Shown here: positions 1 to 64,000 of the stretch, one piece after another
Numbering within the stretch: position 1 is the first letter of the stretch
Layout: each line of letters begins with the position of its first letter
Assembly (NCBI GenBank): GCA_050115495.1
Contig: JASFQK010000001.1
Location: forward strand, 192,001 to 256,000
From: Phycisphaerae bacterium
GTDB taxonomy: Bacteria > Planctomycetota > Phycisphaerae > UBA1845 > Fen-1342
Reading direction: 5' to 3'
DNA length: 64,000 nucleotides
Translations under genes and position numbers: made by a program
The notes under the pieces: generated by a model
What the model was told of the DNA's origin: nothing
What the model saw: the letters and a program-made list of their open reading frames with translations, nothing else
Database searches by the model: none

Positions 1-2
1 CG

Positions 3-2882
3 AGCGCCGAAGGTGCCTCGATCATCGTTATCGAGTTCCTGCCGGACGTGAAGATCGACGACGCGATGCAGTACGTGCGGGACAAGCTCGACGTGGCCAA
101 GGGCGAATTGCCGCAGGACGCCGAAGAGCCGGTCCTGACCGAGATCAATATTGCCGAGTTCCCGATTCTGATGGTCAGCATCTCCGGGACCGTATCGCCG
201 GTGCGGCTGAAGACGATTGCCGACCGCCTGGAGGATGCGGTTGAGGCGCTGCCGGGAGTGCTCAACTGCGACGTGCTGGGGGCGCTGGAGCGGGAGATCC
301 GGGTCGAGATCGACCAGGACAAGCTGGCGGCGTACGGGCTGACCATCCCCGAGATCATGAACCTGATCCCGGCGGAGAACGTGAACATCTCCGCCGGCGG
401 CCTGGAGACGCCGGGCACGAAGTTCAACGTGCGCGTGCCGGCGGAGTTCGTGGATCCGGCGGAGGTGGACACGCTGATCCTGGCGACGCGCGGGGGCCGG
501 CCGATCTACCTGACGGACGTGGGCCGGGTGCACGACACGTTCAAGGACCGCGCGGCGTTTTCGCGGCTGGACGGGCAGGAGAGCATCACGGTCACCGTGC
601 AGAAGCGGGTGGGCGAGAACATCCTGGCGGTCGCCGAGTCGGTGAAGGCGGTGCTGGTCGAGTTTAGGAAGCGGCTGCCGGCGGGCGTGAAGTTCGAGAT
701 CACGCTGGACCAGTCCGACGACACGCGGATGATGGTCAGCGATCTGGAGAACAACCTGCTGTCGGGGCTCATCCTGGTGATCGCGGTGCTGCTGGTGTCG
801 CTGGGCTGGCGGCCGAGCCTGATCGTGGGGCTGGCGATTCCGGCGAGCATGCTGCTGAGCGTGACGGTCCTATACGCCCTGGGCTACACGCTGAACATGG
901 TCGTGCTGTTCGGGCTGATCATGGGCCTGGGCATGCTGGTCGACAACGCCATCGTGATCGTGGAGAACGTCTACCGGCACTACCAGCTTACCGGCCGGCG
1001 GCTGCACGCGGCGCGGGTGGGTACGAGCGAGGTGGCCTGGCCGGTGATCACCTCGACGGCGACGACGGTGGCGGCGTTCGTGCCGCTGATCTTCTGGCCG
1101 GGAATCATGGGCGGGTTCATGAAGTACCTGCCCATCACGCTGATTATCACGCTGATCAGCTCGCTGTTCGTGGCGATGGTGATCAGTCCGACGCTGGCGT
1201 CCGTTTTTGTCCATGGGCGCCTGCGGGACGTGTCGCAGGAGAGCTGGATCATCCGCGGCTATCGCCGGGTGTTGGAGGGGGCGCTGGCCCATCGCTTCAC
1301 GACGCTGGCGGTGGCGGTGATGCTGCTGGCCGGGCTGGGCATGCTGTACGGGAAGCTGGGGCACGGCGTGGAGCTGTTCCCCGACTTCGACCCGCGGCGG
1401 GCCCTGGTGAACCTGCGTTTCCCGCAGGGCACGAACATCCATGAGACCGACCGCGTGGCCCGCATCGTCGAGGAGCGGCTCCAGCCCTACCTGGACAGCG
1501 GCGAGCTGAAGCGGATCATCGCCAATGTTGGCGGCGCCGGCGGTGGTGATCCCGCTGAGGGTAACTCGAGCGGGCCGCACGTCGGCTGGATCACGCTGGT
1601 CTTCCAGGATTACGAGGACCGGAAGCGGCCGTCGGCGGAGGTCGTGGCCGAGATTCGGGAGAAGCTGACCGACCTGGCTGGTGTGGAGGTCAAGGTCGAG
1701 AAGGAAAAGGAAGGGCCGCCGACGGGAGCACCGGTAATGGTGCGCCTCATCGGTGAGGACTTCGAGATGCTGGAGCAGCTCAGCGGGCAGGCGCGGCAGA
1801 TGATCGCCGACGTGTCGGGGCTGGTGAACCTGCGCAGCGATCTGGAGGCGGCGCGGCCGGAGCTGGCCTTCCGCGTGGATCGCCGGCGGGCGACGCTGCT
1901 GGGCGTGAACACGGCGGTGGTGGGGAACTTCCTGAAGACGGCGGTGTTCGGTTCTGAGGTGGGCAAGTATCGGCAGTTCAACGACGAGTACGACATCACC
2001 GTGCGCCTGCCGGAGCGCCAGCGGCGGTCGATCGACGATTTGCTGCGGCTACATGTGCCCAACCAGTACGGCCAGGCGGTTCCACTGAGCTCGCTGGGCG
2101 AGTTCGAGTATCGCGGCGGCTTCGGCACGATCCGCCGGGTGAACCAGAAGCGGGTGATCACGCTGAGCGCGGATACGGAGAAGCGGCAGTCGAACGAGGT
2201 GTTGGCGGACGTTCAGGAGCGGCTGGCCGGGCTTGAGCTGCCGATGGGCTATCACCTGGAGTACGCCGGCGAGAAGGAAGAGCAGGACGAGGCGGCGGCG
2301 TTCCTGAGCAAGGCGTTCGTCGTGGCCCTGTTCCTGATCGTGCTGATTCTGGTGGCGCAGTTCAACACGCTGGTGGTGCCGTTCATCATCATGACGACGG
2401 TGGTTCTGTCGCTGGTGGGCGTCTTCGCCGGCCTGATTATCTGCTCCATGCCGTTTGGCATCATCATGACGGGCGTGGGCGGGATCAGCCTGGCGGGCGT
2501 CGTGGTGAACAACGCCATCGTGCTGCTGGACTACACACGACTGTTGCAGGGGCAGGGTATGGCCCTGGTGCCGGCGGCGGTGCAGGCCGGCGCGACGCGA
2601 TTGCGGCCGGTGTTCCTGACGGCGGTCACGACGATTCTCGGACTGATCCCGATGGCGGTCGGCGTCAGCTACGATTTCCACGAGATGGCCTGGGCGACGC
2701 GCAGCGAATCGAGCCAGTGGTGGGCGAGCATGGCGATCGCGGTTATTTTCGGGCTGGCCTTCGCGACGCTGCTGACGTTGTTGGTGGTGCCCACGCTGTA
2801 TGTGAGCATCGCCCGGGTCCGCGAACGCCTGGGCTGGGGGCAGGCGCTGGAGGATGCGGAGCCGGCGGTGGCAGTGGAGTAG
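3..2882 (+). CDS. RND family (AcrB/AcrD/AcrF) efflux transporter permease, 5'-truncated by window edge
   Basis: Open frame from position 3 (SAEGASIIVIEF...). RND motifs GMLVDNAIVIVENVYR, GVVVNNAIVLLD and RLRPVFLTAVTTILGLIPMA; two TM clusters separated by large periplasmic loops. Confidence 0.95.
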   Translation, partial: SAEGASIIVIEFLPDVKIDDAMQYVRDKLDVAKGELPQDAEEPVLTEINIAEFPILMVSISGTVSPVRLKTIADRLEDAVEALPGVLNCDVLGALEREIRVEIDQDKLAAYGLTIPEIMNLIPAENVNISAGGLETPGTKFNVRVPAEFVDPAEVDTLILATRGGRPIYLTDVGRVHDTFKDRAAFSRLDGQESITVTVQKRVGENILAVAESVKAVLVEFRKRLPAGVKFEITLDQSDDTRMMVSDLENNLLSGLILVIAVLLVSLGWRPSLIVGLAIPASMLLSVTVLYALGYTLNMVVLFGLIMGLGMLVDNAIVIVENVYRHYQLTGRRLHAARVGTSEVAWPVITSTATTVAAFVPLIFWPGIMGGFMKYLPITLIITLISSLFVAMVISPTLASVFVHGRLRDVSQESWIIRGYRRVLEGALAHRFTTLAVAVMLLAGLGMLYGKLGHGVELFPDFDPRRALVNLRFPQGTNIHETDRVARIVEERLQPYLDSGELKRIIANVGGAGGGDPAEGNSSGPHVGWITLVFQDYEDRKRPSAEVVAEIREKLTDLAGVEVKVEKEKEGPPTGAPVMVRLIGEDFEMLEQLSGQARQMIADVSGLVNLRSDLEAARPELAFRVDRRRATLLGVNTAVVGNFLKTAVFGSEVGKYRQFNDEYDITVRLPERQRRSIDDLLRLHVPNQYGQAVPLSSLGEFEYRGGFGTIRRVNQKRVITLSADTEKRQSNEVLADVQERLAGLELPMGYHLEYAGEKEEQDEAAAFLSKAFVVALFLIVLILVAQFNTLVVPFIIMTTVVLSLVGVFAGLIICSMPFGIIMTGVGGISLAGVVVNNAIVLLDYTRLLQGQGMALVPAAVQAGATRLRPVFLTAVTTILGLIPMAVGVSYDFHEMAWATRSESSQWWASMAIAVIFGLAFATLLTLLVVPTLYVSIARVRERLGWGQALEDAEPAVAVE

Positions 2883-2896
2883 GGCCGCGAGCAAAC

Positions 2897-2926
2897 TTGG
2901 AATCGACGGGGGTGTTTCGCTATAGT
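2897..2926 (+). promoter_or_regulatory. Possible sigma-70 promoter
   Basis: TTGGAA-N18-TATAGT, about 55 nt upstream of the 2980 start. Confidence 0.35.
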
Positions 2927-2979
2927 GGGGGTTGGTCTTGCGCGTGAATCTCAGTCTGCGCGGAGAGGAGAACGGCGTC

Positions 2980-3837
2980 ATGAAACGACGAGCGGTAGCG
3001 GTATGGATGGGCGTGTTGCTGTTGGCGCCGGCCTGGGCGGCGCCGGCACCGATCGTGGTGCCGATGAACCAGAGCCAGTCGGTGCTGAACTTCGAACTGT
3101 GCATCGCCGACTCGTGCAGCAGCGATTCCTCGAGCGTGGCCGGGTCGGTGACGATCGGCCTGGACGATTATCAGCAGCCGTCGCAGATCTGGCTGTACGA
3201 TTTCGACCTGCAACTCGCGGAGAGCCTGCACTGGTCGATCAGTTGGGGCTTCCTGGGCAGCTTCACGGCCGACGCCACGGGGGCGGCGCTGACCTACGCC
3301 TATCCCGGCACGCCGCTCGGGCCGGGGGCCATCGTCGGTGACCAGTTCACGCTGCTCGACGTGCCGGCGAACGCCGAGGGAACGCTGACGTATCATGCGT
3401 CGGGAGTCCCCTGCTGGGCCCTGGAGGGGGCCAGCATGCCCTGCGACGACACGCGTGATCTGAGCGAGGGTGGCACGCAGGTCGCCGACGAGTTCGCCGG
3501 TACGGTGACCGTGCAGGATTACGTCGTCACGTTGTCGACGTCGCTCGATCTGATGGTGCCGCTCATCCCGGAGCAGCCCGACGTGGCGACGCTGCATGTG
3601 TGGGGGACGGTGCGCGGGCAGGCGGAGCTTCCGCCGCCGGCGCTGGGCGACATGAATGATGATGGGGCGGTGAACAACTTCGACATTGCCCCGTTCGTGT
3701 TTGCCCTGACGCATACGGAAGCGGAATTCCTGGCGCAGTATCCGGGCGGCTGCTACGCGTGTGCCGATGTGAACGACGACGGCGACGTGAACAACTTCGA
3801 TATCGGCCCGTTCGTGGCCCTGCTCACGGACAAGTAA
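2980..3837 (+). CDS. Secreted protein with C-terminal dockerin-like (paired EF-hand) domain
   Basis: RBS GAGGAG; signal peptide MKRRAVAVWMGVLLLAPAWA; duplicated GDMNDDGAVNNFDIAPFV / ADVNDDGDVNNFDIGPFV. Confidence 0.85.
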   Translation: MKRRAVAVWMGVLLLAPAWAAPAPIVVPMNQSQSVLNFELCIADSCSSDSSSVAGSVTIGLDDYQQPSQIWLYDFDLQLAESLHWSISWGFLGSFTADATGAALTYAYPGTPLGPGAIVGDQFTLLDVPANAEGTLTYHASGVPCWALEGASMPCDDTRDLSEGGTQVADEFAGTVTVQDYVVTLSTSLDLMVPLIPEQPDVATLHVWGTVRGQAELPPPALGDMNDDGAVNNFDIAPFVFALTHTEAEFLAQYPGGCYACADVNDDGDVNNFDIGPFVALLTDK

Positions 3838-3878
3838 GCGGCGGGGACGACAGACAGCTCACTGGCCGCGCAAAGACA

Positions 3879-3906
3879 CAGCGCCGGGCGAGGTCGCCCG
3901 GCGCTG
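3879..3906. terminator. Hairpin between convergent genes, probably an intrinsic terminator for ilvE
   Basis: Perfect 12-bp stem CAGCGCCGGGCG-aggt-CGCCCGGCGCTG, followed on the minus strand by TGTCTTT. Confidence 0.6.
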
Positions 3907-3950
3907 CACCGCTGTCCCTCCTCACATGAACCGTTCGCGCCGCTAGTCGT

Positions 3951-5075
3951 CTACGCCTTCGGCGGGACGACGCGGACCCAACCGTGCGGGTCCGGGGCGT
4001 CGCCACACTGAATGGCGGTAAGGCGCTCGTAGAGCTTCACGCAATTGGCGCCGGGCTGGCCGTCCTTCGAGTAGACGACCTTGCGGTCGTGCCAGGTGAT
4101 CGAGCCGACGGGCGTGATCACCGCGGCGGTGCCGCAGCAGCCGGCTTCCTTGAACTCGAAGATCTCCTCCACCGGGATCGGGCGCCGCACGGGACGCAGG
4201 CCCATCTCGTCGGCGAGCGTGACGAGCGACTTGTTGGTGATGGACGGGAGGATCGACGGACTCTCGGGCGTTACGTACTGGTTGTCCTGAGTGATGCCGA
4301 AGAAGTTGGCCGGGCCGGACTCGTCGATGTACTTCTTCTCGCGGGCGTCGAGGTACAGCACCTCGGTATAGCCCTTGGCGCGGGCGGCCATACTGGCCCG
4401 CAGGCCAGCCGCGTAGTTACCGCCGACCTTGACGTCGCCGACACCCTCGGGCGCAGCACGGTCGACGTGGTCCTCGACGATGAGGTTCACCGGCTTGAAG
4501 CCCGTCTTGAAGTAGGGCCCGACCGGCGTGACGAAGACGAGGAACATGTACTCGGTGGCCGGCTTGACGCCGACCTCTGCCCCGGTGCCGATGACCAGCG
4601 GCCGGATGTAGAGGCTCGCACCGTGGCCGTACGGCGGCACGAAGCGGCGGTTGGCGTTGATCGTGCGGAAGACGGCTTCGAGGAAGAGCTCTTCGGGCGG
4701 GGCCTCCATGTGGATCTTGCGACAGGAGCGAATCAGGCGCTTGGCGCTTTCGTCGGGGCGGAAGACGACCACGTCGCCGGCCTTGGTCTCGTAGGCCTTG
4801 AGGCCCTCGAAACACTGCTGCCCGTAGTGCAGGCAGGTGGCGGCGATGTGCACGGGCATGGTCTCGTCACCGGTCAGCACGCCGCCGTCCCAGTGCCCGT
4901 CCTTCCACGTATAACGCGCATGCTGATCGGTCTTCAGGTAACCGAACGGCAGGCTGGCCCAGTCCAAATCCGCTTTCGTCATGTGTACTTCTCCGCTGCC
5001 GTCATGGCCGGGCGGCACCGGTTCGACCTTTTCTTCGTACCGCCGCGCTGCTCCGGCCGAGGTTAGCTTGGTCAT
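3951..5075 (-). CDS. ilvE: Branched-chain amino acid aminotransferase (alternative start 4982)
   Basis: LHYGQQCFEGLKAY, LYIRP, KVGGNYAA (PLP lysine), ILPSIT, GCCGTAAVITPVG. Confidence 0.95.
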   Translation of the reverse strand: MTKLTSAGAARRYEEKVEPVPPGHDGSGEVHMTKADLDWASLPFGYLKTDQHARYTWKDGHWDGGVLTGDETMPVHIAATCLHYGQQCFEGLKAYETKAGDVVVFRPDESAKRLIRSCRKIHMEAPPEELFLEAVFRTINANRRFVPPYGHGASLYIRPLVIGTGAEVGVKPATEYMFLVFVTPVGPYFKTGFKPVNLIVEDHVDRAAPEGVGDVKVGGNYAAGLRASMAARAKGYTEVLYLDAREKKYIDESGPANFFGITQDNQYVTPESPSILPSITNKSLVTLADEMGLRPVRRPIPVEEIFEFKEAGCCGTAAVITPVGSITWHDRKVVYSKDGQPGANCVKLYERLTAIQCGDAPDPHGWVRVVPPKA

Positions 5076-5327
5076 GTTAACGCCTCCTACAGGCTACACA
5101 ATGGCGAGCCGCACCGGCGCAGCAACCACCCGTGGTCGGCGCGGCTAGCTCTTGGTTCTAACTGTACTTGCAGCACCCCCCGGTGTGTGTCGTGCATCGG
5201 CGCGGAGGCCGCTGGTCGTTCCACCTGGCACCTCACGTTAACTGGATTTTGACAGATGCACGGGGGGATTTCAACCCGCGCCGGCGGGTGGCGCAGGCCG
5301 ATAATCGTGCGCAATAGAGCGTTACAC

Positions 5328-5915
5328 CTAGGGCGCGGAGTGCACGCGCGACTCTGTCGGCCGGCCCTCGTCCGCCGGCTGCGTGGCCGTCGGGGCGAGG
5401 TCGGCGGCGTAACGGCGTTTGAAGGTTCGCCACTCGGCGGCGGCGGGCGAGAGGACGGCGTCGCCTTCGATGCGCGTGCCGTCGCTGCATTGCACATCGA
5501 GCGTCAGCTTCCAGCGGTGGCGGGCCAACCAAGCCGGGCGGATGCACACTTCGCCGCCGGTGAAGACGGTCTTGCCGCGCCGGGCGCCGACGGCCTGGAT
5601 GAGGAAGCCCTGCACGCCGCCGGGACCGTGCTCGTCGACCGGGTACGTCCCTTCGCCGGGAGGCGTGGCGAGATGGACGAGGAAGTCGCGCGGGCCATCC
5701 TTCGCTCCCGGGAGCGGGAAGGCCAGCAGGACCTGCCGGCGGCCGTTGTCGTCCGCGCAGTAGCTCCAGTCGCTGGCGATCTCGAGGTGTTGTTGCGCGG
5801 GCGGGGCCGTCGGTTGATGCAGCACCAGGCGGGCCCGCGGCGCGCAGCCGGCGGAGGCGGCCAGCAGCAGGCTCAGTCCGGCGACGAGGATCGGTCGGTG
5901 ATGAGTGAGTTGCAT
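5328..5915 (-). CDS. Hypothetical lipoprotein
   Basis: Signal peptide with lipobox LAASAG-C. Confidence 0.7.
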   Translation of the reverse strand: MQLTHHRPILVAGLSLLLAASAGCAPRARLVLHQPTAPPAQQHLEIASDWSYCADDNGRRQVLLAFPLPGAKDGPRDFLVHLATPPGEGTYPVDEHGPGGVQGFLIQAVGARRGKTVFTGGEVCIRPAWLARHRWKLTLDVQCSDGTRIEGDAVLSPAAAEWRTFKRRYAADLAPTATQPADEGRPTESRVHSAP

Positions 5916-6059
5916 GCGGTCAGGATAGGCGCAGGCGGCCGCGATGGCCAGATGTCGGCGGCGCTCGCGGGTCGGCGGTCGGGGGATCGGCTATACTGCC
6001 GCCGGTGGGGAGCGAGCCGACCCGGTCTGCGCCGGGTGGCGAAGAACAAGGAGTTGAGC

Positions 6060-7403
6060 ATGTTGAACGCACCGGCCCGCAGCGCGTGGTGCTGCGCTTG
6101 CATCATGTTGGTTCTGGCGATCGTGACGGCGGCAGGGGCCGGGGAGCCGCAGTCACGCGTGCTGCTGCTGGTGGACGAGTCGATCTATCCCGAGATCAAG
6201 GATGGGCTGGCGACGTACATCGGCCACGTGGAAAGCGAGTTCGACGTGAAGCTCACGCCGGTGGTGGAGGCGTTCTACGAGCAGGATCCGTCGGCGATTC
6301 GGGCCATGCTGCGCAAGGAGTACGCCGCCGCCGGTCCGAAGCTGGTCGGGGCGATCATGGTCGGGCCGATTCCGTACGCGTTGCGGGGCGATCCGGCGGA
6401 GATCGTGATCCCGGCGCCGCTGTACTACGAGGATTTCGACGCGGAATACGAGGACGCGAACGGCGACGGCGTCTTTGAGGATGGCGAGATCAAGAACGAT
6501 CGCGTGAACAACCCGACGGAGATCTGGACGGCGTGGTGGGTGCCGCCGGCGAACGACGGGCCGACGCAGGTGAAGCTGCTCAAGGACTGGCTGGTCAAGC
6601 TGGATCGGTACTACCGGGGCGAGATCGTGGGTCGCGACCAGATGTTGTGGCTGGTCGGGAACGTGATGAACGTCGAGGTGTGCGAGGGGTGGACGGTGCT
6701 GCTGAAGGACACGATGCAGCCGCTTGCGCAGAAGGTGTACATCTGGTGCCGCATCGGGCAGGACGAGGGTACCTTCCGCCCGTACAAGCGGTACGACGAG
6801 TTCGGCCCGCGCGATCTCATCCGGGCCTTCACGCTGCGGCCGTGGCAGCACTGCCACATCAGCGCCCACGGCAATCAGCGCGGCTGGTACTGGGACCACA
6901 CGGGCGTGGTCGCGGCGCGGCGGACGGACGGCCAGCCGGAAGCGACCGTGCTGCTCGACGTGGCGACGCTCGACGGCACGGCGGCGAACATCGTGACCAC
7001 GTCCGGCTGCGGCAACGGCAACTTCCGCGGCGACTATCACACGGTGGCCTACGACCGCAGCATGGGCAACCAGCTTCTGTTCTCGCCGCACACCGTGACG
7101 ATCGCGTACTACGGGGCGGCGTCGCCGCAGTCGACGAGCGGTTTCGCGGGTTATCTCACCGAGCTGGTGGAATCGCTGAAGAGCGACGGGGGGAGCTACC
7201 TGGCGGAGGGGTACTACAAGATGCGCAACCACGATTACTCATGGGGGACGCAGCACTACTTCTTCCGCGGGGGCGATGAGAAGATCCTCAGCGGCGATCC
7301 GTTCGCCCGCTATCGCGACAGCGCGCCGCCGACGGCGGAGGAGCAGGCGGCGATCCAGGCGAAGATCGATGAGGCGAGGTGGGAGACGGCCGGACCCTGG
7401 TAG
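6060..7403 (+). CDS. Secreted protein, putative clan CD (gingipain/C25-like) cysteine peptidase
   Basis: RBS AAGGAG before ATG 6060; signal peptide; ISAHG and IVTTSGCGNGNF resemble the His-Gly...Cys dyad; C-terminal ILSGDPF resembles the gingipain LLGDP motif. Confidence 0.6.
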   Translation: MLNAPARSAWCCACIMLVLAIVTAAGAGEPQSRVLLLVDESIYPEIKDGLATYIGHVESEFDVKLTPVVEAFYEQDPSAIRAMLRKEYAAAGPKLVGAIMVGPIPYALRGDPAEIVIPAPLYYEDFDAEYEDANGDGVFEDGEIKNDRVNNPTEIWTAWWVPPANDGPTQVKLLKDWLVKLDRYYRGEIVGRDQMLWLVGNVMNVEVCEGWTVLLKDTMQPLAQKVYIWCRIGQDEGTFRPYKRYDEFGPRDLIRAFTLRPWQHCHISAHGNQRGWYWDHTGVVAARRTDGQPEATVLLDVATLDGTAANIVTTSGCGNGNFRGDYHTVAYDRSMGNQLLFSPHTVTIAYYGAASPQSTSGFAGYLTELVESLKSDGGSYLAEGYYKMRNHDYSWGTQHYFFRGGDEKILSGDPFARYRDSAPPTAEEQAAIQAKIDEARWETAGPW

Positions 7404-7416
7404 GCGCGGCGCAGCG

Positions 7417-8061
7417 TCAGCCGGCGCCGAAGAGCCGTCCGATCACCTGGCCGCCCAGGGTGCACAGGACGTAGCCGCCACAGATAACCAGGGCGAGCAC
7501 ACTGCGCCAGACGGCGCCGGCGCGATGCCAGAGGGCGGCGATAGCCAGGGCGCTGCCGGCGATGGCGACGAAGAAGCTGCCGAACAGGATCGCGAGGAAC
7601 CAGGGCTCCTTGGCGAGCTCCAGGGTGGCGGCTTCGGTGGCCGCCGAGATCTCTTTCTGTGTGACGTCGCGGCTGGTGGGCTGCGAGGCGGTGTCGATGC
7701 CGAGTTTCGCGCTCATGCGGGCGAGCAGATGGAACATCGCGGTGCCAGCGAGCACGGCGAGCAGGAGGGTGCAGGCCAGGGCGAAGTTGGCGTAGGCGGC
7801 GGCGGCGCGTCGCCGGCGGAGTGCCGGCAGCGGTGGGGCCCCGACGAGCAGGCTGTCGACCGGTGCTGGGGGAAGTTCAGACGGGGTCAGCGTGGATGAT
7901 TCGGCCGGCCGGGCGGTGGGGACGCTTTCCGGCTCGTAGGTTGAGGCCGCCGGGACGGTGACGACCTGCTGGCAATAGGGACAGGCAGCGCGGCGGCCGG
8001 CGAACTCGTCGTCCACCTCGATGGGGTGGCTGCATCCGGGGCAACAGAACTGGATCGACAT
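7417..8061 (-). CDS. Zinc-ribbon membrane protein (planctomycete type)
   Basis: N-terminal CPGC...CPYC, Pro-rich linker, about three TM helices. Confidence 0.75.
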   Translation of the reverse strand: MSIQFCCPGCSHPIEVDDEFAGRRAACPYCQQVVTVPAASTYEPESVPTARPAESSTLTPSELPPAPVDSLLVGAPPLPALRRRRAAAAYANFALACTLLLAVLAGTAMFHLLARMSAKLGIDTASQPTSRDVTQKEISAATEAATLELAKEPWFLAILFGSFFVAIAGSALAIAALWHRAGAVWRSVLALVICGGYVLCTLGGQVIGRLFGAG

Positions 8062-8175
8062 GGGCGCGGGTCCAGGGGGCGGCGCGGCGGCCGGGCACAG
8101 TGTCCGGCGAAGCGGGCGCCGCGATCTGGCGCGATGATAAGCGGGGGCGGGGCCGCTGGCCACCGCACGGGGCGG

Positions 8176-9402
8176 CTACTCGTAGCGCAGGGCGTCGACC
8201 GGGTCGAGGCGGCTGGCCTTCAGCGCCGGGTACAGACCGCTGAGCACGCCGACAATGGTGGCGGTGGCGACGGCGGTGATGGTGACCATGGGGGTGACCT
8301 GCGTGCGGAAGAAGCCGACGATCATCTTGTTGAGCAGGTCGGCGAACATCCCGCCCAGGAGCAGGCCGAAGCCGCCGCCGAGCAGGCTGATGATGAGGGC
8401 CTCGACGAGGAACTGGATGAGGATGTCGCCGCGGCGGGCGCCGACAGCCATGCGCACGCCGATCTCGCGCGTCCGTTCGGTGACGGAGACGAGCATGATG
8501 TTCATGATGCCGATGCCGCCGACGAGGAGGGAGATGCCGGCGATGCTGTAGAAGACGATCTTGTAGATCAGCATGAGCTGATTGAAGTTCTGGAGCGACT
8601 CTTCCTGGTTGTAGACGCGGAAGTCGTCGGGCTGGCCGGGGCGAATGCGGTGGGCGCTGCGCAGCAGGCGGGTGACCTGCTTCTGCGTCTGCTCCATGCG
8701 GGAGGAGTCGACGACGCCGATCGTGACGCGGTTGAGCCACCGGCGGTTGAAGATGCGCTTGAGGCCGGCCTTGATGGGGATATAGACGGCCTCGTCGGCG
8801 TCGAGGAAGCCGAGGGAGCCCTTCTTCTCCATGACGCCGACGACACGGAAGGCCCGCTCACCGACCTTGACGATCTGGCCGACGGGATCCATGCCACCGA
8901 AGAGCTCGTCGGCGACCTTGGCCCCGAGACAGACGACGGACGCGCCTTCATCCTCGCTTTGGCTGCGGGTGATGGCCTCGCCGAGCACGGCCTCGAAGGC
9001 GTGCATGGTGAAGTACTCGTTGGACGTGGCGATGACGCTCGCGCCGGGGAAGGAGTTCTGGTAGTACTTGATGAGGGAGCTGCCGACGCACTCCGGGGCG
9101 ATGGTGTCGATGTCCTTGGCCATCTCCCGGCGGAGCATGCGTACGTCCTCGAGCGTGAGCGTCTGGGCCGAGCCGACGGGGCGGCCCTCGACGAAGGCCA
9201 CGTCGGGCGTCACGTAGAGCAGGTTCGAGCCGAGGGACTTGAAGCGCTTGGCGATGTCGTTGGAGAAGCCCTCCAGGATCGACATGCAGGCCACGACCGA
9301 GGCCACGCCGATGAGCACGCCGAGCGTGGCCAGCAGCGAGCGCAGAAAGTGTGAGTCGAGGCTGCGCAGAGCCGTCCAGGCGAGTCGCAGATAGAAGAAC
9401 AT
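8176..9402 (-). CDS. MacB/FtsX-type ABC transporter permease
   Basis: RSLLATLGVLIGVASVV, ISLLVGGIGIMNIMLVSVTERTREIGVRMAVGA, ASRLDPVDALRYE. Confidence 0.95.
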   Translation of the reverse strand: MFFYLRLAWTALRSLDSHFLRSLLATLGVLIGVASVVACMSILEGFSNDIAKRFKSLGSNLLYVTPDVAFVEGRPVGSAQTLTLEDVRMLRREMAKDIDTIAPECVGSSLIKYYQNSFPGASVIATSNEYFTMHAFEAVLGEAITRSQSEDEGASVVCLGAKVADELFGGMDPVGQIVKVGERAFRVVGVMEKKGSLGFLDADEAVYIPIKAGLKRIFNRRWLNRVTIGVVDSSRMEQTQKQVTRLLRSAHRIRPGQPDDFRVYNQEESLQNFNQLMLIYKIVFYSIAGISLLVGGIGIMNIMLVSVTERTREIGVRMAVGARRGDILIQFLVEALIISLLGGGFGLLLGGMFADLLNKMIVGFFRTQVTPMVTITAVATATIVGVLSGLYPALKASRLDPVDALRYE

Positions 9403-9411
9403 ATCACTCCA

Positions 9412-10479
9412 CTACATCAATCGGCGACGCGGCCAGGACGCGCAGCGCAGGCCGGCCAGGGCCGCCGCGCCGACGAGGAACTCAAAGCCAAACAAACCGC
9501 ACGCCGGCAGGATCGGCGTGGCGCTGGGGAAGGCAGCGGTTCCGGTGGGATTGGCCCGCTCGGCCTCGAGGGCGGTGATGAACTTGCTCGCGGCGGAGGC
9601 GCTCTGGGCGGCGCTGATCACCTCCTGGATGGAGTCCACGGGCGTGCCGACGATGGCGCTGACGCCCACCTGGTCGGTGGCGTTGGCTGCCTCGACCTCG
9701 ACCGTGGCCCGCAACGAGAACTCCTCGCCGATCGTCACCGGGTAGTCGTAGGCGATGCGCAGGCTGGGGATGATCAGCACTTCGAAGACCTCGAAGTCGT
9801 CGACGAAGGAGGCGAGGTTGGTGCGGATGAGCGTGGTCGTCGGGAAATCGCCCTCGGCGACGCGACTGACGGCGCCGGCGGCGGCGCCTTCGAGGCCGAC
9901 GCGGCCGGAGAAGACCGTTTCACTGCCGGTCGGCGTCGTCTGGACGACCGTGACGCGCAGGTAGACGCTGGCGCCGGTCAGGTCGCGGGCGGCGACGGGG
10001 CTGAAGACGGCGAGGGCGCCGTCGATGTAGAGCCGGCCGATGACGGTAAGCGTGTCGCCGTCCTGCCGGCCGGGGAAGTCCTCGGTGGTGAAGATGATGC
10101 CGCGCGTTTCCTGCGACGAGGCCTGTGCCGTGTAGCGGATATCCGGCGAGATGCTCAGCAGGGCCAGATTGACCGCGAACTCTTCAGGGTTGGACAGGCT
10201 CAGTTCGCCGGGATCGGCTAACTGCGCGGCGACCGCGGCGGCGGCGGGGTCGTCCCCTTGGTACAGCAGTCTGACGACCGCCTGCACCGGGAGCGTTATG
10301 CCGGTAGAGGGGTATTGGAGGTTGATCGTGTCGCTGACGCCGGCCTGGTCATTCACGTACTCGTGCACGGTGACGGAGACGGCGCCGGTGGTCGAGGTGA
10401 CCTCGGCCCGAGTCTGCATGACCGGCAGCAGCAAGAGCACGCCCACTACGAGGATCCAGCTTGTCTTTCGCGCCTGCAT
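9412..10479 (-). CDS. Secreted protein with Cys-Gly/TM/basic C-terminal tail
   Basis: Signal peptide MQARKTSWILVVGVLLLLPVMQTRA; C-terminus PACGLFGFEFLVGAAALAGLRCASWPRRRLM. Confidence 0.75.
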   Translation of the reverse strand: MQARKTSWILVVGVLLLLPVMQTRAEVTSTTGAVSVTVHEYVNDQAGVSDTINLQYPSTGITLPVQAVVRLLYQGDDPAAAAVAAQLADPGELSLSNPEEFAVNLALLSISPDIRYTAQASSQETRGIIFTTEDFPGRQDGDTLTVIGRLYIDGALAVFSPVAARDLTGASVYLRVTVVQTTPTGSETVFSGRVGLEGAAAGAVSRVAEGDFPTTTLIRTNLASFVDDFEVFEVLIIPSLRIAYDYPVTIGEEFSLRATVEVEAANATDQVGVSAIVGTPVDSIQEVISAAQSASAASKFITALEAERANPTGTAAFPSATPILPACGLFGFEFLVGAAALAGLRCASWPRRRLM

Positions 10480-10560
10480 GATTGGCACTCCGTGGAGCCC
10501 GGCGTAGAGAGGTCCGCGGCGGCCCGTCCGCCCGAGCGTAGGCTGTAGCATAGCGCCAAA

Positions 10561-10641
10561 GGGGCGAAGGGGCAAAGGGGGGGAAGGGGCAGAGGGGTGA
10601 AGGAGCAAAGGAGCAGAGGAGCAAAGGAGCAAAGGGGCAGA
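10561..10641 (+). repeat. Intergenic tandem purine-rich octamer repeat, about 10 copies of GG(A/G)GCA(A/G)A
   Basis: ggggcgaa ggggcaaa gggggggaa ggggcaga ggggtgaa ggagcaaa ggagcaga ggagcaaa ggagcaaa ggggcaga. Confidence 0.85.
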
Positions 10642-10667
10642 TTGCGGCGCGCGGGGCCACGCTCCGG

Positions 10668-11414
10668 TCAGGCAGGTACCGGCGGCGCGGCGCGGCGGGC
10701 GCGGGACCAGAGCCAGCGGCCGCCGACGGCGAGGATGACCAGGCCGACCTGGATCGCCAGGATCTGGACGGCGCTGAGATGCATGAACACCGAGAACGTG
10801 GCGAACAGCACGTAGCGCGGGCCGCGGCCGACCGCGTAGGCCAGAGCGAAGCGCACGCGCGAGTACTGCCGGAGCGCGGCCAGCCAGCGGACGGCGTCGA
10901 TCGGAATGGGGATGAAGCCAATCAGGGCCAGTGTGCGGAACGGGGCGGCGTCGAACCAGCGGATGGCCCAGGCATAGACGCGCGTGGCTCGCACCCGCCG
11001 ACCGAGGCCGTAACGCAGCAGCACGTTCAGCACATGGTATTCGCTCAGGTTGGCGACGACCGTGCCGGCGGTGCCCACCGTGGCCACGACCAGCACGGCT
11101 AGCACCGGCGATTGGAACAGGCCGGCTTCGGGTGAGGCCAGGTATAGGACGATCCACGCTGTCGGCAGCGGCAGGAAGACGTTGCAGAGCGACAGGTAGA
11201 AGCAGGCCAGCGCCAGGACCCAGGCGACCAGCGCCGCCGGCTGGTTGGCTTCGCCCCGGGCAAACATGGTCAGGGCCAGCCCGGCCAGACCGCCCATCCA
11301 CAAGACGAAGAAGACGAACCAAGCCCGCAGGCCCGGGAGCGGGTGTTCCGGGTCGGGCGCGGCGGCCGTCAACAGGGCCACCGTCGGCGTTTCAGTCGAC
11401 GAAGCGGCCATCAC
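10668..11414 (-). CDS. DedA/VTT-domain membrane protein
   Basis: Hydrophobic; FLPLP, LIGFIPIPIDAVRWLAA and FALAYAVGRGPRY resemble VTT/SNARE-associated motifs. Confidence 0.7.
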   Translation of the reverse strand: MMAASSTETPTVALLTAAAPDPEHPLPGLRAWFVFFVLWMGGLAGLALTMFARGEANQPAALVAWVLALACFYLSLCNVFLPLPTAWIVLYLASPEAGLFQSPVLAVLVVATVGTAGTVVANLSEYHVLNVLLRYGLGRRVRATRVYAWAIRWFDAAPFRTLALIGFIPIPIDAVRWLAALRQYSRVRFALAYAVGRGPRYVLFATFSVFMHLSAVQILAIQVGLVILAVGGRWLWSRARRAAPPVPA

Positions 11415-12066
11415 GCATTTGCAGGATGCGGTCGGCGGCGACCGCGAGGTGCTCGTTGTGGGTGATCATCACGATGGTCTGCTGCCACTCGCGGTGGAAG
11501 TCGCTGAGCAGGTCGAGGACGGCGCTGGCGTTGGCGGTGTCGAGGTTGCCGGTGGGCTCGTCCGCCAGGAGCAACGCCGGCCGGCCGACCAGGGCCCGGG
11601 CGATGGCGAAACGCTGCTGCTGGCCGACGGAGAGTTGGCCGGGCTTCTTGCCGGCCTGCTCTTCGAGGCCGACGCGGCGGATGAGGGCGTCGGCTTGACC
11701 GTCGGGAGCGGTCCTGCGGATCTTCAGCGGCAGGGCCACATTCGCCCGGGCGCTGATCGTCGGCAGCAGGTTGAAGCGCTGAAACACGAAGCCGAGGGCA
11801 TCGCGGCGGAGCCGGGCCCGGGCGACGTCCGCCAGTCCGAGCGTCTCCTGCCCTGCCACGCGCACGGAAGCGGCCCGCGTCGGCGGCATCATCAGGCCGA
11901 GGATGTTGAGCAGCGTGGTCTTGCCACAGCCTGATGGTCCCATAACCACAACAAACTCACCCCGGCGGACCTGGAGGTCGATGCCGTGCAGCACCGGCTC
12001 GTCCACCGCCCCGAGGCGGTACGTGTGGTGCACGTCGCGGATGTCAATCATCAGCTCGTCGGTCAT
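11392..12066 (-). CDS. ABC transporter ATP-binding protein (LolD/MacB-like)
   Basis: GPSGCGKTT, LSVGQQQR, LLADEPTGNLD; ATGA overlap with the upstream permease. Confidence 0.95.
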   Translation of the reverse strand: MTDELMIDIRDVHHTYRLGAVDEPVLHGIDLQVRRGEFVVVMGPSGCGKTTLLNILGLMMPPTRAASVRVAGQETLGLADVARARLRRDALGFVFQRFNLLPTISARANVALPLKIRRTAPDGQADALIRRVGLEEQAGKKPGQLSVGQQQRFAIARALVGRPALLLADEPTGNLDTANASAVLDLLSDFHREWQQTIVMITHNEHLAVAADRILQMRDGRFVD

Positions 12067-13301
12067 TCGTAGCTCAGGGCGACCGCCGGCTCGAGCCGGG
12101 CGGCGCGGTATCCGGGGTAGGCAGCACTGAGCGCCCCGCCGACAACACCCAGGGCCACGGCCACCAGCAGTAGACCGGCGCTGAGGTCGACGGTCAGGAG
12201 CGGGCGGGCCACGCCGATGCCCCACTTGGCGGCGAAGGCCAGGCCGATGCCGATGGCCACCCCCCCGCCGGAGACGATGAGGGCCTCGTGCAGCGATAGG
12301 CGGAGCAGGTCCCAGCGGGTCATGCCGAGGGATTTGAGGATGCCGATCTCGCGGGTGCGCTCGACCACCATGGTGTACATGGTGAGCAGGATGAAGAGGA
12401 AGCAGACGACGAGGGCCAGGCCGCTGGTCGCCGTCATGTAAGTGTTTATCTGGGCGAAGCTTTCGTGCAGGAGCCGGCCGTATTCGGTCTTGAGCTCGAC
12501 GCGGGCTTCGCTGCCGAGAGTGGCCTGGAAGGCGTCGGCGGCGCGGGCCGGATCGAGGCCCGGGCGAAGCTGGATGAAGAACATGCTCGACCACGGGTCG
12601 CCGCCGTTGAGCATCTCGCGCAGGGTCTGCAGGGGGGCGAAGACGCGGCCGGCGACGCCGGCTTCGACGACCCCGACGATCCGGAAGGCCCGGCCCATCA
12701 GGCGGATCTCGTCGCCGAGGGCGTATGGCCGGTGCTCGCCAGTGGCGGGGTCGGCAAAGCCGGCGCTGCGCAGGCGGTCGTCGATGATGAGCTCGAGGCC
12801 GTCGGCGAGGTCCTCGTCGGGCAGCGGCTCGGCGCGAACGATCTCGTCCGTGGGCTGGTTGCGGGCGGCGACCTTGGCCGCCAGGAGCGGGGCGCGGTCG
12901 AAAGCCTTGCCGGCCAGCACCCGGCGCGGGCCGAGGAACAGCTTCATCTGGGCGGGGTCGACGCCGAAGACGCGCTGCTGCTGCCCGGCCATCTTCACCT
13001 GTCCGAAGAAGACGGGGATGACGTTGGCGGCGAGGGGGCCCTGCTCGTCGGCGAGGCGGGCGATGTGCCGCTCGAAGACGCCGGGGAACGGGGCGCCGTT
13101 GGTGAAGATGATGTTGTCCTGGGCGGGGAGGACGACGAGCTCGGCGTTGACGCTCTGGAGCCGGTCATTGACCTCGGCGATGGAGCCGTTGGCTAGGCCC
13201 TTCGATACGAGCATGAGCGTGATACCCAGGCCGACGGCGAGGGCGCTGAGCGCCGTGCGCAGCTTGTGGTGCATCAGGTTGGCCCAGGCCAGAGCGAGCA
13301 T
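12063..13301 (-). CDS. MacB/FtsX/LolE-type ABC permease
   Basis: KLRTALSALAVGLG, VVERTREIGILKSLG, AYPGYRAARLEPAVALSYE. Confidence 0.9.
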   Translation of the reverse strand: MLALAWANLMHHKLRTALSALAVGLGITLMLVSKGLANGSIAEVNDRLQSVNAELVVLPAQDNIIFTNGAPFPGVFERHIARLADEQGPLAANVIPVFFGQVKMAGQQQRVFGVDPAQMKLFLGPRRVLAGKAFDRAPLLAAKVAARNQPTDEIVRAEPLPDEDLADGLELIIDDRLRSAGFADPATGEHRPYALGDEIRLMGRAFRIVGVVEAGVAGRVFAPLQTLREMLNGGDPWSSMFFIQLRPGLDPARAADAFQATLGSEARVELKTEYGRLLHESFAQINTYMTATSGLALVVCFLFILLTMYTMVVERTREIGILKSLGMTRWDLLRLSLHEALIVSGGGVAIGIGLAFAAKWGIGVARPLLTVDLSAGLLLVAVALGVVGGALSAAYPGYRAARLEPAVALSYE

Positions 13302-13370
13302 GGCAATCCGTTACCGTTTCAGCCCCGAGGGCCACGGTACGGGTGCGGCAGTGGCGCGTCAACGCGCGGC

Positions 13371-14093
13371 TCAGGCGCGGAGGGCTTCGTCGGGAGGCGT
13401 CTGGTCGTGGAGTTGGCCGAGGGCCACGAGGGCGTGCCAGGCGGCTTTCTGTTCCGCTTCCTTCTTGTTGGGGCCCCAGGCGCTGGGGAAGTGGCGGTGG
13501 CCGATGGACACGGCGATCTCGAAGCACTTGGCGTGGTCGGGCCCCTGCTCGTCGAGCAGCGTGTAGGACGGCGTCTGGCCGAGCTCGCGCTGCGCGAACT
13601 GCTGGAGCTGGGACTTGAAGTTGAACTGGTGCTCGGACTCGGTGGCCCGCTCGATCTCGCCGGCCATGTGCTGGGTGATGAACGCGTGCGCCGCGTCGAA
13701 ACCGCCGTCGAGGTAAACGGCGGCGATGAGGGCTTCGAGGGCGGCGGCGGCCAGTGAGCGGGGCAGGTACTCGCCGACGTCCATCCCCTGCCCGCAGCGC
13801 AGGACCTCGGTCAGGCGCAGCTTGTCGGCCACGCGAGCGCAGGCCCGCCGGGAGACGACCGCCGATTTGATCTTGGTCATCTCGCCTTCCATGGCCTCGG
13901 GTAGGTTGTCATAAAGGGTGTGGCAGACCACGAGGCCGAGGACGGCGTCGCCGAGAAATTCGAGGCGTTCGTTGCTGGTCTGTCTGGTGGCGGCGTGGGA
14001 GGAGTGGGTCATGGCGGCCCGGAGCAGTCCCACGTCCTGAAACTGGTAACCGATGCGCTCCTGGCAGGCTTGGAGAGCTTCCTCGCTAGGCAT
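13371..14093 (-). CDS. rnc: Ribonuclease III
   Basis: SNERLEFLGDAVL signature; C-terminal dsRBD (NFKSQLQQ...KKEAEQKAA). Confidence 0.97.
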   Translation of the reverse strand: MPSEEALQACQERIGYQFQDVGLLRAAMTHSSHAATRQTSNERLEFLGDAVLGLVVCHTLYDNLPEAMEGEMTKIKSAVVSRRACARVADKLRLTEVLRCGQGMDVGEYLPRSLAAAALEALIAAVYLDGGFDAAHAFITQHMAGEIERATESEHQFNFKSQLQQFAQRELGQTPSYTLLDEQGPDHAKCFEIAVSIGHRHFPSAWGPNKKEAEQKAAWHALVALGQLHDQTPPDEALRA

Positions 14094-14306
14094 GTCTCAG
14101 TCCCTTTGCCGGGACCGATGACGCAAGGCGTCACGAGGGGTTCGGGGCGCGTTGCGTCAGCGGTCACTCGGGCAGAAACCTTATGTCCGCACATCGGCAC
14201 CATCGGCCGGAGCGGGCACAAAGCCTTAATCTACCACATTTTGCAGCGGGGCGTTGGGGAACTCTGCGGGAAATCCGGAGGGCAGCCACGCGGGCGTGAC
14301 GGGGGC

Positions 14307-14335
14307 TTGTCAGGGCTGGGCGGGTGTGCTATGCT
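14307..14335 (+). promoter_or_regulatory. Sigma-70 promoter of the small basic protein gene
   Basis: TTGTCA-N17-TATGCT with extended -10 TG, 29 nt upstream of ATG 14364. Confidence 0.6.
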
Positions 14336-14363
14336 TGCGGGACTTGTCACGGGAGAGCGGATT

Positions 14364-14591
14364 ATGTCGATCGATCGTTCGCTGCACAGCCGAAGCTCGC
14401 TGGTGCGTCACCGCAATGTGTTGACGCGGGCGGAGCGGGTGGAGCGGCTGAAAACGCAGGAGCGTTTCGCCGAGGACCAGCCGGTACTGGGCTTGCCAAA
14501 AGTAGCCAACTATAAGCCTCGTGCGGGCAAGAAGAAGGCTCCGCCGAAGGGCGAAGGCACCGAGGCTGCGGCCGCCACGCCGGCCAGCTAG
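14364..14591 (+). CDS. PVC-superphylum small basic (signature) protein
   Basis: MSIDRSL...RHRNVLTRAER...VLGLPKV followed by a Lys-rich tail. Confidence 0.85.
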   Translation: MSIDRSLHSRSSLVRHRNVLTRAERVERLKTQERFAEDQPVLGLPKVANYKPRAGKKKAPPKGEGTEAAAATPAS

Positions 14592-14782
14592 GCGATTGCT
14601 CGGCCGGGGGGTGCATCACGGGAATGTGAGACGGTTTCGTGGTGGCCGTTTAGCGTCCGATAACTATAACATACAGGGTCGGGGGTCTGGCGGTTGGGTA
14701 ACTGCGACAGTGGGCGTCGCAGCCACCTGACCGGCTCTGTTTGTTTGTTGGTCGGTCCGCGGTGAGCAGCCGGCCCTGCGCC

Positions 14783-14803
14783 GGCGGGTGGAGCCCGCCC
14801 TAC
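14783..14803 (-). repeat. GTAG-type REP-like palindrome
   Basis: Minus strand GTAG-GGCGGG-ctcca-CCCGCC; related copy at 27837-27857. Confidence 0.7.
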
Positions 14804-14906
14804 CTTGTCGCCGGCTGGCCGAGAAAAAATCGCCACAGCGAACCGGGGACGTCCCGGGTCGTATTGGATAAACGGTTCATGGTTTGCGCCAGCGGCTGAC
14901 CCTCGT

Positions 14907-14934
14907 TTGACAACGGATTGTTAGTGCTTACAGT
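14907..14934 (+). promoter_or_regulatory. Sigma-70 promoter of the P1B-ATPase, with an inverted repeat overlapping -35
   Basis: TTGACA-N16-TACAGT; TGACAA-cgga-TTGTTA imperfect palindrome. Confidence 0.5.
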
Positions 14935-15047
14935 CTCACGTCTTGCCGGCACCACCGCCCCGGTTCAGCGGGGATGGTGTACCCGCCCAGGCAAGTTCCG
15001 TTCGCGCGCAGACCTATACGTTTCGCTTTCGACATAAGTGGTGCGGC

Positions 15048-17021
15048 ATGGCACACGACCATCTGAAGTCCGAGACCGGCCGGGCGACGACGAAACTCGT
15101 CGCCACGCTGCTCGGCGGCGTGCTCGTTCTAATGTCCTTCGTCGCCGACTGGCTATTCCCCAGCGACGCGGCCCCTGGCCAGGGGGGGGCTGCAAACGTT
15201 TACGCGGCCATGTTGGCGGCTGTCGGGGCCCTGCTGCTGGCGGCGCCGTTGTGGGTGCACGCGGCGAAGTGCCTGCTGAGCGGCCACCTGCACATGGATG
15301 AGCTGGTCGCGCTGGCGATCCTGGCCGCCATGGCCCAGGGCGAGTATCAGACGGCGGGTGTGGTGGCGTTCTTCCTGCTGCTCAGCAACCTGATCGAGAC
15401 CCGGACTGCCCTGGGTGCCCGGGCGGCGATACAGAGTCTGATCCGGTTGACGCCGACCAAGGCGCGGCGGCTCCTGCCGGAGGGCGGCGAAGAGGTGGTC
15501 GAGGCCCACGCCTTGCGTCCGGACGATATCGTGCTGGTGCGTCCGGGCGATAATGTGCCGGCGGACGGGCGGATCATCTCGGGGTATTCGACGCTCAACG
15601 AGGCCAACATCACCGGCGAATCGTTGCCGGTGGAGAAGGGCGAGGGAGCGGAGGTCTTCGGCGGAACGAGCAACGTGACCGGCGCGCTGCAGGTGCGGGT
15701 GACCAAGGTCGGCGCCGACACGACACTGGGACGCGTCCAGGAGCTGATTCTGGATGCGGAGCGGACGAAGATCCCGCTGATGCGCCTGATCGATCAGTAT
15801 GCGGAATGGTATACGCCGGTGATGCTGATGCTGGCCGGCGTGGTGTGGTACTTCACGCGGAATCCGAGCACGACGATTTCGCTGCTGGTGCTCGCCTGTC
15901 CGTGTGCCCTGATCCTGGCGACGCCGACCGCAGTGGTGGCGTCGCTGTCGGCGGCGGCCCGACTGGGTGTCTACATCAAGGATGTGAGCAACCTGGAGTG
16001 GGCACGGCGCCTGACGGCAGTCGTGTTCGACAAAACGGGCACGCTGACCACCGGCGAGCTGGCGGTTACGCGCTTGATGCCGGCGCCGGACGTGCAGGCG
16101 GAAGCACTGCTGGGGGCGGCGGCGTCGCTCGAAAGGCTGAGCACGCACCCGGTGGCCCGGGCGATCTCGACGGTCGCCGACCGGGCCCGAGTGCCGTTGG
16201 AGGAGGCGGCGGGTTTCGAGGAAGTCTCCGGCAAGGGTGTGACCGGTTCGGTCGGTGGCGCGCCGGTGCTCGTGGGTCGGCGGACGTGGATCGCCGACCA
16301 GGGCGTGGACCTGTCACCGCTGGCCGACGAGAAGTACCAGGAGCCGGAGGGTCTGAGCACGCTGTACGTGGCCCGCGGCGGTCGCGTGCTGGGCTGGATC
16401 GGGCTGGAGGACCGGACGCGACCGGAGGCGAGCCAGGCGCTCGAAGAGCTGCGGGCACTGGGTCTGCGGCAGCTCATCATGGTGACCGGCGACCGCTGGT
16501 CAGTGGCCCGGCGGGTGGCCAAGGAGATGGGCTGCTCGGATGTGCAGGCCGAGGTGTTGCCGCAGGACAAGCTGGAACTGGTGGACGCCCTGAAGAAGAA
16601 GGGCCACACGGTGGCGGTGGTGGGTGACGGCGTGAACGATGCGCCGGCCCTGGCCGCCGGCAACCTGGGCGTGGCCATGGGGGCGGCGGGCAGCGACGTG
16701 GCGATGAACAGCGCCAGCGTGGCGCTGATGTCGAACGACCTGCGGCGGCTGCCGTTCCTGGTGAGCCTCTCGCGGGAGACGACGAAGGTCATCTGGCAGA
16801 ACCTGATTTTCGGCGTGTCCTTCATCATCGTGGGCGAGATTCTGACTGTGCAGGGGCAGATCGCGCCCATGTTGGCGGCTGTTCTGCACACGATTTCCTC
16901 GGCTGTCGTTGTGTTCAACAGCGCCCGCATGGTGCGCTTCGGCGAGCACATCGAGTCGCACGTGCCCACGCGGCGGGATGTGGAGCAGCCGGTGGGTCGG
17001 GTGGCCCTGCAATCGGTGTGA
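15048..17021 (+). CDS. Heavy-metal-translocating P1B-type ATPase without N-terminal metal-binding domain
   Basis: TGES, CPC in TM, DKTGTLT phosphorylation site, HP motif, GDGVNDAPALA. Confidence 0.95.
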   Translation: MAHDHLKSETGRATTKLVATLLGGVLVLMSFVADWLFPSDAAPGQGGAANVYAAMLAAVGALLLAAPLWVHAAKCLLSGHLHMDELVALAILAAMAQGEYQTAGVVAFFLLLSNLIETRTALGARAAIQSLIRLTPTKARRLLPEGGEEVVEAHALRPDDIVLVRPGDNVPADGRIISGYSTLNEANITGESLPVEKGEGAEVFGGTSNVTGALQVRVTKVGADTTLGRVQELILDAERTKIPLMRLIDQYAEWYTPVMLMLAGVVWYFTRNPSTTISLLVLACPCALILATPTAVVASLSAAARLGVYIKDVSNLEWARRLTAVVFDKTGTLTTGELAVTRLMPAPDVQAEALLGAAASLERLSTHPVARAISTVADRARVPLEEAAGFEEVSGKGVTGSVGGAPVLVGRRTWIADQGVDLSPLADEKYQEPEGLSTLYVARGGRVLGWIGLEDRTRPEASQALEELRALGLRQLIMVTGDRWSVARRVAKEMGCSDVQAEVLPQDKLELVDALKKKGHTVAVVGDGVNDAPALAAGNLGVAMGAAGSDVAMNSASVALMSNDLRRLPFLVSLSRETTKVIWQNLIFGVSFIIVGEILTVQGQIAPMLAAVLHTISSAVVVFNSARMVRFGEHIESHVPTRRDVEQPVGRVALQSV

Positions 17022-17101
17022 TGGTCAATCGGGACGGGACAAGCCGTTTGGGAAGGAAGCGCGGCGGCTCGCCCGGCGACGGCGTGTCGTTGCGCGGCTG
17101 C

Positions 17102-18088
17102 CTAGCTGACTTCGCGTGTCTGGAACATCGTTACGCCGATGGCGAGCACCGCCAGGGCGTAGAGGGCGGCGTAGCCGGCGACGAATGCCACCTGCATGCC
17201 GGGGATCAGCAGCTCCTGGGTCAGCGGGTCGCCGAGCCAGAAGAATTGGAAGTTGGGGATGGCGGCGTAAAGGATCTGGTACAGGGGGCCCTCGGTAACG
17301 AAGCGGCCGAAGAGGTAGTCCGAGTGCAGCCCGAGGATGAACACGCCGGCGCAGGCCGTCAGCGTCAGCACCTGCCCCAGGCGGGTGGCCAAGGCCACGG
17401 CGAAGGCGCACAGGATGAGCACGCCGCAGAACGTGGCCGCCACGGCGTAGAGAAGCTGGCAGTTGCTGAAGGTGGCGTCCTTGGCGAGCGGGTTCTGCAT
17501 GGCCCATTCGGGGCTGATGAACAGGACGACCAGCATGGCGATCGAGGCCAACGGCACTACGAAGGCGGTCAGCGTGCTCGAAAAATGCCAGCCATAGATG
17601 TAATTGGTGAACGTCGCCGCGATCAGGCTGATGAGCACGGCCCCGAGGCCGAAGATGAGCACCGGCTGGTCGTACTTGTCGGCGGCGGTTTCCATCGTGC
17701 CGTGGCGGACCGTGAGGAACAGGGCCAGGCACAGGAAGTAGTAGCCCACCGCGACCGCCCCGGTCACGCCCAGGTACTTGCCCAGGAGGAAGACCGGGCG
17801 GCTGACCGGCTTGGAGATGACGGTCAGGACGGTGTGGCTTTCGATCTCGCGGGTGATGACGCTGGTGGCGCTGAAGACGCTGGCCAGCAGGCCGTAAAGC
17901 ATGAGCGTCGACAGGCTTACGTCGATCATGATCTTCTTGTCGCTGCCGGCGACGAGGGTGAAGGCCGCGAACGCCGGGCTGATGAAGGCCACCCAGAAGA
18001 CGGCGACCCAGAGCAGGACGCCGTAGACGGGCTGGCGGACGGTCTCGGTGAAGGTGTTGGCGGCGATGGCCGTGAGCTTGTTGGGCAT
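17102..18088 (-). CDS. ABC-2 type transporter permease
   Basis: IAANTFTETVRQP, REIESHTVLTVISKPVSRPVFLLGKYLG, multiple TM, ends FQTREVS. Confidence 0.9.
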   Translation of the reverse strand: MPNKLTAIAANTFTETVRQPVYGVLLWVAVFWVAFISPAFAAFTLVAGSDKKIMIDVSLSTLMLYGLLASVFSATSVITREIESHTVLTVISKPVSRPVFLLGKYLGVTGAVAVGYYFLCLALFLTVRHGTMETAADKYDQPVLIFGLGAVLISLIAATFTNYIYGWHFSSTLTAFVVPLASIAMLVVLFISPEWAMQNPLAKDATFSNCQLLYAVAATFCGVLILCAFAVALATRLGQVLTLTACAGVFILGLHSDYLFGRFVTEGPLYQILYAAIPNFQFFWLGDPLTQELLIPGMQVAFVAGYAALYALAVLAIGVTMFQTREVS

Positions 18089-18257
18089 CGGGGTTTACCA
18101 GTATCGGGTTATGGTTGCCACCGCTGGTGGGCGTCGCCAGCCAGGCCGGCCGCCGGTCATTATGCCGGGCGACGGGCAGGTGGACAACAGGGCATACGAC
18201 GGCGGACGGGAGCGGTTCGCCGGCGGCGGGGGCTTCGGGTGATGCGAGAGGTGAGTC

Positions 18258-20738
18258 GTGGCTGAAACGTCCTACACGCGTGCCCGCCGGACGGCTCTGT
18301 ACGGGCTGCTGCTACAGATCATCGCTTTTGGCGGCGTGCTGGTGCTGGGCCAGAGTTCGCTGTCGGTGGCGATGTTCACGCTGGCCTGGTACATCGGCGG
18401 CGGCATTCCGCTGTGGTTCGTCTGTCTGCTGGTTTTCCGCCAGCACGAACTGGTGGCGCTGGAGTCGCTCGACCTCGAAGAGCTCCGGCGGGAGAAGCAG
18501 AGCGCCGGCGGCGGGGAAGCGATCTTCGACGAGGAAGGCGGCGGGGCGCTCGGTTTCCGGGTGGCCGAGACGCGGCTGCGCTGGATGCAGCGTTGGCTGC
18601 TGCCGGCTTTCGGGCTGGTGACGGCGCTGTACCTGGCCGGGATGGGGATGTGGCTCTGGTACCAGGTGAAGACGCTGGGCGTGCTGGGCCGCGGGGAGCT
18701 GCAGAACCTGCCCATCTCGATGATCCTGCTGGGGGTAGGCGTGCTGTTGCTCTTCCTGTTTGCCCGCTACGCGTCGGGGATGGCGCGGGTGAAGGAATGG
18801 CAGCATTTGCGAGCGTGCGGCTCGTACATGCTGGGCAACGCCATCGCGGCGGCCGCGGCGATCATCTGCCTGGGGGTGGCGATCAGTCCGCTGAAGACGC
18901 CGACGCCCGAGCACGTGCTGGCCTACCTGATCCCGGTGGTGATGGTGCTGGTGGCGGCGGAGACGCTGATCAACTTCATTCTGGATGTCTATCGTCCGCG
19001 AACGCCGGGCGTGGAGCCCCGGGCCTGCTTCGACAGCCGGCTGCTGGCCCTGATCGCCGAGCCGGGCGGGATCGCCTCGACGATCGCGGAGGCGATGAAC
19101 TACCAGTTCGGCTTCGAGGTATCGCACACCTGGTTTTACCAGTTGTTGCAGCGGACGTTCGTGCCGCTGCTCGGGGCGGGGCTGGTGATTTTGTGGGCGC
19201 TGACCTGCATGCTGGTGGTGCAGCCGGGGGAGCACGCCATCGTCGAGCGTTTCGGGCGGCAGTTGAACGCCGAGACGCCGCATAAGTGCGGGCTGCACTG
19301 GAAGCTGCCGTGGCCGATCGACGTGGCCCACAAGTACAACACCGGCGAGCTGCACCAGATCATCATCGGCTTCAAGCAGTTTGACGCCGCGCCTCAGGCC
19401 GATAAAGAGCAGACGCTGGACGTGGCCCTGTGGGACGACGTGAAGCACATGGGCCAGCCGCACTTCGACTTCCTGATTCCGGTGCCGCGGCGGGTGGCCG
19501 AGCTGACGATGGCGCGGCCGGCGGAGCCGACGGTGGCCGAGACGCAGCCGACGACGGCCCCGGGAGAGCGGCGGCCGGAAGAGGCCCTGCCGGTCAACAT
19601 GGTGCGGATGGACGTGGCCATCCAGTATCGGATCCGCGAGGATGACCTGGCCGACTACACGGTGAATATCGTGAACGCCCAGGAAACGCTGCGGGACCTC
19701 GCCTGGGAGGAGGTGGTGCGCTACAGCGCGTCCAATGACCTATTCACCCTGTTGGGCGAGAAGTACGCCACGGCCGCGATGGAGCTGCGCGAGCGCATCC
19801 GCCGGCACGTCGAGGAGTTGGACCTTGGGTTGGAGATTGTTTACGTCGGCGTGCAGAACGTGCACCCCGAGCCGGGCGTGTCCAAGGAATTCCGCCGGGT
19901 CGTCACGGCCGAGCAGGAGAAGATCGCCGCCATTCGCGAAGCGATCGTCAAGGAAAACCAGGTGCTCTCTGCCGTGGCCGGCAGCCGGGGCGTGGCCATC
20001 AATCTGGCGCAGGCGATCGATCATATCGGGCCGAACACGACGGCCCTGAACGACGCCCAGGCCGTGCTGAGCACAGCGGACGCTGGCCTGGTCGAGACGT
20101 ACCGGCAGCGCGTGGCCGAGCATGAGGCGGCGCTGCGGGCGGTGGTCGAGGCCGACTGGCGGCTGCAATTGGCCCGGCTGGACAAGCAGCAGGTCGACTA
20201 CGACTTCGACCTGGGCCTGCAGGACGTGGGCGACAAGGCACGGGCCGGCGCAGCGGTGACGGCGGCGGAGGCGGCGCTGGAGGCGGCGAAGGCGACCCTG
20301 ACCGAAGAGTTGGCTGAGGTGGAGACCGCGGCCCGTCAGCAGCTCTCCGAACCGGTGGTGGCTGCCCTTCGCGAAGAGGCCCAGGCCCAGACGGGGCTGA
20401 CCTTCTGGAACGGCCGGTTGCAGCAGTTGCTGCCGGGCGTGCAGGGCGAGGCGGCGGTCGTATTGGCCAAGGCCCAGGCGGAGCGCTGGGCGATCGAGAT
20501 GCGGGCGGCGGCGGAAGTGGCCCGCGTGGACGGCGAACGGGCGGCGTACCGCGCAGCCCCGCGCGTCTACAAGATCCGCAAGTACCTGGAGGTGCTGACC
20601 GCGGGCATCAAGGATTCGCGGAAGTTCTTCCTGGCGTTTGACCCGGGCAACCGGTGGGTGCGCGTGCGACTGATGGCTGAAGAACAGGCCCGCACCGGCA
20701 TCGAGGATATTGAGACCCGCCAGCCGACGCGGCCCTGA
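18258..20738 (+). CDS. Large SPFH/HflK-like protein with polytopic N-terminal membrane domain
   Basis: About 320 aa multi-TM N-terminus; SPFH start VVQPGEHAIVERFGR...GLHWKLPWPID; LGLEIVYVGVQNVHP; long coiled-coil C-terminus. Confidence 0.85.
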   Translation: MAETSYTRARRTALYGLLLQIIAFGGVLVLGQSSLSVAMFTLAWYIGGGIPLWFVCLLVFRQHELVALESLDLEELRREKQSAGGGEAIFDEEGGGALGFRVAETRLRWMQRWLLPAFGLVTALYLAGMGMWLWYQVKTLGVLGRGELQNLPISMILLGVGVLLLFLFARYASGMARVKEWQHLRACGSYMLGNAIAAAAAIICLGVAISPLKTPTPEHVLAYLIPVVMVLVAAETLINFILDVYRPRTPGVEPRACFDSRLLALIAEPGGIASTIAEAMNYQFGFEVSHTWFYQLLQRTFVPLLGAGLVILWALTCMLVVQPGEHAIVERFGRQLNAETPHKCGLHWKLPWPIDVAHKYNTGELHQIIIGFKQFDAAPQADKEQTLDVALWDDVKHMGQPHFDFLIPVPRRVAELTMARPAEPTVAETQPTTAPGERRPEEALPVNMVRMDVAIQYRIREDDLADYTVNIVNAQETLRDLAWEEVVRYSASNDLFTLLGEKYATAAMELRERIRRHVEELDLGLEIVYVGVQNVHPEPGVSKEFRRVVTAEQEKIAAIREAIVKENQVLSAVAGSRGVAINLAQAIDHIGPNTTALNDAQAVLSTADAGLVETYRQRVAEHEAALRAVVEADWRLQLARLDKQQVDYDFDLGLQDVGDKARAGAAVTAAEAALEAAKATLTEELAEVETAARQQLSEPVVAALREEAQAQTGLTFWNGRLQQLLPGVQGEAAVVLAKAQAERWAIEMRAAAEVARVDGERAAYRAAPRVYKIRKYLEVLTAGIKDSRKFFLAFDPGNRWVRVRLMAEEQARTGIEDIETRQPTRP

Positions 20739-20795
20739 GCGGCCGAAGCGGCGCGCGGGCCGGCGGTCCCGCGCGGCGGATGACGAGGAGCAGAG

Positions 20796-21752
20796 ATGAA
20801 CAGGATCGCGGTACCAACGCTGTTGACGGCCGGGGGCGTGGTGCTCCTGCTGTTGGCCTACGCCCTGACGTTCCAGGTGCGCTTCTCCGAAGTGGCGGTG
20901 ACGGAGAGATTCGGCAAGGCGGATGAGAAGAGCATCGTGACCGATCCCGGCCTGTATTGGCGCTGGCCGTGGCCGATCGACAGGGTCACGAAGTACGACA
21001 AGCGTCTGCGCACGCTGGACACGACCGAGGCCGAGGTCAAGACGAAGGACGGGAAGAACGTCGTCATCGGCAACTACGCCATCTGGCGCATCGAGCAGCC
21101 CCTGCAGTTCTACAAGCGGGTGCGGACGGTGGCCAAGGCGGAGGAGGGCCTGCGGGCCCGTATCGCCGATCGCCGCCAGGCGGTCATCGGCAACGAGAAC
21201 CTGTCGGCCTTCGTCAACCTGGACGAGGCGCGGGTCACGGAGAGCTACGACCGCATCGAAGAGGCCTTGCTGAACGGCAAGGGGTTGGAGCCGGGTGGCG
21301 AAACCCGCTCTCTCGCCGAGGGCGTGCTCGAGGATTTCGGCATTCACCTCGAGAAGGTGGCCATCCGTCGCATTTCGCTGCCCCAGGAGACTACGCAGAG
21401 CGTCTTCCAGCAGATGATCGCCGAGCGGCAGAAGGTGGCCGCCGGCTACCGCGAGGAGGGCAAGTCGCGGGCGCAGTCGATCACGGCAGCGGCCGAGGCG
21501 GCCAAGCAGCAGATCCTGGCGTTTGCCCGGACGAAGGCCGAGCAGGAGCGGACCAAGGGCGTGCAGGCCAGCACCCGCGTGCTGGCTCAGATTGAAGCCG
21601 AGGACGTGGAGTTCTTCGAGTGGCTGCGCTGGCTGGACGCCCTGCGCGTCTCGCTGCAGCAGAAGAGCACCATCTTCCTGGACAGCGACTCGGAGCTGTT
21701 CAAGCCCTTCATGGGACCGCTGGCACCGACCTCGCAGCCGGGCAGGGAGTAG
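20796..21752 (+). CDS. SPFH protein, HflC-like
   Basis: One N-terminal TM; RFGK...PGLYWRWPWPI; YDKRLRTLD; TKDGKNV; VFQQMIAERQKVA...REEG. Confidence 0.88.
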   Translation: MNRIAVPTLLTAGGVVLLLLAYALTFQVRFSEVAVTERFGKADEKSIVTDPGLYWRWPWPIDRVTKYDKRLRTLDTTEAEVKTKDGKNVVIGNYAIWRIEQPLQFYKRVRTVAKAEEGLRARIADRRQAVIGNENLSAFVNLDEARVTESYDRIEEALLNGKGLEPGGETRSLAEGVLEDFGIHLEKVAIRRISLPQETTQSVFQQMIAERQKVAAGYREEGKSRAQSITAAAEAAKQQILAFARTKAEQERTKGVQASTRVLAQIEAEDVEFFEWLRWLDALRVSLQQKSTIFLDSDSELFKPFMGPLAPTSQPGRE

Positions 21753-21756
21753 GGCC

Positions 21757-23022
21757 ATGGACGAGCACGGACATTACCCAATGGCAGGCGCCGGCGGCCC
21801 GCCGGAGCCGGCAGGCGATCCGGCACAGCAGTCGTTGGGCAGCGCGCTGCGTTCGAGCTTCGCGATTCTGCGGCTGGTCATCTTTGTCCTGTTGGCGCTC
21901 TATCTGTTGTCGGGCGTCTTCCGGATTCAGCCGGGAGAGCAGGGTATCGTCGCCCGCTTCGGTAAGCTGATGGAGAACCGGGAAACGGGCAAGTTCGTGT
22001 TCACCGAAGGCTGGGTATGGTGGGTGCTGCCCGAGCCTTTCGACGAGAAGATCACGATCTCCGGCAATATCGAGCGCATGACGATCGACACGTTCATGTT
22101 CGCCCGCACTGAGGACGCGATCAGGAACGACACGGACATCGCCACGCTCAAGCCGCGCGGCAACCAGATCAACCCGGGCCGCGACGGGGCCATGCTGACC
22201 GGCGACAAGAACCTCTCCCACGGCTTGTGGGAGGTGGAGTACCGCATCGTCGACGGGGCGGCTTTCGTTACGCATGTGGGCGAGGGGCCCGAGGAGTTCG
22301 CCCCCCTGCTGCAACGGTCGCTGGAGAACTCGATTCTCCGCGAGGTGGCCTACCGCAAGGTGGAGGAGGTCACGCGAACGAAGATCGACAGCGTCGCCGA
22401 CCGCGTGCTGCGGCGCTTGCAGAAGAACCTGGACGCCCTGCACACGGGCGTGGAAGTCGTCAAGACCAACCCCAACGTGATCGTGCCGGCGCAGGTGGCT
22501 CCGGCCTTCACCGAGGTCACCAACGCCGAGAACGAACGCACCCGGCAGGAGCACGGCGCCGAGCAGAAGGCCACAGAGATCCTGAACCAGGCCGCCGGCC
22601 CCGCTCACCGTGCGGTGCTGGAGAAGATCCGGGCCTACGGGGCGGCGCAACTCGCCGGCGCCGAGCCGGAGGAGCTGGCCCGGCTCCTGGCGGAGATCAA
22701 TACGTCGCTGGACACGGCGGAGGGCGAGGTCGCGGTGGCCCTGCGCGAGGCCCGGGCCGAGGCCAACACCGTGCGCGAGGAGATCAACCGCCAGTACCAG
22801 GAATACACCGAGTGGCTCAAGCAGTACCGGGCGCTGCCGCAGGCGACGCTGGTGTCGCTCTGGTCGCAGATGCGCGAGCAGATTCTGACCAACAAGGACA
22901 ACGAGCTGTTCTGGCTGCCGGACAGCAACGTCATTGAGATCCTGGTGAACCGCGATCCGAACCGGGCCATCGAGGCCGAGCGTGAACGCCTGCAGAAGCA
23001 GATGCAGGACCAGGAGCGCTAA
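21757..23022 (+). CDS. SPFH protein, HflK-like
   Basis: One TM; SGVFRIQPGEQGIVARFGK; MLTGDKNL; PAQVAPAFTEVTNAENE. Confidence 0.88.
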   Translation: MDEHGHYPMAGAGGPPEPAGDPAQQSLGSALRSSFAILRLVIFVLLALYLLSGVFRIQPGEQGIVARFGKLMENRETGKFVFTEGWVWWVLPEPFDEKITISGNIERMTIDTFMFARTEDAIRNDTDIATLKPRGNQINPGRDGAMLTGDKNLSHGLWEVEYRIVDGAAFVTHVGEGPEEFAPLLQRSLENSILREVAYRKVEEVTRTKIDSVADRVLRRLQKNLDALHTGVEVVKTNPNVIVPAQVAPAFTEVTNAENERTRQEHGAEQKATEILNQAAGPAHRAVLEKIRAYGAAQLAGAEPEELARLLAEINTSLDTAEGEVAVALREARAEANTVREEINRQYQEYTEWLKQYRALPQATLVSLWSQMREQILTNKDNELFWLPDSNVIEILVNRDPNRAIEAERERLQKQMQDQER

Positions 23023-23038
23023 GCCGGCGCCCCCGAGG

Positions 23039-24205
23039 ATGCCCGTGAACACCCCGTCGATCATTTCCGCCGTCGGCCTGACCAAGGTCTTTCGGGACTT
23101 CTGGCGGCGGGCCCGCGTCAAGGCCGTCAACAGCGTCGATCTGGAGATTCAACCCGGCGAGATCTTCGGCCTGCTGGGCCCCAACGGTTCGGGCAAGAGC
23201 ACGACCATCAAACTCATTCTCGGCCTGCTGCACCCCACGCGTGGCCGCGTCGCCGTCTTCGGCCGACCGCCGGACGACGTCCGCTCCAAGTCGCGCATCG
23301 GCTACCTGCCGGAAGAGTCGTACCTCTACCGCTTCCTGAACGCCCGCGAGACGCTGGACTACTACGGCACACTGTTCCGCATTCCGCGCGGCGAGCGTCG
23401 CCGGCGAACCGAGGGGTTGCTGGAGATGGTCGGCCTGAGGTCGGCGGCCCGGCGGGCGGTGGGCGAGTATTCGAAGGGTATGGCCCGGCGCATCGGCCTG
23501 GCCCAGGCCCTGGTGAACGATCCCGACCTGCTGATTCTCGACGAGCCGACCAGCGGTCTCGACCCGATCGGTGCCAAGCTGGTCAAGGACATCATCGTGC
23601 GCCTCGGCCAGCAGCATAGGAAGACCATCCTCCTTTCGAGCCACCTGCTGGCCGACGTCGAGGAGGTCTGCGACCGGGTGACGATTCTCTACGGTGGGCG
23701 GGAGCAGGTGAGCGGGCGCATCTCCGAAGTACTGGCGCACCGCGACAAGACGCAGATTCTCTGTGACCGGCTGAGTCCGGAGACGATCGCCGCCGTCACC
23801 GACCTGGTGCAGCGGCAGGAGGGCAAGACGCTCGAGGTGTCCACGCCGCGCGATCGGCTCGAAACGCTGTTCCTGCGGATCGTGCGCGAGGCGCACGCTC
23901 ACAAGGTGGAGACGGCGGGTTCGGCGGTGGCCGGCGAGATCGCCTCGTTCCTCGGTGAGAGTGAGCAGGGCAAGGCCGTGCTGGAATCGCTGACCAAGGT
24001 CGAGCCGGTCGAGACCGGGCCGGCCGAACCCGAGCCGGTGCCGTCCGGTACCGATGCGACGCTGCTGGGCGAGCTCGTGGCCCCGCCGCCGGCGCCGAAG
24101 CCAGCGGCCGGGCCGGCGGTGCCTGCGCCGCCGCCACGCGGTGACGTCGACCGCACCGTGCTCGACGAGCTGACCGAAGACGAGGGCGGCGGGGGCGGGG
24201 CATGA
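23039..24205 (+). CDS. ABC transporter ATP-binding protein with Pro/acidic C-terminal extension (start may be GTG 23045)
   Basis: GPNGSGKST, YSKGMARR, LILDEPTSGLD, SSH. Confidence 0.95.
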   Translation: MPVNTPSIISAVGLTKVFRDFWRRARVKAVNSVDLEIQPGEIFGLLGPNGSGKSTTIKLILGLLHPTRGRVAVFGRPPDDVRSKSRIGYLPEESYLYRFLNARETLDYYGTLFRIPRGERRRRTEGLLEMVGLRSAARRAVGEYSKGMARRIGLAQALVNDPDLLILDEPTSGLDPIGAKLVKDIIVRLGQQHRKTILLSSHLLADVEEVCDRVTILYGGREQVSGRISEVLAHRDKTQILCDRLSPETIAAVTDLVQRQEGKTLEVSTPRDRLETLFLRIVREAHAHKVETAGSAVAGEIASFLGESEQGKAVLESLTKVEPVETGPAEPEPVPSGTDATLLGELVAPPPAPKPAAGPAVPAPPPRGDVDRTVLDELTEDEGGGGGA

Positions 24206-25593
24206 GAAACACGCTGGCCATCGCCCGGCTGATGATCGCCGAGGGCGTCCGCATGCGGATCGTCCTGGTGTTCATCGTCGTGCTGGTGTTCATCGTGCTC
24301 CGGCTGCCGTTCACGCTGCGCGGGGACGAGACGGTCTCGGGGCAGTTGCAGACGTTCCTGGCGTATTCGCTGGGGGCGGTGAGTATTCTGCTGGGAGTGG
24401 CCTGCGTCTTTCTCTCCTGCGCTACGCTGACGGGGGAGATCAAGAGCTTCACCATCCACCTGCTGGTGACCAAGCCGGTCTCGCGGTTCGAGATTCTGCT
24501 CGGCAAGTGGCTGGGCATCAACGTGCTGCTGCTGACGCTCGTGGCGGCCAGCGGGGTAACCATCTACGGTTTCGCCCGCTTCATCAAGTCGCGGCCGGTG
24601 GCCTTCGAGCGCGACGCGGTGAACCTGCGGGACGTCGTGTGGCGGGCTCGCGTGGCGGCCGACCCGACACCGCCGCCGGAGCTGGAAGACCAGGCCCGCG
24701 AATGGGTGCGGTCGCAGGTCGGTCAGGGACAGCATTTCGCCCGCGGGGAGGCCTTCGCCTACGCCGAGCGGCTCAAGGCTTTGCAGAGCGAGTGGCGGAC
24801 GCTCAATCCCGGCCAGGCGCGGGCGTATCTGTTCGAGAACCTGATCCCGCCGCGCTCGGCCGATGCGGTGATCCAGGTGCGCTACCGCGTGCGGGGCGTG
24901 AACCTCCAACTCGACCAGATGGTGCCGGTGGCCTTCGCTTTCGCCGATCCGGACGATCTTGAGCCGCTCAGCGAGTGGCATGACGTCCGGGAGCGGTCGG
25001 CGGATCTGCACCAGTTCCTGGCGAAGGGGCAGCCGGTCATCAAGGACGGCTGCACGGCGCTGCTGGTCGGCAACCGGGGCCTGCCGCCGTACGAACGCGT
25101 GTCGTTTCACATCGAGGAGGAGGACGGCCTGCAGATCCTCTACAGCGTGGGGACGTTCGAGGAGAACTTCGTCAAGACGCTGTTGATGGTCTACGCCCGG
25201 CTGGCGTTTCTGAGTGCCGTGGGGCTGTTCTTCAGCGTATTTGTGTCGTTCCCGGTGGCCTGCCTGTGCGCGTTCACGTTTTACCTGATCTGCCTGGGCA
25301 TGCCCTACTGGCTCGAGTCGGTCGGGGCGAACCTGGAATACTGGACCGAAGGGGTGGACCCCTACGGCCGATACGGGCCGGCGATCCGTATGGTGCTCGT
25401 GCCGATCATGCGCTTCGTCTTCCCGAACTTCGGGGCGTACGACGGCGGGCAGTATCTCATCGACGGGCTGTACATCAATTACGGGCTGCTGTGCAAGGCC
25501 CTGGGGCACACGCTGCTGTACGGGATCCTGCTGCTGCTGTTGCCCGGTTGGCTCATGTTCCGTTCGCGAGAGATCGCGGAGGTGACCGTGTGA
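24202..25593 (+). CDS. ABC-2 type permease with large extracytoplasmic loop
   Basis: IARLMIAEGVR, EIKSFTIHLLVTKPVSRFEILLGKWLG, ends FRSREIA; ATGA overlap with the ATPase. Confidence 0.9.
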   Translation: MRNTLAIARLMIAEGVRMRIVLVFIVVLVFIVLRLPFTLRGDETVSGQLQTFLAYSLGAVSILLGVACVFLSCATLTGEIKSFTIHLLVTKPVSRFEILLGKWLGINVLLLTLVAASGVTIYGFARFIKSRPVAFERDAVNLRDVVWRARVAADPTPPPELEDQAREWVRSQVGQGQHFARGEAFAYAERLKALQSEWRTLNPGQARAYLFENLIPPRSADAVIQVRYRVRGVNLQLDQMVPVAFAFADPDDLEPLSEWHDVRERSADLHQFLAKGQPVIKDGCTALLVGNRGLPPYERVSFHIEEEDGLQILYSVGTFEENFVKTLLMVYARLAFLSAVGLFFSVFVSFPVACLCAFTFYLICLGMPYWLESVGANLEYWTEGVDPYGRYGPAIRMVLVPIMRFVFPNFGAYDGGQYLIDGLYINYGLLCKALGHTLLYGILLLLLPGWLMFRSREIAEVTV

Positions 25594-25636
25594 GCGCGGG
25601 CTGGCGGCGAGCGTACAGGCGCGGGAGGGTGGACCG

Positions 25637-27832
25637 ATGATGCGTCCGCGCATGATTCAGCTTACCGCCCTGGTGGCCTGCGTGGCCCTGGTGTACGGCG
25701 CGGCGCAGTTCGTGCCCGCGGTGAACAAGGGCCGGCAGGCCCTCAACATGTACGGCAGCGCGGACGTGCTGGAGAACGCGCCGCCGGAATACGCTTTCGC
25801 CATTCAGGCCTTCGGGGCCTTCCGCAGCATCATCGTCAACATCGCCTTCATTCGGGCGGAGACGTACAAGGAGGAGGGGCGCTACTACGACGCCATGCAG
25901 CTGGCCTCGTGGATCTGCCGCCTCCAGCCGCATTTCCCGTCGGTGTGGGAGTTCCAGGCGTGGAACATGGCCTGGAACATCTCGGTAACGACCTACACGG
26001 CGGAGGAGCGTTGGAACTGGGTGTACAACGGGGTGCGGCTGCTGCGCGACGCCGGCATCGAGGCCAACCCGCGGTCCGTGAATCTCTACAAACAACTCGC
26101 CTGGATCTTCAACAACAAGATGGGCGAGAACATGGACGACTTCCACTGGGAGTACAAGCGGAACTGGGCCTGGCGCATGCACCTGGTCCTCGGTCCGCGG
26201 CCCAGCAGCCTGGGAGCGTACACACCCGAGGAGAAGTTCGAGCCGGTCACCTTCGACGTCGCTACCGACCCGCTGCTGGAGATGGCCCGCACGACGGCCG
26301 AGCAACAGGAGGCTCGCCGGCAGCAGCGCCGGGAAGAACTGGGCGTCCCCTACCGCACGACTCGTAGCCTCGAGGAGCGACTGCAGGAGATTCCGCTGGA
26401 CGTACCCAGCGACGAGGGGCCCCTGACGCCGGCCCAGATTCGCCAGCGGGTGATCCGCGACTATCTCCAGCGCATCGCCAACGCGCCGGCGAAGCTGGCC
26501 GGGCTGTACGAAGCTTATCCCGAGACGCGCGACATGGTGGCCCGGCTGCGCGAGATCGGCGTGGAGATCACGGACGATACGCTCACCGAGGACACGTACT
26601 GGTACGACGGCAAGCTGGCCCAGACCTTCTTCAGCCGCTACCGCGGGTTACTGGATACACCCTCGCTGCGGGAGACGATCAGCGCCGAGGCGGACGAGGC
26701 CGCGGCAGTCGAGGCGGCGGCCCGGGAGCGCCTGGACGAGATCCTCGGGGCGCGGGCCGGCAACCCCGCCGGGCGGGCCCTGGTCCGCTTCCTCCAGCGC
26801 AAAGTGCTGCTCGAGGTCTACAAGCTCGATCCGGCGGCGATGGTCAAGCTGGTCGAGCACTTCGGGCCGCTGGACTGGCGCGTGGTGGACACGCAGAGTC
26901 TGTACTGGGTGACGCAGGGTCTGATCCGCGGCGGTGAGACGATCAGCAACTTCCAGAACGACAAGACGAACACGGCGCGCATCCTGTTTTTCAGCCTGCG
27001 CAACCTGTTCCTGCGTAACCGGATCACGTTCGAACCGAACCCCGAGGACGTGAACAAGTCGTACATCAACTTCTCGCCGGACATTGACTTCGTCGAGCCG
27101 ATGCACCGGGCGTTCGTCACGTACGCGCCGATGATTGACCCGGACCCCGGCAACGCCAACAACGCCGGGGAGACCTTCCGTAGCGGACACGTGAACTTCC
27201 TGCGGGAAGCGATTCGCATGCTCTGGTTCTCCAACCGTGTCGATGAGGCGCAGAAGTACTACACGTACCTGAACCAGCACTACGGCATTCGCCCGGACGG
27301 CTCGGTCGAGACGCGGTACCAGATGCCGCTGCGGGACTTCGTGGTGTCGACGTTCTACGGCAACATCGAGACCCCGCGCGAGACCGGGCGGCTCATCGCC
27401 GATCTGCTCTATCGGGCGTATGAGGCCCTGGCGGACGAGGACGCGGCCACCTACAACCAACTGGTGAGCAAGGCGCTCGAGTTCCACACGCAGTACACCA
27501 TCGAGCACAAGACACAGACCACGCCGCGGATGGCGCTGCGGCCGTTCCAGGACTACCAGATCGACATGTTCCGCGAGTGGTTCAACGTGCCGGTCCTATC
27601 CTCGACGATCACCATTCATAAGGCACACCTGTGGCGCGTGGCTCCGCCGACGCTGAAGCAGTGGGTCTATGACGACCTGATCGGTGTGTTGTCGGCGGAG
27701 TGCGCAGCGTGGAATTTCGACCCGGCCAAGGCGTTCCCCGAGCCGCCGGGCATGGCCGAGTTCCGCGAGGCCCACCCGCGCCGCGAGGTGGATCGCCAGG
27801 AGACCGACGTCGAGACCGTGCCCGAGCCGTAG
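25637..27832 (+). CDS. Conserved-looking membrane-anchored helical (TPR-like) hypothetical protein
   Basis: N-terminal TM; LQPHFPSVWEFQAWNMAWNISV...ERWNWVYNGVRLLRD; typical codon usage; RBS GGAGGG. Confidence 0.8.
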   Translation: MMRPRMIQLTALVACVALVYGAAQFVPAVNKGRQALNMYGSADVLENAPPEYAFAIQAFGAFRSIIVNIAFIRAETYKEEGRYYDAMQLASWICRLQPHFPSVWEFQAWNMAWNISVTTYTAEERWNWVYNGVRLLRDAGIEANPRSVNLYKQLAWIFNNKMGENMDDFHWEYKRNWAWRMHLVLGPRPSSLGAYTPEEKFEPVTFDVATDPLLEMARTTAEQQEARRQQRREELGVPYRTTRSLEERLQEIPLDVPSDEGPLTPAQIRQRVIRDYLQRIANAPAKLAGLYEAYPETRDMVARLREIGVEITDDTLTEDTYWYDGKLAQTFFSRYRGLLDTPSLRETISAEADEAAAVEAAARERLDEILGARAGNPAGRALVRFLQRKVLLEVYKLDPAAMVKLVEHFGPLDWRVVDTQSLYWVTQGLIRGGETISNFQNDKTNTARILFFSLRNLFLRNRITFEPNPEDVNKSYINFSPDIDFVEPMHRAFVTYAPMIDPDPGNANNAGETFRSGHVNFLREAIRMLWFSNRVDEAQKYYTYLNQHYGIRPDGSVETRYQMPLRDFVVSTFYGNIETPRETGRLIADLLYRAYEALADEDAATYNQLVSKALEFHTQYTIEHKTQTTPRMALRPFQDYQIDMFREWFNVPVLSSTITIHKAHLWRVAPPTLKQWVYDDLIGVLSAECAAWNFDPAKAFPEPPGMAEFREAHPRREVDRQETDVETVPEP

Positions 27833-27836
27833 CGCC

Positions 27837-27857
27837 GCCGGGCGGAACCCGCCCTAC
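27837..27857 (-). repeat. GTAG-type REP-like palindrome
   Basis: Minus strand GTAGGGCGGGTTCCGCCCGGC; related to 14783-14803. Confidence 0.65.
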
Positions 27858-27894
27858 CTCTCAGTCCCGGTCGCTATTCCGCGAACGCCCCGTT

Positions 27895-28188
27895 TCAGTA
27901 TCGGACCTGAAAGTCCGTCTCGTCGCCGCGGGCGGGTTGGTTCTCGATGTCGGCACTGATGATGTTGGCGTGGAAATGGCGGGCGATGGCGTCGAGGAAA
28001 GCGCTGACCTGATCCGGGGGGCCTTCGGCTTCGAGCTCGACGGCGCCGTCCCGCCGGTTGCGGACGTAGCCGGTGACGGCGAAGCCGCGGGCCAGGTCGG
28101 TGGAGGTGGCCCGGAAGAAGACGCCCTGCACGCGCCCGCTGTACACCACGCGACGCCGCACGGGCCCGGTCTCGCTGGTGCCGCTCAT
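27895..28188 (-). CDS. acyP: Acylphosphatase
   Basis: SGRVQGVFFR, GYVRNRRDGAVELEAEG. Confidence 0.93.
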   Translation of the reverse strand: MSGTSETGPVRRRVVYSGRVQGVFFRATSTDLARGFAVTGYVRNRRDGAVELEAEGPPDQVSAFLDAIARHFHANIISADIENQPARGDETDFQVRY

Positions 28189-28192
28189 GGGG

Positions 28193-28546
28193 TCAATCCT
28201 TCTTGAGCACGACCTTGCGCTTGTTGTTCGTCAGTTCGAGCCGGCCGAACTTGAGCAGGGCGTTGTAGGCTCGCCGGCCGCCGGCGTCGGGACGCAGCGT
28301 CAGCTTGAACCCGCTGAAGCTGTAGCGGCCGGACTCCTCGGTGGTCTTGCCGTCGGTGGTCACGGTGGCGGTGAAGGTGCCGTCGCGGTTGAACGTGGCA
28401 TCGTCGACGCAGAAGGCCTCGCGATTGGGCACGACCTCGACAGCTCGCCAGTGTCCGGCGATCGCCCCGCCGCAGCCGCTCATGGCGACGAGCAGCACCG
28501 CAACAACAAGTACGGCCGCCGGCATCGGCCTGATTCCTGATCGCAT
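28193..28546 (-). CDS. Small hypothetical lipoprotein (lipocalin-like beta fold possible)
   Basis: Lipobox AMSG-C; IAGHW...FNRDGTF. Confidence 0.7.
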   Translation of the reverse strand: MRSGIRPMPAAVLVVAVLLVAMSGCGGAIAGHWRAVEVVPNREAFCVDDATFNRDGTFTATVTTDGKTTEESGRYSFSGFKLTLRPDAGGRRAYNALLKFGRLELTNNKRKVVLKKD

Positions 28547-28602
28547 CGCTCTTCTCTCCGTGGCGGGTGACGAGGCCCATTATACGGGCCGGGCGGCCGG
28601 CG

Positions 28603-30258
28603 TCACGATTCGTCCGCCGCCACGTGAGCCAGCGTACGGGCGATCCGCGCCAGCGTTCGCTCCCGCCCGAGGATAGCCAGCGTGTCGAAGATCGGCGGAC
28701 TGATCGTCGAGCCCGTCACCGCGATGCGCAGCGGCTGAGCGACCTTGCCCAGGCCGAGGCCGTGCTGGTCGGCGTAGCCGCGGATGAGCGCTTCGAGCGG
28801 CGCCGGTTGCCAGTCGGGCAGCTCGGCCAGCGACGTCCGCATCGTTTGCAGAACCTGGATCCCCTGCCGCTCGCCCTTGAGCAGCCACTTCTTCACCGCG
28901 TCGGCGTCGTAGGTGACGTCCTCATCCGGGCGGAACAGGATGGCGCTCTTGAACTCGATGTCGCGGAACGTGCGCACGCCGGGGTTGATCTGAATCAGCC
29001 GCACGAGCGTCTCGTCGTCGAGGGTGGCCAGCGGGCCGGGTCCGTTGACCTGGATGTAATCGCGCAGGCCGGCGAGACGGCGCTCGTCGGACTCGGCAGC
29101 CATCGCGGTCGTGTTGAAGCTCAGCAGCTTGTCGCGGTCGAAGCGGGCGTTAGTCTTGCCGATGCGGTCGACGGTGAACAAGTCGCACATCTCGTCGAGT
29201 GTCATCTTCTCGCGGTCGCCGCCGGGCGACCAACCGAGCAGGCCGATGAAGTTGACGATCACCTCGGGCAGGTAGCCGCTGACGCGGAAGTCGTGGATCT
29301 GGATCTCGGGCAGAACGACGTCCAGGGTGCGGGCCAGCGCCTGGAGCCCCTCATCGTCGAGCGGGGCCTGACCGTCGCGCCAGGCCTTGAACGTGTCGGC
29401 ATCGGCGCGGGCGATCGAGCGGGCCCGCTCTTCGTCGAGCCGTCCGGCTGCCAGCGCCGCGGGCAGTGCGGCCCGCACCGCCTTGTCCTTCTCCCGCTTG
29501 CTCATCTTCGAGCCGTCCATGTTGAAGATGATGGGCAGGTGGGCATAGACCGGGCAGCGATAGCCGAGCGCCTCCTGAAGGCCCAGGTGGTTCGGCGTGT
29601 TCATCAGGTGCTCCTGACCGCGGAGCACGTGCGTGATACCCATGGCCTCGTCGTCGACCACCACGGCGAAGTGGTACGTCGGCCAGCCGTCGGCCTTGAC
29701 GATCACGAAATCGTCGAGCTCTTCGGCGGCGATGCGCACGTCGCCGAGGATGACGTCCGGAACGACGAAGTCGCGGTCTTTTTTCTTGAAGCGGATGACG
29801 ACGGGGCGGCCTTCGGCCCGGGCCCGATCGGCCTCGGCCTCACTGGGGAAGCGCTCCGGTCGCGGATAGCGGAACGTGCGCTTCTGTTTCTGCGCCTCGC
29901 GCCGCATGGCGTCGAGCTCTTCGCGCGTCTCGAAGGCGTAATAGGCCCGGCCGGCGTCGAGTAGCTGTCGGGCGATGGCGCCGTAGCGGTCGAGCCGCTG
30001 GCTCTGGTGGTACGGTCCAAGATCGCCGCCCACCTCGGGCCCCTCGTCCCAGTGCAGGCCGAGCCAACGCAGGTCGTCCAGCAGCCGTCGGTCTGCTTCG
30101 GCGATGTTGCGGGTCTGGTCGGTATCCTCGATGCGCAGGACGAACCGGCCGCCCAGCCGGCGGGCCAGCAGGTAGTTGAATAGGGCCGTGCGGGCCCCGC
30201 CGATGTGCAGGTAGCCGGTCGGGGACGGGGCAAAACGGGTGCGGACGATATCGCTCAT
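28603..30258 (-). CDS. gltX: Glutamate--tRNA ligase
   Basis: RFAPSPTGYLHIGGART, LRIEDTD, ITHVLRGQEH, KMSKR, C-terminal PLRIAVTG. Confidence 0.96.
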   Translation of the reverse strand: MSDIVRTRFAPSPTGYLHIGGARTALFNYLLARRLGGRFVLRIEDTDQTRNIAEADRRLLDDLRWLGLHWDEGPEVGGDLGPYHQSQRLDRYGAIARQLLDAGRAYYAFETREELDAMRREAQKQKRTFRYPRPERFPSEAEADRARAEGRPVVIRFKKKDRDFVVPDVILGDVRIAAEELDDFVIVKADGWPTYHFAVVVDDEAMGITHVLRGQEHLMNTPNHLGLQEALGYRCPVYAHLPIIFNMDGSKMSKREKDKAVRAALPAALAAGRLDEERARSIARADADTFKAWRDGQAPLDDEGLQALARTLDVVLPEIQIHDFRVSGYLPEVIVNFIGLLGWSPGGDREKMTLDEMCDLFTVDRIGKTNARFDRDKLLSFNTTAMAAESDERRLAGLRDYIQVNGPGPLATLDDETLVRLIQINPGVRTFRDIEFKSAILFRPDEDVTYDADAVKKWLLKGERQGIQVLQTMRTSLAELPDWQPAPLEALIRGYADQHGLGLGKVAQPLRIAVTGSTISPPIFDTLAILGRERTLARIARTLAHVAADES

Positions 30259-30297
30259 GGGGGTCTCGCCAATGCTCGTGAAAGCCGTCCCGGCAGG

Positions 30298-31563
30298 CTA
30301 CTCGACCCGGGCCTCGCGAGCAACGTGGATTCGCAGGCGGGTGATCTTGCGCGGTTCGGCGGCGAGCACGGCGAAGTGCACGTTGTCGTGATTGAACTCC
30401 TCGCCGGCAGTGGGGATCTTGCCGAGCGTGGAGAAAACGAACCCGCCGATGGTGTCGTAGTCCTCTTCTTCAGGGAGGTTGATGTCGAGGGCTTCGTTGA
30501 TCTCGTCAACGTGGACGCGGCCGTCGACCTCGAGCGTGTCCGGATCGACTTGGTCGATGGCCGGGGCGGGCTGCTGGTCGTATTCGTCGTCGATCTCGCC
30601 GACCAGCTCCTCGAGGATGTCCTCGATGGTGACTAGGCCGGCCGTGCCGCCGTACTCGTCCAGGACGATGGCGACCTGGACCTTGGTCTCGCGGAAGTCG
30701 TCGAGCAGGTCGGCGATGGACTTGGTCTCGGGCACGTACGGGGCGACGCGCATCACCTGGCGGGCGTCGAACTTGTCGCCGGCGTTGAGCCGGAGCAGGT
30801 CCTTCGCGTACAGCACGCCGATGATGTGGTCGACGGTCTCCTCGTAGACGGGGATACGCGAGTGCCCGCCGGAGAGGATGACGTTGCGGACCACGTCGAA
30901 GGTGGCCTCGGCCTGGACGGCGTCGAGGTCGGTGCGCGGGGTCATGATTTCGCTGACGGCGGTGTCGTCAAGCCGGAAGACGGACTCGATGATCTCGACC
31001 TGGTCCTCGTCGACGGCGCCGGCGGCTTCGCCCTCCTGGACGACTTCGAGGATCTCCTGCTCCAGCCGCTCGTTCTCGTCGTCCTCGGTCGGCTCAGCCT
31101 TGCCGAGCAGCCGGCGGGTGATGAATTCGAGTCCGCCGAGCGACCAGGCGATCGGCCACAGCACCGTGCGCAAGCCGATGAGCACGTGCAGACTGGCCGA
31201 GACGACACTGTCGGCGACGTGCAGCGCGAGGGCGTGTGGAATGCCAACCGCCAGCGGCAGAAGCAATACGAGGGCGATGAGGGGCGGGATCAATAGAAAT
31301 CCCGTCCCCTGGCTGGCCGGGTTGTCCTGCAGATACCAGGCGTAAACGCAGATGACGACGCCGGTTATGGCCGCGACCCGCACGAAGCCGGTGAGCCCCT
31401 GGAGTTGAGACTCGTGCTCTTCGAGCCAGTCGAGCCAGCGCCGCGAGCCATTCCGGTTCAACCGTTCAGACAGCCGCGAGCGCGAGTAGTCGCGTAGGGC
31501 GTACGCCAGAGTGGACATATACAGGGTCAGCCCGAGCAGGAGCAGACCCACTGCGTATATCAA
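30298..31563 (-). CDS. HlyC/CorC (CNNM-CBS) family membrane protein
   Basis: N-terminal TM; VSEIMTPRTD, HSRIPVY, VLDEYGGTAGLVTIEDILEELVGEI; CorC domain YDTIGGF. Confidence 0.93.
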   Translation of the reverse strand: MIYAVGLLLLGLTLYMSTLAYALRDYSRSRLSERLNRNGSRRWLDWLEEHESQLQGLTGFVRVAAITGVVICVYAWYLQDNPASQGTGFLLIPPLIALVLLLPLAVGIPHALALHVADSVVSASLHVLIGLRTVLWPIAWSLGGLEFITRRLLGKAEPTEDDENERLEQEILEVVQEGEAAGAVDEDQVEIIESVFRLDDTAVSEIMTPRTDLDAVQAEATFDVVRNVILSGGHSRIPVYEETVDHIIGVLYAKDLLRLNAGDKFDARQVMRVAPYVPETKSIADLLDDFRETKVQVAIVLDEYGGTAGLVTIEDILEELVGEIDDEYDQQPAPAIDQVDPDTLEVDGRVHVDEINEALDINLPEEEDYDTIGGFVFSTLGKIPTAGEEFNHDNVHFAVLAAEPRKITRLRIHVAREARVE

Positions 31564-31667
31564 CCCCTCTCTCCGACACGGCGTGAAGGGCGTGGCCTAC
31601 CGCGCAAGCCAAGGCGTCCTTCGTCAGTTATGAGTAACTATATCGGTTAGCGGGCGTGACCCGCAAC

Positions 31668-32918
31668 CTATGTTTGATCGATGGGTTCGCTGTTGGGGGA
31701 ATTGCCGAGGCAACGGGCCAGGGCGTCGCGAAGGCCGAGGTTATCGGCGGTAGCGGCGTGTTCGAGCAGGCCGCGCTGTCGGACCGTGAACGCTCCTGGT
31801 TGCTCCAATCGCCCCTCATCACGCCCCAGGCCGGCGAGAAGGGCGGTGGCGAGGTCGTCCAAGCCGGTACCCTGAAGAGCCGACACGGCTGTGACACGCT
31901 CACGCCAGGCGGGCGGAAGTGTCGCAACGGCGACGTTGTCCACTCCGCCAAGGTCGGCTTTGTTGAGGACAACACAGGTCGGAACAAGGCCGGCGAGATC
32001 GGCAAGAAATGCGCGGGTCTCGGATGCGGCCAGCTCCGTACCGTCCAGGACGACGACCACGGACCGAGCCTGATCGAGAAGGTCGCGCGTTCGGCGGGCG
32101 GCTTCGGCCTCGATGCCGGCGGCGCCGGGACGCAGGCCCGCCGTGTCCACCCAGACGACCGGGAAGCCGCGCACCTGACCCGGCACATCCAGCCAGTCGC
32201 GCGTCGTGCCCGGGCGGGCGGAGACGAGGCTCACCGCCTGATCGGCCAGAGCGTTGGCCAGTGTCGACTTGCCGGCGTTGGGCGGCCCGACCAGGACGAC
32301 CGGCGTTGGCTGCGAGAACCACTCGGCCACCTCGAAGCCGGCCGCCAACTCGCGGCAGGTTTGCTGCCGGCGGTCGAGCGGTCCGGGCGCCTGCAAAGCC
32401 CGGAGCGCCGCGCGCAGGCGGGGGACCTGCTGCAACAGCCAGTGTGCCCCGCGCAACGTCACCATGCGCGGCAGCAGGGCGTGCGCTTCCTGGTCGAGCA
32501 GGTCGAAGCCGGGCCAGAGCGGCTCAGTCGCGGCAGGCGCTTCCTCGACGCCGACGGCGCGGAGCATCTCGCGGCAGCGACTGATCACCCACGGGCTGCC
32601 ATGTGTGTGCAGACGAACGTCCCAGTCCGGCGGCGCGACGTGCACTGTCACGAGGACATCGTCGATATGCCGGCCGTCATCGTCGAGCAGTTCGGCGGGC
32701 ACGATCGGGCCGACGGTCCAGGGCGAGCCGCCGGCGGCGCGGGCCCGTACGTAACGGTCGAGGAACCACCCGGCGCCCGGTCCGCGCACGCGGAGGACGG
32801 CGACCGCCGACGGTCCGGGGCTGGTGAGCAGGGTGAAGCTGCTGTCGCCGGTGGCTGGGCTGGAAGGGCTGTCGGCGGGCACGGCGATCCTGCCGGGCGG
32901 GCGCGGGGCTTCGGTCAT
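31668..32918 (-). CDS. MnmE/TrmE-like GTPase, divergent
   Basis: TrmE_N-like LTSPGPSAVAVLRV...HTHGS; GPPNAGKST, PGTTRD, DTAG, NKAD; ATGA overlap with coaX. Confidence 0.8.
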   Translation of the reverse strand: MTEAPRPPGRIAVPADSPSSPATGDSSFTLLTSPGPSAVAVLRVRGPGAGWFLDRYVRARAAGGSPWTVGPIVPAELLDDDGRHIDDVLVTVHVAPPDWDVRLHTHGSPWVISRCREMLRAVGVEEAPAATEPLWPGFDLLDQEAHALLPRMVTLRGAHWLLQQVPRLRAALRALQAPGPLDRRQQTCRELAAGFEVAEWFSQPTPVVLVGPPNAGKSTLANALADQAVSLVSARPGTTRDWLDVPGQVRGFPVVWVDTAGLRPGAAGIEAEAARRTRDLLDQARSVVVVLDGTELAASETRAFLADLAGLVPTCVVLNKADLGGVDNVAVATLPPAWRERVTAVSALQGTGLDDLATALLAGLGRDEGRLEQPGAFTVRQRGLLEHAATADNLGLRDALARCLGNSPNSEPIDQT

Positions 32919-33697
32919 TCTGCTGCGGCGACGGCGTGCTGATAGGTCAGGGCGATGCCGAGCAGGCACAGGTCGGGGATGACGGCGTCGATGAAATCAG
33001 CCAGTCCGCTGACCAGCAGCGCGTTGCCGCCGGTGACGACGAGCCGCGGCCATTCGCGCAGCTCCGTGGCGAAGCGCTCGACGACTTCGCGCAGGGCGCC
33101 AGCGGCGGCGTAGCAGACGCCGTTGACGATGGCGTCGTGCGTATTGCGAGCGAAGGGGCCGTTGGGCGCCGCGGGCGTGACGCGCGGCAACTGGGCCGTG
33201 TGGTCGTAGAGGGCCTCGCAGGACATGTCGAGGCCGGGGAGGATGACGCCGCCGAGGAAGCTCCCGTCGGCGGAGACGCAGTCGATGGTCGTGGCCGTGC
33301 CGAACGACGCGACGGCACAGGTGCCGCGCGTGCGGTCCCAGGCGGCGGCGGCGCAGCAGACGCGGTCGACACCGACTTCGAGCGGATTGTCGATCTCCAG
33401 GGGCAGCGGCAGCGGCAGGTCATCGCGCACGCGGAAGGCGGCGAGCCCGCAGCGCTCCTCGACGAGGGTGGCGAAGCGGCCGGTCGTTTCCGGCGCGACG
33501 CTGCCGAGGACGGCTTGCGTAGGGGTGCGGCCAGCCGCCTGGCAGATGGCGTCGAGCGCCACCGGCCACGTGTTCGGCTGGGCGGTCGGCACGCGCTGCA
33601 CGTGGTGCAGCCCTTCGGCGTCCCATACGGCCAGGCCGATGCGCGAGTTACCAATATCGATGACCAGCAGCGAGTCGGCTGGCTGCGCTCGTTTCAT
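32915..33697 (-). CDS. coaX: Type III pantothenate kinase
   Basis: IDIGNSRI, GVDR, FGTATTID, GGVILPG, VVTGG. Confidence 0.95.
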   Translation of the reverse strand: MKRAQPADSLLVIDIGNSRIGLAVWDAEGLHHVQRVPTAQPNTWPVALDAICQAAGRTPTQAVLGSVAPETTGRFATLVEERCGLAAFRVRDDLPLPLPLEIDNPLEVGVDRVCCAAAAWDRTRGTCAVASFGTATTIDCVSADGSFLGGVILPGLDMSCEALYDHTAQLPRVTPAAPNGPFARNTHDAIVNGVCYAAAGALREVVERFATELREWPRLVVTGGNALLVSGLADFIDAVIPDLCLLGIALTYQHAVAAAE

Positions 33698-34854
33698 TCC
33701 TGCGGGTCCTCTTCGTCAGGCGGCGGTGCGTCCGGCGCCGGCGCCGACTCGTCCATTGTATCTTCGGCGGGTACATTGTCGCCAAGCGCCGGGCCGAGGT
33801 CGACCAGCGGCGGCTCGATGCTCCGCTCGTGCTGGCGGACTTCCTGCACGAGCGTCCACGTGGCCTCGGTCAATTCGCGCAGGCCATGTCCACTTACGCC
33901 GGAGATGCCGAACACGGGCACGTCGAGCTGCTCGCGCAACTTGGCGAGGGCGTCTTCGGCGCCGGTGAGGTCGAGCTTGGTGCCGACGACCAGCTCGTCG
34001 CGGGCGCCGAGCGCGGGGCTGTGCTTTTCGAGCTCCTGGCGGATGACGGCGTACGCCTCGGCGGGGGACGGGCTGCCTTCAGGAGGGCACAGATCGACGA
34101 GGTGGAGAATGACGCGCGTGCGCTCGACGTGGCGCAGGAATGCGTCGCCGAGCCCGGCGCCTTCGTGTGCCCCCTGGATCAGACCGGGAATGTCGGCGAA
34201 GACGAGTCGGCGAAAGCCGGGCAACTCGGCGATGCCCAGTTGCGGTTCGAGCGTCGTGAACGGATAGGCGGCGATCTTCGGCCGCGCGCGGGTCAGACGC
34301 GACAGCAGCGTGCTCTTGCCGGCGTTGGGCAGGCCGACGAGGCCGACGTCGGCGATGAGCCGCAGTTCGAGGCGGAGCGTGCGTTCGTGACCGGCGCGGC
34401 CGGGCGTGGTTTCGCGCGGCGTCTGGTGCGTCGCCGAGACGAAGCGCAGGTTCCCATAACCACCGCTGCCACCCATGGCCACGCGCACCCGCTGGCCGTC
34501 GTCGACGAGGTCCTTGAGCAGCCGGCCGGACTCGGCGTCGTAGACGAGCGTGCCGGTCGGGACGGCGACTTCGAGGTCCTTGCCGCAACGGCCGGTGCAG
34601 TTGGCGCCGGAGCCGGGCCGGCCGTTCTCGGCCCGGTAATGATGGCGTCCGGCGAGATCCAGCAGCGTATCGATGCCGGCGTGGGCGACGAGATAGACCG
34701 ATCCGCCGCGGCCGCCATCGGCTCCGTCGGGTCCGCCCTTGGGGACGTACTTTTCCCGGCGGAAGCTGAGGCAGCCATCGCCACCTCTTCCGCCGCGGAC
34801 GTGGATGACGACTTCGTCCACGAAGAGTCGGGTTGTACCGGTCGCACGCGCCAT
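33694..34854 (-). CDS. obgE: GTPase ObgE/CgtA (exact start uncertain, 34854-34869)
   Basis: FVDEV...GGRGGDGCLSFRREKYVPKGGPDG; ADVGLVGLPNAGKSTLL; YPFTTL; ADIPGLI. Confidence 0.96.
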   Translation of the reverse strand: MARATGTTRLFVDEVVIHVRGGRGGDGCLSFRREKYVPKGGPDGADGGRGGSVYLVAHAGIDTLLDLAGRHHYRAENGRPGSGANCTGRCGKDLEVAVPTGTLVYDAESGRLLKDLVDDGQRVRVAMGGSGGYGNLRFVSATHQTPRETTPGRAGHERTLRLELRLIADVGLVGLPNAGKSTLLSRLTRARPKIAAYPFTTLEPQLGIAELPGFRRLVFADIPGLIQGAHEGAGLGDAFLRHVERTRVILHLVDLCPPEGSPSPAEAYAVIRQELEKHSPALGARDELVVGTKLDLTGAEDALAKLREQLDVPVFGISGVSGHGLRELTEATWTLVQEVRQHERSIEPPLVDLGPALGDNVPAEDTMDESAPAPDAPPPDEEDPQE

Positions 34855-34988
34855 GGGCATGGAGTGCAACGCGGGCGCGGGCGAATGTCAAGGGACGCGA
34901 TTCGCGCGCGGCGGAAGCCGGCGGTGGGCGTTCGACGGACCCGGCGGAGGCACGGCTGGCGGCTGCTCCAGGGAGATCTCGCTCGCAA

Positions 34989-35813
34989 TCAGGGCGATTG
35001 TTCTTCGCGCTGGAGTCCGGTTTCGAGTATCAGGATTTCGATGCCGTCACGATCTCGGTAAACGATGTAACGTTCGTCGGCGGACCAGCAGGGTATCAGG
35101 TTGCTGTCGTGCGCTGTCGTCCAAGGCAGCACGATTGGCTGGCCCACGGCGCTGGCGTCTGTGCGCATGAATAGCTCCTGATAGTGCGTTCCTCTCGCGC
35201 CCCTGCCGCCCCCAAACATGAGCATCCCATCACCGCCTCGATCAAACGGGCCGTCCGCCGAGACGACAGCCACATACCCCCGCGAGGGCGAGGCGACTAC
35301 CGCCATAACATACTTGCCTTTCGTCGGAGCGAGGTGACCTTCGTGCCGGAGACTGGTGTCGCCGTACGAGAACTGAAACGGCTCGATTGGCGCTGCATAT
35401 TGGGCGAGACAGTCGCATACCTTGCTATCGGCCTCATCCCAGACCGCGCTGTCGACCGGGCTTAGTGCGAAGGCACCCGGTGTGTACAAGTAGACCGGGC
35501 CTGCGCACGCTGGTCGCGAAGCGGTGTCTTCAGGAGAGAAACGGGCGACTGCCTGGCCGGTCGTCATGCGCCACAGCAGCAGGTTCCCGCCAGTGTCGTC
35601 TCCGGCGCGGATCAGCAGGTCGTCACGTTGGCGCCAACCGGGTGTACGCAAGGGGACAATGAAGCTGGGGGTACGATCGGGTTCCGCGGGTTGGTCGATG
35701 GCCATCGTGCACGATGCAAGGTATAGCAGCAACGAAGGTCCGAACAGCACAGCCGACACGGCCGTCGCCGCCAGCAGAATCAGGGCCGTAATCCATGTTC
35801 GACGTTTCGGCAT
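34989..35813 (-). CDS. Hypothetical membrane-anchored protein
   Basis: N-terminal hydrophobic segment; C-terminal WSADERYIVY resembles a WD40/PD40-like blade; more A/T-ending codons than neighbours. Confidence 0.55.
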   Translation of the reverse strand: MPKRRTWITALILLAATAVSAVLFGPSLLLYLASCTMAIDQPAEPDRTPSFIVPLRTPGWRQRDDLLIRAGDDTGGNLLLWRMTTGQAVARFSPEDTASRPACAGPVYLYTPGAFALSPVDSAVWDEADSKVCDCLAQYAAPIEPFQFSYGDTSLRHEGHLAPTKGKYVMAVVASPSRGYVAVVSADGPFDRGGDGMLMFGGGRGARGTHYQELFMRTDASAVGQPIVLPWTTAHDSNLIPCWSADERYIVYRDRDGIEILILETGLQREEQSP

Positions 35814-36273
35814 GCGCACGACGTCAACTCGCGATGCTCAGGGCTGTTATGTGTCGGCCGGGCCAGCGCTGATGGTGCATAACCGCGAGCATGGTTATCC
35901 GACGTTGGCGTGGCATCGGCCTCTCCCCGTTTTCTCTAAGGTCGCCGCTGCACTGAACGAGTGTCTTACGCGCCCGACACAACATGCGATTACCCCACGG
36001 ACGAGACACTGCGCGGTCCCCATGCGGAGGAACAAGGCAAACGCCCGATCTCGTTTCTCCTGCCCGTATCATAATGCTCGCTGTGCCGCGGGGGAATGGG
36101 GCGGACGCGGCGACCCGCGGGGCCGGTCCGCAGGGCCGGCGTCGGGCGTGCTTTATCCGCGCAGCGCGTTGCTTCCGAGACCGTTTTCCGTTGGAATGGT
36201 GGACGCCGGGCGACCGGGTGGCCGGCGAACGCGAAACGGCGGTGCGGAGAGAAGCTGCCCTGAGGGAATGGGA

Positions 36274-37638
<1,365 letters not shown>

Positions 37639-37755
37639 GCCGCCGAGCGACACGCCAGACGCACGGTGCCGCAAGGGCACCTGGGGTCCGATGCGTTTGT
37701 TGGCGATGTAAGAGGAGTGTGCCCAGGGCGCGCCCGGATCGGTTGCCGGTGTACG

Positions 37756-37831
37756 GTAGCGGTCGATCTCCGTGTCGGTCGCCGGTCCGGAGAGAACCAA
37801 GACACTGGTGGGCGAGCCACCAGTGGCACCC
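37756..37831 (+). repeat. 76-bp composite REP element (GTAG hairpin, 21-nt spacer, CACTGGTGG hairpin)
   Basis: Matches 51564-51639 at 22/26 in the left arm and 28/29 in the right arm; degenerate extra right arm at 37843-37871. Confidence 0.85.
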
Positions 37832-37907
37832 GGCGAAAACGACACCGGTGGCCGGGCCATCGGTGACACTCGGCGCAGGTCACGCGCCGGTGATTGAAGG
37901 AGTGAGT

Positions 37908-39407
37908 ATGTCCGGCGAGAAATACGCCTCGTTTGCACAACGCATCCGCGAGTACCACGCCATCTGCTCAGCGCAGGGCGTGCTGGAATGGGACCAGATG
38001 ACCATGATGCCTGCGCAGGGCGCCCCCTGGCGGGCGGAGCAGATCGCGGCCATCGCCGGTCTGGCCCACGAGAAGCTGACCGATCCGGCGTTGGGCGAGG
38101 AGCTGGCGACCCTGACAAACGAGGCGGAGGCGGGCGGGCCGGAAGCGGCGACGAACGTGCGGGAGATGCGGCGTTTGTACGAGCGGGCGGTGCGCTTGCC
38201 GAAGCCGCTCGTGCAGGAGCTGGCCCGGACGACCTCGGTGGCGACGGACGTGTGGCAGGCGGCGCGGGCCGACGCGGACTTCCCGCGATTTGCGCCGCAC
38301 CTGGAGCGTCTGCTCGAGCTGAAGCGCGAGGTGGCGGAACGGATCGGTTGGAAAACCGAGATGTACGACGCGCTGATGGACGAGTTCGAGCCCGGAGCCC
38401 GGGCCGCCGACGTGCAGCGCCTGTTCGACGCCCTGCGCGACGAGCTCGTGCCGCTGGCGGCGGCGCTGGCCGAAGCCCCGCGGCAGCCGAAGCTCAGCCT
38501 GCTGAAGCGGACCGCGCCGGTGGCCGGTCAGGCGGCGTTCAACCGCGTCGTGGCCGAGGCGATGGGTTTCGACTTCGCCGCCGGCCGGATGGACATCTCG
38601 ACGCACCCCTTCTGCACGGGCTTCTGGCCGCGTGACGTGCGCATCACCACGCGCTACGACGAGCAGGCCGTGGGCCAGTCGCTGTTCGGCGTGATGCACG
38701 AGACGGGGCACGCCCTGTACGAGCAGGGGCTGAATCCCGAGCACGCCGGCACACCCATGGGCCAGCACGTCTCGCTCGGCATCCACGAGTCGCAGTCGCG
38801 GCTGTGGGAAAACCAGGTCGGTCGCTCGCGCGCCTTCTGGCAGCATTGGTTCCCCCGGTTCCAGCACCAGTTTCCGGCGTTCGCCGACGTGGCCGTGGAC
38901 GACTGGTACTTCGCGATCAACGCCGTGCGGCCGTCGCTGATCCGCGTGGAAGCGGACGAGGTCACCTACGGGCTGCACATCATGCTGCGCTTCGACCTCG
39001 AGCGGCAGATGCTGGACGGCCGGCTGGCGGTGAAGGACCTGCCAGAGGCGTGGAGTGAGGGGATCCGGAAGCTTCTGTCGGTCACGCCCAATGATGACGC
39101 CGAGGGCTGCCTCCAGGACATTCATTGGAGCCTGGGCACGTTCGGCTACTTCCCGACGTACCAGCTCGGCAACCTGTACGCGGCCCAGTTCTTCGCCGCG
39201 GCGCGGCGGGCTCTGCCCGACCTGGACCAGCAGTTGGCGCGTGGGGAGTTGTTGTCGTTGCGGGAGTGGTTGCAGGAGAACATCCACCGGCACGGGCAGC
39301 GTTATCGGGCGGGCGAACTGGTCGAACGGGTGACGGGTCAGCCGCTGTCACACGGCCCGTTCATGGCGTATCTGAAGGCGAAGCTTTGCCCGCTGTACGG
39401 GCTGTAG
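37908..39407 (+). CDS. Carboxypeptidase Taq (M32) metallopeptidase
   Basis: LEWDQ, HPF, DVRITTRY, HETGHALYEQG, HESQSRLWEN, IRVEADE, GCLQDIHW, GYFPTY. Confidence 0.95.
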   Translation: MSGEKYASFAQRIREYHAICSAQGVLEWDQMTMMPAQGAPWRAEQIAAIAGLAHEKLTDPALGEELATLTNEAEAGGPEAATNVREMRRLYERAVRLPKPLVQELARTTSVATDVWQAARADADFPRFAPHLERLLELKREVAERIGWKTEMYDALMDEFEPGARAADVQRLFDALRDELVPLAAALAEAPRQPKLSLLKRTAPVAGQAAFNRVVAEAMGFDFAAGRMDISTHPFCTGFWPRDVRITTRYDEQAVGQSLFGVMHETGHALYEQGLNPEHAGTPMGQHVSLGIHESQSRLWENQVGRSRAFWQHWFPRFQHQFPAFADVAVDDWYFAINAVRPSLIRVEADEVTYGLHIMLRFDLERQMLDGRLAVKDLPEAWSEGIRKLLSVTPNDDAEGCLQDIHWSLGTFGYFPTYQLGNLYAAQFFAAARRALPDLDQQLARGELLSLREWLQENIHRHGQRYRAGELVERVTGQPLSHGPFMAYLKAKLCPLYGL

Positions 39408-39435
39408 CCTGGCCGGCGGTCGGTCGGGGTGCGCC

Positions 39436-39687
39436 TCAGCAGACCGCTTCGACGCTCTTGATCTCCGGAATGCGCTCGCGAACGTAGCGCTCGACGCCCA
39501 TCTTGAGCGTCATGGCGCTGTGGGGGCAGCCGACGCAGGCGCCTTGCAGGCGGACGTGGACGACGCCGTCGGTGATACTGACCAGTTCGATGTCGCCGCC
39601 GTCGCCCTGGATGTAGGGGCGGATACTCTCGATGACTTCGGCCACGCGCTGCTGGAGCGAGCCGTCTGATGCGCTCTGGTCTGCCAT
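39436..39687 (-). CDS. NifU/NfuA-like Fe-S carrier (single domain)
   Basis: IRPYIQGDGGDIELV...LQGACVGCPHSAMTLKMGVE. Confidence 0.93.
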   Translation of the reverse strand: MADQSASDGSLQQRVAEVIESIRPYIQGDGGDIELVSITDGVVHVRLQGACVGCPHSAMTLKMGVERYVRERIPEIKSVEAVC

Positions 39688-40101
39688 GCTGAAGGTGCTC
39701 CGTGAGAAGAGGGAGCCGGCTCGCCGCCGGCGGTAACGCCGTCTGAGGGGAGCTTACAGAATGGCTTGCGGGAGGACAAGGATGGGGGTGCGGGGAGGGA
39801 GCGGCCGGCCGCGCAGGATGTGCGCGTGAACCTGATCTCTGTGGTCGGGAATGGCCGTTCGGGGGCGGGGTGGCACACATTGGCTCGTGCCTGGCGCAGC
39901 GATGGACGATACGAAAACTATCGAATTCGGGCACGCTTTGACCTTGTGCCCGGGTTCTCGGCCCCGCGCCGGGTGGCGGGGGCACATCCAACGGGTGCCT
40001 GTTGACGCGGACACGGCAGATCGGGCCCCGACCGGGCGACGTCGCCGGGCTAGGGGAGGTGCTGCGCGAATCGCGCGCACGCCAGGTCGCATGTTGCGAG
40101 G

Positions 40102-41391
40102 GTGGCCGTGGCAGCGATAGCTGCGACGCTGACGAGATGGTGGCGCTGGGCCGCGTGGCCGGTCCGGGTGTGTCTGCCCGCGCTGGCCACCGTAGTCCTC
40201 TTCGCCATCGTTCTTCTGCTGATCATGGTGCCGACGCTGGAGCGGAGCATCATCGAGCGGAAGAAGGAGACGGTGCGGCGGCTGACCGAGGCGGCCTGGA
40301 GTGTGCTGGCCGAATGTCACGCCGAGGAGCTGGCAGGGCGGGCGACACGGGAGGAAGCCCAGGCGGCGGCGATCGAACAGATCGACCATATGCGCTACGG
40401 CCCGGGCATGAAGGACTATTTCTGGATTAACGATACGGGGGCGCACATGGTGGCGCATCCGTACCGGCCGGACCTTGTCGGCCACGACCTGACCGACATG
40501 ACCGATCCGGGTGGCAAGCGTCTGTTCGCCGTGGTCGCCGAGACCGGGCGCGATGGGGGCGAGGGTTTCGTCGAGTACCACTGGCAGCGGCTGGACGACA
40601 GCAGCCGGATTGAACCCAAGGTGTCCTATGTGAAGGGCTTTGCGCCGTGGGGCTGGGTGGTCGGCACCGGGCTGTACGTCGAGGACGTGAAGGCCGAGGT
40701 GGCGGCGCTGACCCGCAAGCTGATGCTACTCTCCTCGGGCATACTGGTGCTGGTGCTGCTGCTGTCGGGGTGGATCGTCTGGCAGATCGTGGCAGCCGAG
40801 CGGCGGCGGCGGCGGGCGGAGGAGGGTTTGCTCGCGGAACGTCGGCAGTTGCTGTCGATCTTCGACAGCATCGACGAGCCCATCTACGTCAGCGACCCGC
40901 GGACGTACGAGCTGCTGTACGCGAACGAGTCGTGCCGGCAGCGCTGGGGCGCTGAGACCGGCCAACCCTGCTACAAGACGCTGCACGGGCAGGACAGGCC
41001 GTGCCCGTTCTGCACGAACGCGGAGATCTTCGGGACGAACGCGGGGCGGATCCATGTGTGGGAGCTGCGCCGTCGGCAGGGGGACCGTTGGTACCGCTGC
41101 ATCGATAAGGCCATCGACTGGCCGGGCGAGCAACTCGTGCGGCTGGAGATGGCGGTGGACATTACCGAGCGCAAACGGGCCGAGGACGAGTTGCAGCACC
41201 GCGTGCAGGAGACCACCGAAGCCCGGCGGCGGCTGGAGGTGCTGGTCAGCAACATCGCCGGCCGCGAGCGGCGCATGGTCGAGCTCAAACATGAGGTGAA
41301 CGAGCTGCTGCTGGCGCTCGGGCGATCGGTGAAGTACCGGGCCCCGGAAGAGACGGCGGAGCTGCGGGCCGCCGCGGCACCCCAGACGTGA
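40102..41391 (+). CDS. Membrane sensor: TM-single Cache(2)-TM-PAS-coiled coil, no catalytic output domain
   Basis: RYG...DYFWIND...MVAHP...PKVSYVKGFAPWGWVVGTGLY; PAS/PAC ending DITERKRAE; C-terminal GRERRMVELKHEVNELL. Confidence 0.88.
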   Translation: MAVAAIAATLTRWWRWAAWPVRVCLPALATVVLFAIVLLLIMVPTLERSIIERKKETVRRLTEAAWSVLAECHAEELAGRATREEAQAAAIEQIDHMRYGPGMKDYFWINDTGAHMVAHPYRPDLVGHDLTDMTDPGGKRLFAVVAETGRDGGEGFVEYHWQRLDDSSRIEPKVSYVKGFAPWGWVVGTGLYVEDVKAEVAALTRKLMLLSSGILVLVLLLSGWIVWQIVAAERRRRRAEEGLLAERRQLLSIFDSIDEPIYVSDPRTYELLYANESCRQRWGAETGQPCYKTLHGQDRPCPFCTNAEIFGTNAGRIHVWELRRRQGDRWYRCIDKAIDWPGEQLVRLEMAVDITERKRAEDELQHRVQETTEARRRLEVLVSNIAGRERRMVELKHEVNELLLALGRSVKYRAPEETAELRAAAAPQT

Positions 41392-41402
41392 GGAAGACGG
41401 CC

Positions 41403-42341
41403 ATGTCCGTGACGCTCTACTGGTTGCAGTGTGGCGGATGCGGCGGCGACAGCATGTCGCTGCTCGGCACCGAGTCGCCGGATCTCGTCGAAATGCTGGC
41501 CCTGGCGGACGTGCGCCTGCTGTGGCATCCGTCGCTGTCGTCGGCCACGCCGCAGGAGCACGAGGCGCTGCTGCAAGCCCTGTTGGATGGACGGAAGCCG
41601 CTGGACGTGTTGTGTCTGGAGGGGGCGATCGTCCGCGGACCGAGCGGCACAGGGATGTATGACCTGCATAACGGTAAGCCGAAGAAGGACCTGGTGGCCG
41701 GTTTGGCGCAGCGGGCGCGGCACGTCGTGGCCGTCGGCACCTGTGCCAGCTTCGGCGGCATCGGGGCCGGCGGAGAGATCGAAGCCTGCGGTGCGCAGTA
41801 CCTCCGCTATGAGAAGGGCGGTTTTCTGGGGAAGTCGTTCACCGCCGGCAGCAGCCAGCCCGTGATCAACCTGCCCGGTTGCCCCTGCCACTGCGACGTG
41901 GTGGTCAGCGTGCTGGGCGCGCTGGCGGCGGGGGAGGACGTGGAGCTGGGCGAGTACAACATGCCCGAGCTGTGGTACGGCCTGCTCGTGCACCAGGGCT
42001 GCACGCGCAACGAGTACCACGAGTACCGCGTCGAGGAGCAGGACTTCGGCGAGAAGGGCTGCCTGTTCTTCCACATGGGCTGTCACGGGCCGCTGGTGTA
42101 CGGGCCGTGCAACAAAGTGCTGTGGAATCGGCGAAGCTCGAAGACGCGGGCCGGCGTGCCCTGCTTCGGCTGCACGCGGCCGGACTTCCCGCAGGCCTAC
42201 CCCTTCTTCCGCACCGAGAACATCGAGGGGATCCCGAAGCAGCTTCCGGACGGCGTCGACCGGGCGCATTACCTGGCCTACAAAGGCATGGCCGCGGCGG
42301 CCGCACCGCAACGGCTGAGGGTACGCAAGACCCGCGTATAG
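41403..42341 (+). CDS. Sensory-type (group 2) [NiFe]-hydrogenase small subunit, HupU/HoxB-like
   Basis: No Tat leader; WLQCGGCGGD, GTCASFGG, INLPGCP, VHQGCTRNEY, GCLFFHMGCHGP, PCFGC. Confidence 0.9.
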   Translation: MSVTLYWLQCGGCGGDSMSLLGTESPDLVEMLALADVRLLWHPSLSSATPQEHEALLQALLDGRKPLDVLCLEGAIVRGPSGTGMYDLHNGKPKKDLVAGLAQRARHVVAVGTCASFGGIGAGGEIEACGAQYLRYEKGGFLGKSFTAGSSQPVINLPGCPCHCDVVVSVLGALAAGEDVELGEYNMPELWYGLLVHQGCTRNEYHEYRVEEQDFGEKGCLFFHMGCHGPLVYGPCNKVLWNRRSSKTRAGVPCFGCTRPDFPQAYPFFRTENIEGIPKQLPDGVDRAHYLAYKGMAAAAAPQRLRVRKTRV

Positions 42342-42356
42342 GATAGGGAGCCTCTC

Positions 42357-43922
42357 GTGACCGAGACCATCGCTTGCACAGCGCCGCCGGATGTGGTCCG
42401 GAAGACGAAGACGCTGAACGTGCCGCTGAACCGCGTCGAGGGGGACCTGGAGATCCGCGTCGCTTTGGAGGACGGCCGGGTCGCCGACGCCTGGAGTGCG
42501 GGCACGATGTACCGCGGGATCGAGAACATGCTCGTCGGCCGCGGGGCGCTCGACGGGTTGGTCATCACGCCGCGCGTCTGCGGCATCTGCACGACGGCGC
42601 ATCTGACGGCGGCGGCGAAGGCCCTGGACGCCATCTCCGGCGCGCAGTTGCCGCCGGACGCGGTGCGCATCCGCAACGTGGCCCTGATGACCGAGCTGGT
42701 GCAGAGCGACGTCCGGCAGCCGGTGCTGATGTTCATGGCGGACTTCGCCGGGGCGTGGCACGCGGAAGAGCCGCTGCATGCCGAGGCCGTCCGGCGGTAC
42801 GCCCCGCTGAAGGGCGAGACGGCGATGGAGGTGATCCGCGAGACGAAGAAGGTGATCGAGATTGTGGCCATCCTCGGTGGGCAGTGGCCGCACTCATCGT
42901 ACATGGTGCCCGGCGGCGTGGTCACGCTGCCCAACGCTGCCGACCTGCAGCAATGTCGCCAGTTGCTGGCGAGCTATCGAGCCTGGTACGAGCGGCGGAT
43001 CCTGGGCTGCTCGCTGGAGCGCTGGCAGGCGGTGGCCAGTGCGGCGGACCTGGAGGCGTGGCTGGCAGAAAGCACCGCCCATCGCGACAGCGACCTCGGC
43101 TTCTTCATCCGTTATGGGCGGCAGCTCGGGCTCGAGCAGATCGGCGGCGGGTACGGGAACTTCCTGAGCTTCGGCGGGCTGGACCTGCCGGCGGGGACGG
43201 CGGTGTCGCCGTGGGTCGCGGGGCAGGCCGGTCTGCTGCCGGCGGGGTATGCCGACGGCAACGGCGTGCAGCCGTTCGCCCAGGAGCTGGTGAGCGAGCA
43301 CGTGGCGCACTCGTGGTTCATGGATTACGCCGGCGGGCGGCACCCGTTCGAGGGGGAGACGCGGCCGTACGCTACGGGTGGCGAAGGGACGAAATACTCG
43401 TGGGCCAAGGCGCCGCGCTACAGCGGTCAACCCGCGGAGGTCGGGCCGCTGGCGGAGATGATCATCGCCGGCCGGCCGCTGTTTGCAGACCTGGTGCGCC
43501 GTAACGGACCGAACGCGCTGGTTCGCGTGCTGGCCCGGCTGGTGCGGCCGGCGGAGCTGTTCGAGCCGCTGGCGTGCTGGCTGCGCGAGATCGAGGTGGA
43601 CGGCACGTACTACGTGTCGGCGGGGCAGATCGGCGCCGGCCGGGGCTGCGGCCTGACGGAGGCGACGCGCGGGGCGCTGGGGCACTGGGTCGAGATCGCT
43701 GACGGGCGGATTCAGCGTTACCAGATCATCACACCGACGGCGTGGAACGGCTCGCCACGGGATGCGGGTGATGTGCGCGGTCCGTGGGAGGAAGCGCTGG
43801 TCGGCACACCCGTGCGGGATCCGGCAAGCCCGGTGGAGCTGGGCTACGTGGTGCGGTCGTTCGATCCGTGCCTGGTGTGCACGGTGCACACGGTGCGGGT
43901 GCGGCCGGGACGAGGAGGATAA
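42357..43922 (+). CDS. Sensory-type (group 2) [NiFe]-hydrogenase large subunit, HupV/HoxC-like
   Basis: NRVEGDLE; L1 [19 protein letters not shown]2 [12 protein letters not shown] followed by 10 residues. Confidence 0.92.
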
Positions 43923-43930
43923 CCGGGCAT

Positions 43931-45496
<1,566 letters not shown>

Positions 45497-45542
45497 ACAA
45501 ACGACAGGTAGTATCCGCCATAAGAAACGCCGGCGGGGCAAG

Positions 45543-45616
45543 TGCGCCAGACGGGATTCGAACCCGTACTTGGAGGATTTTAAGTCCTCTGCCTCTGCCA
45601 TTTGGGCTACTGGCGC
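45543..45616 (-). tRNA. tRNA-Leu(UAA), 74 nt, short variable loop, CCA not encoded
   Basis: GCGCCAG acceptor stem; anticodon arm GAGGA-CTTAAAA-TCCTC; T arm ACGGG-TTCGAAT-CCCGT; discriminator A. Confidence 0.93.
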
Positions 45617-45789
45617 TGGTGACGCAAAGCCGTAGCGACGGCGCCCATTCTACGCGTTCGGCGCAGCGCGCACAGCGGGATCGGCCGGCGGCGGGGTGGT
45701 CGGCCGGCGGCGGGGCGGTTACCCTGCGTCAGGCGGCGCCGGGCGTGCGGTGCCGCAAATGACGTCATGGCTGTTTTGGGGTGTTCACC

Positions 45790-47031
45790 ATGAGCGGTCG
45801 CTTTCACGCCTTGCTGGTAATCGTTTTGTCGATGTCGGTGGCGGGTCTCTCGGGGTGCGCGCTCGGGCCGACGGCATTGCGCGTCAGCCGGACCGCCTAT
45901 AACGAGGCCGTGCAGCGCACTACGGCCGAGCAACTGCTGCTGAACCTCGTGCGCCTGCAATATCGCGAGGCGCCGCTGTTCCTCGAAATGGGCAATATCG
46001 CCACGCAGTTCACCTTCGAGGGCGGCGGCAGCATCGGTCAGACGATCAACCAGAACATCCCGCGCGAGGAGCCGACGCCGGATGTCTGGGAATGGGGCGC
46101 GAACGTCGGCTACCGCGAGCAGCCGACGCTGACCTTTTCCCCGCTGCAAGGGGACGATTTCGTGCGGCGGCTGCTGTCGCCGGTGTCGCTGGACAGCATG
46201 CTGCTGCTGACGCGTTCGGGCTGGCGGATCGACCGCGTGCTGCGGATCTGCGTGCAGCAGATGAACGGATTGGACAACGCCTCGAACGCGTCCAGCCCGA
46301 CGCCGCAACTGGCCCCGGAGTTCGAGGACCTGGCCCGGGTCAGCGAGGCCCTGCGCGATTTGCAGAAAGAGCGGCTGCTGGAATTGACCACCGAGCTGCG
46401 CTACCGCGCCGTGGAAGAACTGCCAGTCCGGACCGAGCTGACTCAGGAGGACGTGCTGGGGGCGGAGAAGGCGGGATACGTGTTTCGGCCGGCGGATGGC
46501 GGCGGATACGTGCTGTGCAAGCCGGTGTACGAGGTCGTGTGGCGCATTCCCCTCGACCGTCGTTCGGCCGAGGTGCAGGCGGCGGTCGAGCTGCTCGGGT
46601 TGGATGCGAACGAGACGGAGTACGTGGTCGAGGGACAGGGCAGCAGCGCCGCCCTGGTGTCCACGATGCCGGCGAGCAAGAAGATCCGGCTGGAGACACG
46701 TTCGCTGTTGGGGACGCTGTTCTACCTGTCGCAGGGGATCGATGTGCCCGAGGCGCATCGGCGGGCGGGCGTCGTGACCACGACGGTGCGGGCGGACGGC
46801 GAGCCGTTCGACTGGTCGGACGTGATGGGCGACCTGCTGCACGTGCGTTCGCAACGGCTGCCGCCGAAGAACGCGGCTGTGGCGGTGCTGTACCGCGGGT
46901 ATTGGTTCTACATCGACGATGCCGACCTGTCGTCGAAATCGACGTTCGCCCTGCTGGGGCAGTTGTTCGCGTTGCAGGCCGGCCAGGAAGCGCTGAGCGG
47001 CCCGGTGCTGACGTTGCCGATCGGCGGTTGA
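45790..47031 (+). CDS. Conserved-looking hypothetical lipoprotein
   Basis: Lipobox LSG-C; YNEAVQ...QLLLNLVRLQY; YRGYWFYIDDADLSSKSTF. Confidence 0.75.
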   Translation: MSGRFHALLVIVLSMSVAGLSGCALGPTALRVSRTAYNEAVQRTTAEQLLLNLVRLQYREAPLFLEMGNIATQFTFEGGGSIGQTINQNIPREEPTPDVWEWGANVGYREQPTLTFSPLQGDDFVRRLLSPVSLDSMLLLTRSGWRIDRVLRICVQQMNGLDNASNASSPTPQLAPEFEDLARVSEALRDLQKERLLELTTELRYRAVEELPVRTELTQEDVLGAEKAGYVFRPADGGGYVLCKPVYEVVWRIPLDRRSAEVQAAVELLGLDANETEYVVEGQGSSAALVSTMPASKKIRLETRSLLGTLFYLSQGIDVPEAHRRAGVVTTTVRADGEPFDWSDVMGDLLHVRSQRLPPKNAAVAVLYRGYWFYIDDADLSSKSTFALLGQLFALQAGQEALSGPVLTLPIGG

Positions 47032-47047
47032 GCGCGGGAGTCGGCGG

Positions 47048-47076
47048 CACTGGTGGGCAAGCCACCAGTGGCACCC
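47048..47076 (+). repeat. REP-like palindrome CACTGGTGG-N5-CCACCAGTG-GCACCC
   Basis: Perfect 9-bp stem; identical to the copy at 51611-51639. Confidence 0.9.
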
Positions 47077-47117
47077 GAGCATCATCCAGGATTCACGGAC
47101 CCAGAGAGGTATACACC

Positions 47118-48839
47118 ATGGCCGTGGTGGTCGCGGATGAGACACAGGCGCCGGAATTCCCCAGGCAATACGTGGCGGCGGATGCCGACCTGGGCGACTG
47201 GGCCGTCGCCGAGCGCTATTACCGCGAGTTGCTGGAGCGCCCGGTATCGACGGACGCCGAGGTGGAGAAGTGGCTCATCGACGCCGGCGAATTGGAGGCC
47301 GGCCTCGACGAGGAGCGGGCCCGCCGCTACGTCGCCAGCACCTGCCACACCGACGATCCCTCGACGCAGCAGCGCTACCTGGAGTTCATCGAGCACGTGC
47401 ACGCGGCGGCCCGGCCGTGGCATGACAAGCTCGAGCGCCGGCTGATCGAGCTGGCCGAGCGTTACCCGTTGCCGCCGCGGCGCTATGAGGTCTTGCTGCG
47501 CAGCGCCCGCAACGCCGTCGCCCTCTATCGCGACGCGAACGTGCCGCTGGAGACCGAAGACGCCCGCTTCACCACCGAGCATCAGCAGATCACCGGGGCG
47601 ATGACCTGTCAGTACGAGGGTCGCGAGCAGACCCTACCCGAGATGGTCCGTTACCTGGAGGAGCCGGACCACCGCGTGCGCGAGGAGGCCTGGCGGCTCG
47701 TCGCCGACCGCTGCCAGCAGGACGCGACGCGGCTGGACGACCTGTACGTGCGGATGGTGCAGCTCCGCCGAAAGATGGCCGAAAACGCGGGCTGCGCCGA
47801 CTACCGCGATTACATGTTCAAGCGCATGGAGCGCTTCGACTACACGCCCGACGACTGCCTGCGCTTCCACGACGCCATCGAGGAAATCGTCGTGCCGGCC
47901 GTCAGTGAACTGGCCCGGCGGCGACGCGAGAAGCTGGGTTTGGCGTCGCTACGGCCCTGGGACATGCAGGTCGACATCGAGCAGCGCCCACCGCTACGGC
48001 CGTTCGAGACGGTGGACGAGCTGATCGAAGGCTGCCGGCGGGTTTTCCACAACGTGCATCCTGAACTGGGCCGCGTGCTGGAGACGATGCGCGACCGCAG
48101 GCTGCTCGACCTCGCCAGCCGTTCGGGCAAGGCACCCGGCGGCTACCAGGAGACGTTCGACGAGCAGCGCGTGCCGTTCATCTTCATGAATGCCGTCGGC
48201 ACGGACAACGACGTGCGCACGCTGCTGCACGAGGGCGGCCACGCCTTCCACACCTGGGCCTGCCGCAACGAGCCGCTGCCGGCGTACCGCAGCGCCAACA
48301 TCGAGTTCGCCGAGGTGGCCTCGATGGGCATGGAGTGCCTGGCTTTGCCGCACCTGCCGCTCTTCTTCGGCGACGACACGGGCCGGGCCACGCGGCAGTT
48401 CTTCGAGCGCCTCGTCCGCTTCTTCCCGTACATGGCCTGCGTCGACGCTTTCCAGCATCACGTCTACACGCACGTGGACGACGGCCTGGAAAGCTGGAAG
48501 GACTACTGGCAGGGCCTCACCCGCCGGTTCACGCCGGACATCGATCTCGGCGGCCTCGAAGTGTACGACCGCCACGGCTGGCAGCGCAAGCTGCACGTGT
48601 TCCAGGTGCCGTTCTACTACGTTGAGTACGGCATCGCCCAGCTCGGGGCACTCCAGGTGTGGCTGAACTCGCGGCGGGACTACGATGAGGCGGTGGCTTT
48701 GTACCGCTACGGGCTGACTCTGGGCGGCTCGCGGCCGCTGCCCGAGCTGTTCGCCGCCGCCGGCTGCCGGTTCGACTTCTCGGCGGCGACGCTTCGCCCA
48801 CTGATCGAGGCGGTGATGGAGCAGCTCGCCGAGGGCTAG
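47118..48839 (+). CDS. M3 family oligoendopeptidase (PepF-like)
   Basis: GKAPGGY, PFIFMN, HEGGHAFH, EFAEVASMGME, HVFQVPFYYVEY. Confidence 0.93.
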   Translation: MAVVVADETQAPEFPRQYVAADADLGDWAVAERYYRELLERPVSTDAEVEKWLIDAGELEAGLDEERARRYVASTCHTDDPSTQQRYLEFIEHVHAAARPWHDKLERRLIELAERYPLPPRRYEVLLRSARNAVALYRDANVPLETEDARFTTEHQQITGAMTCQYEGREQTLPEMVRYLEEPDHRVREEAWRLVADRCQQDATRLDDLYVRMVQLRRKMAENAGCADYRDYMFKRMERFDYTPDDCLRFHDAIEEIVVPAVSELARRRREKLGLASLRPWDMQVDIEQRPPLRPFETVDELIEGCRRVFHNVHPELGRVLETMRDRRLLDLASRSGKAPGGYQETFDEQRVPFIFMNAVGTDNDVRTLLHEGGHAFHTWACRNEPLPAYRSANIEFAEVASMGMECLALPHLPLFFGDDTGRATRQFFERLVRFFPYMACVDAFQHHVYTHVDDGLESWKDYWQGLTRRFTPDIDLGGLEVYDRHGWQRKLHVFQVPFYYVEYGIAQLGALQVWLNSRRDYDEAVALYRYGLTLGGSRPLPELFAAAGCRFDFSAATLRPLIEAVMEQLAEG

Positions 48840-48940
48840 GGGGCCGTGGGAACGGCCACTGGCCGCCGGCCGGGTGAGCGAGTATCTTCCGATCGTCAGG
48901 ATTGGCGACGGCCGTCGCGCAGCGAAAAAAAAAACACCGG

Positions 48941-48969
48941 CACTGGTGGACAAGCCACCAGTGGCACCC
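48941..48969 (+). repeat. REP-like palindrome CACTGGTGG-N5-CCACCAGTG-GCACCC
   Basis: cactggtggacaagccaccagtggcaccc, preceded by an A10 run. Confidence 0.9.
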
Positions 48970-49044
48970 GGTGTGTCGGCCGTCGCATGGCAGGATGCCA
49001 TCGTCAGGAACGGAGCCCGAGGGACGGAGCCCAGGAGGTGTTAC

Positions 49045-50151
49045 GTGCGGTACTCGCAGCGGAAGCGGCGGAATCGGTTCGTTATCCCGGTCGTATTGCT
49101 GGTGGTCGCGGGTGCGGTCGGCGGATGGTGGTATTCCGGCGGATTGCGCTCGGTCTGGCCGGCCAGTGCATCGGCCGTCAGTGAGACGCCGCCCGCGGAA
49201 CCGGCTCCGCAGGAAGAGAAGCCGATCGTGGTGACCTTGCCGGAGGCCGGCGATCAGACGGTCGCGGCCGCGCCGGATTATTCGGAAGATGAAGTGCTGG
49301 AACCAGTCGGGCAGGTGCTGCCCGGGCTGACGCTCGCCGAGACGGACGATCCGCCGGCCACTCCGCCTTCAGCAACGAATGAGCCCGCCGGCGATTCGAC
49401 CGGCAATCCGGCGATCGAGGCTTTGCAGCGGCGGATGAAGGCCGGCGAGACGCTGGCGGCTCGCAGCGGGCTGAACGCGATGCTGACGGAGAACCTGCCG
49501 CGAGCGGACAAGGCCGAAGTGCGGCGGCTGCTGACCGAACTCGGCGAGCAGACGATCTTCTCCCGGCGTTGCATACCGGGCGATCCGCTGGTGGGCGATT
49601 ACGTGGTGCAGTCGGGCGACGCGCTGGTGCGCATCGGTCGCGAATACCACGTGCCGGCCGAGACGCTGATGCGCATCAACGGCATCAGCGATCCGCGGCT
49701 GTTGCGGGCCGATCAGAAGATCAAGGTGCTGCGCGGGCCGTTCCACGTGCGGATCGAGAAGTCCGACTTTCGCATGGACGTGTACTTGCAGGACCAGTAC
49801 GTGCGCAGCTTCCGCGTCGGTCTCGGCGCCGATCAGGGCACGCCCGAGGGACAGTGGCGCGTGAAGGAGCGTCTGGAGAACCCGACGTATTACCCGCCGG
49901 CCTCGGCCGAGGTGAAGCGCGTGATTCCGCCGGGCGATCCGACGAATCCGCTGGGCGGGCACTGGATCGGACTGGAAGGGGTCAGCGGCGACGCCGTGGG
50001 CCGCGTCGGTTACGGCATTCACGGGACGATCGAGCCGGACTCGATCGGCAAGGCCGTCTCGATGGGTTGCGTGCGCATGCGCAACGAGGATGTGGCGCTG
50101 TTGTACGCGCTGCTACTGCCTGGTGAATCGACGGTGACGATCGTGCCATGA
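49045..50151 (+). CDS. L,D-transpeptidase (YkuD) with LysM domain and N-terminal membrane anchor
   Basis: RBS AGGAGG then GTG; LysM YVVQSGDALVRIG; YkuD GYGIHGT...SMGCVRMRN. Confidence 0.92.
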   Translation: MRYSQRKRRNRFVIPVVLLVVAGAVGGWWYSGGLRSVWPASASAVSETPPAEPAPQEEKPIVVTLPEAGDQTVAAAPDYSEDEVLEPVGQVLPGLTLAETDDPPATPPSATNEPAGDSTGNPAIEALQRRMKAGETLAARSGLNAMLTENLPRADKAEVRRLLTELGEQTIFSRRCIPGDPLVGDYVVQSGDALVRIGREYHVPAETLMRINGISDPRLLRADQKIKVLRGPFHVRIEKSDFRMDVYLQDQYVRSFRVGLGADQGTPEGQWRVKERLENPTYYPPASAEVKRVIPPGDPTNPLGGHWIGLEGVSGDAVGRVGYGIHGTIEPDSIGKAVSMGCVRMRNEDVALLYALLLPGESTVTIVP

Positions 50152-52547
50152 GCGACGGCTTGGATACCTGGGCGATCGTCGAGACGGGGTTTGACGTCCG
50201 CCACAACCGGCACTACGAGGGCCTGCTGGCTATCGGCAGCGGACCGCTCCAGCAGCGCGCCTCGCTCGAAGAGGGGCTCAGCGACGACCCGCAGGACCGC
50301 GAGTTCCTGCGCGTCATGGGCAACGTCACCGTCGAGGTCCCGCCAACGTTCAAGAGCCGCGTGGGCACCTACCTGCCGGGCGTGACCGGCCCGCATCCGA
50401 CCTGCGGCGACGAGCTCATCAACCTGCCGGCGTTGCACGGCCTCGTGCTCTACTCGGGCAACGAGCGGCTCGACATGGAGCGCAGCCGCATCGAGGCGTA
50501 CGAGCGGCGGCTCGATCTGCGCTGCGGCCGCCTGCGCCGCACGTTCATCTGGCACACGCAGCGCGGGGCGGCCGTGCGGGTCAGCTTCGAGCGTTTCATC
50601 AGCGCCAGTCGGCGGCACGTGATGGCCCTGCGCTGCCGCCTGGAGCATGTCTCCGGACCGGCGGCGGAAGTGCGGCTGTTCGGCACGCTCGACGCTGATG
50701 TGCGCACCAACGGCTTCGACCACTTCACGTCCGTGAACCTCACCGGCGAGCACGCCCCCGTCACCGCCGAGGTGCGCACCAACGGCGGTGATCTCGTCGC
50801 GGCGGCGGCGCTGCTGACGTCGGAAGCCGGCATCGTCTGGAACATCGAGACCGGCGCCCGCTGGGCGGCGGTGAGCGGGCTGTGCGTGCTCGAGCCGGGC
50901 ACCGCGGCGACGGTCTGCAAGTTCGCGGCGATGACCTCGTCGCGGCACGTGCAGGGCTCACCGCTGGACGCCGCCCGGAACCTCGCCTGGCGGGCGGCGG
51001 GCGACGGCTACGACCGGCTGGCCGCCGAATCGGACGAGGTGTGGCAGCAGCGCTGGGCGGCGACGGACGTCGACATCGACGGCGACGAGCGCAGCCAGCT
51101 CGGTCTGCGGGCCGGGCTGTATCACCTGATGCGGGCGGCGGTCGAGCACGACGCCCGCGTGGCCATCGACCCGAAGGCCGCGGCCGGCGAGGCTTACTGC
51201 GGCCGCTACTTCTGGGACACCGAGCTGTTCATCCTGCCCGTCTTCCTGTACACACGGCCGGACGTGGCCCGCGCGCTTGCGGGGTATCGGCTGGCTTCGC
51301 TGCCTGGCGCCCGGCGGAACGCCCAGCGGTACGGCTACGCCGGCGCACGCTACGCCTGGGAGGCCAGCCCATCCGGCGACGAGCATTGCCCCAACTGGCA
51401 ATACGCCGACCACGAAGTGCACGTGACGGCGGACGTGGCGTACGGCCTGTGGCACGCACATCTTGTGTCGCCGGCGGATGTGCCGCTGCTCGTGCGGGCG
51501 ACCGAAGTGCTTAGCGAGGCTTCACGCTACTGGGCGGATCGCGTCTCGCGGCCGACGGGCGGCGTAGCGGCCGACCTCCGCGTCGGCCGTCGGTTGTCGG
51601 GAAGTGAGGGCACTGGTGGGCAAGCCACCAGTGGCACCCCGCACGCCGGCGACGAGTGCGAGCTGTTGCTGGTTATGGGCCCCGACGAGTACACCCCCTT
51701 CAGCCGCAACAACGCCTATACCAATTACATGGTGGCTACGACGCTACGGCTCGTGGCGCGGGCCTGGCAGGAGCTGGAGGCGACGAGCCCCGCCGATGCG
51801 CAGCGCTTGCGCGACGAATTGCAGTGGCGACCGGACGAGGCGGCGCGCGTGGCGGAGATCGCCGACAAGCTGCCGTGTCCGTACGACGCCAGTCGGCGGC
51901 TCGTGTTGCAGTCGGACGACTTCTTCACGCTCGAACCGTTCGATTTCGACCGTTGGTGGCCGGATCGCTCGGTGCCGGTGGGACGCGCGGTCAGCCAGGA
52001 GCGGCTGTATCGCAGTCAGGTGCTGAAGCAGGCGGACGTGGTGTTGCTGATGACGCTGTTTCCGCACGAGTTTGGCGAAGATGAGCAGCGTGTGGCGTAC
52101 GACACGTATGCCCCGCTGACCTCGCACGATTCGAGCCTGAGCCGCCCGACGCACGCCCTGCTGGCCGCTCGCCTCGGCCGCGAGCAGGAGGCCCTGCGGC
52201 TATGGGACGAATCGGTCGCGCTCGATCTGGCGCCCGACGCCGCTACGGACGGCGTGCATGCAGCCGGCGCAGGCGGGCTGTGGCAGGCGGCCGTCCTCGG
52301 CTTCGGCGGCGTACGCACCCGAATGCAGGCCGACCGATTGATGATCGAGCCGCGTCTGCCCGAGCGCTGGCGAACGCTGCGGTTCCCGCTCGTCTGGGAC
52401 GGGCAGCCTTTGCGCGTGGCGATCACGACCGACCGGGTCACCATCACGCACCAGGGGACCTCGCCGGTGGAGGTGACGGTCTTTGGGCGGGCGGCGACGC
52501 TGGAGGCGGGGAGCGAGCAGTCGTTCTCCCGGCCGGCAACGTCCTAA
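50148..52547 (+). CDS. Glycoside hydrolase family 65 (kojibiose/trehalose phosphorylase-like)
   Basis: YCGRYFWDTELF, EVHVTADVAY, GPDEY, NNAYTN, KQADVVL, HDSSLS. Confidence 0.92.
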   Translation: MSDGLDTWAIVETGFDVRHNRHYEGLLAIGSGPLQQRASLEEGLSDDPQDREFLRVMGNVTVEVPPTFKSRVGTYLPGVTGPHPTCGDELINLPALHGLVLYSGNERLDMERSRIEAYERRLDLRCGRLRRTFIWHTQRGAAVRVSFERFISASRRHVMALRCRLEHVSGPAAEVRLFGTLDADVRTNGFDHFTSVNLTGEHAPVTAEVRTNGGDLVAAAALLTSEAGIVWNIETGARWAAVSGLCVLEPGTAATVCKFAAMTSSRHVQGSPLDAARNLAWRAAGDGYDRLAAESDEVWQQRWAATDVDIDGDERSQLGLRAGLYHLMRAAVEHDARVAIDPKAAAGEAYCGRYFWDTELFILPVFLYTRPDVARALAGYRLASLPGARRNAQRYGYAGARYAWEASPSGDEHCPNWQYADHEVHVTADVAYGLWHAHLVSPADVPLLVRATEVLSEASRYWADRVSRPTGGVAADLRVGRRLSGSEGTGGQATSGTPHAGDECELLLVMGPDEYTPFSRNNAYTNYMVATTLRLVARAWQELEATSPADAQRLRDELQWRPDEAARVAEIADKLPCPYDASRRLVLQSDDFFTLEPFDFDRWWPDRSVPVGRAVSQERLYRSQVLKQADVVLLMTLFPHEFGEDEQRVAYDTYAPLTSHDSSLSRPTHALLAARLGREQEALRLWDESVALDLAPDAATDGVHAAGAGGLWQAAVLGFGGVRTRMQADRLMIEPRLPERWRTLRFPLVWDGQPLRVAITTDRVTITHQGTSPVEVTVFGRAATLEAGSEQSFSRPATS
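51564..51639 (+). repeat. 76-bp composite REP element inside the GH65 reading frame
   Basis: Same architecture and length as 37756-37831; translated as VAADLRVGRRLSGSEGTGGQATSGT. Confidence 0.85.
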
Positions 52548-52734
52548 TGCGCGCGGGGCGGGACGAAACATATTCGCGACAGCCGGGGGCGCGTGTACAA
52601 TTCATATGTGGTCTGGTCATCAGGGATGCGGAGTGGTTTGCCCGCTGCGGGCAAAGGAGCACACTGCTGAATCTGCGGTTTGCGGCCGGTCTTAGCGATC
52701 GATCAGCTCCTCTGGCAGTGCTGAGGACTGGCGC

Positions 52735-54069
52735 GTGTCGTTGAGTCCGCGTGAAGAACTCTCGGTCCATCGGGAGCGCGCCCTGCTGGTCGGGGTGCTG
52801 CTGGGGGATGCACCTCTCGTAGACGATCCCGTGGCGGAACTGGCCGAGCTGGCCGAATCCGCCGGCGCCATTGTGGTCACCCGTGTCGTGCAACGTCGAA
52901 AGGCGATGCATCCGGCGACGTGCGTGGGCAAGGGCAAGCTGGAGGAGCTTCGCCAGCGGGCGGATGCCTACGACGTCGACGTCATCATATTTGATAACGA
53001 CCTCACCCCTTCGCAGATCCGCGAAATCGAGAAGGCGACCGAGCGCAAGGTGCTCGATCGCAGCGAGTTGATTCTGGACATCTTCGCCAGCCGCGCGCGC
53101 ACGCACGAAGCACGCTTGCAGGTCGAATTGGCCCAACTCGAATACACAGCACCGCGTCTGCGCGGCATGTGGACGCACCTGGAGCGCATCGCCGGTGCGG
53201 GCGGTGCGACCGGCGTCGGGGCGGTGGGCGGTATCGGCACGCGTGGTCCGGGCGAAAGCCAGATCGAGATCGACCGCCGACTCGTGAGCAAACGGCTGGC
53301 GGCGCTGCGCGAGCAACTGGTGGCGATCGACCGGCGGAAAGTGCGCGAGGTGCGAGCCCGCCGCGAGTTTTTCAACGTTTCGCTCGTCGGCTACACCAAC
53401 GCCGGCAAGAGCACGCTGATGAACGCCGTGACCGGCGCGGGCACGCTGACAGAGGATCGGCTGTTCGCGACGCTGGACACGCTCACGCGGAAATGGTCGC
53501 TGGGCGGCGGACGATTCGTGTTGTTGTCAGATACGGTCGGCTTCATCCGAAACCTGCCGCACCACCTGGTGGCCTCGTTCCGGGCGACGCTGGAGGAGGC
53601 GATCCACGCGGATCTGCTGCTGCACGTCGTGGATGCGGCGAATCCGGAAGCGCTGGCGCAGATTGAGGCGGTGCAGAGCGTGTTGACGGAGCTGGGCGTC
53701 GGCGAAAAACGCTCGGTGCTCGTGCTGAACAAGGTGGACGCGGTCGAGGACGCCGCGCTGCTGGCCGTGCTGCGGAACAAGTATGAGGACGCGGTGTCGA
53801 TTTCGGCGCGGACCGGGGCGGGGCTGACCGAATTGGCCGACGTGGTACGGGCCTGCACGCATGGTGAGCAGAGCCGGGTGACGCTTTCGGTGCCGGCGGG
53901 CGCGGGGCGGGCCCTCCAGTTCCTGGAGCGGTTCGCGGAAGTCCTCGATCGCCGCTACGAGGATGGCCGGGCGATCCTGGACGTGCGGATCGCGCCGCGC
54001 GTGCTGGAGCATTTGCACGGACTGGTTCGCGACGTGCGCCACAGCAGCGCGGTACCGGACGCGGACTGA
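52735..54069 (+). CDS. hflX: GTPase HflX
   Basis: LILDIFASRA, LQVELAQLEY, RGPGESQIEIDRR, GYTNAGKSTL, LFATLD, DTVGFI, NKVD. Confidence 0.96.
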   Translation: MSLSPREELSVHRERALLVGVLLGDAPLVDDPVAELAELAESAGAIVVTRVVQRRKAMHPATCVGKGKLEELRQRADAYDVDVIIFDNDLTPSQIREIEKATERKVLDRSELILDIFASRARTHEARLQVELAQLEYTAPRLRGMWTHLERIAGAGGATGVGAVGGIGTRGPGESQIEIDRRLVSKRLAALREQLVAIDRRKVREVRARREFFNVSLVGYTNAGKSTLMNAVTGAGTLTEDRLFATLDTLTRKWSLGGGRFVLLSDTVGFIRNLPHHLVASFRATLEEAIHADLLLHVVDAANPEALAQIEAVQSVLTELGVGEKRSVLVLNKVDAVEDAALLAVLRNKYEDAVSISARTGAGLTELADVVRACTHGEQSRVTLSVPAGAGRALQFLERFAEVLDRRYEDGRAILDVRIAPRVLEHLHGLVRDVRHSSAVPDAD

Positions 54070-54092
54070 CGGTCGCAATCTGGTTTGTGGAA

Positions 54093-54118
54093 TAAACGGG
54101 CGGGGGATAGCCCGATAA
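54093..54118 (+). promoter_or_regulatory. Possible sigma-28 (FliA)-like promoter upstream of the che operon
   Basis: TAAA-N14-CCCGATAA versus consensus TAAA-N15-GCCGATAA. Confidence 0.35.
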
Positions 54119-54465
54119 TGGTGCCATTGTCGCCGGGCAGGCGGCGGCGGGGCGGGAAGCGTCGTGGTGGGGGCCGACTCAATTCAACAGCGGTGTTCGG
54201 CGGAACGATAACTCCATGGACAGCCGGTTCGGCTCCGGACGGCGGGTAGCGCCGGTTCATGACTGGGTGTGCGCGTGCTGTCGAAACGCTGATTCGGCGC
54301 GCCCGTGCCTTCGCGGGCCCTTTCTTGTGGCGTGTGCCAATGCAGCGTGCGAAATAGGGGAGCCGCAAGCTCCCAGCGGCGCCAGGACGCCGAGTGGTAC
54401 GGGCGTTTACTGGCGGTTGTTCTGAGACCCGTGCCCCAAGGCGGCACCTGGCTTTCGAGACGACC

Positions 54466-57048
54466 ATGCCAACAGAGACGATGAAGGCCGCGATTGATGG
54501 ACTGGTGGAGGCGCTCTCGACTCCTCTGGAGCGCAACGACCTGGGACGGCTGGCCCGTATGCACTCCTTCTGCCAGGCGCTTGGGGAGGAGCCGGTTGAA
54601 GGTGCGCAGGTCGCCGTGCCGCCCCTGGCGATCGCGCTGCTGACGCTGCTGGAAAAGACCATTCTCGACGAAGCGGCCCAGCCGGAAGAGGGTTTGGCGC
54701 TCGTTCCCGACGCGGTGGGTCTGCTGCGCGCCGCCAGCGAAGGCGAGACTGTAGACTACGAGCCGATGGTCGGCCGGCTGCAAGCGACGGCCGGCGGGGC
54801 GGCGGTGAGCGCGCCGGCTGCGAAGCCCGCGCCTGCTCCCGCGCCCGCTCCTGCTCCGACACCTGCTCCTGCGCCCGAGCCCGTCGCCCCGGCAGCGCCT
54901 GCGCCCGAGCCTGTCGCGGCGGCCACGCCCGCGCCAGCCCCCGCACCCGAGCCGGTTGCGGCTCCGGCGCCCGTCGTCGAAGCGGCACCGGTGCCCGCGC
55001 CCGTGGCAGAAGCCGCGTCGCCGCCGCCACCGCCGGCGGGTGAGTCCCGCTACGTCAGCGAGCCGCTGATCATTGACCTCGACGAGAGCGAGCACCTTCA
55101 GGGCTTCATCGAGGAAAGCCGGGAGCACATGGACTCGATCGAGGTGGCCCTGCTGGACGTCGAGCAGGATACCTCGGACACGACCAAGATTGATGAGCTG
55201 TTCCGGCCCTTCCACACGATCAAGGGTATCGCCGGGTTCCTGAACCTGCGCGACATCAACCGCCTCACGCACGAGGTGGAAACGATCCTGGACATGGGCC
55301 GCAAGAACGCGCTGCAAATCACGTCGGCGACGATCGATCAGATCTTCGCCGCCGTGGACGTGCTCAAGAGCCAGATTGCGGCACTGCGCAACCACCTGGC
55401 CGAGCCGCAGGGCGAGGTGTGCCCGCAACCAGACATTGCCGACATCATGGCCCGTCTGCGGGCCATCGCGCGGGGCGAAGCGGCCCCGGCGGCCGAGCCG
55501 ACGATGCCCGCCGAGCCGGAAGCGGCCGTGGCGCCCGAGCCGGTGGTGGCGCCGAAGATCGGCGACATGCTGGTCGCGCAGGATGCGGTCACCACGGACG
55601 AGGTGGAAGACGCGCTGGCCGTACAGGCCGGTGAGGCCGCGCCGTCACGCAAGCTCGGCGAGATTCTCGTGGAGCGCGGCGCCGCCTCGCGCAAGCAGGT
55701 GGACCGGGCCGTTACCGAGCAGGCCAGTGGGAAGACCGTGATCGACACGACCATCCGTGTCGAGACGGGCAAGCTGGACACGCTCGTGGATGCCGTGGGC
55801 GAATTGGTCATCGCCCAGACGATGGTGAACCTCAGCGACGCCATCCGCGGCAGCAGCGACGCCAAGCTGCTGCGCGACGTGTCGCAGGTGACCAAGATCG
55901 TCCGCGACGTCCAGGAAACAGCGATGAGCCTGCGGATGGTCCCGGTCGGCGGGACGTTCCAGAAGATGAAGCGGCTGGTGCGCGACGTGGCCCGCAAGGC
56001 GGGCAAGCAGGTCGAGCTGCACATCAGCGGCGAGGACACCGAGCTGGACAAGACGGTGATCCAGCAGATCGCCGACCCGCTGGTGCACATGGTGCGCAAC
56101 GCCGTCGACCACGGCGTGGAGATGCCCGAAGAACGGCGGGCGGCCGGCAAGCCGGAGATCGGCAACGTGTACCTCGACGCCCATCACCAGGGCGACTCCA
56201 TCGTCATCGAGGTGTGCGACGACGGTCACGGGCTGGACCCGCAGAAGCTGATCGCCAAGGGCATCGAGCGCGGCCTGATCGCCCCGGACGAGTCCCTGAC
56301 CGACCAGCAGGCCTTCGCCCTGACGCTGCATCCGGGGTTCTCGACCGCCGCCAAGGTGACCGACATCTCGGGGCGCGGCGTCGGCATGGACGTGGTGAAG
56401 CGCAACATCGATCAACTGCGCGGCAAGATCGAGATCCAGTCGGAGCTGGGGCAGGGCACGACGTTCCTCATCCGCCTGCCGCTGACGCTGGCCATCATCG
56501 ACGGCATGATCGTCCGCGTGGGCGCCGAGCGGCTGATCGTCCCCACGATCCTCATCGACCAGTCGCTGCGGCCGCAGGCCAACCAGATCACCACCGTGCA
56601 GCGCCGCGGAGAGATGCTGCAGGTACGCGGCGAATTGTGTCCGCTCATCCACCTTGGACAGCTCTTCGGCTACACGGGGCGGACCAACCCGTGCCGGTCG
56701 CTTGTGGTCGTCGCCCACTGCGAAGGCAGCAAGATCGGCATGGTCGTGGACGAGCTGATCGGACAGCAGCAAGTCGTCATCAAGTCTCTGACGGACAGCT
56801 TCAAGCAGGTGGCCGGTGTATCCGGGGCGGCGATCCTGGGTGACGGCCGCGTGGGGCTGATTCTCGAGCCCACCGGGCTGCTGAAGCTGTACAGCCAGTG
56901 GCGCAGCGGAACGATCTCCGGCGGGGGTCCGGTCACCGGAATGGTGCCCGAAGACGAGTTGAGCAACGTGGAGGAGCCGGCGGCGGAGGAGCCGTCGGAG
57001 TTCGCGGACAGCATGCAAGGCGCCGAGGTGGTGCCGAGCCTTGTCTAG
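54466..57048 (+). CDS. cheA: Chemotaxis histidine kinase CheA
   Basis: HPt LFRPFHTIKG; dimerisation LDTLVDAVGELVI; HMVRNAVDHG, GFSTA, SGRGVGMDVV; C-terminal CheW-like domain. Confidence 0.96.
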   Translation: MPTETMKAAIDGLVEALSTPLERNDLGRLARMHSFCQALGEEPVEGAQVAVPPLAIALLTLLEKTILDEAAQPEEGLALVPDAVGLLRAASEGETVDYEPMVGRLQATAGGAAVSAPAAKPAPAPAPAPAPTPAPAPEPVAPAAPAPEPVAAATPAPAPAPEPVAAPAPVVEAAPVPAPVAEAASPPPPPAGESRYVSEPLIIDLDESEHLQGFIEESREHMDSIEVALLDVEQDTSDTTKIDELFRPFHTIKGIAGFLNLRDINRLTHEVETILDMGRKNALQITSATIDQIFAAVDVLKSQIAALRNHLAEPQGEVCPQPDIADIMARLRAIARGEAAPAAEPTMPAEPEAAVAPEPVVAPKIGDMLVAQDAVTTDEVEDALAVQAGEAAPSRKLGEILVERGAASRKQVDRAVTEQASGKTVIDTTIRVETGKLDTLVDAVGELVIAQTMVNLSDAIRGSSDAKLLRDVSQVTKIVRDVQETAMSLRMVPVGGTFQKMKRLVRDVARKAGKQVELHISGEDTELDKTVIQQIADPLVHMVRNAVDHGVEMPEERRAAGKPEIGNVYLDAHHQGDSIVIEVCDDGHGLDPQKLIAKGIERGLIAPDESLTDQQAFALTLHPGFSTAAKVTDISGRGVGMDVVKRNIDQLRGKIEIQSELGQGTTFLIRLPLTLAIIDGMIVRVGAERLIVPTILIDQSLRPQANQITTVQRRGEMLQVRGELCPLIHLGQLFGYTGRTNPCRSLVVVAHCEGSKIGMVVDELIGQQQVVIKSLTDSFKQVAGVSGAAILGDGRVGLILEPTGLLKLYSQWRSGTISGGGPVTGMVPEDELSNVEEPAAEEPSEFADSMQGAEVVPSLV

Positions 57049-57057
57049 GAGATACCC

Positions 57058-57552
57058 ATGGCAGCTGTAGCTGAAGCTCAGCAGAAACGCGCGATGGCCC
57101 TCGGCGGCAAGTACCTGACGTTCTGCCTGGCCGACGAGGAATATGGGGTGGAGATCCTGAAGGTCCGCGAGATCATCGGGATCATGGACATCACCGCCGT
57201 GCCGCAGATGCCCGAGCACGTCAAGGGCGTGATCAACCTGCGGGGCAAGGTGATCCCCGTGATCGACCTGCGCCTGAAATTCGGGATGGAGCAGGCCGAC
57301 TACACCGACCAGACCTGCATTGTCGTCGTGGACGTGGGCACGCTCGTTGGCGTGATCGTCGACACCGTGCAGGAAGTCCTGGACATCACCGACGCGCAGA
57401 TCGATCCGCCGCCGCCGCTGGGCGCCTCGGTGGACACGAGCTTCGTGCTGGGCATGGGCAAGGTCAAAGAGGATGTGAAGATCCTCCTGGACATTGACCG
57501 GGTGCTGGCGGCGGAGGAGTTGAAGGAGATCGAGGAGTCGCTGGAGAGCTGA
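57058..57552 (+). CDS. cheW: Chemotaxis protein CheW
   Basis: YLTFCLADEEYGVEILKVREII, GVINLRGKVIPVIDLR. Confidence 0.96.
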   Translation: MAAVAEAQQKRAMALGGKYLTFCLADEEYGVEILKVREIIGIMDITAVPQMPEHVKGVINLRGKVIPVIDLRLKFGMEQADYTDQTCIVVVDVGTLVGVIVDTVQEVLDITDAQIDPPPPLGASVDTSFVLGMGKVKEDVKILLDIDRVLAAEELKEIEESLES

Positions 57553-57699
57553 GGCTCTGATCGTCGCCGTGGCCGGTAGCCCGGGCGACGCTGGTTTGCA
57601 GACATAGAGTGTTTGGCGCGCTGCGCCATGGACGTGCCAGGTCGAGCGCCCTCCGCCGCGTCGGCGGACGGGCGTGACCGGCCTGGTCGGAAGAGCGCT

Positions 57700-58179
57700 A
57701 TGGGGATGGTGGTCGTAGACATCGCCGACTTCGCGGTCTCCGCGGACCCGGCCGCCGGCTTGATCACGTACTCGCTGGGTAGCTGCCTGGGTGTGAGCAT
57801 CTGGGACCCGGTGGTGCGTGTCGGCGGCATGCTGCACTACATGCTGCCGGAGTCCAGCCTGTCGCCGGAGAAGGCGAAGTCGAACCCGGCCATGTTCTGC
57901 GACACCGGAATTCCGCGGCTGTTTCGGGCTGTCTACGAATTGGGTGGGGTAAAGAGCCGCCTGGTCGTGAAGGTGGCCGGGGGATCGCAACTGCTCGATG
58001 ACAACGGCACGTTCAACATCGGCAAGCGAAACTACCTGGCCTTGCGCAAGATCTTCTGGAAGAACGGTGTGATGATCAGCGGTGAGGATGTCGGAGGTTC
58101 CGTCAGCCGCACCGTGAAACTGCATATCGCGACGGGACAGGTCACCGTCAAGACGCGCAACCAGGAGGTGCCCCTGTGA
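57700..58179 (+). CDS. cheD: Chemoreceptor glutamine deamidase CheD
   Basis: SLGSCLGV, GGMLHYMLP, KVAGG, IGKRN, EDVGG. Confidence 0.94.
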   Translation: MGMVVVDIADFAVSADPAAGLITYSLGSCLGVSIWDPVVRVGGMLHYMLPESSLSPEKAKSNPAMFCDTGIPRLFRAVYELGGVKSRLVVKVAGGSQLLDDNGTFNIGKRNYLALRKIFWKNGVMISGEDVGGSVSRTVKLHIATGQVTVKTRNQEVPL

Positions 58180-59036
58180 GCATTCAGAGTCTGGACCACC
58201 TGGTCGAGCAGGTCAAACAGGTGCCACGCCTGCCGGACACGGCCATGCGCCTGGTCAGTGTGCTGGGCGATCCGGGGAGTTCCGTCCAGGACATCGTGGA
58301 GACCATCCGCTACGACCAGACCGTCACCGCTGAGATTCTCCGACTGTGTAACTCCGCCTACTTCGGCCTGGCTCGGCGCGTGAATTCGCTCGACGAGGCC
58401 ATTCGCCTACTGGGCACGGCCAAAGTGCTGCAACTGGCGATGTCCGCACAGGTGCAGCCGGTGCTGAACAAGCCGCAGGAGGGGTACGGTCTGGCCCCGG
58501 GGTCGCTCTGGGAGCACTCCGTCGCCGTGGCGCTCGGCTGCCGTGATCTGGCCCGCCGGGTCGGCGCCGGCGATCTGGGGCTGTCTTTCACGCTCGGCTT
58601 GCTGCACGACGTGGGCAAGGTGGTGCTCAACGAGTATGTCGCGGCGGAGTACGTGGAGATCGTCCGTCGCGTCAGCGACGAGCACATGTCCTTCCTCGAA
58701 GCCGAGCAGAGCGTGCTGGGCTTCACGCACACCGAGGCCGGGGCGCGACTGGCCGAAGTGTGGTCCCTGCCGGAAGTAATCACCAAGTGCATTCGTTACC
58801 ACCATGATCCGGATGAGATGGAAACCCCTGACGCACTCGTCGATTGCGTGCACCTGGCGAACACAATCGGCATGCTGATGGGCGTCGGTGGCGGAGCGGT
58901 CGACGGGCTGGCTTACCGGGCCTCACCGGCGGCACTGGAGCGCCAAGGGCTCGGACAACGCGACCTGGAGACCATCGGCGCGGACATCGTCGCGGAACTG
59001 AGATCCGTTCGGCAGCTCTTTGCCGCGAGTAAGTAG
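58176..59036 (+). CDS. HDOD domain protein
   Basis: DQTVTAEILRLCNSAYFG, LWEHSVAVA, GLLHDVGK, GFTHTEAGARLAEVW, IRYHH. Confidence 0.92.
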   Translation: MSIQSLDHLVEQVKQVPRLPDTAMRLVSVLGDPGSSVQDIVETIRYDQTVTAEILRLCNSAYFGLARRVNSLDEAIRLLGTAKVLQLAMSAQVQPVLNKPQEGYGLAPGSLWEHSVAVALGCRDLARRVGAGDLGLSFTLGLLHDVGKVVLNEYVAAEYVEIVRRVSDEHMSFLEAEQSVLGFTHTEAGARLAEVWSLPEVITKCIRYHHDPDEMETPDALVDCVHLANTIGMLMGVGGGAVDGLAYRASPAALERQGLGQRDLETIGADIVAELRSVRQLFAASK

Positions 59037-59046
59037 GAATACTGTC

Positions 59047-59466
59047 ATGGGTGCGAACGTTCTGATCGTCGATGACTCAACGACCATGCGGCGCATGATC
59101 AAGCGCACGCTGGAGATCAGCGGCCTCGACGTCGGCGAGGTCCTCGAGGCCGCCAATGGCATCGAGGCGCTGGCCCGCATGGCCGAGCACACCGTCCACG
59201 CCGTGCTGCTCGACATCAACATGCCGGTGATGAGCGGCGTCCGACTGGTCGAGCGCATTCGCGACGACCCGCGCCTGAAGAACATCCCGGTCGTCATCGC
59301 CTCGACCGAGGGCAGCGAAACCCGCATCCAGCAGCTCGTGGCCGCCGGAGCCCGCGGCTTCGTGCGCAAGCCCTTCCATCCCGAGCAGATCCGCGACGTA
59401 CTGGCCCCCATCCTCGGCGTCTCAACGCCGGCCGCGTCCGCCAGCGACGACGAGATGGCCTTCTAG
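59047..59466 (+). CDS. cheY: CheY-like single-domain response regulator
   Basis: VLIVDDS, LDINMP, FVRKPF; located in the che operon. Confidence 0.85.
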   Translation: MGANVLIVDDSTTMRRMIKRTLEISGLDVGEVLEAANGIEALARMAEHTVHAVLLDINMPVMSGVRLVERIRDDPRLKNIPVVIASTEGSETRIQQLVAAGARGFVRKPFHPEQIRDVLAPILGVSTPAASASDDEMAF

Positions 59467-59467
59467 G

Positions 59468-59483
59468 CCCGCCCACAGGCGGG
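59468..59483. terminator. Short hairpin between convergent cheY and imuA-like genes
   Basis: CCCGCC-caca-GGCGGG, no strong U-tract. Confidence 0.3.
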
Positions 59484-59524
59484 GGGATCACCCGATAATA
59501 ACAGCGGTTTTCGTGGGGTACGGC

Positions 59525-60319
59525 TTAACCGACCGACCCCAACCCGCGCGCCGGCGCCGGCGTCAGCAGTGCGCCGCGGCCGACGTCAGGGGCCTCGGGC
59601 AGGACGAGTTCGAGCTGCCGATCCGCCGGCCCGTCCCGTTGCTTGAGCACCGTGACCCGCACTCGGCGGCCCCGGCCCGCATCGGCCTGCGGCTCGAGGC
59701 GCAGCCGGCTGGTCACGAACGTGAAGCCGCTGTCGACTTCGCGGCTGAGGAGCAGGCCGAGGCTTCCGCCGGCTTCTGCGGCCAATTGCAGCCGCCGGGA
59801 AAGCTGCATCTCCAGACGCCGCAGCGGCAGGACGGCTGCCCCAACGCCCGGACAGCGCAAACTTTGCTCGAAGGCCCACAGGGCCTCCGCCCGCCGCGAG
59901 ACCCGCAGCACGATCAAACGCTCCAGCGGCACGCTCAACTGGGCGGCAGCCGGCGGGTAGAAGTCCTGCTGTGTGTCGATGTAGAAGATCCAACGTCCCT
60001 CCTCCGCCGCCCGGCCGGCGGCCAACAGAGCTACGGAACGGGCGGCGGCCCGCGTGCCGCTGTCGAGCAGCTCGTGGATCGCTCCCTGCATGAAGCCGCC
60101 TCCCAACGCCGCATCGAGCGCCGCCAGACCGCTGGCACAACGCTTCCCTTTTCGCGCCTGCGCCCCGTACCGCCGGCGGACCTGCTCCACCAACGCGACC
60201 AGTTGGCGTTTCGTCGGCGACGAAGGTGGGCTGCCAGCAACCGCCGGCACCGGTCCGCCGTGGTCCGTCCCTTCCTGGCGAACCACGACGAGACCGGTTT
60301 GCGCCACGGCTGCGGTCAT
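59525..60319 (-). CDS. imuA: ImuA-like (RecA/SulA-fold) protein
   Basis: SGLAALDAALGGG...GAIHEL with degenerate Walker A; YPPA; EALWAFEQSLRC; RRLQLAAEAGG. Confidence 0.75.
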   Translation of the reverse strand: MTAAVAQTGLVVVRQEGTDHGGPVPAVAGSPPSSPTKRQLVALVEQVRRRYGAQARKGKRCASGLAALDAALGGGFMQGAIHELLDSGTRAAARSVALLAAGRAAEEGRWIFYIDTQQDFYPPAAAQLSVPLERLIVLRVSRRAEALWAFEQSLRCPGVGAAVLPLRRLEMQLSRRLQLAAEAGGSLGLLLSREVDSGFTFVTSRLRLEPQADAGRGRRVRVTVLKQRDGPADRQLELVLPEAPDVGRGALLTPAPARGLGSVG

Positions 60320-60516
60320 CTCCGCATCCTTCCAGACAAAGGCGATTCCGGACGGGTCTCGTCCAGCCGCCCGCGCTTCTCACCCTGCTCCGTAAGCACC
60401 AGGGTTTCTCCCGCTTCCGGTTGTTCCGCGCGCAGGGACCGGGCGCACAGCGCCGCGAGCGCCTGTCGAGCGAAAACCAGGCTCCGTTCACACTGATTCG
60501 GGCGGGCCGGCTCCAC
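60316..60516 (-). CDS. Small hypothetical protein coupled to imuA
   Basis: ATGA overlap with the imuA start; no recognisable motif. Confidence 0.3.
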   Translation of the reverse strand: MEPARPNQCERSLVFARQALAALCARSLRAEQPEAGETLVLTEQGEKRGRLDETRPESPLSGRMRR

Positions 60517-60693
60517 GCCGCCGACTCGCTCCCCAACACCCGCCCGCCGACGGGCACGCCACCCGGCCGGCGAACTGGATTGGTATCCGAATATTACCCT
60601 AACTTTTGGGCGGGGTCAAATGAAAATACGGGGACGTGCCGGCGGCGGCGTCACGGATGGTGTGGCCCGGCCTGAAGGGTGGGACCGCGGGGC

Positions 60694-60957
60694 TCAGACC
60701 GTCTTGCGGAACTTGCCGCCGCCCTCGTTGACGAGCTTGGTGAAGCCTTTTTCTTTGAGGTTGCGATCGCTGAGCATCGAGCGTTCCGACTGTGTGGTCG
60801 ACACGCTGCACAGCGAAATCACCCGTTGCACCGGCCGGCCGCAATCCGGGCAGTGCTGGAGTGGCTCGTCGCGCATGGACTGGCGGACCTCGAATCGTCC
60901 GCGACACGTGGCACAGCCCTGGTCGGGCTCAACGGCCTGGTACTCATACGTCGGCAT
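60694..60957 (-). CDS. FmdB family zinc-ribbon regulatory protein
   Basis: MPTYEY...CATC...FEVRQSMRDEPLQHCPDCG...RVIS; RBS AGGAG. Confidence 0.9.
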   Translation of the reverse strand: MPTYEYQAVEPDQGCATCRGRFEVRQSMRDEPLQHCPDCGRPVQRVISLCSVSTTQSERSMLSDRNLKEKGFTKLVNEGGGKFRKTV

Positions 60958-61210
60958 GATCGGCTCTCACGCTCCTCGCAGAATGACGGCGGTCTGCCAT
61001 GGTGATTATACGACAGCCCGCCGCGGGCGAGGCCGCGCCGGCCCTATAACCACCCTGCCGGCGTGGTACGGGTGAGCTCTGAGCCTCCACGTCGGCGGCG
61101 CTCGTGCCAGCTTGCGGCTGTGCCGAAGAATGGGGTAGAATAACCGTTTGCCGGCCCCGCTCGGCGACCGCCCGGATCGTGGGCGGGTGTCTTGCGGGCG
61201 GGCGAATGCT

Positions 61211-61284
61211 GGTGGCGTGCCCGAGTGGTCTAAGGGAGCGGATTGCAAATCCGTTTGTCATGGGTTCGAATCCCATCGCCACCT
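61211..61284 (+). tRNA. tRNA-Cys(GCA), CCA not encoded
   Basis: GGTGGCG/CGCCACC acceptor stem; GCGGA-TTGCAAA-TCCGT anticodon arm; ATGGG-TTCGAAT-CCCAT T arm; U73. Confidence 0.95.
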
Positions 61285-61750
61285 TTCCCCCCTTCTAACG
61301 CATTGTTCCGCACAGCTTCGCGCCCGTTCGCTGCGAATCGCGCTCCAACTGTCGGGGAAACAGGCGGGAGGCGGTGCTTCGGCGCGGGCATTCTCGGTGC
61401 TGGTTGCCCGCGAAGGTTCCTGGCTGGGAGCGAGCGGCCTCAGGCTCGGCAGCCCGTCCGGCGCGGCCGTCCAGTCATCGATCGGTACGTCGGCTACACG
61501 ACTCCACTCTCGCGTGTTCGTCTGGTCCTGCCTCCCTCCGGACGGTACGTCCGGTATGGATCAGGCGGGGCGACTCGCGAACATGCATCAACGGGCAGGT
61601 CAACCTGAACTTGAGGGGTCGCGGCAGCGCAGCACGCCGCGCCGCGCTACACGCGCACGCCACGACTGACGATTGCGTCACGACGGACGCGCTGCCGATA
61701 TCCGTTCGCGACCGGGGATTTCCCCCGAAAGCAGGCGGGTCATTGCGCAT

Positions 61751-61766
61751 TGGCACACACAATGCT
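61751..61766 (+). promoter_or_regulatory. Sigma-54 (-24/-12) promoter
   Basis: TGGCAC-ACACA-ATGCT with exact GG-N10-GC spacing, 120 nt upstream of the PEP-CTERM gene. Confidence 0.6.
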
Positions 61767-61885
61767 TGTGATTCCCGCAATGGGTCGTGCCCCCTGCCTG
61801 CAAACGACGGGTCGGCGTTAATTGAACGCCCGCAGGGAGCGACAAGCTGTTGTTCGCTTGTGCAGAGCACCTTGGGAGATGCGGG

Positions 61886-62449
61886 ATGCATACAATCAAG
61901 ACCACATATCTGGCTGCGCTGGGTTCCTGTATGGTGTTGCTTCTGGCCGTACCGGCATCGGGTCACGACTACTCGCTCTACGACATCAGCTTCAGCGATT
62001 TCACGCCACAGGACTTCGTGCATGAGGATGCCGATTTGTGGGCCGGCTGGCTCAATCTCACGGTGACCAACAGCGGCAACCAGCCATGGGGCGGTTTTCA
62101 CTTCGAGATCTACGACCCCATCGGCGACCAGGATATCTCCAACATCCACTGGATCGACGACCCCAGCGTGCCATACAGCACCCAGGATCCGCTGACGTGG
62201 ACGATCGACAACGATGTGGTGGGCCCCAGCATCGATCTCCTCTACCTGGCTGATCCGGTGCAACTCGGCGAGACCGTCGAGTTTCATGTATTCAACGTCA
62301 ACCCGGACCAGGTTCCCTTCTTCGGCGTCTCGCTTTGCCCGACACCGGTTCCGGAAACGGGGACGCTCGGGATGTTGACCTTGGCGACCCTGGTGGTCGC
62401 TGTCGCCGCCAGGCGCTTCGCGTTGCCGCAGAGCCGCTCTTGCCACTAG
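61886..62449 (+). CDS. Secreted acidic protein with PEP-CTERM-like sorting signal
   Basis: Signal peptide ...LLLAVPASG; C-terminus PTPVPETGTLGMLTLATLVVAVAARR. Confidence 0.8.
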   Translation: MHTIKTTYLAALGSCMVLLLAVPASGHDYSLYDISFSDFTPQDFVHEDADLWAGWLNLTVTNSGNQPWGGFHFEIYDPIGDQDISNIHWIDDPSVPYSTQDPLTWTIDNDVVGPSIDLLYLADPVQLGETVEFHVFNVNPDQVPFFGVSLCPTPVPETGTLGMLTLATLVVAVAARRFALPQSRSCH

Positions 62450-62723
62450 CGGCCCGCCGTCTGGTCGGTTGGTTGGCTGCGTGCGTCGGGCATGATGCGC
62501 AGCACCACACCTGACGCGGGCAGCCGGTCAGCGAACGCGAGCCGGGAAGCCACTGGCTGGCGGAAAGTCGGGCTGAAAGGCTCGGGCAATGCTGGCCCCG
62601 CTGTTACGACCCGTCGCCGGTCGGCGTCCGCGGGGCAATCGGGGTGCAACTCGCGGGGGAGCAGGCGGGGGTGGCGGGTGAGCCGCCGTAACTCTCGGTG
62701 GCTGAGGTATTTGTGGAATCGGC

Positions 62724-62777
62724 GAGTGGATTGCACATTCGCTTATCATGGATTTGGGTCCCATCGCCACTTTTCCC
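62724..62777 (+). pseudogene. Decayed direct repeat of the tRNA-Cys 3' half (att-like remnant)
   Basis: Ungapped alignment to 61236-61289 gives 44/54 identity; T-loop TTCGAAT mutated to TTTGGGT. Confidence 0.75.
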
Positions 62778-62844
62778 TTTTCTGATCCGCCATCCCCGCC
62801 TGGCATCCCCCGAATCCGACCGCGTCCTGTAGGATAGCGGGCGG

Positions 62845-63819
62845 ATGTCTGCGTCGTACTGGGTGCAACTGGTGATCTGGTTACTGGCCGGCGCGGGGGG
62901 GCTTCTGCTCGTCCGTTTCGGTTGGCGACGGCGCGTGCGCAGCGCGTCGCTGTTCTGCCAGCGGTGCGGCTACGACCTGCGCGGCACCGATTCGCCGCGA
63001 TGCTCGGAATGCGGCGCCGACCTGACCAAGCCGGGCGCGGCGGCGATGTACCGGCGAAAGCGGGCGATCCTCGTATGCCTGTTCGGCACCGTCGTCGCTG
63101 TCGGCGCGTGGGGTGTCGTCCTGATGAACCTCTTCGCCGGCCCGGGGCCATCGTATTGGATCGGTATCGTGCCGACGTCGATCCTCCTGCACCTGAAGCA
63201 GGGCTACCTGTCGCGGGACGCGAAGTGGGAGTTGATTCGTCGATTCGAAGCGGGAGAACTGGATTCGGAGACAGAGCGCACCATGCTCACACCCGCGCTC
63301 GACGAACTGGAGCGCAGCACGTTTACGGTCGCCATGGAGCCGCTCGCAATGGTCGAGGCGGCGTTGGCGCGTGGCGTGGATGACCCGGCCGTGGCGGCAC
63401 GAATCACCGAGGCCGCGTGCATACTGGCGTGCAGCTCCGCGAATGCCGCGTCGGCGGACGGGACGGTGCGGCTGTGTGTGACGCTGTGCGCGAGGTGGGG
63501 CATTCCGGGGCAGACGTACGAGTTGGAGAACGTGTCCATCGTGTGGCATGGGCGGGAGCTATGTCACGCGCGGGATATCAGTCGGCTCCAGCCCATGTTT
63601 GACTGCGGAAGCGTACAGAGTACGCTCGAGTTCCCGGCTAGCCACGAGCTGCGCACAGCGCTTGCGGACGCAACATCGAGACCGGTCCTGCGCGCGGATC
63701 TGCGGCTCGTGCCCACGCAGCGCTGGTGGGACGAACCAGCGGCGGACAGCAGGCCAAGCGAGGAGCGCCCGCCGGTTCATCGCTGGCACGTGGAGACGGT
63801 CATACCGTTGGCGCCTTGA
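62845..63819 (+). CDS. Membrane protein with CxxCGYDLRG zinc ribbon
   Basis: TM - CQRCGYDLRGTDSPRCSECG - TM - soluble domain. Confidence 0.75.
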   Translation: MSASYWVQLVIWLLAGAGGLLLVRFGWRRRVRSASLFCQRCGYDLRGTDSPRCSECGADLTKPGAAAMYRRKRAILVCLFGTVVAVGAWGVVLMNLFAGPGPSYWIGIVPTSILLHLKQGYLSRDAKWELIRRFEAGELDSETERTMLTPALDELERSTFTVAMEPLAMVEAALARGVDDPAVAARITEAACILACSSANAASADGTVRLCVTLCARWGIPGQTYELENVSIVWHGRELCHARDISRLQPMFDCGSVQSTLEFPASHELRTALADATSRPVLRADLRLVPTQRWWDEPAADSRPSEERPPVHRWHVETVIPLAP

Positions 63820-64000
63820 TGTGTTCGTAGGACGATGGGGAATAATGGGGCCCAGACCGCGCCGCTGCCTTCCGCCAGCGCCATCGGTCGTCGAGTACCC
63901 GGATGGCCTGCACGGATTTGGATCGAGCAATGCCGGAGAGATCTGACAGCAAGCTGCCGTACGCAGTACAGCCGCCTGGCGGAGGCCGCAAGGCGCGGTT

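Follow-up and report, generated by a model that had tools for sequence, protein, structure and literature searches.

The window, a 64,000-nucleotide stretch of a contig from a Phycisphaerae bacterium, carries eight adjacent genes (15048..27832), all of which were found by an ORF check of the window where the preliminary description had placed them, including the 4-nt gap between the HflC-like and the second HflK-like genes and the ATGA overlap of the ABC ATPase and permease 2 genes (Table 1). The ORF finder gave an alternative GTG start for the ABC ATPase at 22982, with which the product would have 407 aa. The locus is flanked by rnc, the gene for a 75-aa small basic protein (TIGR04137), and an acylphosphatase gene.

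Table 1. Genes and promoter-like features of the locus (positions in the window)
Feature	Position	Strand	Description
GAAC-N16-CGTA motif	14839..14863	+	conserved, upstream of pump gene; from comparison of same-family loci
Sigma-70-like pump promoter	14907..14934	+	TTGACA-16-TACAGT; 10/12 consensus matches
P1B-type ATPase (pump)	15048..17021	+	657 aa
Permease 1	17102..18088	-	ABC-2/NosY-like; 328 aa, ~8 TM
Divergent intergenic region, permease 1/first HflK	18089..18257		promoter-like sites on - strand
Sigma-70-like site in the intergenic region	18187-18159	-	before permease 1
First HflK-like subunit	18258..20738	+	polytopic SPFH; 826 aa, GTG start
HflC-like subunit	20796..21752	+	318 aa, one TM
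Second HflK-like subunit (third SPFH)	21757..23022	+	421 aa, one TM
ABC ATPase	23039..24205	+	NosF/DrrA-like; ATG start, 388 aa
Permease 2	24202..25593	+	463 aa; 6 TM, TM3 and TM4 separated by a large soluble domain
Anchored helical protein	25637..27832	+	731 aa, N-terminal anchor

PF01145 was found in all three SPFH proteins, which also show PDB profile matches to the HflK/HflC folds. The HflC-like subunit (profile E-value to Escherichia coli HflC, 1e-61) scores over the TIGR01932 cut-off (149.3 against 134.4), and both HflK-like proteins fall below that of TIGR01933 (84.3 and, for the 421-aa subunit, 92.2 against 159.4). The first subunit is composed of a CDF-like membrane domain (residues ~1–260), a seventh TM, an SPFH domain (residues 320–562), and a long helical stalk, and the seven TM segments preceding the SPFH domain predict its location in the periplasm. 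The CDF-like domain, predicted to have the six-helix fold of CDF transporters, matches CDF profiles with hhalign probabilities of 88–96%, gives a weak Pfam match in 4 of 34 members, and, among the predicted models of the atlas, reaches TM values of 0.66 to CDF-HflK fusions and 0.52 to CDF. In CDF transporters, His and Asp residues of TM2 and TM5 form the metal site; no such site was found in the first subunit, which has WYIGG and GSYML at the places of the H..D motifs of a CDF-HflK fusion (L068) and of free CDFs. The SPFH domain carries W392-x4-H397 and H536, the two histidines being absent from canonical HflK. His536 is present in 23/24 first subunits of loci of the window's type (system loci), 10/10 of HmtA-type, 2/2 P1B-fused and 3/3 CDF/ArsP-fused ones, against 0/15 canonical HflKs and E. 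coli HflK. In the second HflK-like subunit, His155 is invariant in all 24 system rows.

The pump scores 548.9 bits against TIGR01525, above the cut-off, and has the DKTGT, TGES, HP, GDGxND, and CPx motifs by which P1B-ATPases are recognized, with TGES189, CPC284, DKTGT328, and HP367 intact and QN584 and His614 present. In the pump tree, the system clade (support, 0.994) is sister to the HmtA-type clade (0.972). Assignments to three P1B subgroups were rejected. P1B-2 (ZntA/CadA) is characterized by Lys in TM7 and Asp in TM8, and P1B-1 (CopA) by Tyr-Asn in TM7 and Met and Ser in TM8 (PMC4285229); the window's pump has Ile and His at the former places, with ZntA and CadA branching apart, and lacks the TM7/TM8 residues of CopA. 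For P1B-6 (FezB, CtpC-like), the SCA and HNxxT, or N-X18-H-N-X-(S/T), motifs are replaced by CPC and HTISS with no upstream Asn, so that only the His is shared in this comparison by motif, the tree being one without FezB or CtpC sequences.

The ABC ATPase retains Walker A, the YSKGM signature, DEP, and the H-loop, its best bacterial PDB match being NosF (E-value, 1.3e-45). It reaches high scores against ABCA proteins, which move lipids, as well. Permease 1 gives weak matches to PF12698/PF12679 and a single, weak PDB match, to NosY (E-value, 0.067), and its homologues bear the JGI name 'ABC-type transport system involved in multi-copper enzyme maturation permease subunit'; it is homologous to permease 2 (probability, 99.4), which itself scores 36.2 against PF12679, over the cut-off. 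Neither Pfam nor NCBIfam gives a match for the 731-aa protein, and it has no significant PDB match and none to NosD. It is likely an alpha-helical-repeat protein. Among 7999 candidates scored, 437 were homologues, of which a short one passes TPR_14, and the atlas neighbours of the 731-aa protein include TPR-bearing clusters and one with the automatic name 'IRE (Iron responsive element) family protein'. Its DDxH-type motif (D167, H170) is confined to the long form, with H170 in 24/26 long and 0/9 short forms. A possible likeness to the Myxococcus PilGHI/Geobacter Xap ABC system (permease, ATPase, and TPR partner in a pilin context) was considered; of the 40 loci scanned (L144–L183), one contained a pilin N-terminal motif.

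Upstream of the pump gene, the motif GAAC-N16-CGTA, which we take to be an ECF-sigma-like promoter, occurs within 300 nt in 18/19 same-family loci, with 0/21, 2/21, and 1/18 in the control regions of the SPFH1, ABC, and helical genes, respectively. It is also found on the minus strand before permease 1 (17/21 same-family loci), and shows no genome-wide enrichment at the N16 spacing (207; 188–223 at other spacings). The pump's sigma-70-like site is visibly retained in many same-family loci.

All eight genes are held by 31 of the 56 system loci fetched (including L082 after ORF-overlap correction), in five gene orders, indicating linkage beyond chance, although such counts overstate the support because kin are not independent. 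In five complete loci, the genes follow one another in a single direction, and the pump gene separates the trio from the ABC genes. Among 161 Planctomycetota genomes, 28 have a system-type first subunit, and all 28 also have the long helical protein; 22 of them have a pump of at least 800 bits, and in two more the pump is cut by a contig end. A pump of this score without the first subunit occurs in only one Planctomycetota genome (1340 contigs). In a second phylum, Verrucomicrobiota (60 genomes), the pump lies within ~5 kb of the first subunit in each of the 25 genomes having the latter, no pump was found at threshold in the other 35, and the helical gene is linked in 20/25. The eight-gene form is nearly universal in the window's order, and about two fifths of the sample from the second phylum have it. 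The pump and ABC genes thus co-occur with these SPFH clades, an outcome that favours the preliminary description. No conserved client gene was found in the system loci. In Phycisphaerae, the pump is often unlinked from the trio: in at least 13 loci that extend far enough to show it, no pump adjoins the trio, and a 58–67% pump orthologue is located elsewhere in those order-level genomes with an unlinked pump that were checked.

Judged from sequence, the locus joins two modules, namely the SPFH trio with the P1B pump and the ABC ATPase–permease–helical protein triad. In 22/24 short-form loci, the triad is accompanied by neither trio nor pump, and 10/38 genomes have the long helical form and permease 1 but no trio, so that the ABC part can do without the cage; the ABC exporter, initially regarded as part of one machine, is better described as a separate module that appears more NosFY-like than a plain exporter. 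It is even conceivable, if rather unlikely, that two separate machines merely lie side by side through shared regulation or a shared pathway, the trio scaffolding a pump for uptake or efflux, as for hmtA, and the triad exporting or positioning a lipid, lipoprotein, or membrane protein in the envelope. Such a separation agrees with the occurrence of each module alone, with the short triad being followed by a membrane H+-pyrophosphatase in five loci (hand-picked flanking ORFs), with a distance of ~930 kb separating the helical gene from the trio within a contig of one genome (G226), with the upstream motif common to pump and permease 1 in the window's family, and with the ABCA scores of the ATPase. 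It is less readily reconciled with the presence of the long helical form in every Planctomycetota genome having a system-type trio, with the trio–ABC adjacency that persists where the pump has moved off, and with the His170 motif and permease-1 orthologue that accompany the long form.

The trio branches apart from canonical HflK/C in the phylogeny that had been proposed as a check. System HflC groups with HmtA-type HflC (SH-aLRT, 99), and its grouping with the canonical clade (E. coli HflC and plain hflK–hflC pairs) is rejected by the AU test (p=0.00055; 31 rows, quick tree, LG+G4), with a FastTree of 182 rows agreeing at moderate support. These results make it improbable that the trio is simply the HflKC of this lineage, which would bind FtsH made elsewhere and control the turnover of pump and permeases, or whose pump would feed zinc to FtsH. 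The 318-aa protein is, to be sure, above the HflC equivalog cut-off, and FtsH is encoded in the genome, which gives no further HflC-like match; papers on Pseudomonas aeruginosa, in the parts available, also assume an FtsH-modulator role for PA2437-39. The lack of ftsH in the window, noted at the outset, is real but carries no information, because the genome encodes it on contig C50 (above the family cut-off) and E. coli hflK–hflC has no adjacent ftsH either. Against an HflKC role, ftsH lies beside no system locus, its one match being a short-triad locus; at least one genome (G128) has both the system and a plain hflK–hflC pair (L103, L116), as P. aeruginosa has both types; and 84/161 genomes have no HflC-like match at 1e-30. 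The HflK arginine contacting FtsH is given as Arg191 in the available part of a structural report (PMC12048511). Position 191 is Ala in the E. coli HflK sequence used here, and the nearby Arg193 is present in 15/15 pair HflKs and in 0/24 of either system HflK, with Arg185 partly kept.

In related trios, the first HflK is fused in a single ORF to a P1B-ATPase (L072, 1007 aa; L109, 995 aa), and, above Pfam cut-offs, to CDF (L068, L107) or to ArsP/SO_0444 (L070, L088, L110), three unrelated metal-transporter families. These fusions lend strong indirect support to the original suggestion that the cage may serve a metal pump. They also speak, together with the conserved histidines that mark transporter-linked first subunits, against a role outside transition metals, such as the shaping or sorting of inner-membrane domains by a system whose pump has a drifted metal site. 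In favour of such a role in these bacteria, whose inner membranes are folded, the CDF ligands are lost in the first subunit, and the near-universal single copy in the window's order (39/41 and 38/41 genomes) is more housekeeping-like than a resistance island; upstream alignments show only promoter-like motifs, no conserved metal-regulator box being noticed in them. The CPC and TM8 residues also vary, the CPx site being CPC in 21, TPC in two, CPT in two, and CPG in one of 26 pumps, and one family's best pump having VPA and no TM8 His (two examined). Against it, Cys284 is retained in 91% of the counted pumps, as is His614, and we regard such a non-metal role as having little likelihood.

We tentatively favour, at somewhat below even chances, a cage for the pump with an ABC-driven metal hand-off to periplasmic proteins. 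From the family structure, the three SPFH proteins would form a mixed K/C/K cage that covers part of the inner membrane from the periplasmic side. Fusions and trees suggest that its client is probably the pump, docked by the ligand-less CDF-like domain of the first subunit, in the slot that elsewhere is filled by a P1B, CDF, or ArsP transporter. The residues that, by their conservation, may catch the metal, likeliest zinc or copper, after its release are His397/His536 in the first subunit, His155 in the third, and Asp167/His170 in the helical protein. A heterodimer of the two permeases might act with the ABC ATPase to move the helical protein, as NosFY does with NosD, a possibility by analogy that we hold slightly less firmly than the scheme as a whole; this NosFY-like complex with the helical protein would pass the pumped metal to periplasmic clients in an ATP-driven manner. 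More speculatively, and on balance doubtfully, there may be a general class of metallation chambers, in which a three-subunit SPFH cage has a first subunit carrying or docking a P1B, CDF, or ArsP transporter and histidines catching the ion, and which would be coupled, in the case of Planctomycetota and Verrucomicrobiota, to a NosFY-like motor that loads the ion into periplasmic proteins within the cage or at its mouth. If true, the metallation chamber would be an organelle-like, FtsH-independent periplasmic compartment with eight conserved genes. The locus supplies a candidate client of bacterial SPFH cages besides FtsH, in a slot taken by three unrelated metal transporters. The four-gene core also occurs in a standard laboratory bacterium, in which the claim for it is directly testable, and His397, His536, His155, and His170 are single residues that can be changed one by one.

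Among known systems, the SPFH-trio and P1B module is, by its sequences, sister to the hmtA/PaFlo5-7 cluster type and not to canonical HflKC. According to the available parts of the relevant papers (PMC4542158, PMC11761036, PMC8531726, PMC13086221), PA2439-PA2434 of P. aeruginosa comprises PaFlo5/6/7 (PA14_33070/33080/33110) and HmtA (PA2435), is Zur-bound and induced by zinc shortage, and its HmtA is described as a Zn/Cu importer, in which case the direction would be reversed; in a 2026 survey of the SPFH genes, a triple mutant had slight phenotypes only, and the parts available name no client of the trio and report no metal test. This cluster has likewise three SPFH genes in the order K-C-K, a polytopic HflK, and a P1B-ATPase. 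For each gene, plasmid clusters of its layout (Paraburkholderia, Burkholderia, and Rhizobium) branch as sisters of the window's proteins, and the top-ranked plasmid match of the window's pump sits inside one; hmtA-type clusters, a comparison that covers plasmid and planctomycete clusters and equates them with that of P. aeruginosa by gene order and annotation, share W-x4-H and His536, and their N-terminal domains align at 96% probability. They lack the ABC genes and the helical protein, and the window's pump is upstream, being unlinked elsewhere. As a gene cluster, the combination of SPFH trio and P1B-ATPase was already known, and the eight-gene form is undescribed in the literature searched. 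Mycobacterial effluxosomes (CtpC/PacL; PMC13460109) and ferrosomes (FezB; bioRxiv 10.1101/2020.01.10.902569), as presented in the available parts of the reports, have P1B pumps that depend on partner membrane proteins and act in clusters or compartments. They share with the window a P1B pump with a His in the last signature helix, but their scaffolds are PacL or GxxxG proteins instead of SPFH, and the window is without P1B-6 motifs. NosDFY, which moves copper through an ATP-driven conformational change (PDB 7o0y; PMC13685413, in the part available), has in common with the locus a NosF-like ATPase, a permease that permease 1 weakly resembles, and a periplasmic partner encoded alongside; the window differs in having two different permeases and a helical partner in place of a NosD-like beta-helix, and nosZ and nosL are absent from the system loci. 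With the E. coli HflK/HflC–FtsH cage (PDB 7vhp, 7wi3, 9cz1/2; PMC12048511, in the part available), the trio shares homologous HflC and HflK folds and the predicted periplasmic SPFH location, whereas it has three subunits instead of two, a polytopic first subunit with a CDF-like domain and two histidines, and a clade of its own; unlike in E. coli, its client is likely, from the sequence comparisons, to be the pump rather than FtsH.

The open reading frames confirmed the eight-gene layout of the preliminary description, down to the strands of the genes, the gap of 4 nt and the overlapping ATGA: a P1B-type pump, permease 1, three SPFH subunits (first HflK-like, HflC-like, and second HflK-like; hereafter the trio), an ABC ATPase, permease 2, and a 731-aa helical protein. 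The nearest named homologues belong to Planctomycetota, Phycisphaerae among them. The system is real and conserved. Across the own genome and 40 relatives, the HflC-like gene was found in 39/41 and the pump in 38/41; two genomes have neither gene, and the remaining pump miss coincides with a contig end. The co-occurrence analysis suggested earlier was carried out by family-profile mapping of fetched loci (40 relatives' HflC loci, 60 of 97 other matches, and 40 around helical-gene matches), and the pump and ABC genes do accompany the system SPFH genes; 56 loci have a first subunit of the system type, and in 31 of them all eight genes lie together. These 31 comprise 22 in the window's order, five co-directional (permease 1–K–C–K–pump–ABC–permease 2–helical), two with permease 1 last, and two with one gene flipped. 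In the remaining loci, a contig end or the fetch limit intervenes or no pump adjoins the trio, the latter despite room to see it in at least 13 of the 56. Order-level genomes without the adjacent pump encode a 58–67% identical pump elsewhere, and the three tested all fall in the system clade.

A system-type first subunit is present in 28 of 161 Planctomycetota genomes (E < 1e-120, next match 1e-70; raw count, kin not independent), all 28 of which also encode the long helical protein, found in 38 of the 161 overall (E < 1e-50; raw count). The pump reaches at least 800 bits in 22 of the 28 and is cut by a contig end in two, and four genomes of one family have only an unlinked, divergent pump of ~700 bits. 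Of ten genomes with the long helical protein but no trio, seven have no pump at 1e-150; therefore, the presence of the pump tracks the trio rather than the ABC genes. In Verrucomicrobiota, the first subunit occurs in 25 of 60 genomes searched (raw count, kin not independent); each of the 25 has the pump at a distance of at most about 5 kb, the other 35 genomes have none at the threshold used, and the helical gene is linked in 20/25. The trio of the system type or the pump of the system clade is present twice in G047 (loci L084 and L096), G041 (L186 and L187), and G144 (L117 and L188).

The two parts also occur apart. A fixed triad of ABC ATPase, permease 2, and a shorter helical protein was SPFH-free in 22/24 loci around weak helical matches, and the trio and pump are found without ABC genes in some planctomycetes and on proteobacterial plasmids, where the clusters are annotated hflK-hflC-SPFH-P-type ATPase. 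Such independence would be expected if trio–pump and ABC triad were two linked but separate machines, a reading that we consider rather unlikely in view of the long helical protein accompanying the first subunit in all 28 Planctomycetota genomes. A membrane H+-pyrophosphatase gene, a second primary ion pump adjoining the same ABC module, directly follows the short triad in L164, L166, L167, L170, and also L176 (hand-picked ORFs). An adenosine deaminase-family gene follows the helical protein of the long-form module in L146, L151, and L153, with no trio nearby. The Cu/Zn superoxide dismutase encoded at L150 is a possible client.

Permeases 1 and 2 are homologous along their length (probability 99.4%), which fits a heterodimer of the two. 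The sole PDB match of permease 1 is NosY, a weak one (E 0.067), and the best bacterial PDB match of the ABC ATPase is NosF (1.3e-45), ranked after eukaryotic ABCA proteins. According to the part of the source available, NosDFY conveys copper from NosL to N2O reductase through ATP-driven shape changes (PMC13685413). The helical protein is not NosD-like and would be an analogue at most, and a NosDFY-like hand-off by the ABC part is the weakest step of the best explanation, which we hold tentatively: the trio cage would hold the pump, and a NosFY-like ABC complex and the helical protein would pass the metal on. A likeness of the ABC module to the PilGHI/Xap ABC system is kept as a lead only; the pilin context is absent at the 40 loci around helical-gene matches but for a pilin N-terminal motif at one. 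The label 'IRE' among atlas neighbours is an automatic cluster name and nothing more; the literature searched (subscription journals mostly absent) gave nothing tying an iron responsive element to Planctomycetes and an ABC transporter.

The first subunit is itself fused to transporters elsewhere. A whole P1B-ATPase is joined to the first HflK in two planctomycete trios, and an ORF shared by P1B-ATPase and HflK recurs in genomes G077, G150, and G191; the scan for CDF or ArsP fusions covered 17 proteins (see table). Three of the fusions (L068, L070, and L107), placed by length with the HmtA-type clusters (the type of P. aeruginosa hmtA), were withdrawn from that group and kept separate in the histidine counts. 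HflK–HflC–HflK trios with a transporter-fused first subunit are a family of transporter-bearing SPFH trios. The fused P1B pumps branch outside the system clade in the pump tree, and hence the fusions show a recurring partnership, not the history of the window's own pump. In atlas models, on which the fold statements rest, the window's first subunit is CDF-like (TM 0.66 to CDF–HflK fusions and 0.52 to CDF); by profile, its membrane domain scored 88% to six free CDFs and 96% to two CDF fusions, and the His/Asp site of CDFs is replaced. The transporter domain of the first subunit may have lost transport and now dock a separate pump. Hydropathy (seven helices, basic loops on the N-terminal side) suggests a periplasmic SPFH domain. 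It is likely that the trio acts as a scaffold for a metal-type pump.

Features located in the window and in fetched loci
Feature	Sequence	Positions	Strand	Remark
Small basic protein (TIGR04137), 75 aa	window	14364-14591	+	upstream of locus
Imperfect palindrome over pump -10 element	window	14917-14932 region	+	recurs in several same-family loci
tRNA gene	window	45543-45616	-	Rfam
tRNA gene	window	61211-61284	+	Rfam
P1B-ATPase–HflK fusion	L072	9678-12698	-	
P1B-ATPase–HflK fusion	L109	6515-9499	+	
CDF–HflK fusion	L068	7671-9491		
CDF–HflK fusion	L107	5708-7585		
ArsP/SO_0444-like permease–HflK fusion	L070	4011-5906		
ArsP/SO_0444-like permease–HflK fusion	L088	847-2739		
ArsP/SO_0444-like permease–HflK fusion	L110	7654-9486		
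Cu/Zn superoxide dismutase gene	L150	13399-13977	+	after long-form ABC module; trio-less genome, seen once
HmtA-type cluster	L076	1-5703		Paraburkholderia plasmid; preceded by genes for zinc ABC uptake and the copper chaperone PCu(A)C

The preliminary description had stressed the lack of FtsH. The window indeed holds no ftsH, but this is worthless as evidence on function, and the argument was rejected, because the own genome encodes FtsH on a separate contig and E. coli hflK-hflC, lying within the miaA-hfq-hflX operon, does not adjoin ftsH either. In the suggested SPFH phylogeny (182 rows), each trio subunit groups with its HmtA-type counterpart (0.85–0.89), separately from E. coli and the 15 plain hflK-hflC pairs; with IQ-TREE (31 rows), system and HmtA-type HflC come together (SH-aLRT 99), and forcing the system HflC with canonical HflC was rejected (p-AU 0.00055). 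Therefore, the trio is HflK/C-cage-like by fold and, by this test, lies outside the clade of canonical FtsH modulators. That the trio is a partner of FtsH, as the fold and the FtsH encoded elsewhere would allow, is improbable given these trees. The published numbering of an FtsH-contact residue of HflK did not agree with the E. coli sequence.

The system pumps group together (0.994), with HmtA-type pumps as their sister group (0.972) and with ZntA, CadA, CopA, and SilP apart (FastTree, 57 rows), in a tree whose deep nodes are less trustworthy owing to the long branches of two motif-picked non-P1B ATPases of the own genome (ownC7 and ownC10). Catalytic motifs are kept, and Cys284 and His614 occur in 91%; since CPC varies and the pump matched none of the P1B subclass signatures checked, the metal is not readable from sequence. 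Some pumps in this broad clade, unlinked to a trio (L184 and L185 in G073 and G187; L189 and L190 in G102 and G083), lack the cysteines and have VPA or GPS for CPC. The two examined from the divergent ~700-bit family have VPA. The L091 pump is ZntA-like. A non-metal role of the system, with which the variable CPC would agree, appears quite unlikely beside the kept Cys284 and His614, the conserved histidines, and the three metal-transporter families found in the first subunit's slot. His536 is present in 23/24 system, 10/10 HmtA-type, 2/2 P1B-fused, 3/3 CDF/ArsP-fused, and 10/11 other trio first subunits, and in 0/15 pair HflKs; W392-x4-H397 is found in 23/24 system and 10/10 HmtA-type first subunits, His155 in 24/24 system third subunits, and His170 in 24/26 long forms of the helical protein versus 0/9 short forms. 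His536, His397, His155, and His170 are candidate metal ligands.

In the window's family, the pump and permease 1 are convergently transcribed with a sigma-70-like site upstream of each, and GAAC-N16-CGTA precedes the pump in 18/19 and permease 1 in 17/21 loci (controls, 0–2 of about 20), which suggests joint control of the two from a common upstream motif. The motif is ECF-sigma-promoter-like; as the mark of a regulon it was rejected, with genome-wide enrichment absent and the contrast fading beyond the family (8/18 and 7/27 vs 7/32). The TIGR04137 protein is probably outside the system; in the family it keeps its upstream position also at loci from which the pump has moved away. The Rfam scan of the 64-kb window gave two tRNAs only and no riboswitch. 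The RNA run (0.17 of words present; contigs touching 14/30 bins at low depth) is too sparse for transcription or operon structure.

The earlier claim that the combination lacks characterization holds for the eight-gene set, of which no description was found in the literature searched (subscription journals mostly absent, supplements excluded), but not for the trio-plus-pump layout, which in P. aeruginosa PA2439–PA2434 is the same as in the plasmid clusters. In the portions of the reports available, PA2435 encodes HmtA and PA2439/38/37 encode HflK/HflC-family proteins, with 5.6- to 14-fold upregulation in a znuA mutant (PMC4542158); HmtA is more abundant in zinc-depleted cells (PMC11761036) and, according to papers citing the original work, an importer; and Zur binds the PA2439 promoter, hmtA mRNA, however, not being zinc-repressed (PMC8531726). 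The same trio was named PaFlo5-7 and described, in the text available, as separate from HflKC, patchily spread, and with slight phenotypes only (PMC13086221). The eight-gene set is thus new to the literature searched, and its trio and pump belong to a cluster type already known from hmtA/PaFlo5-7.
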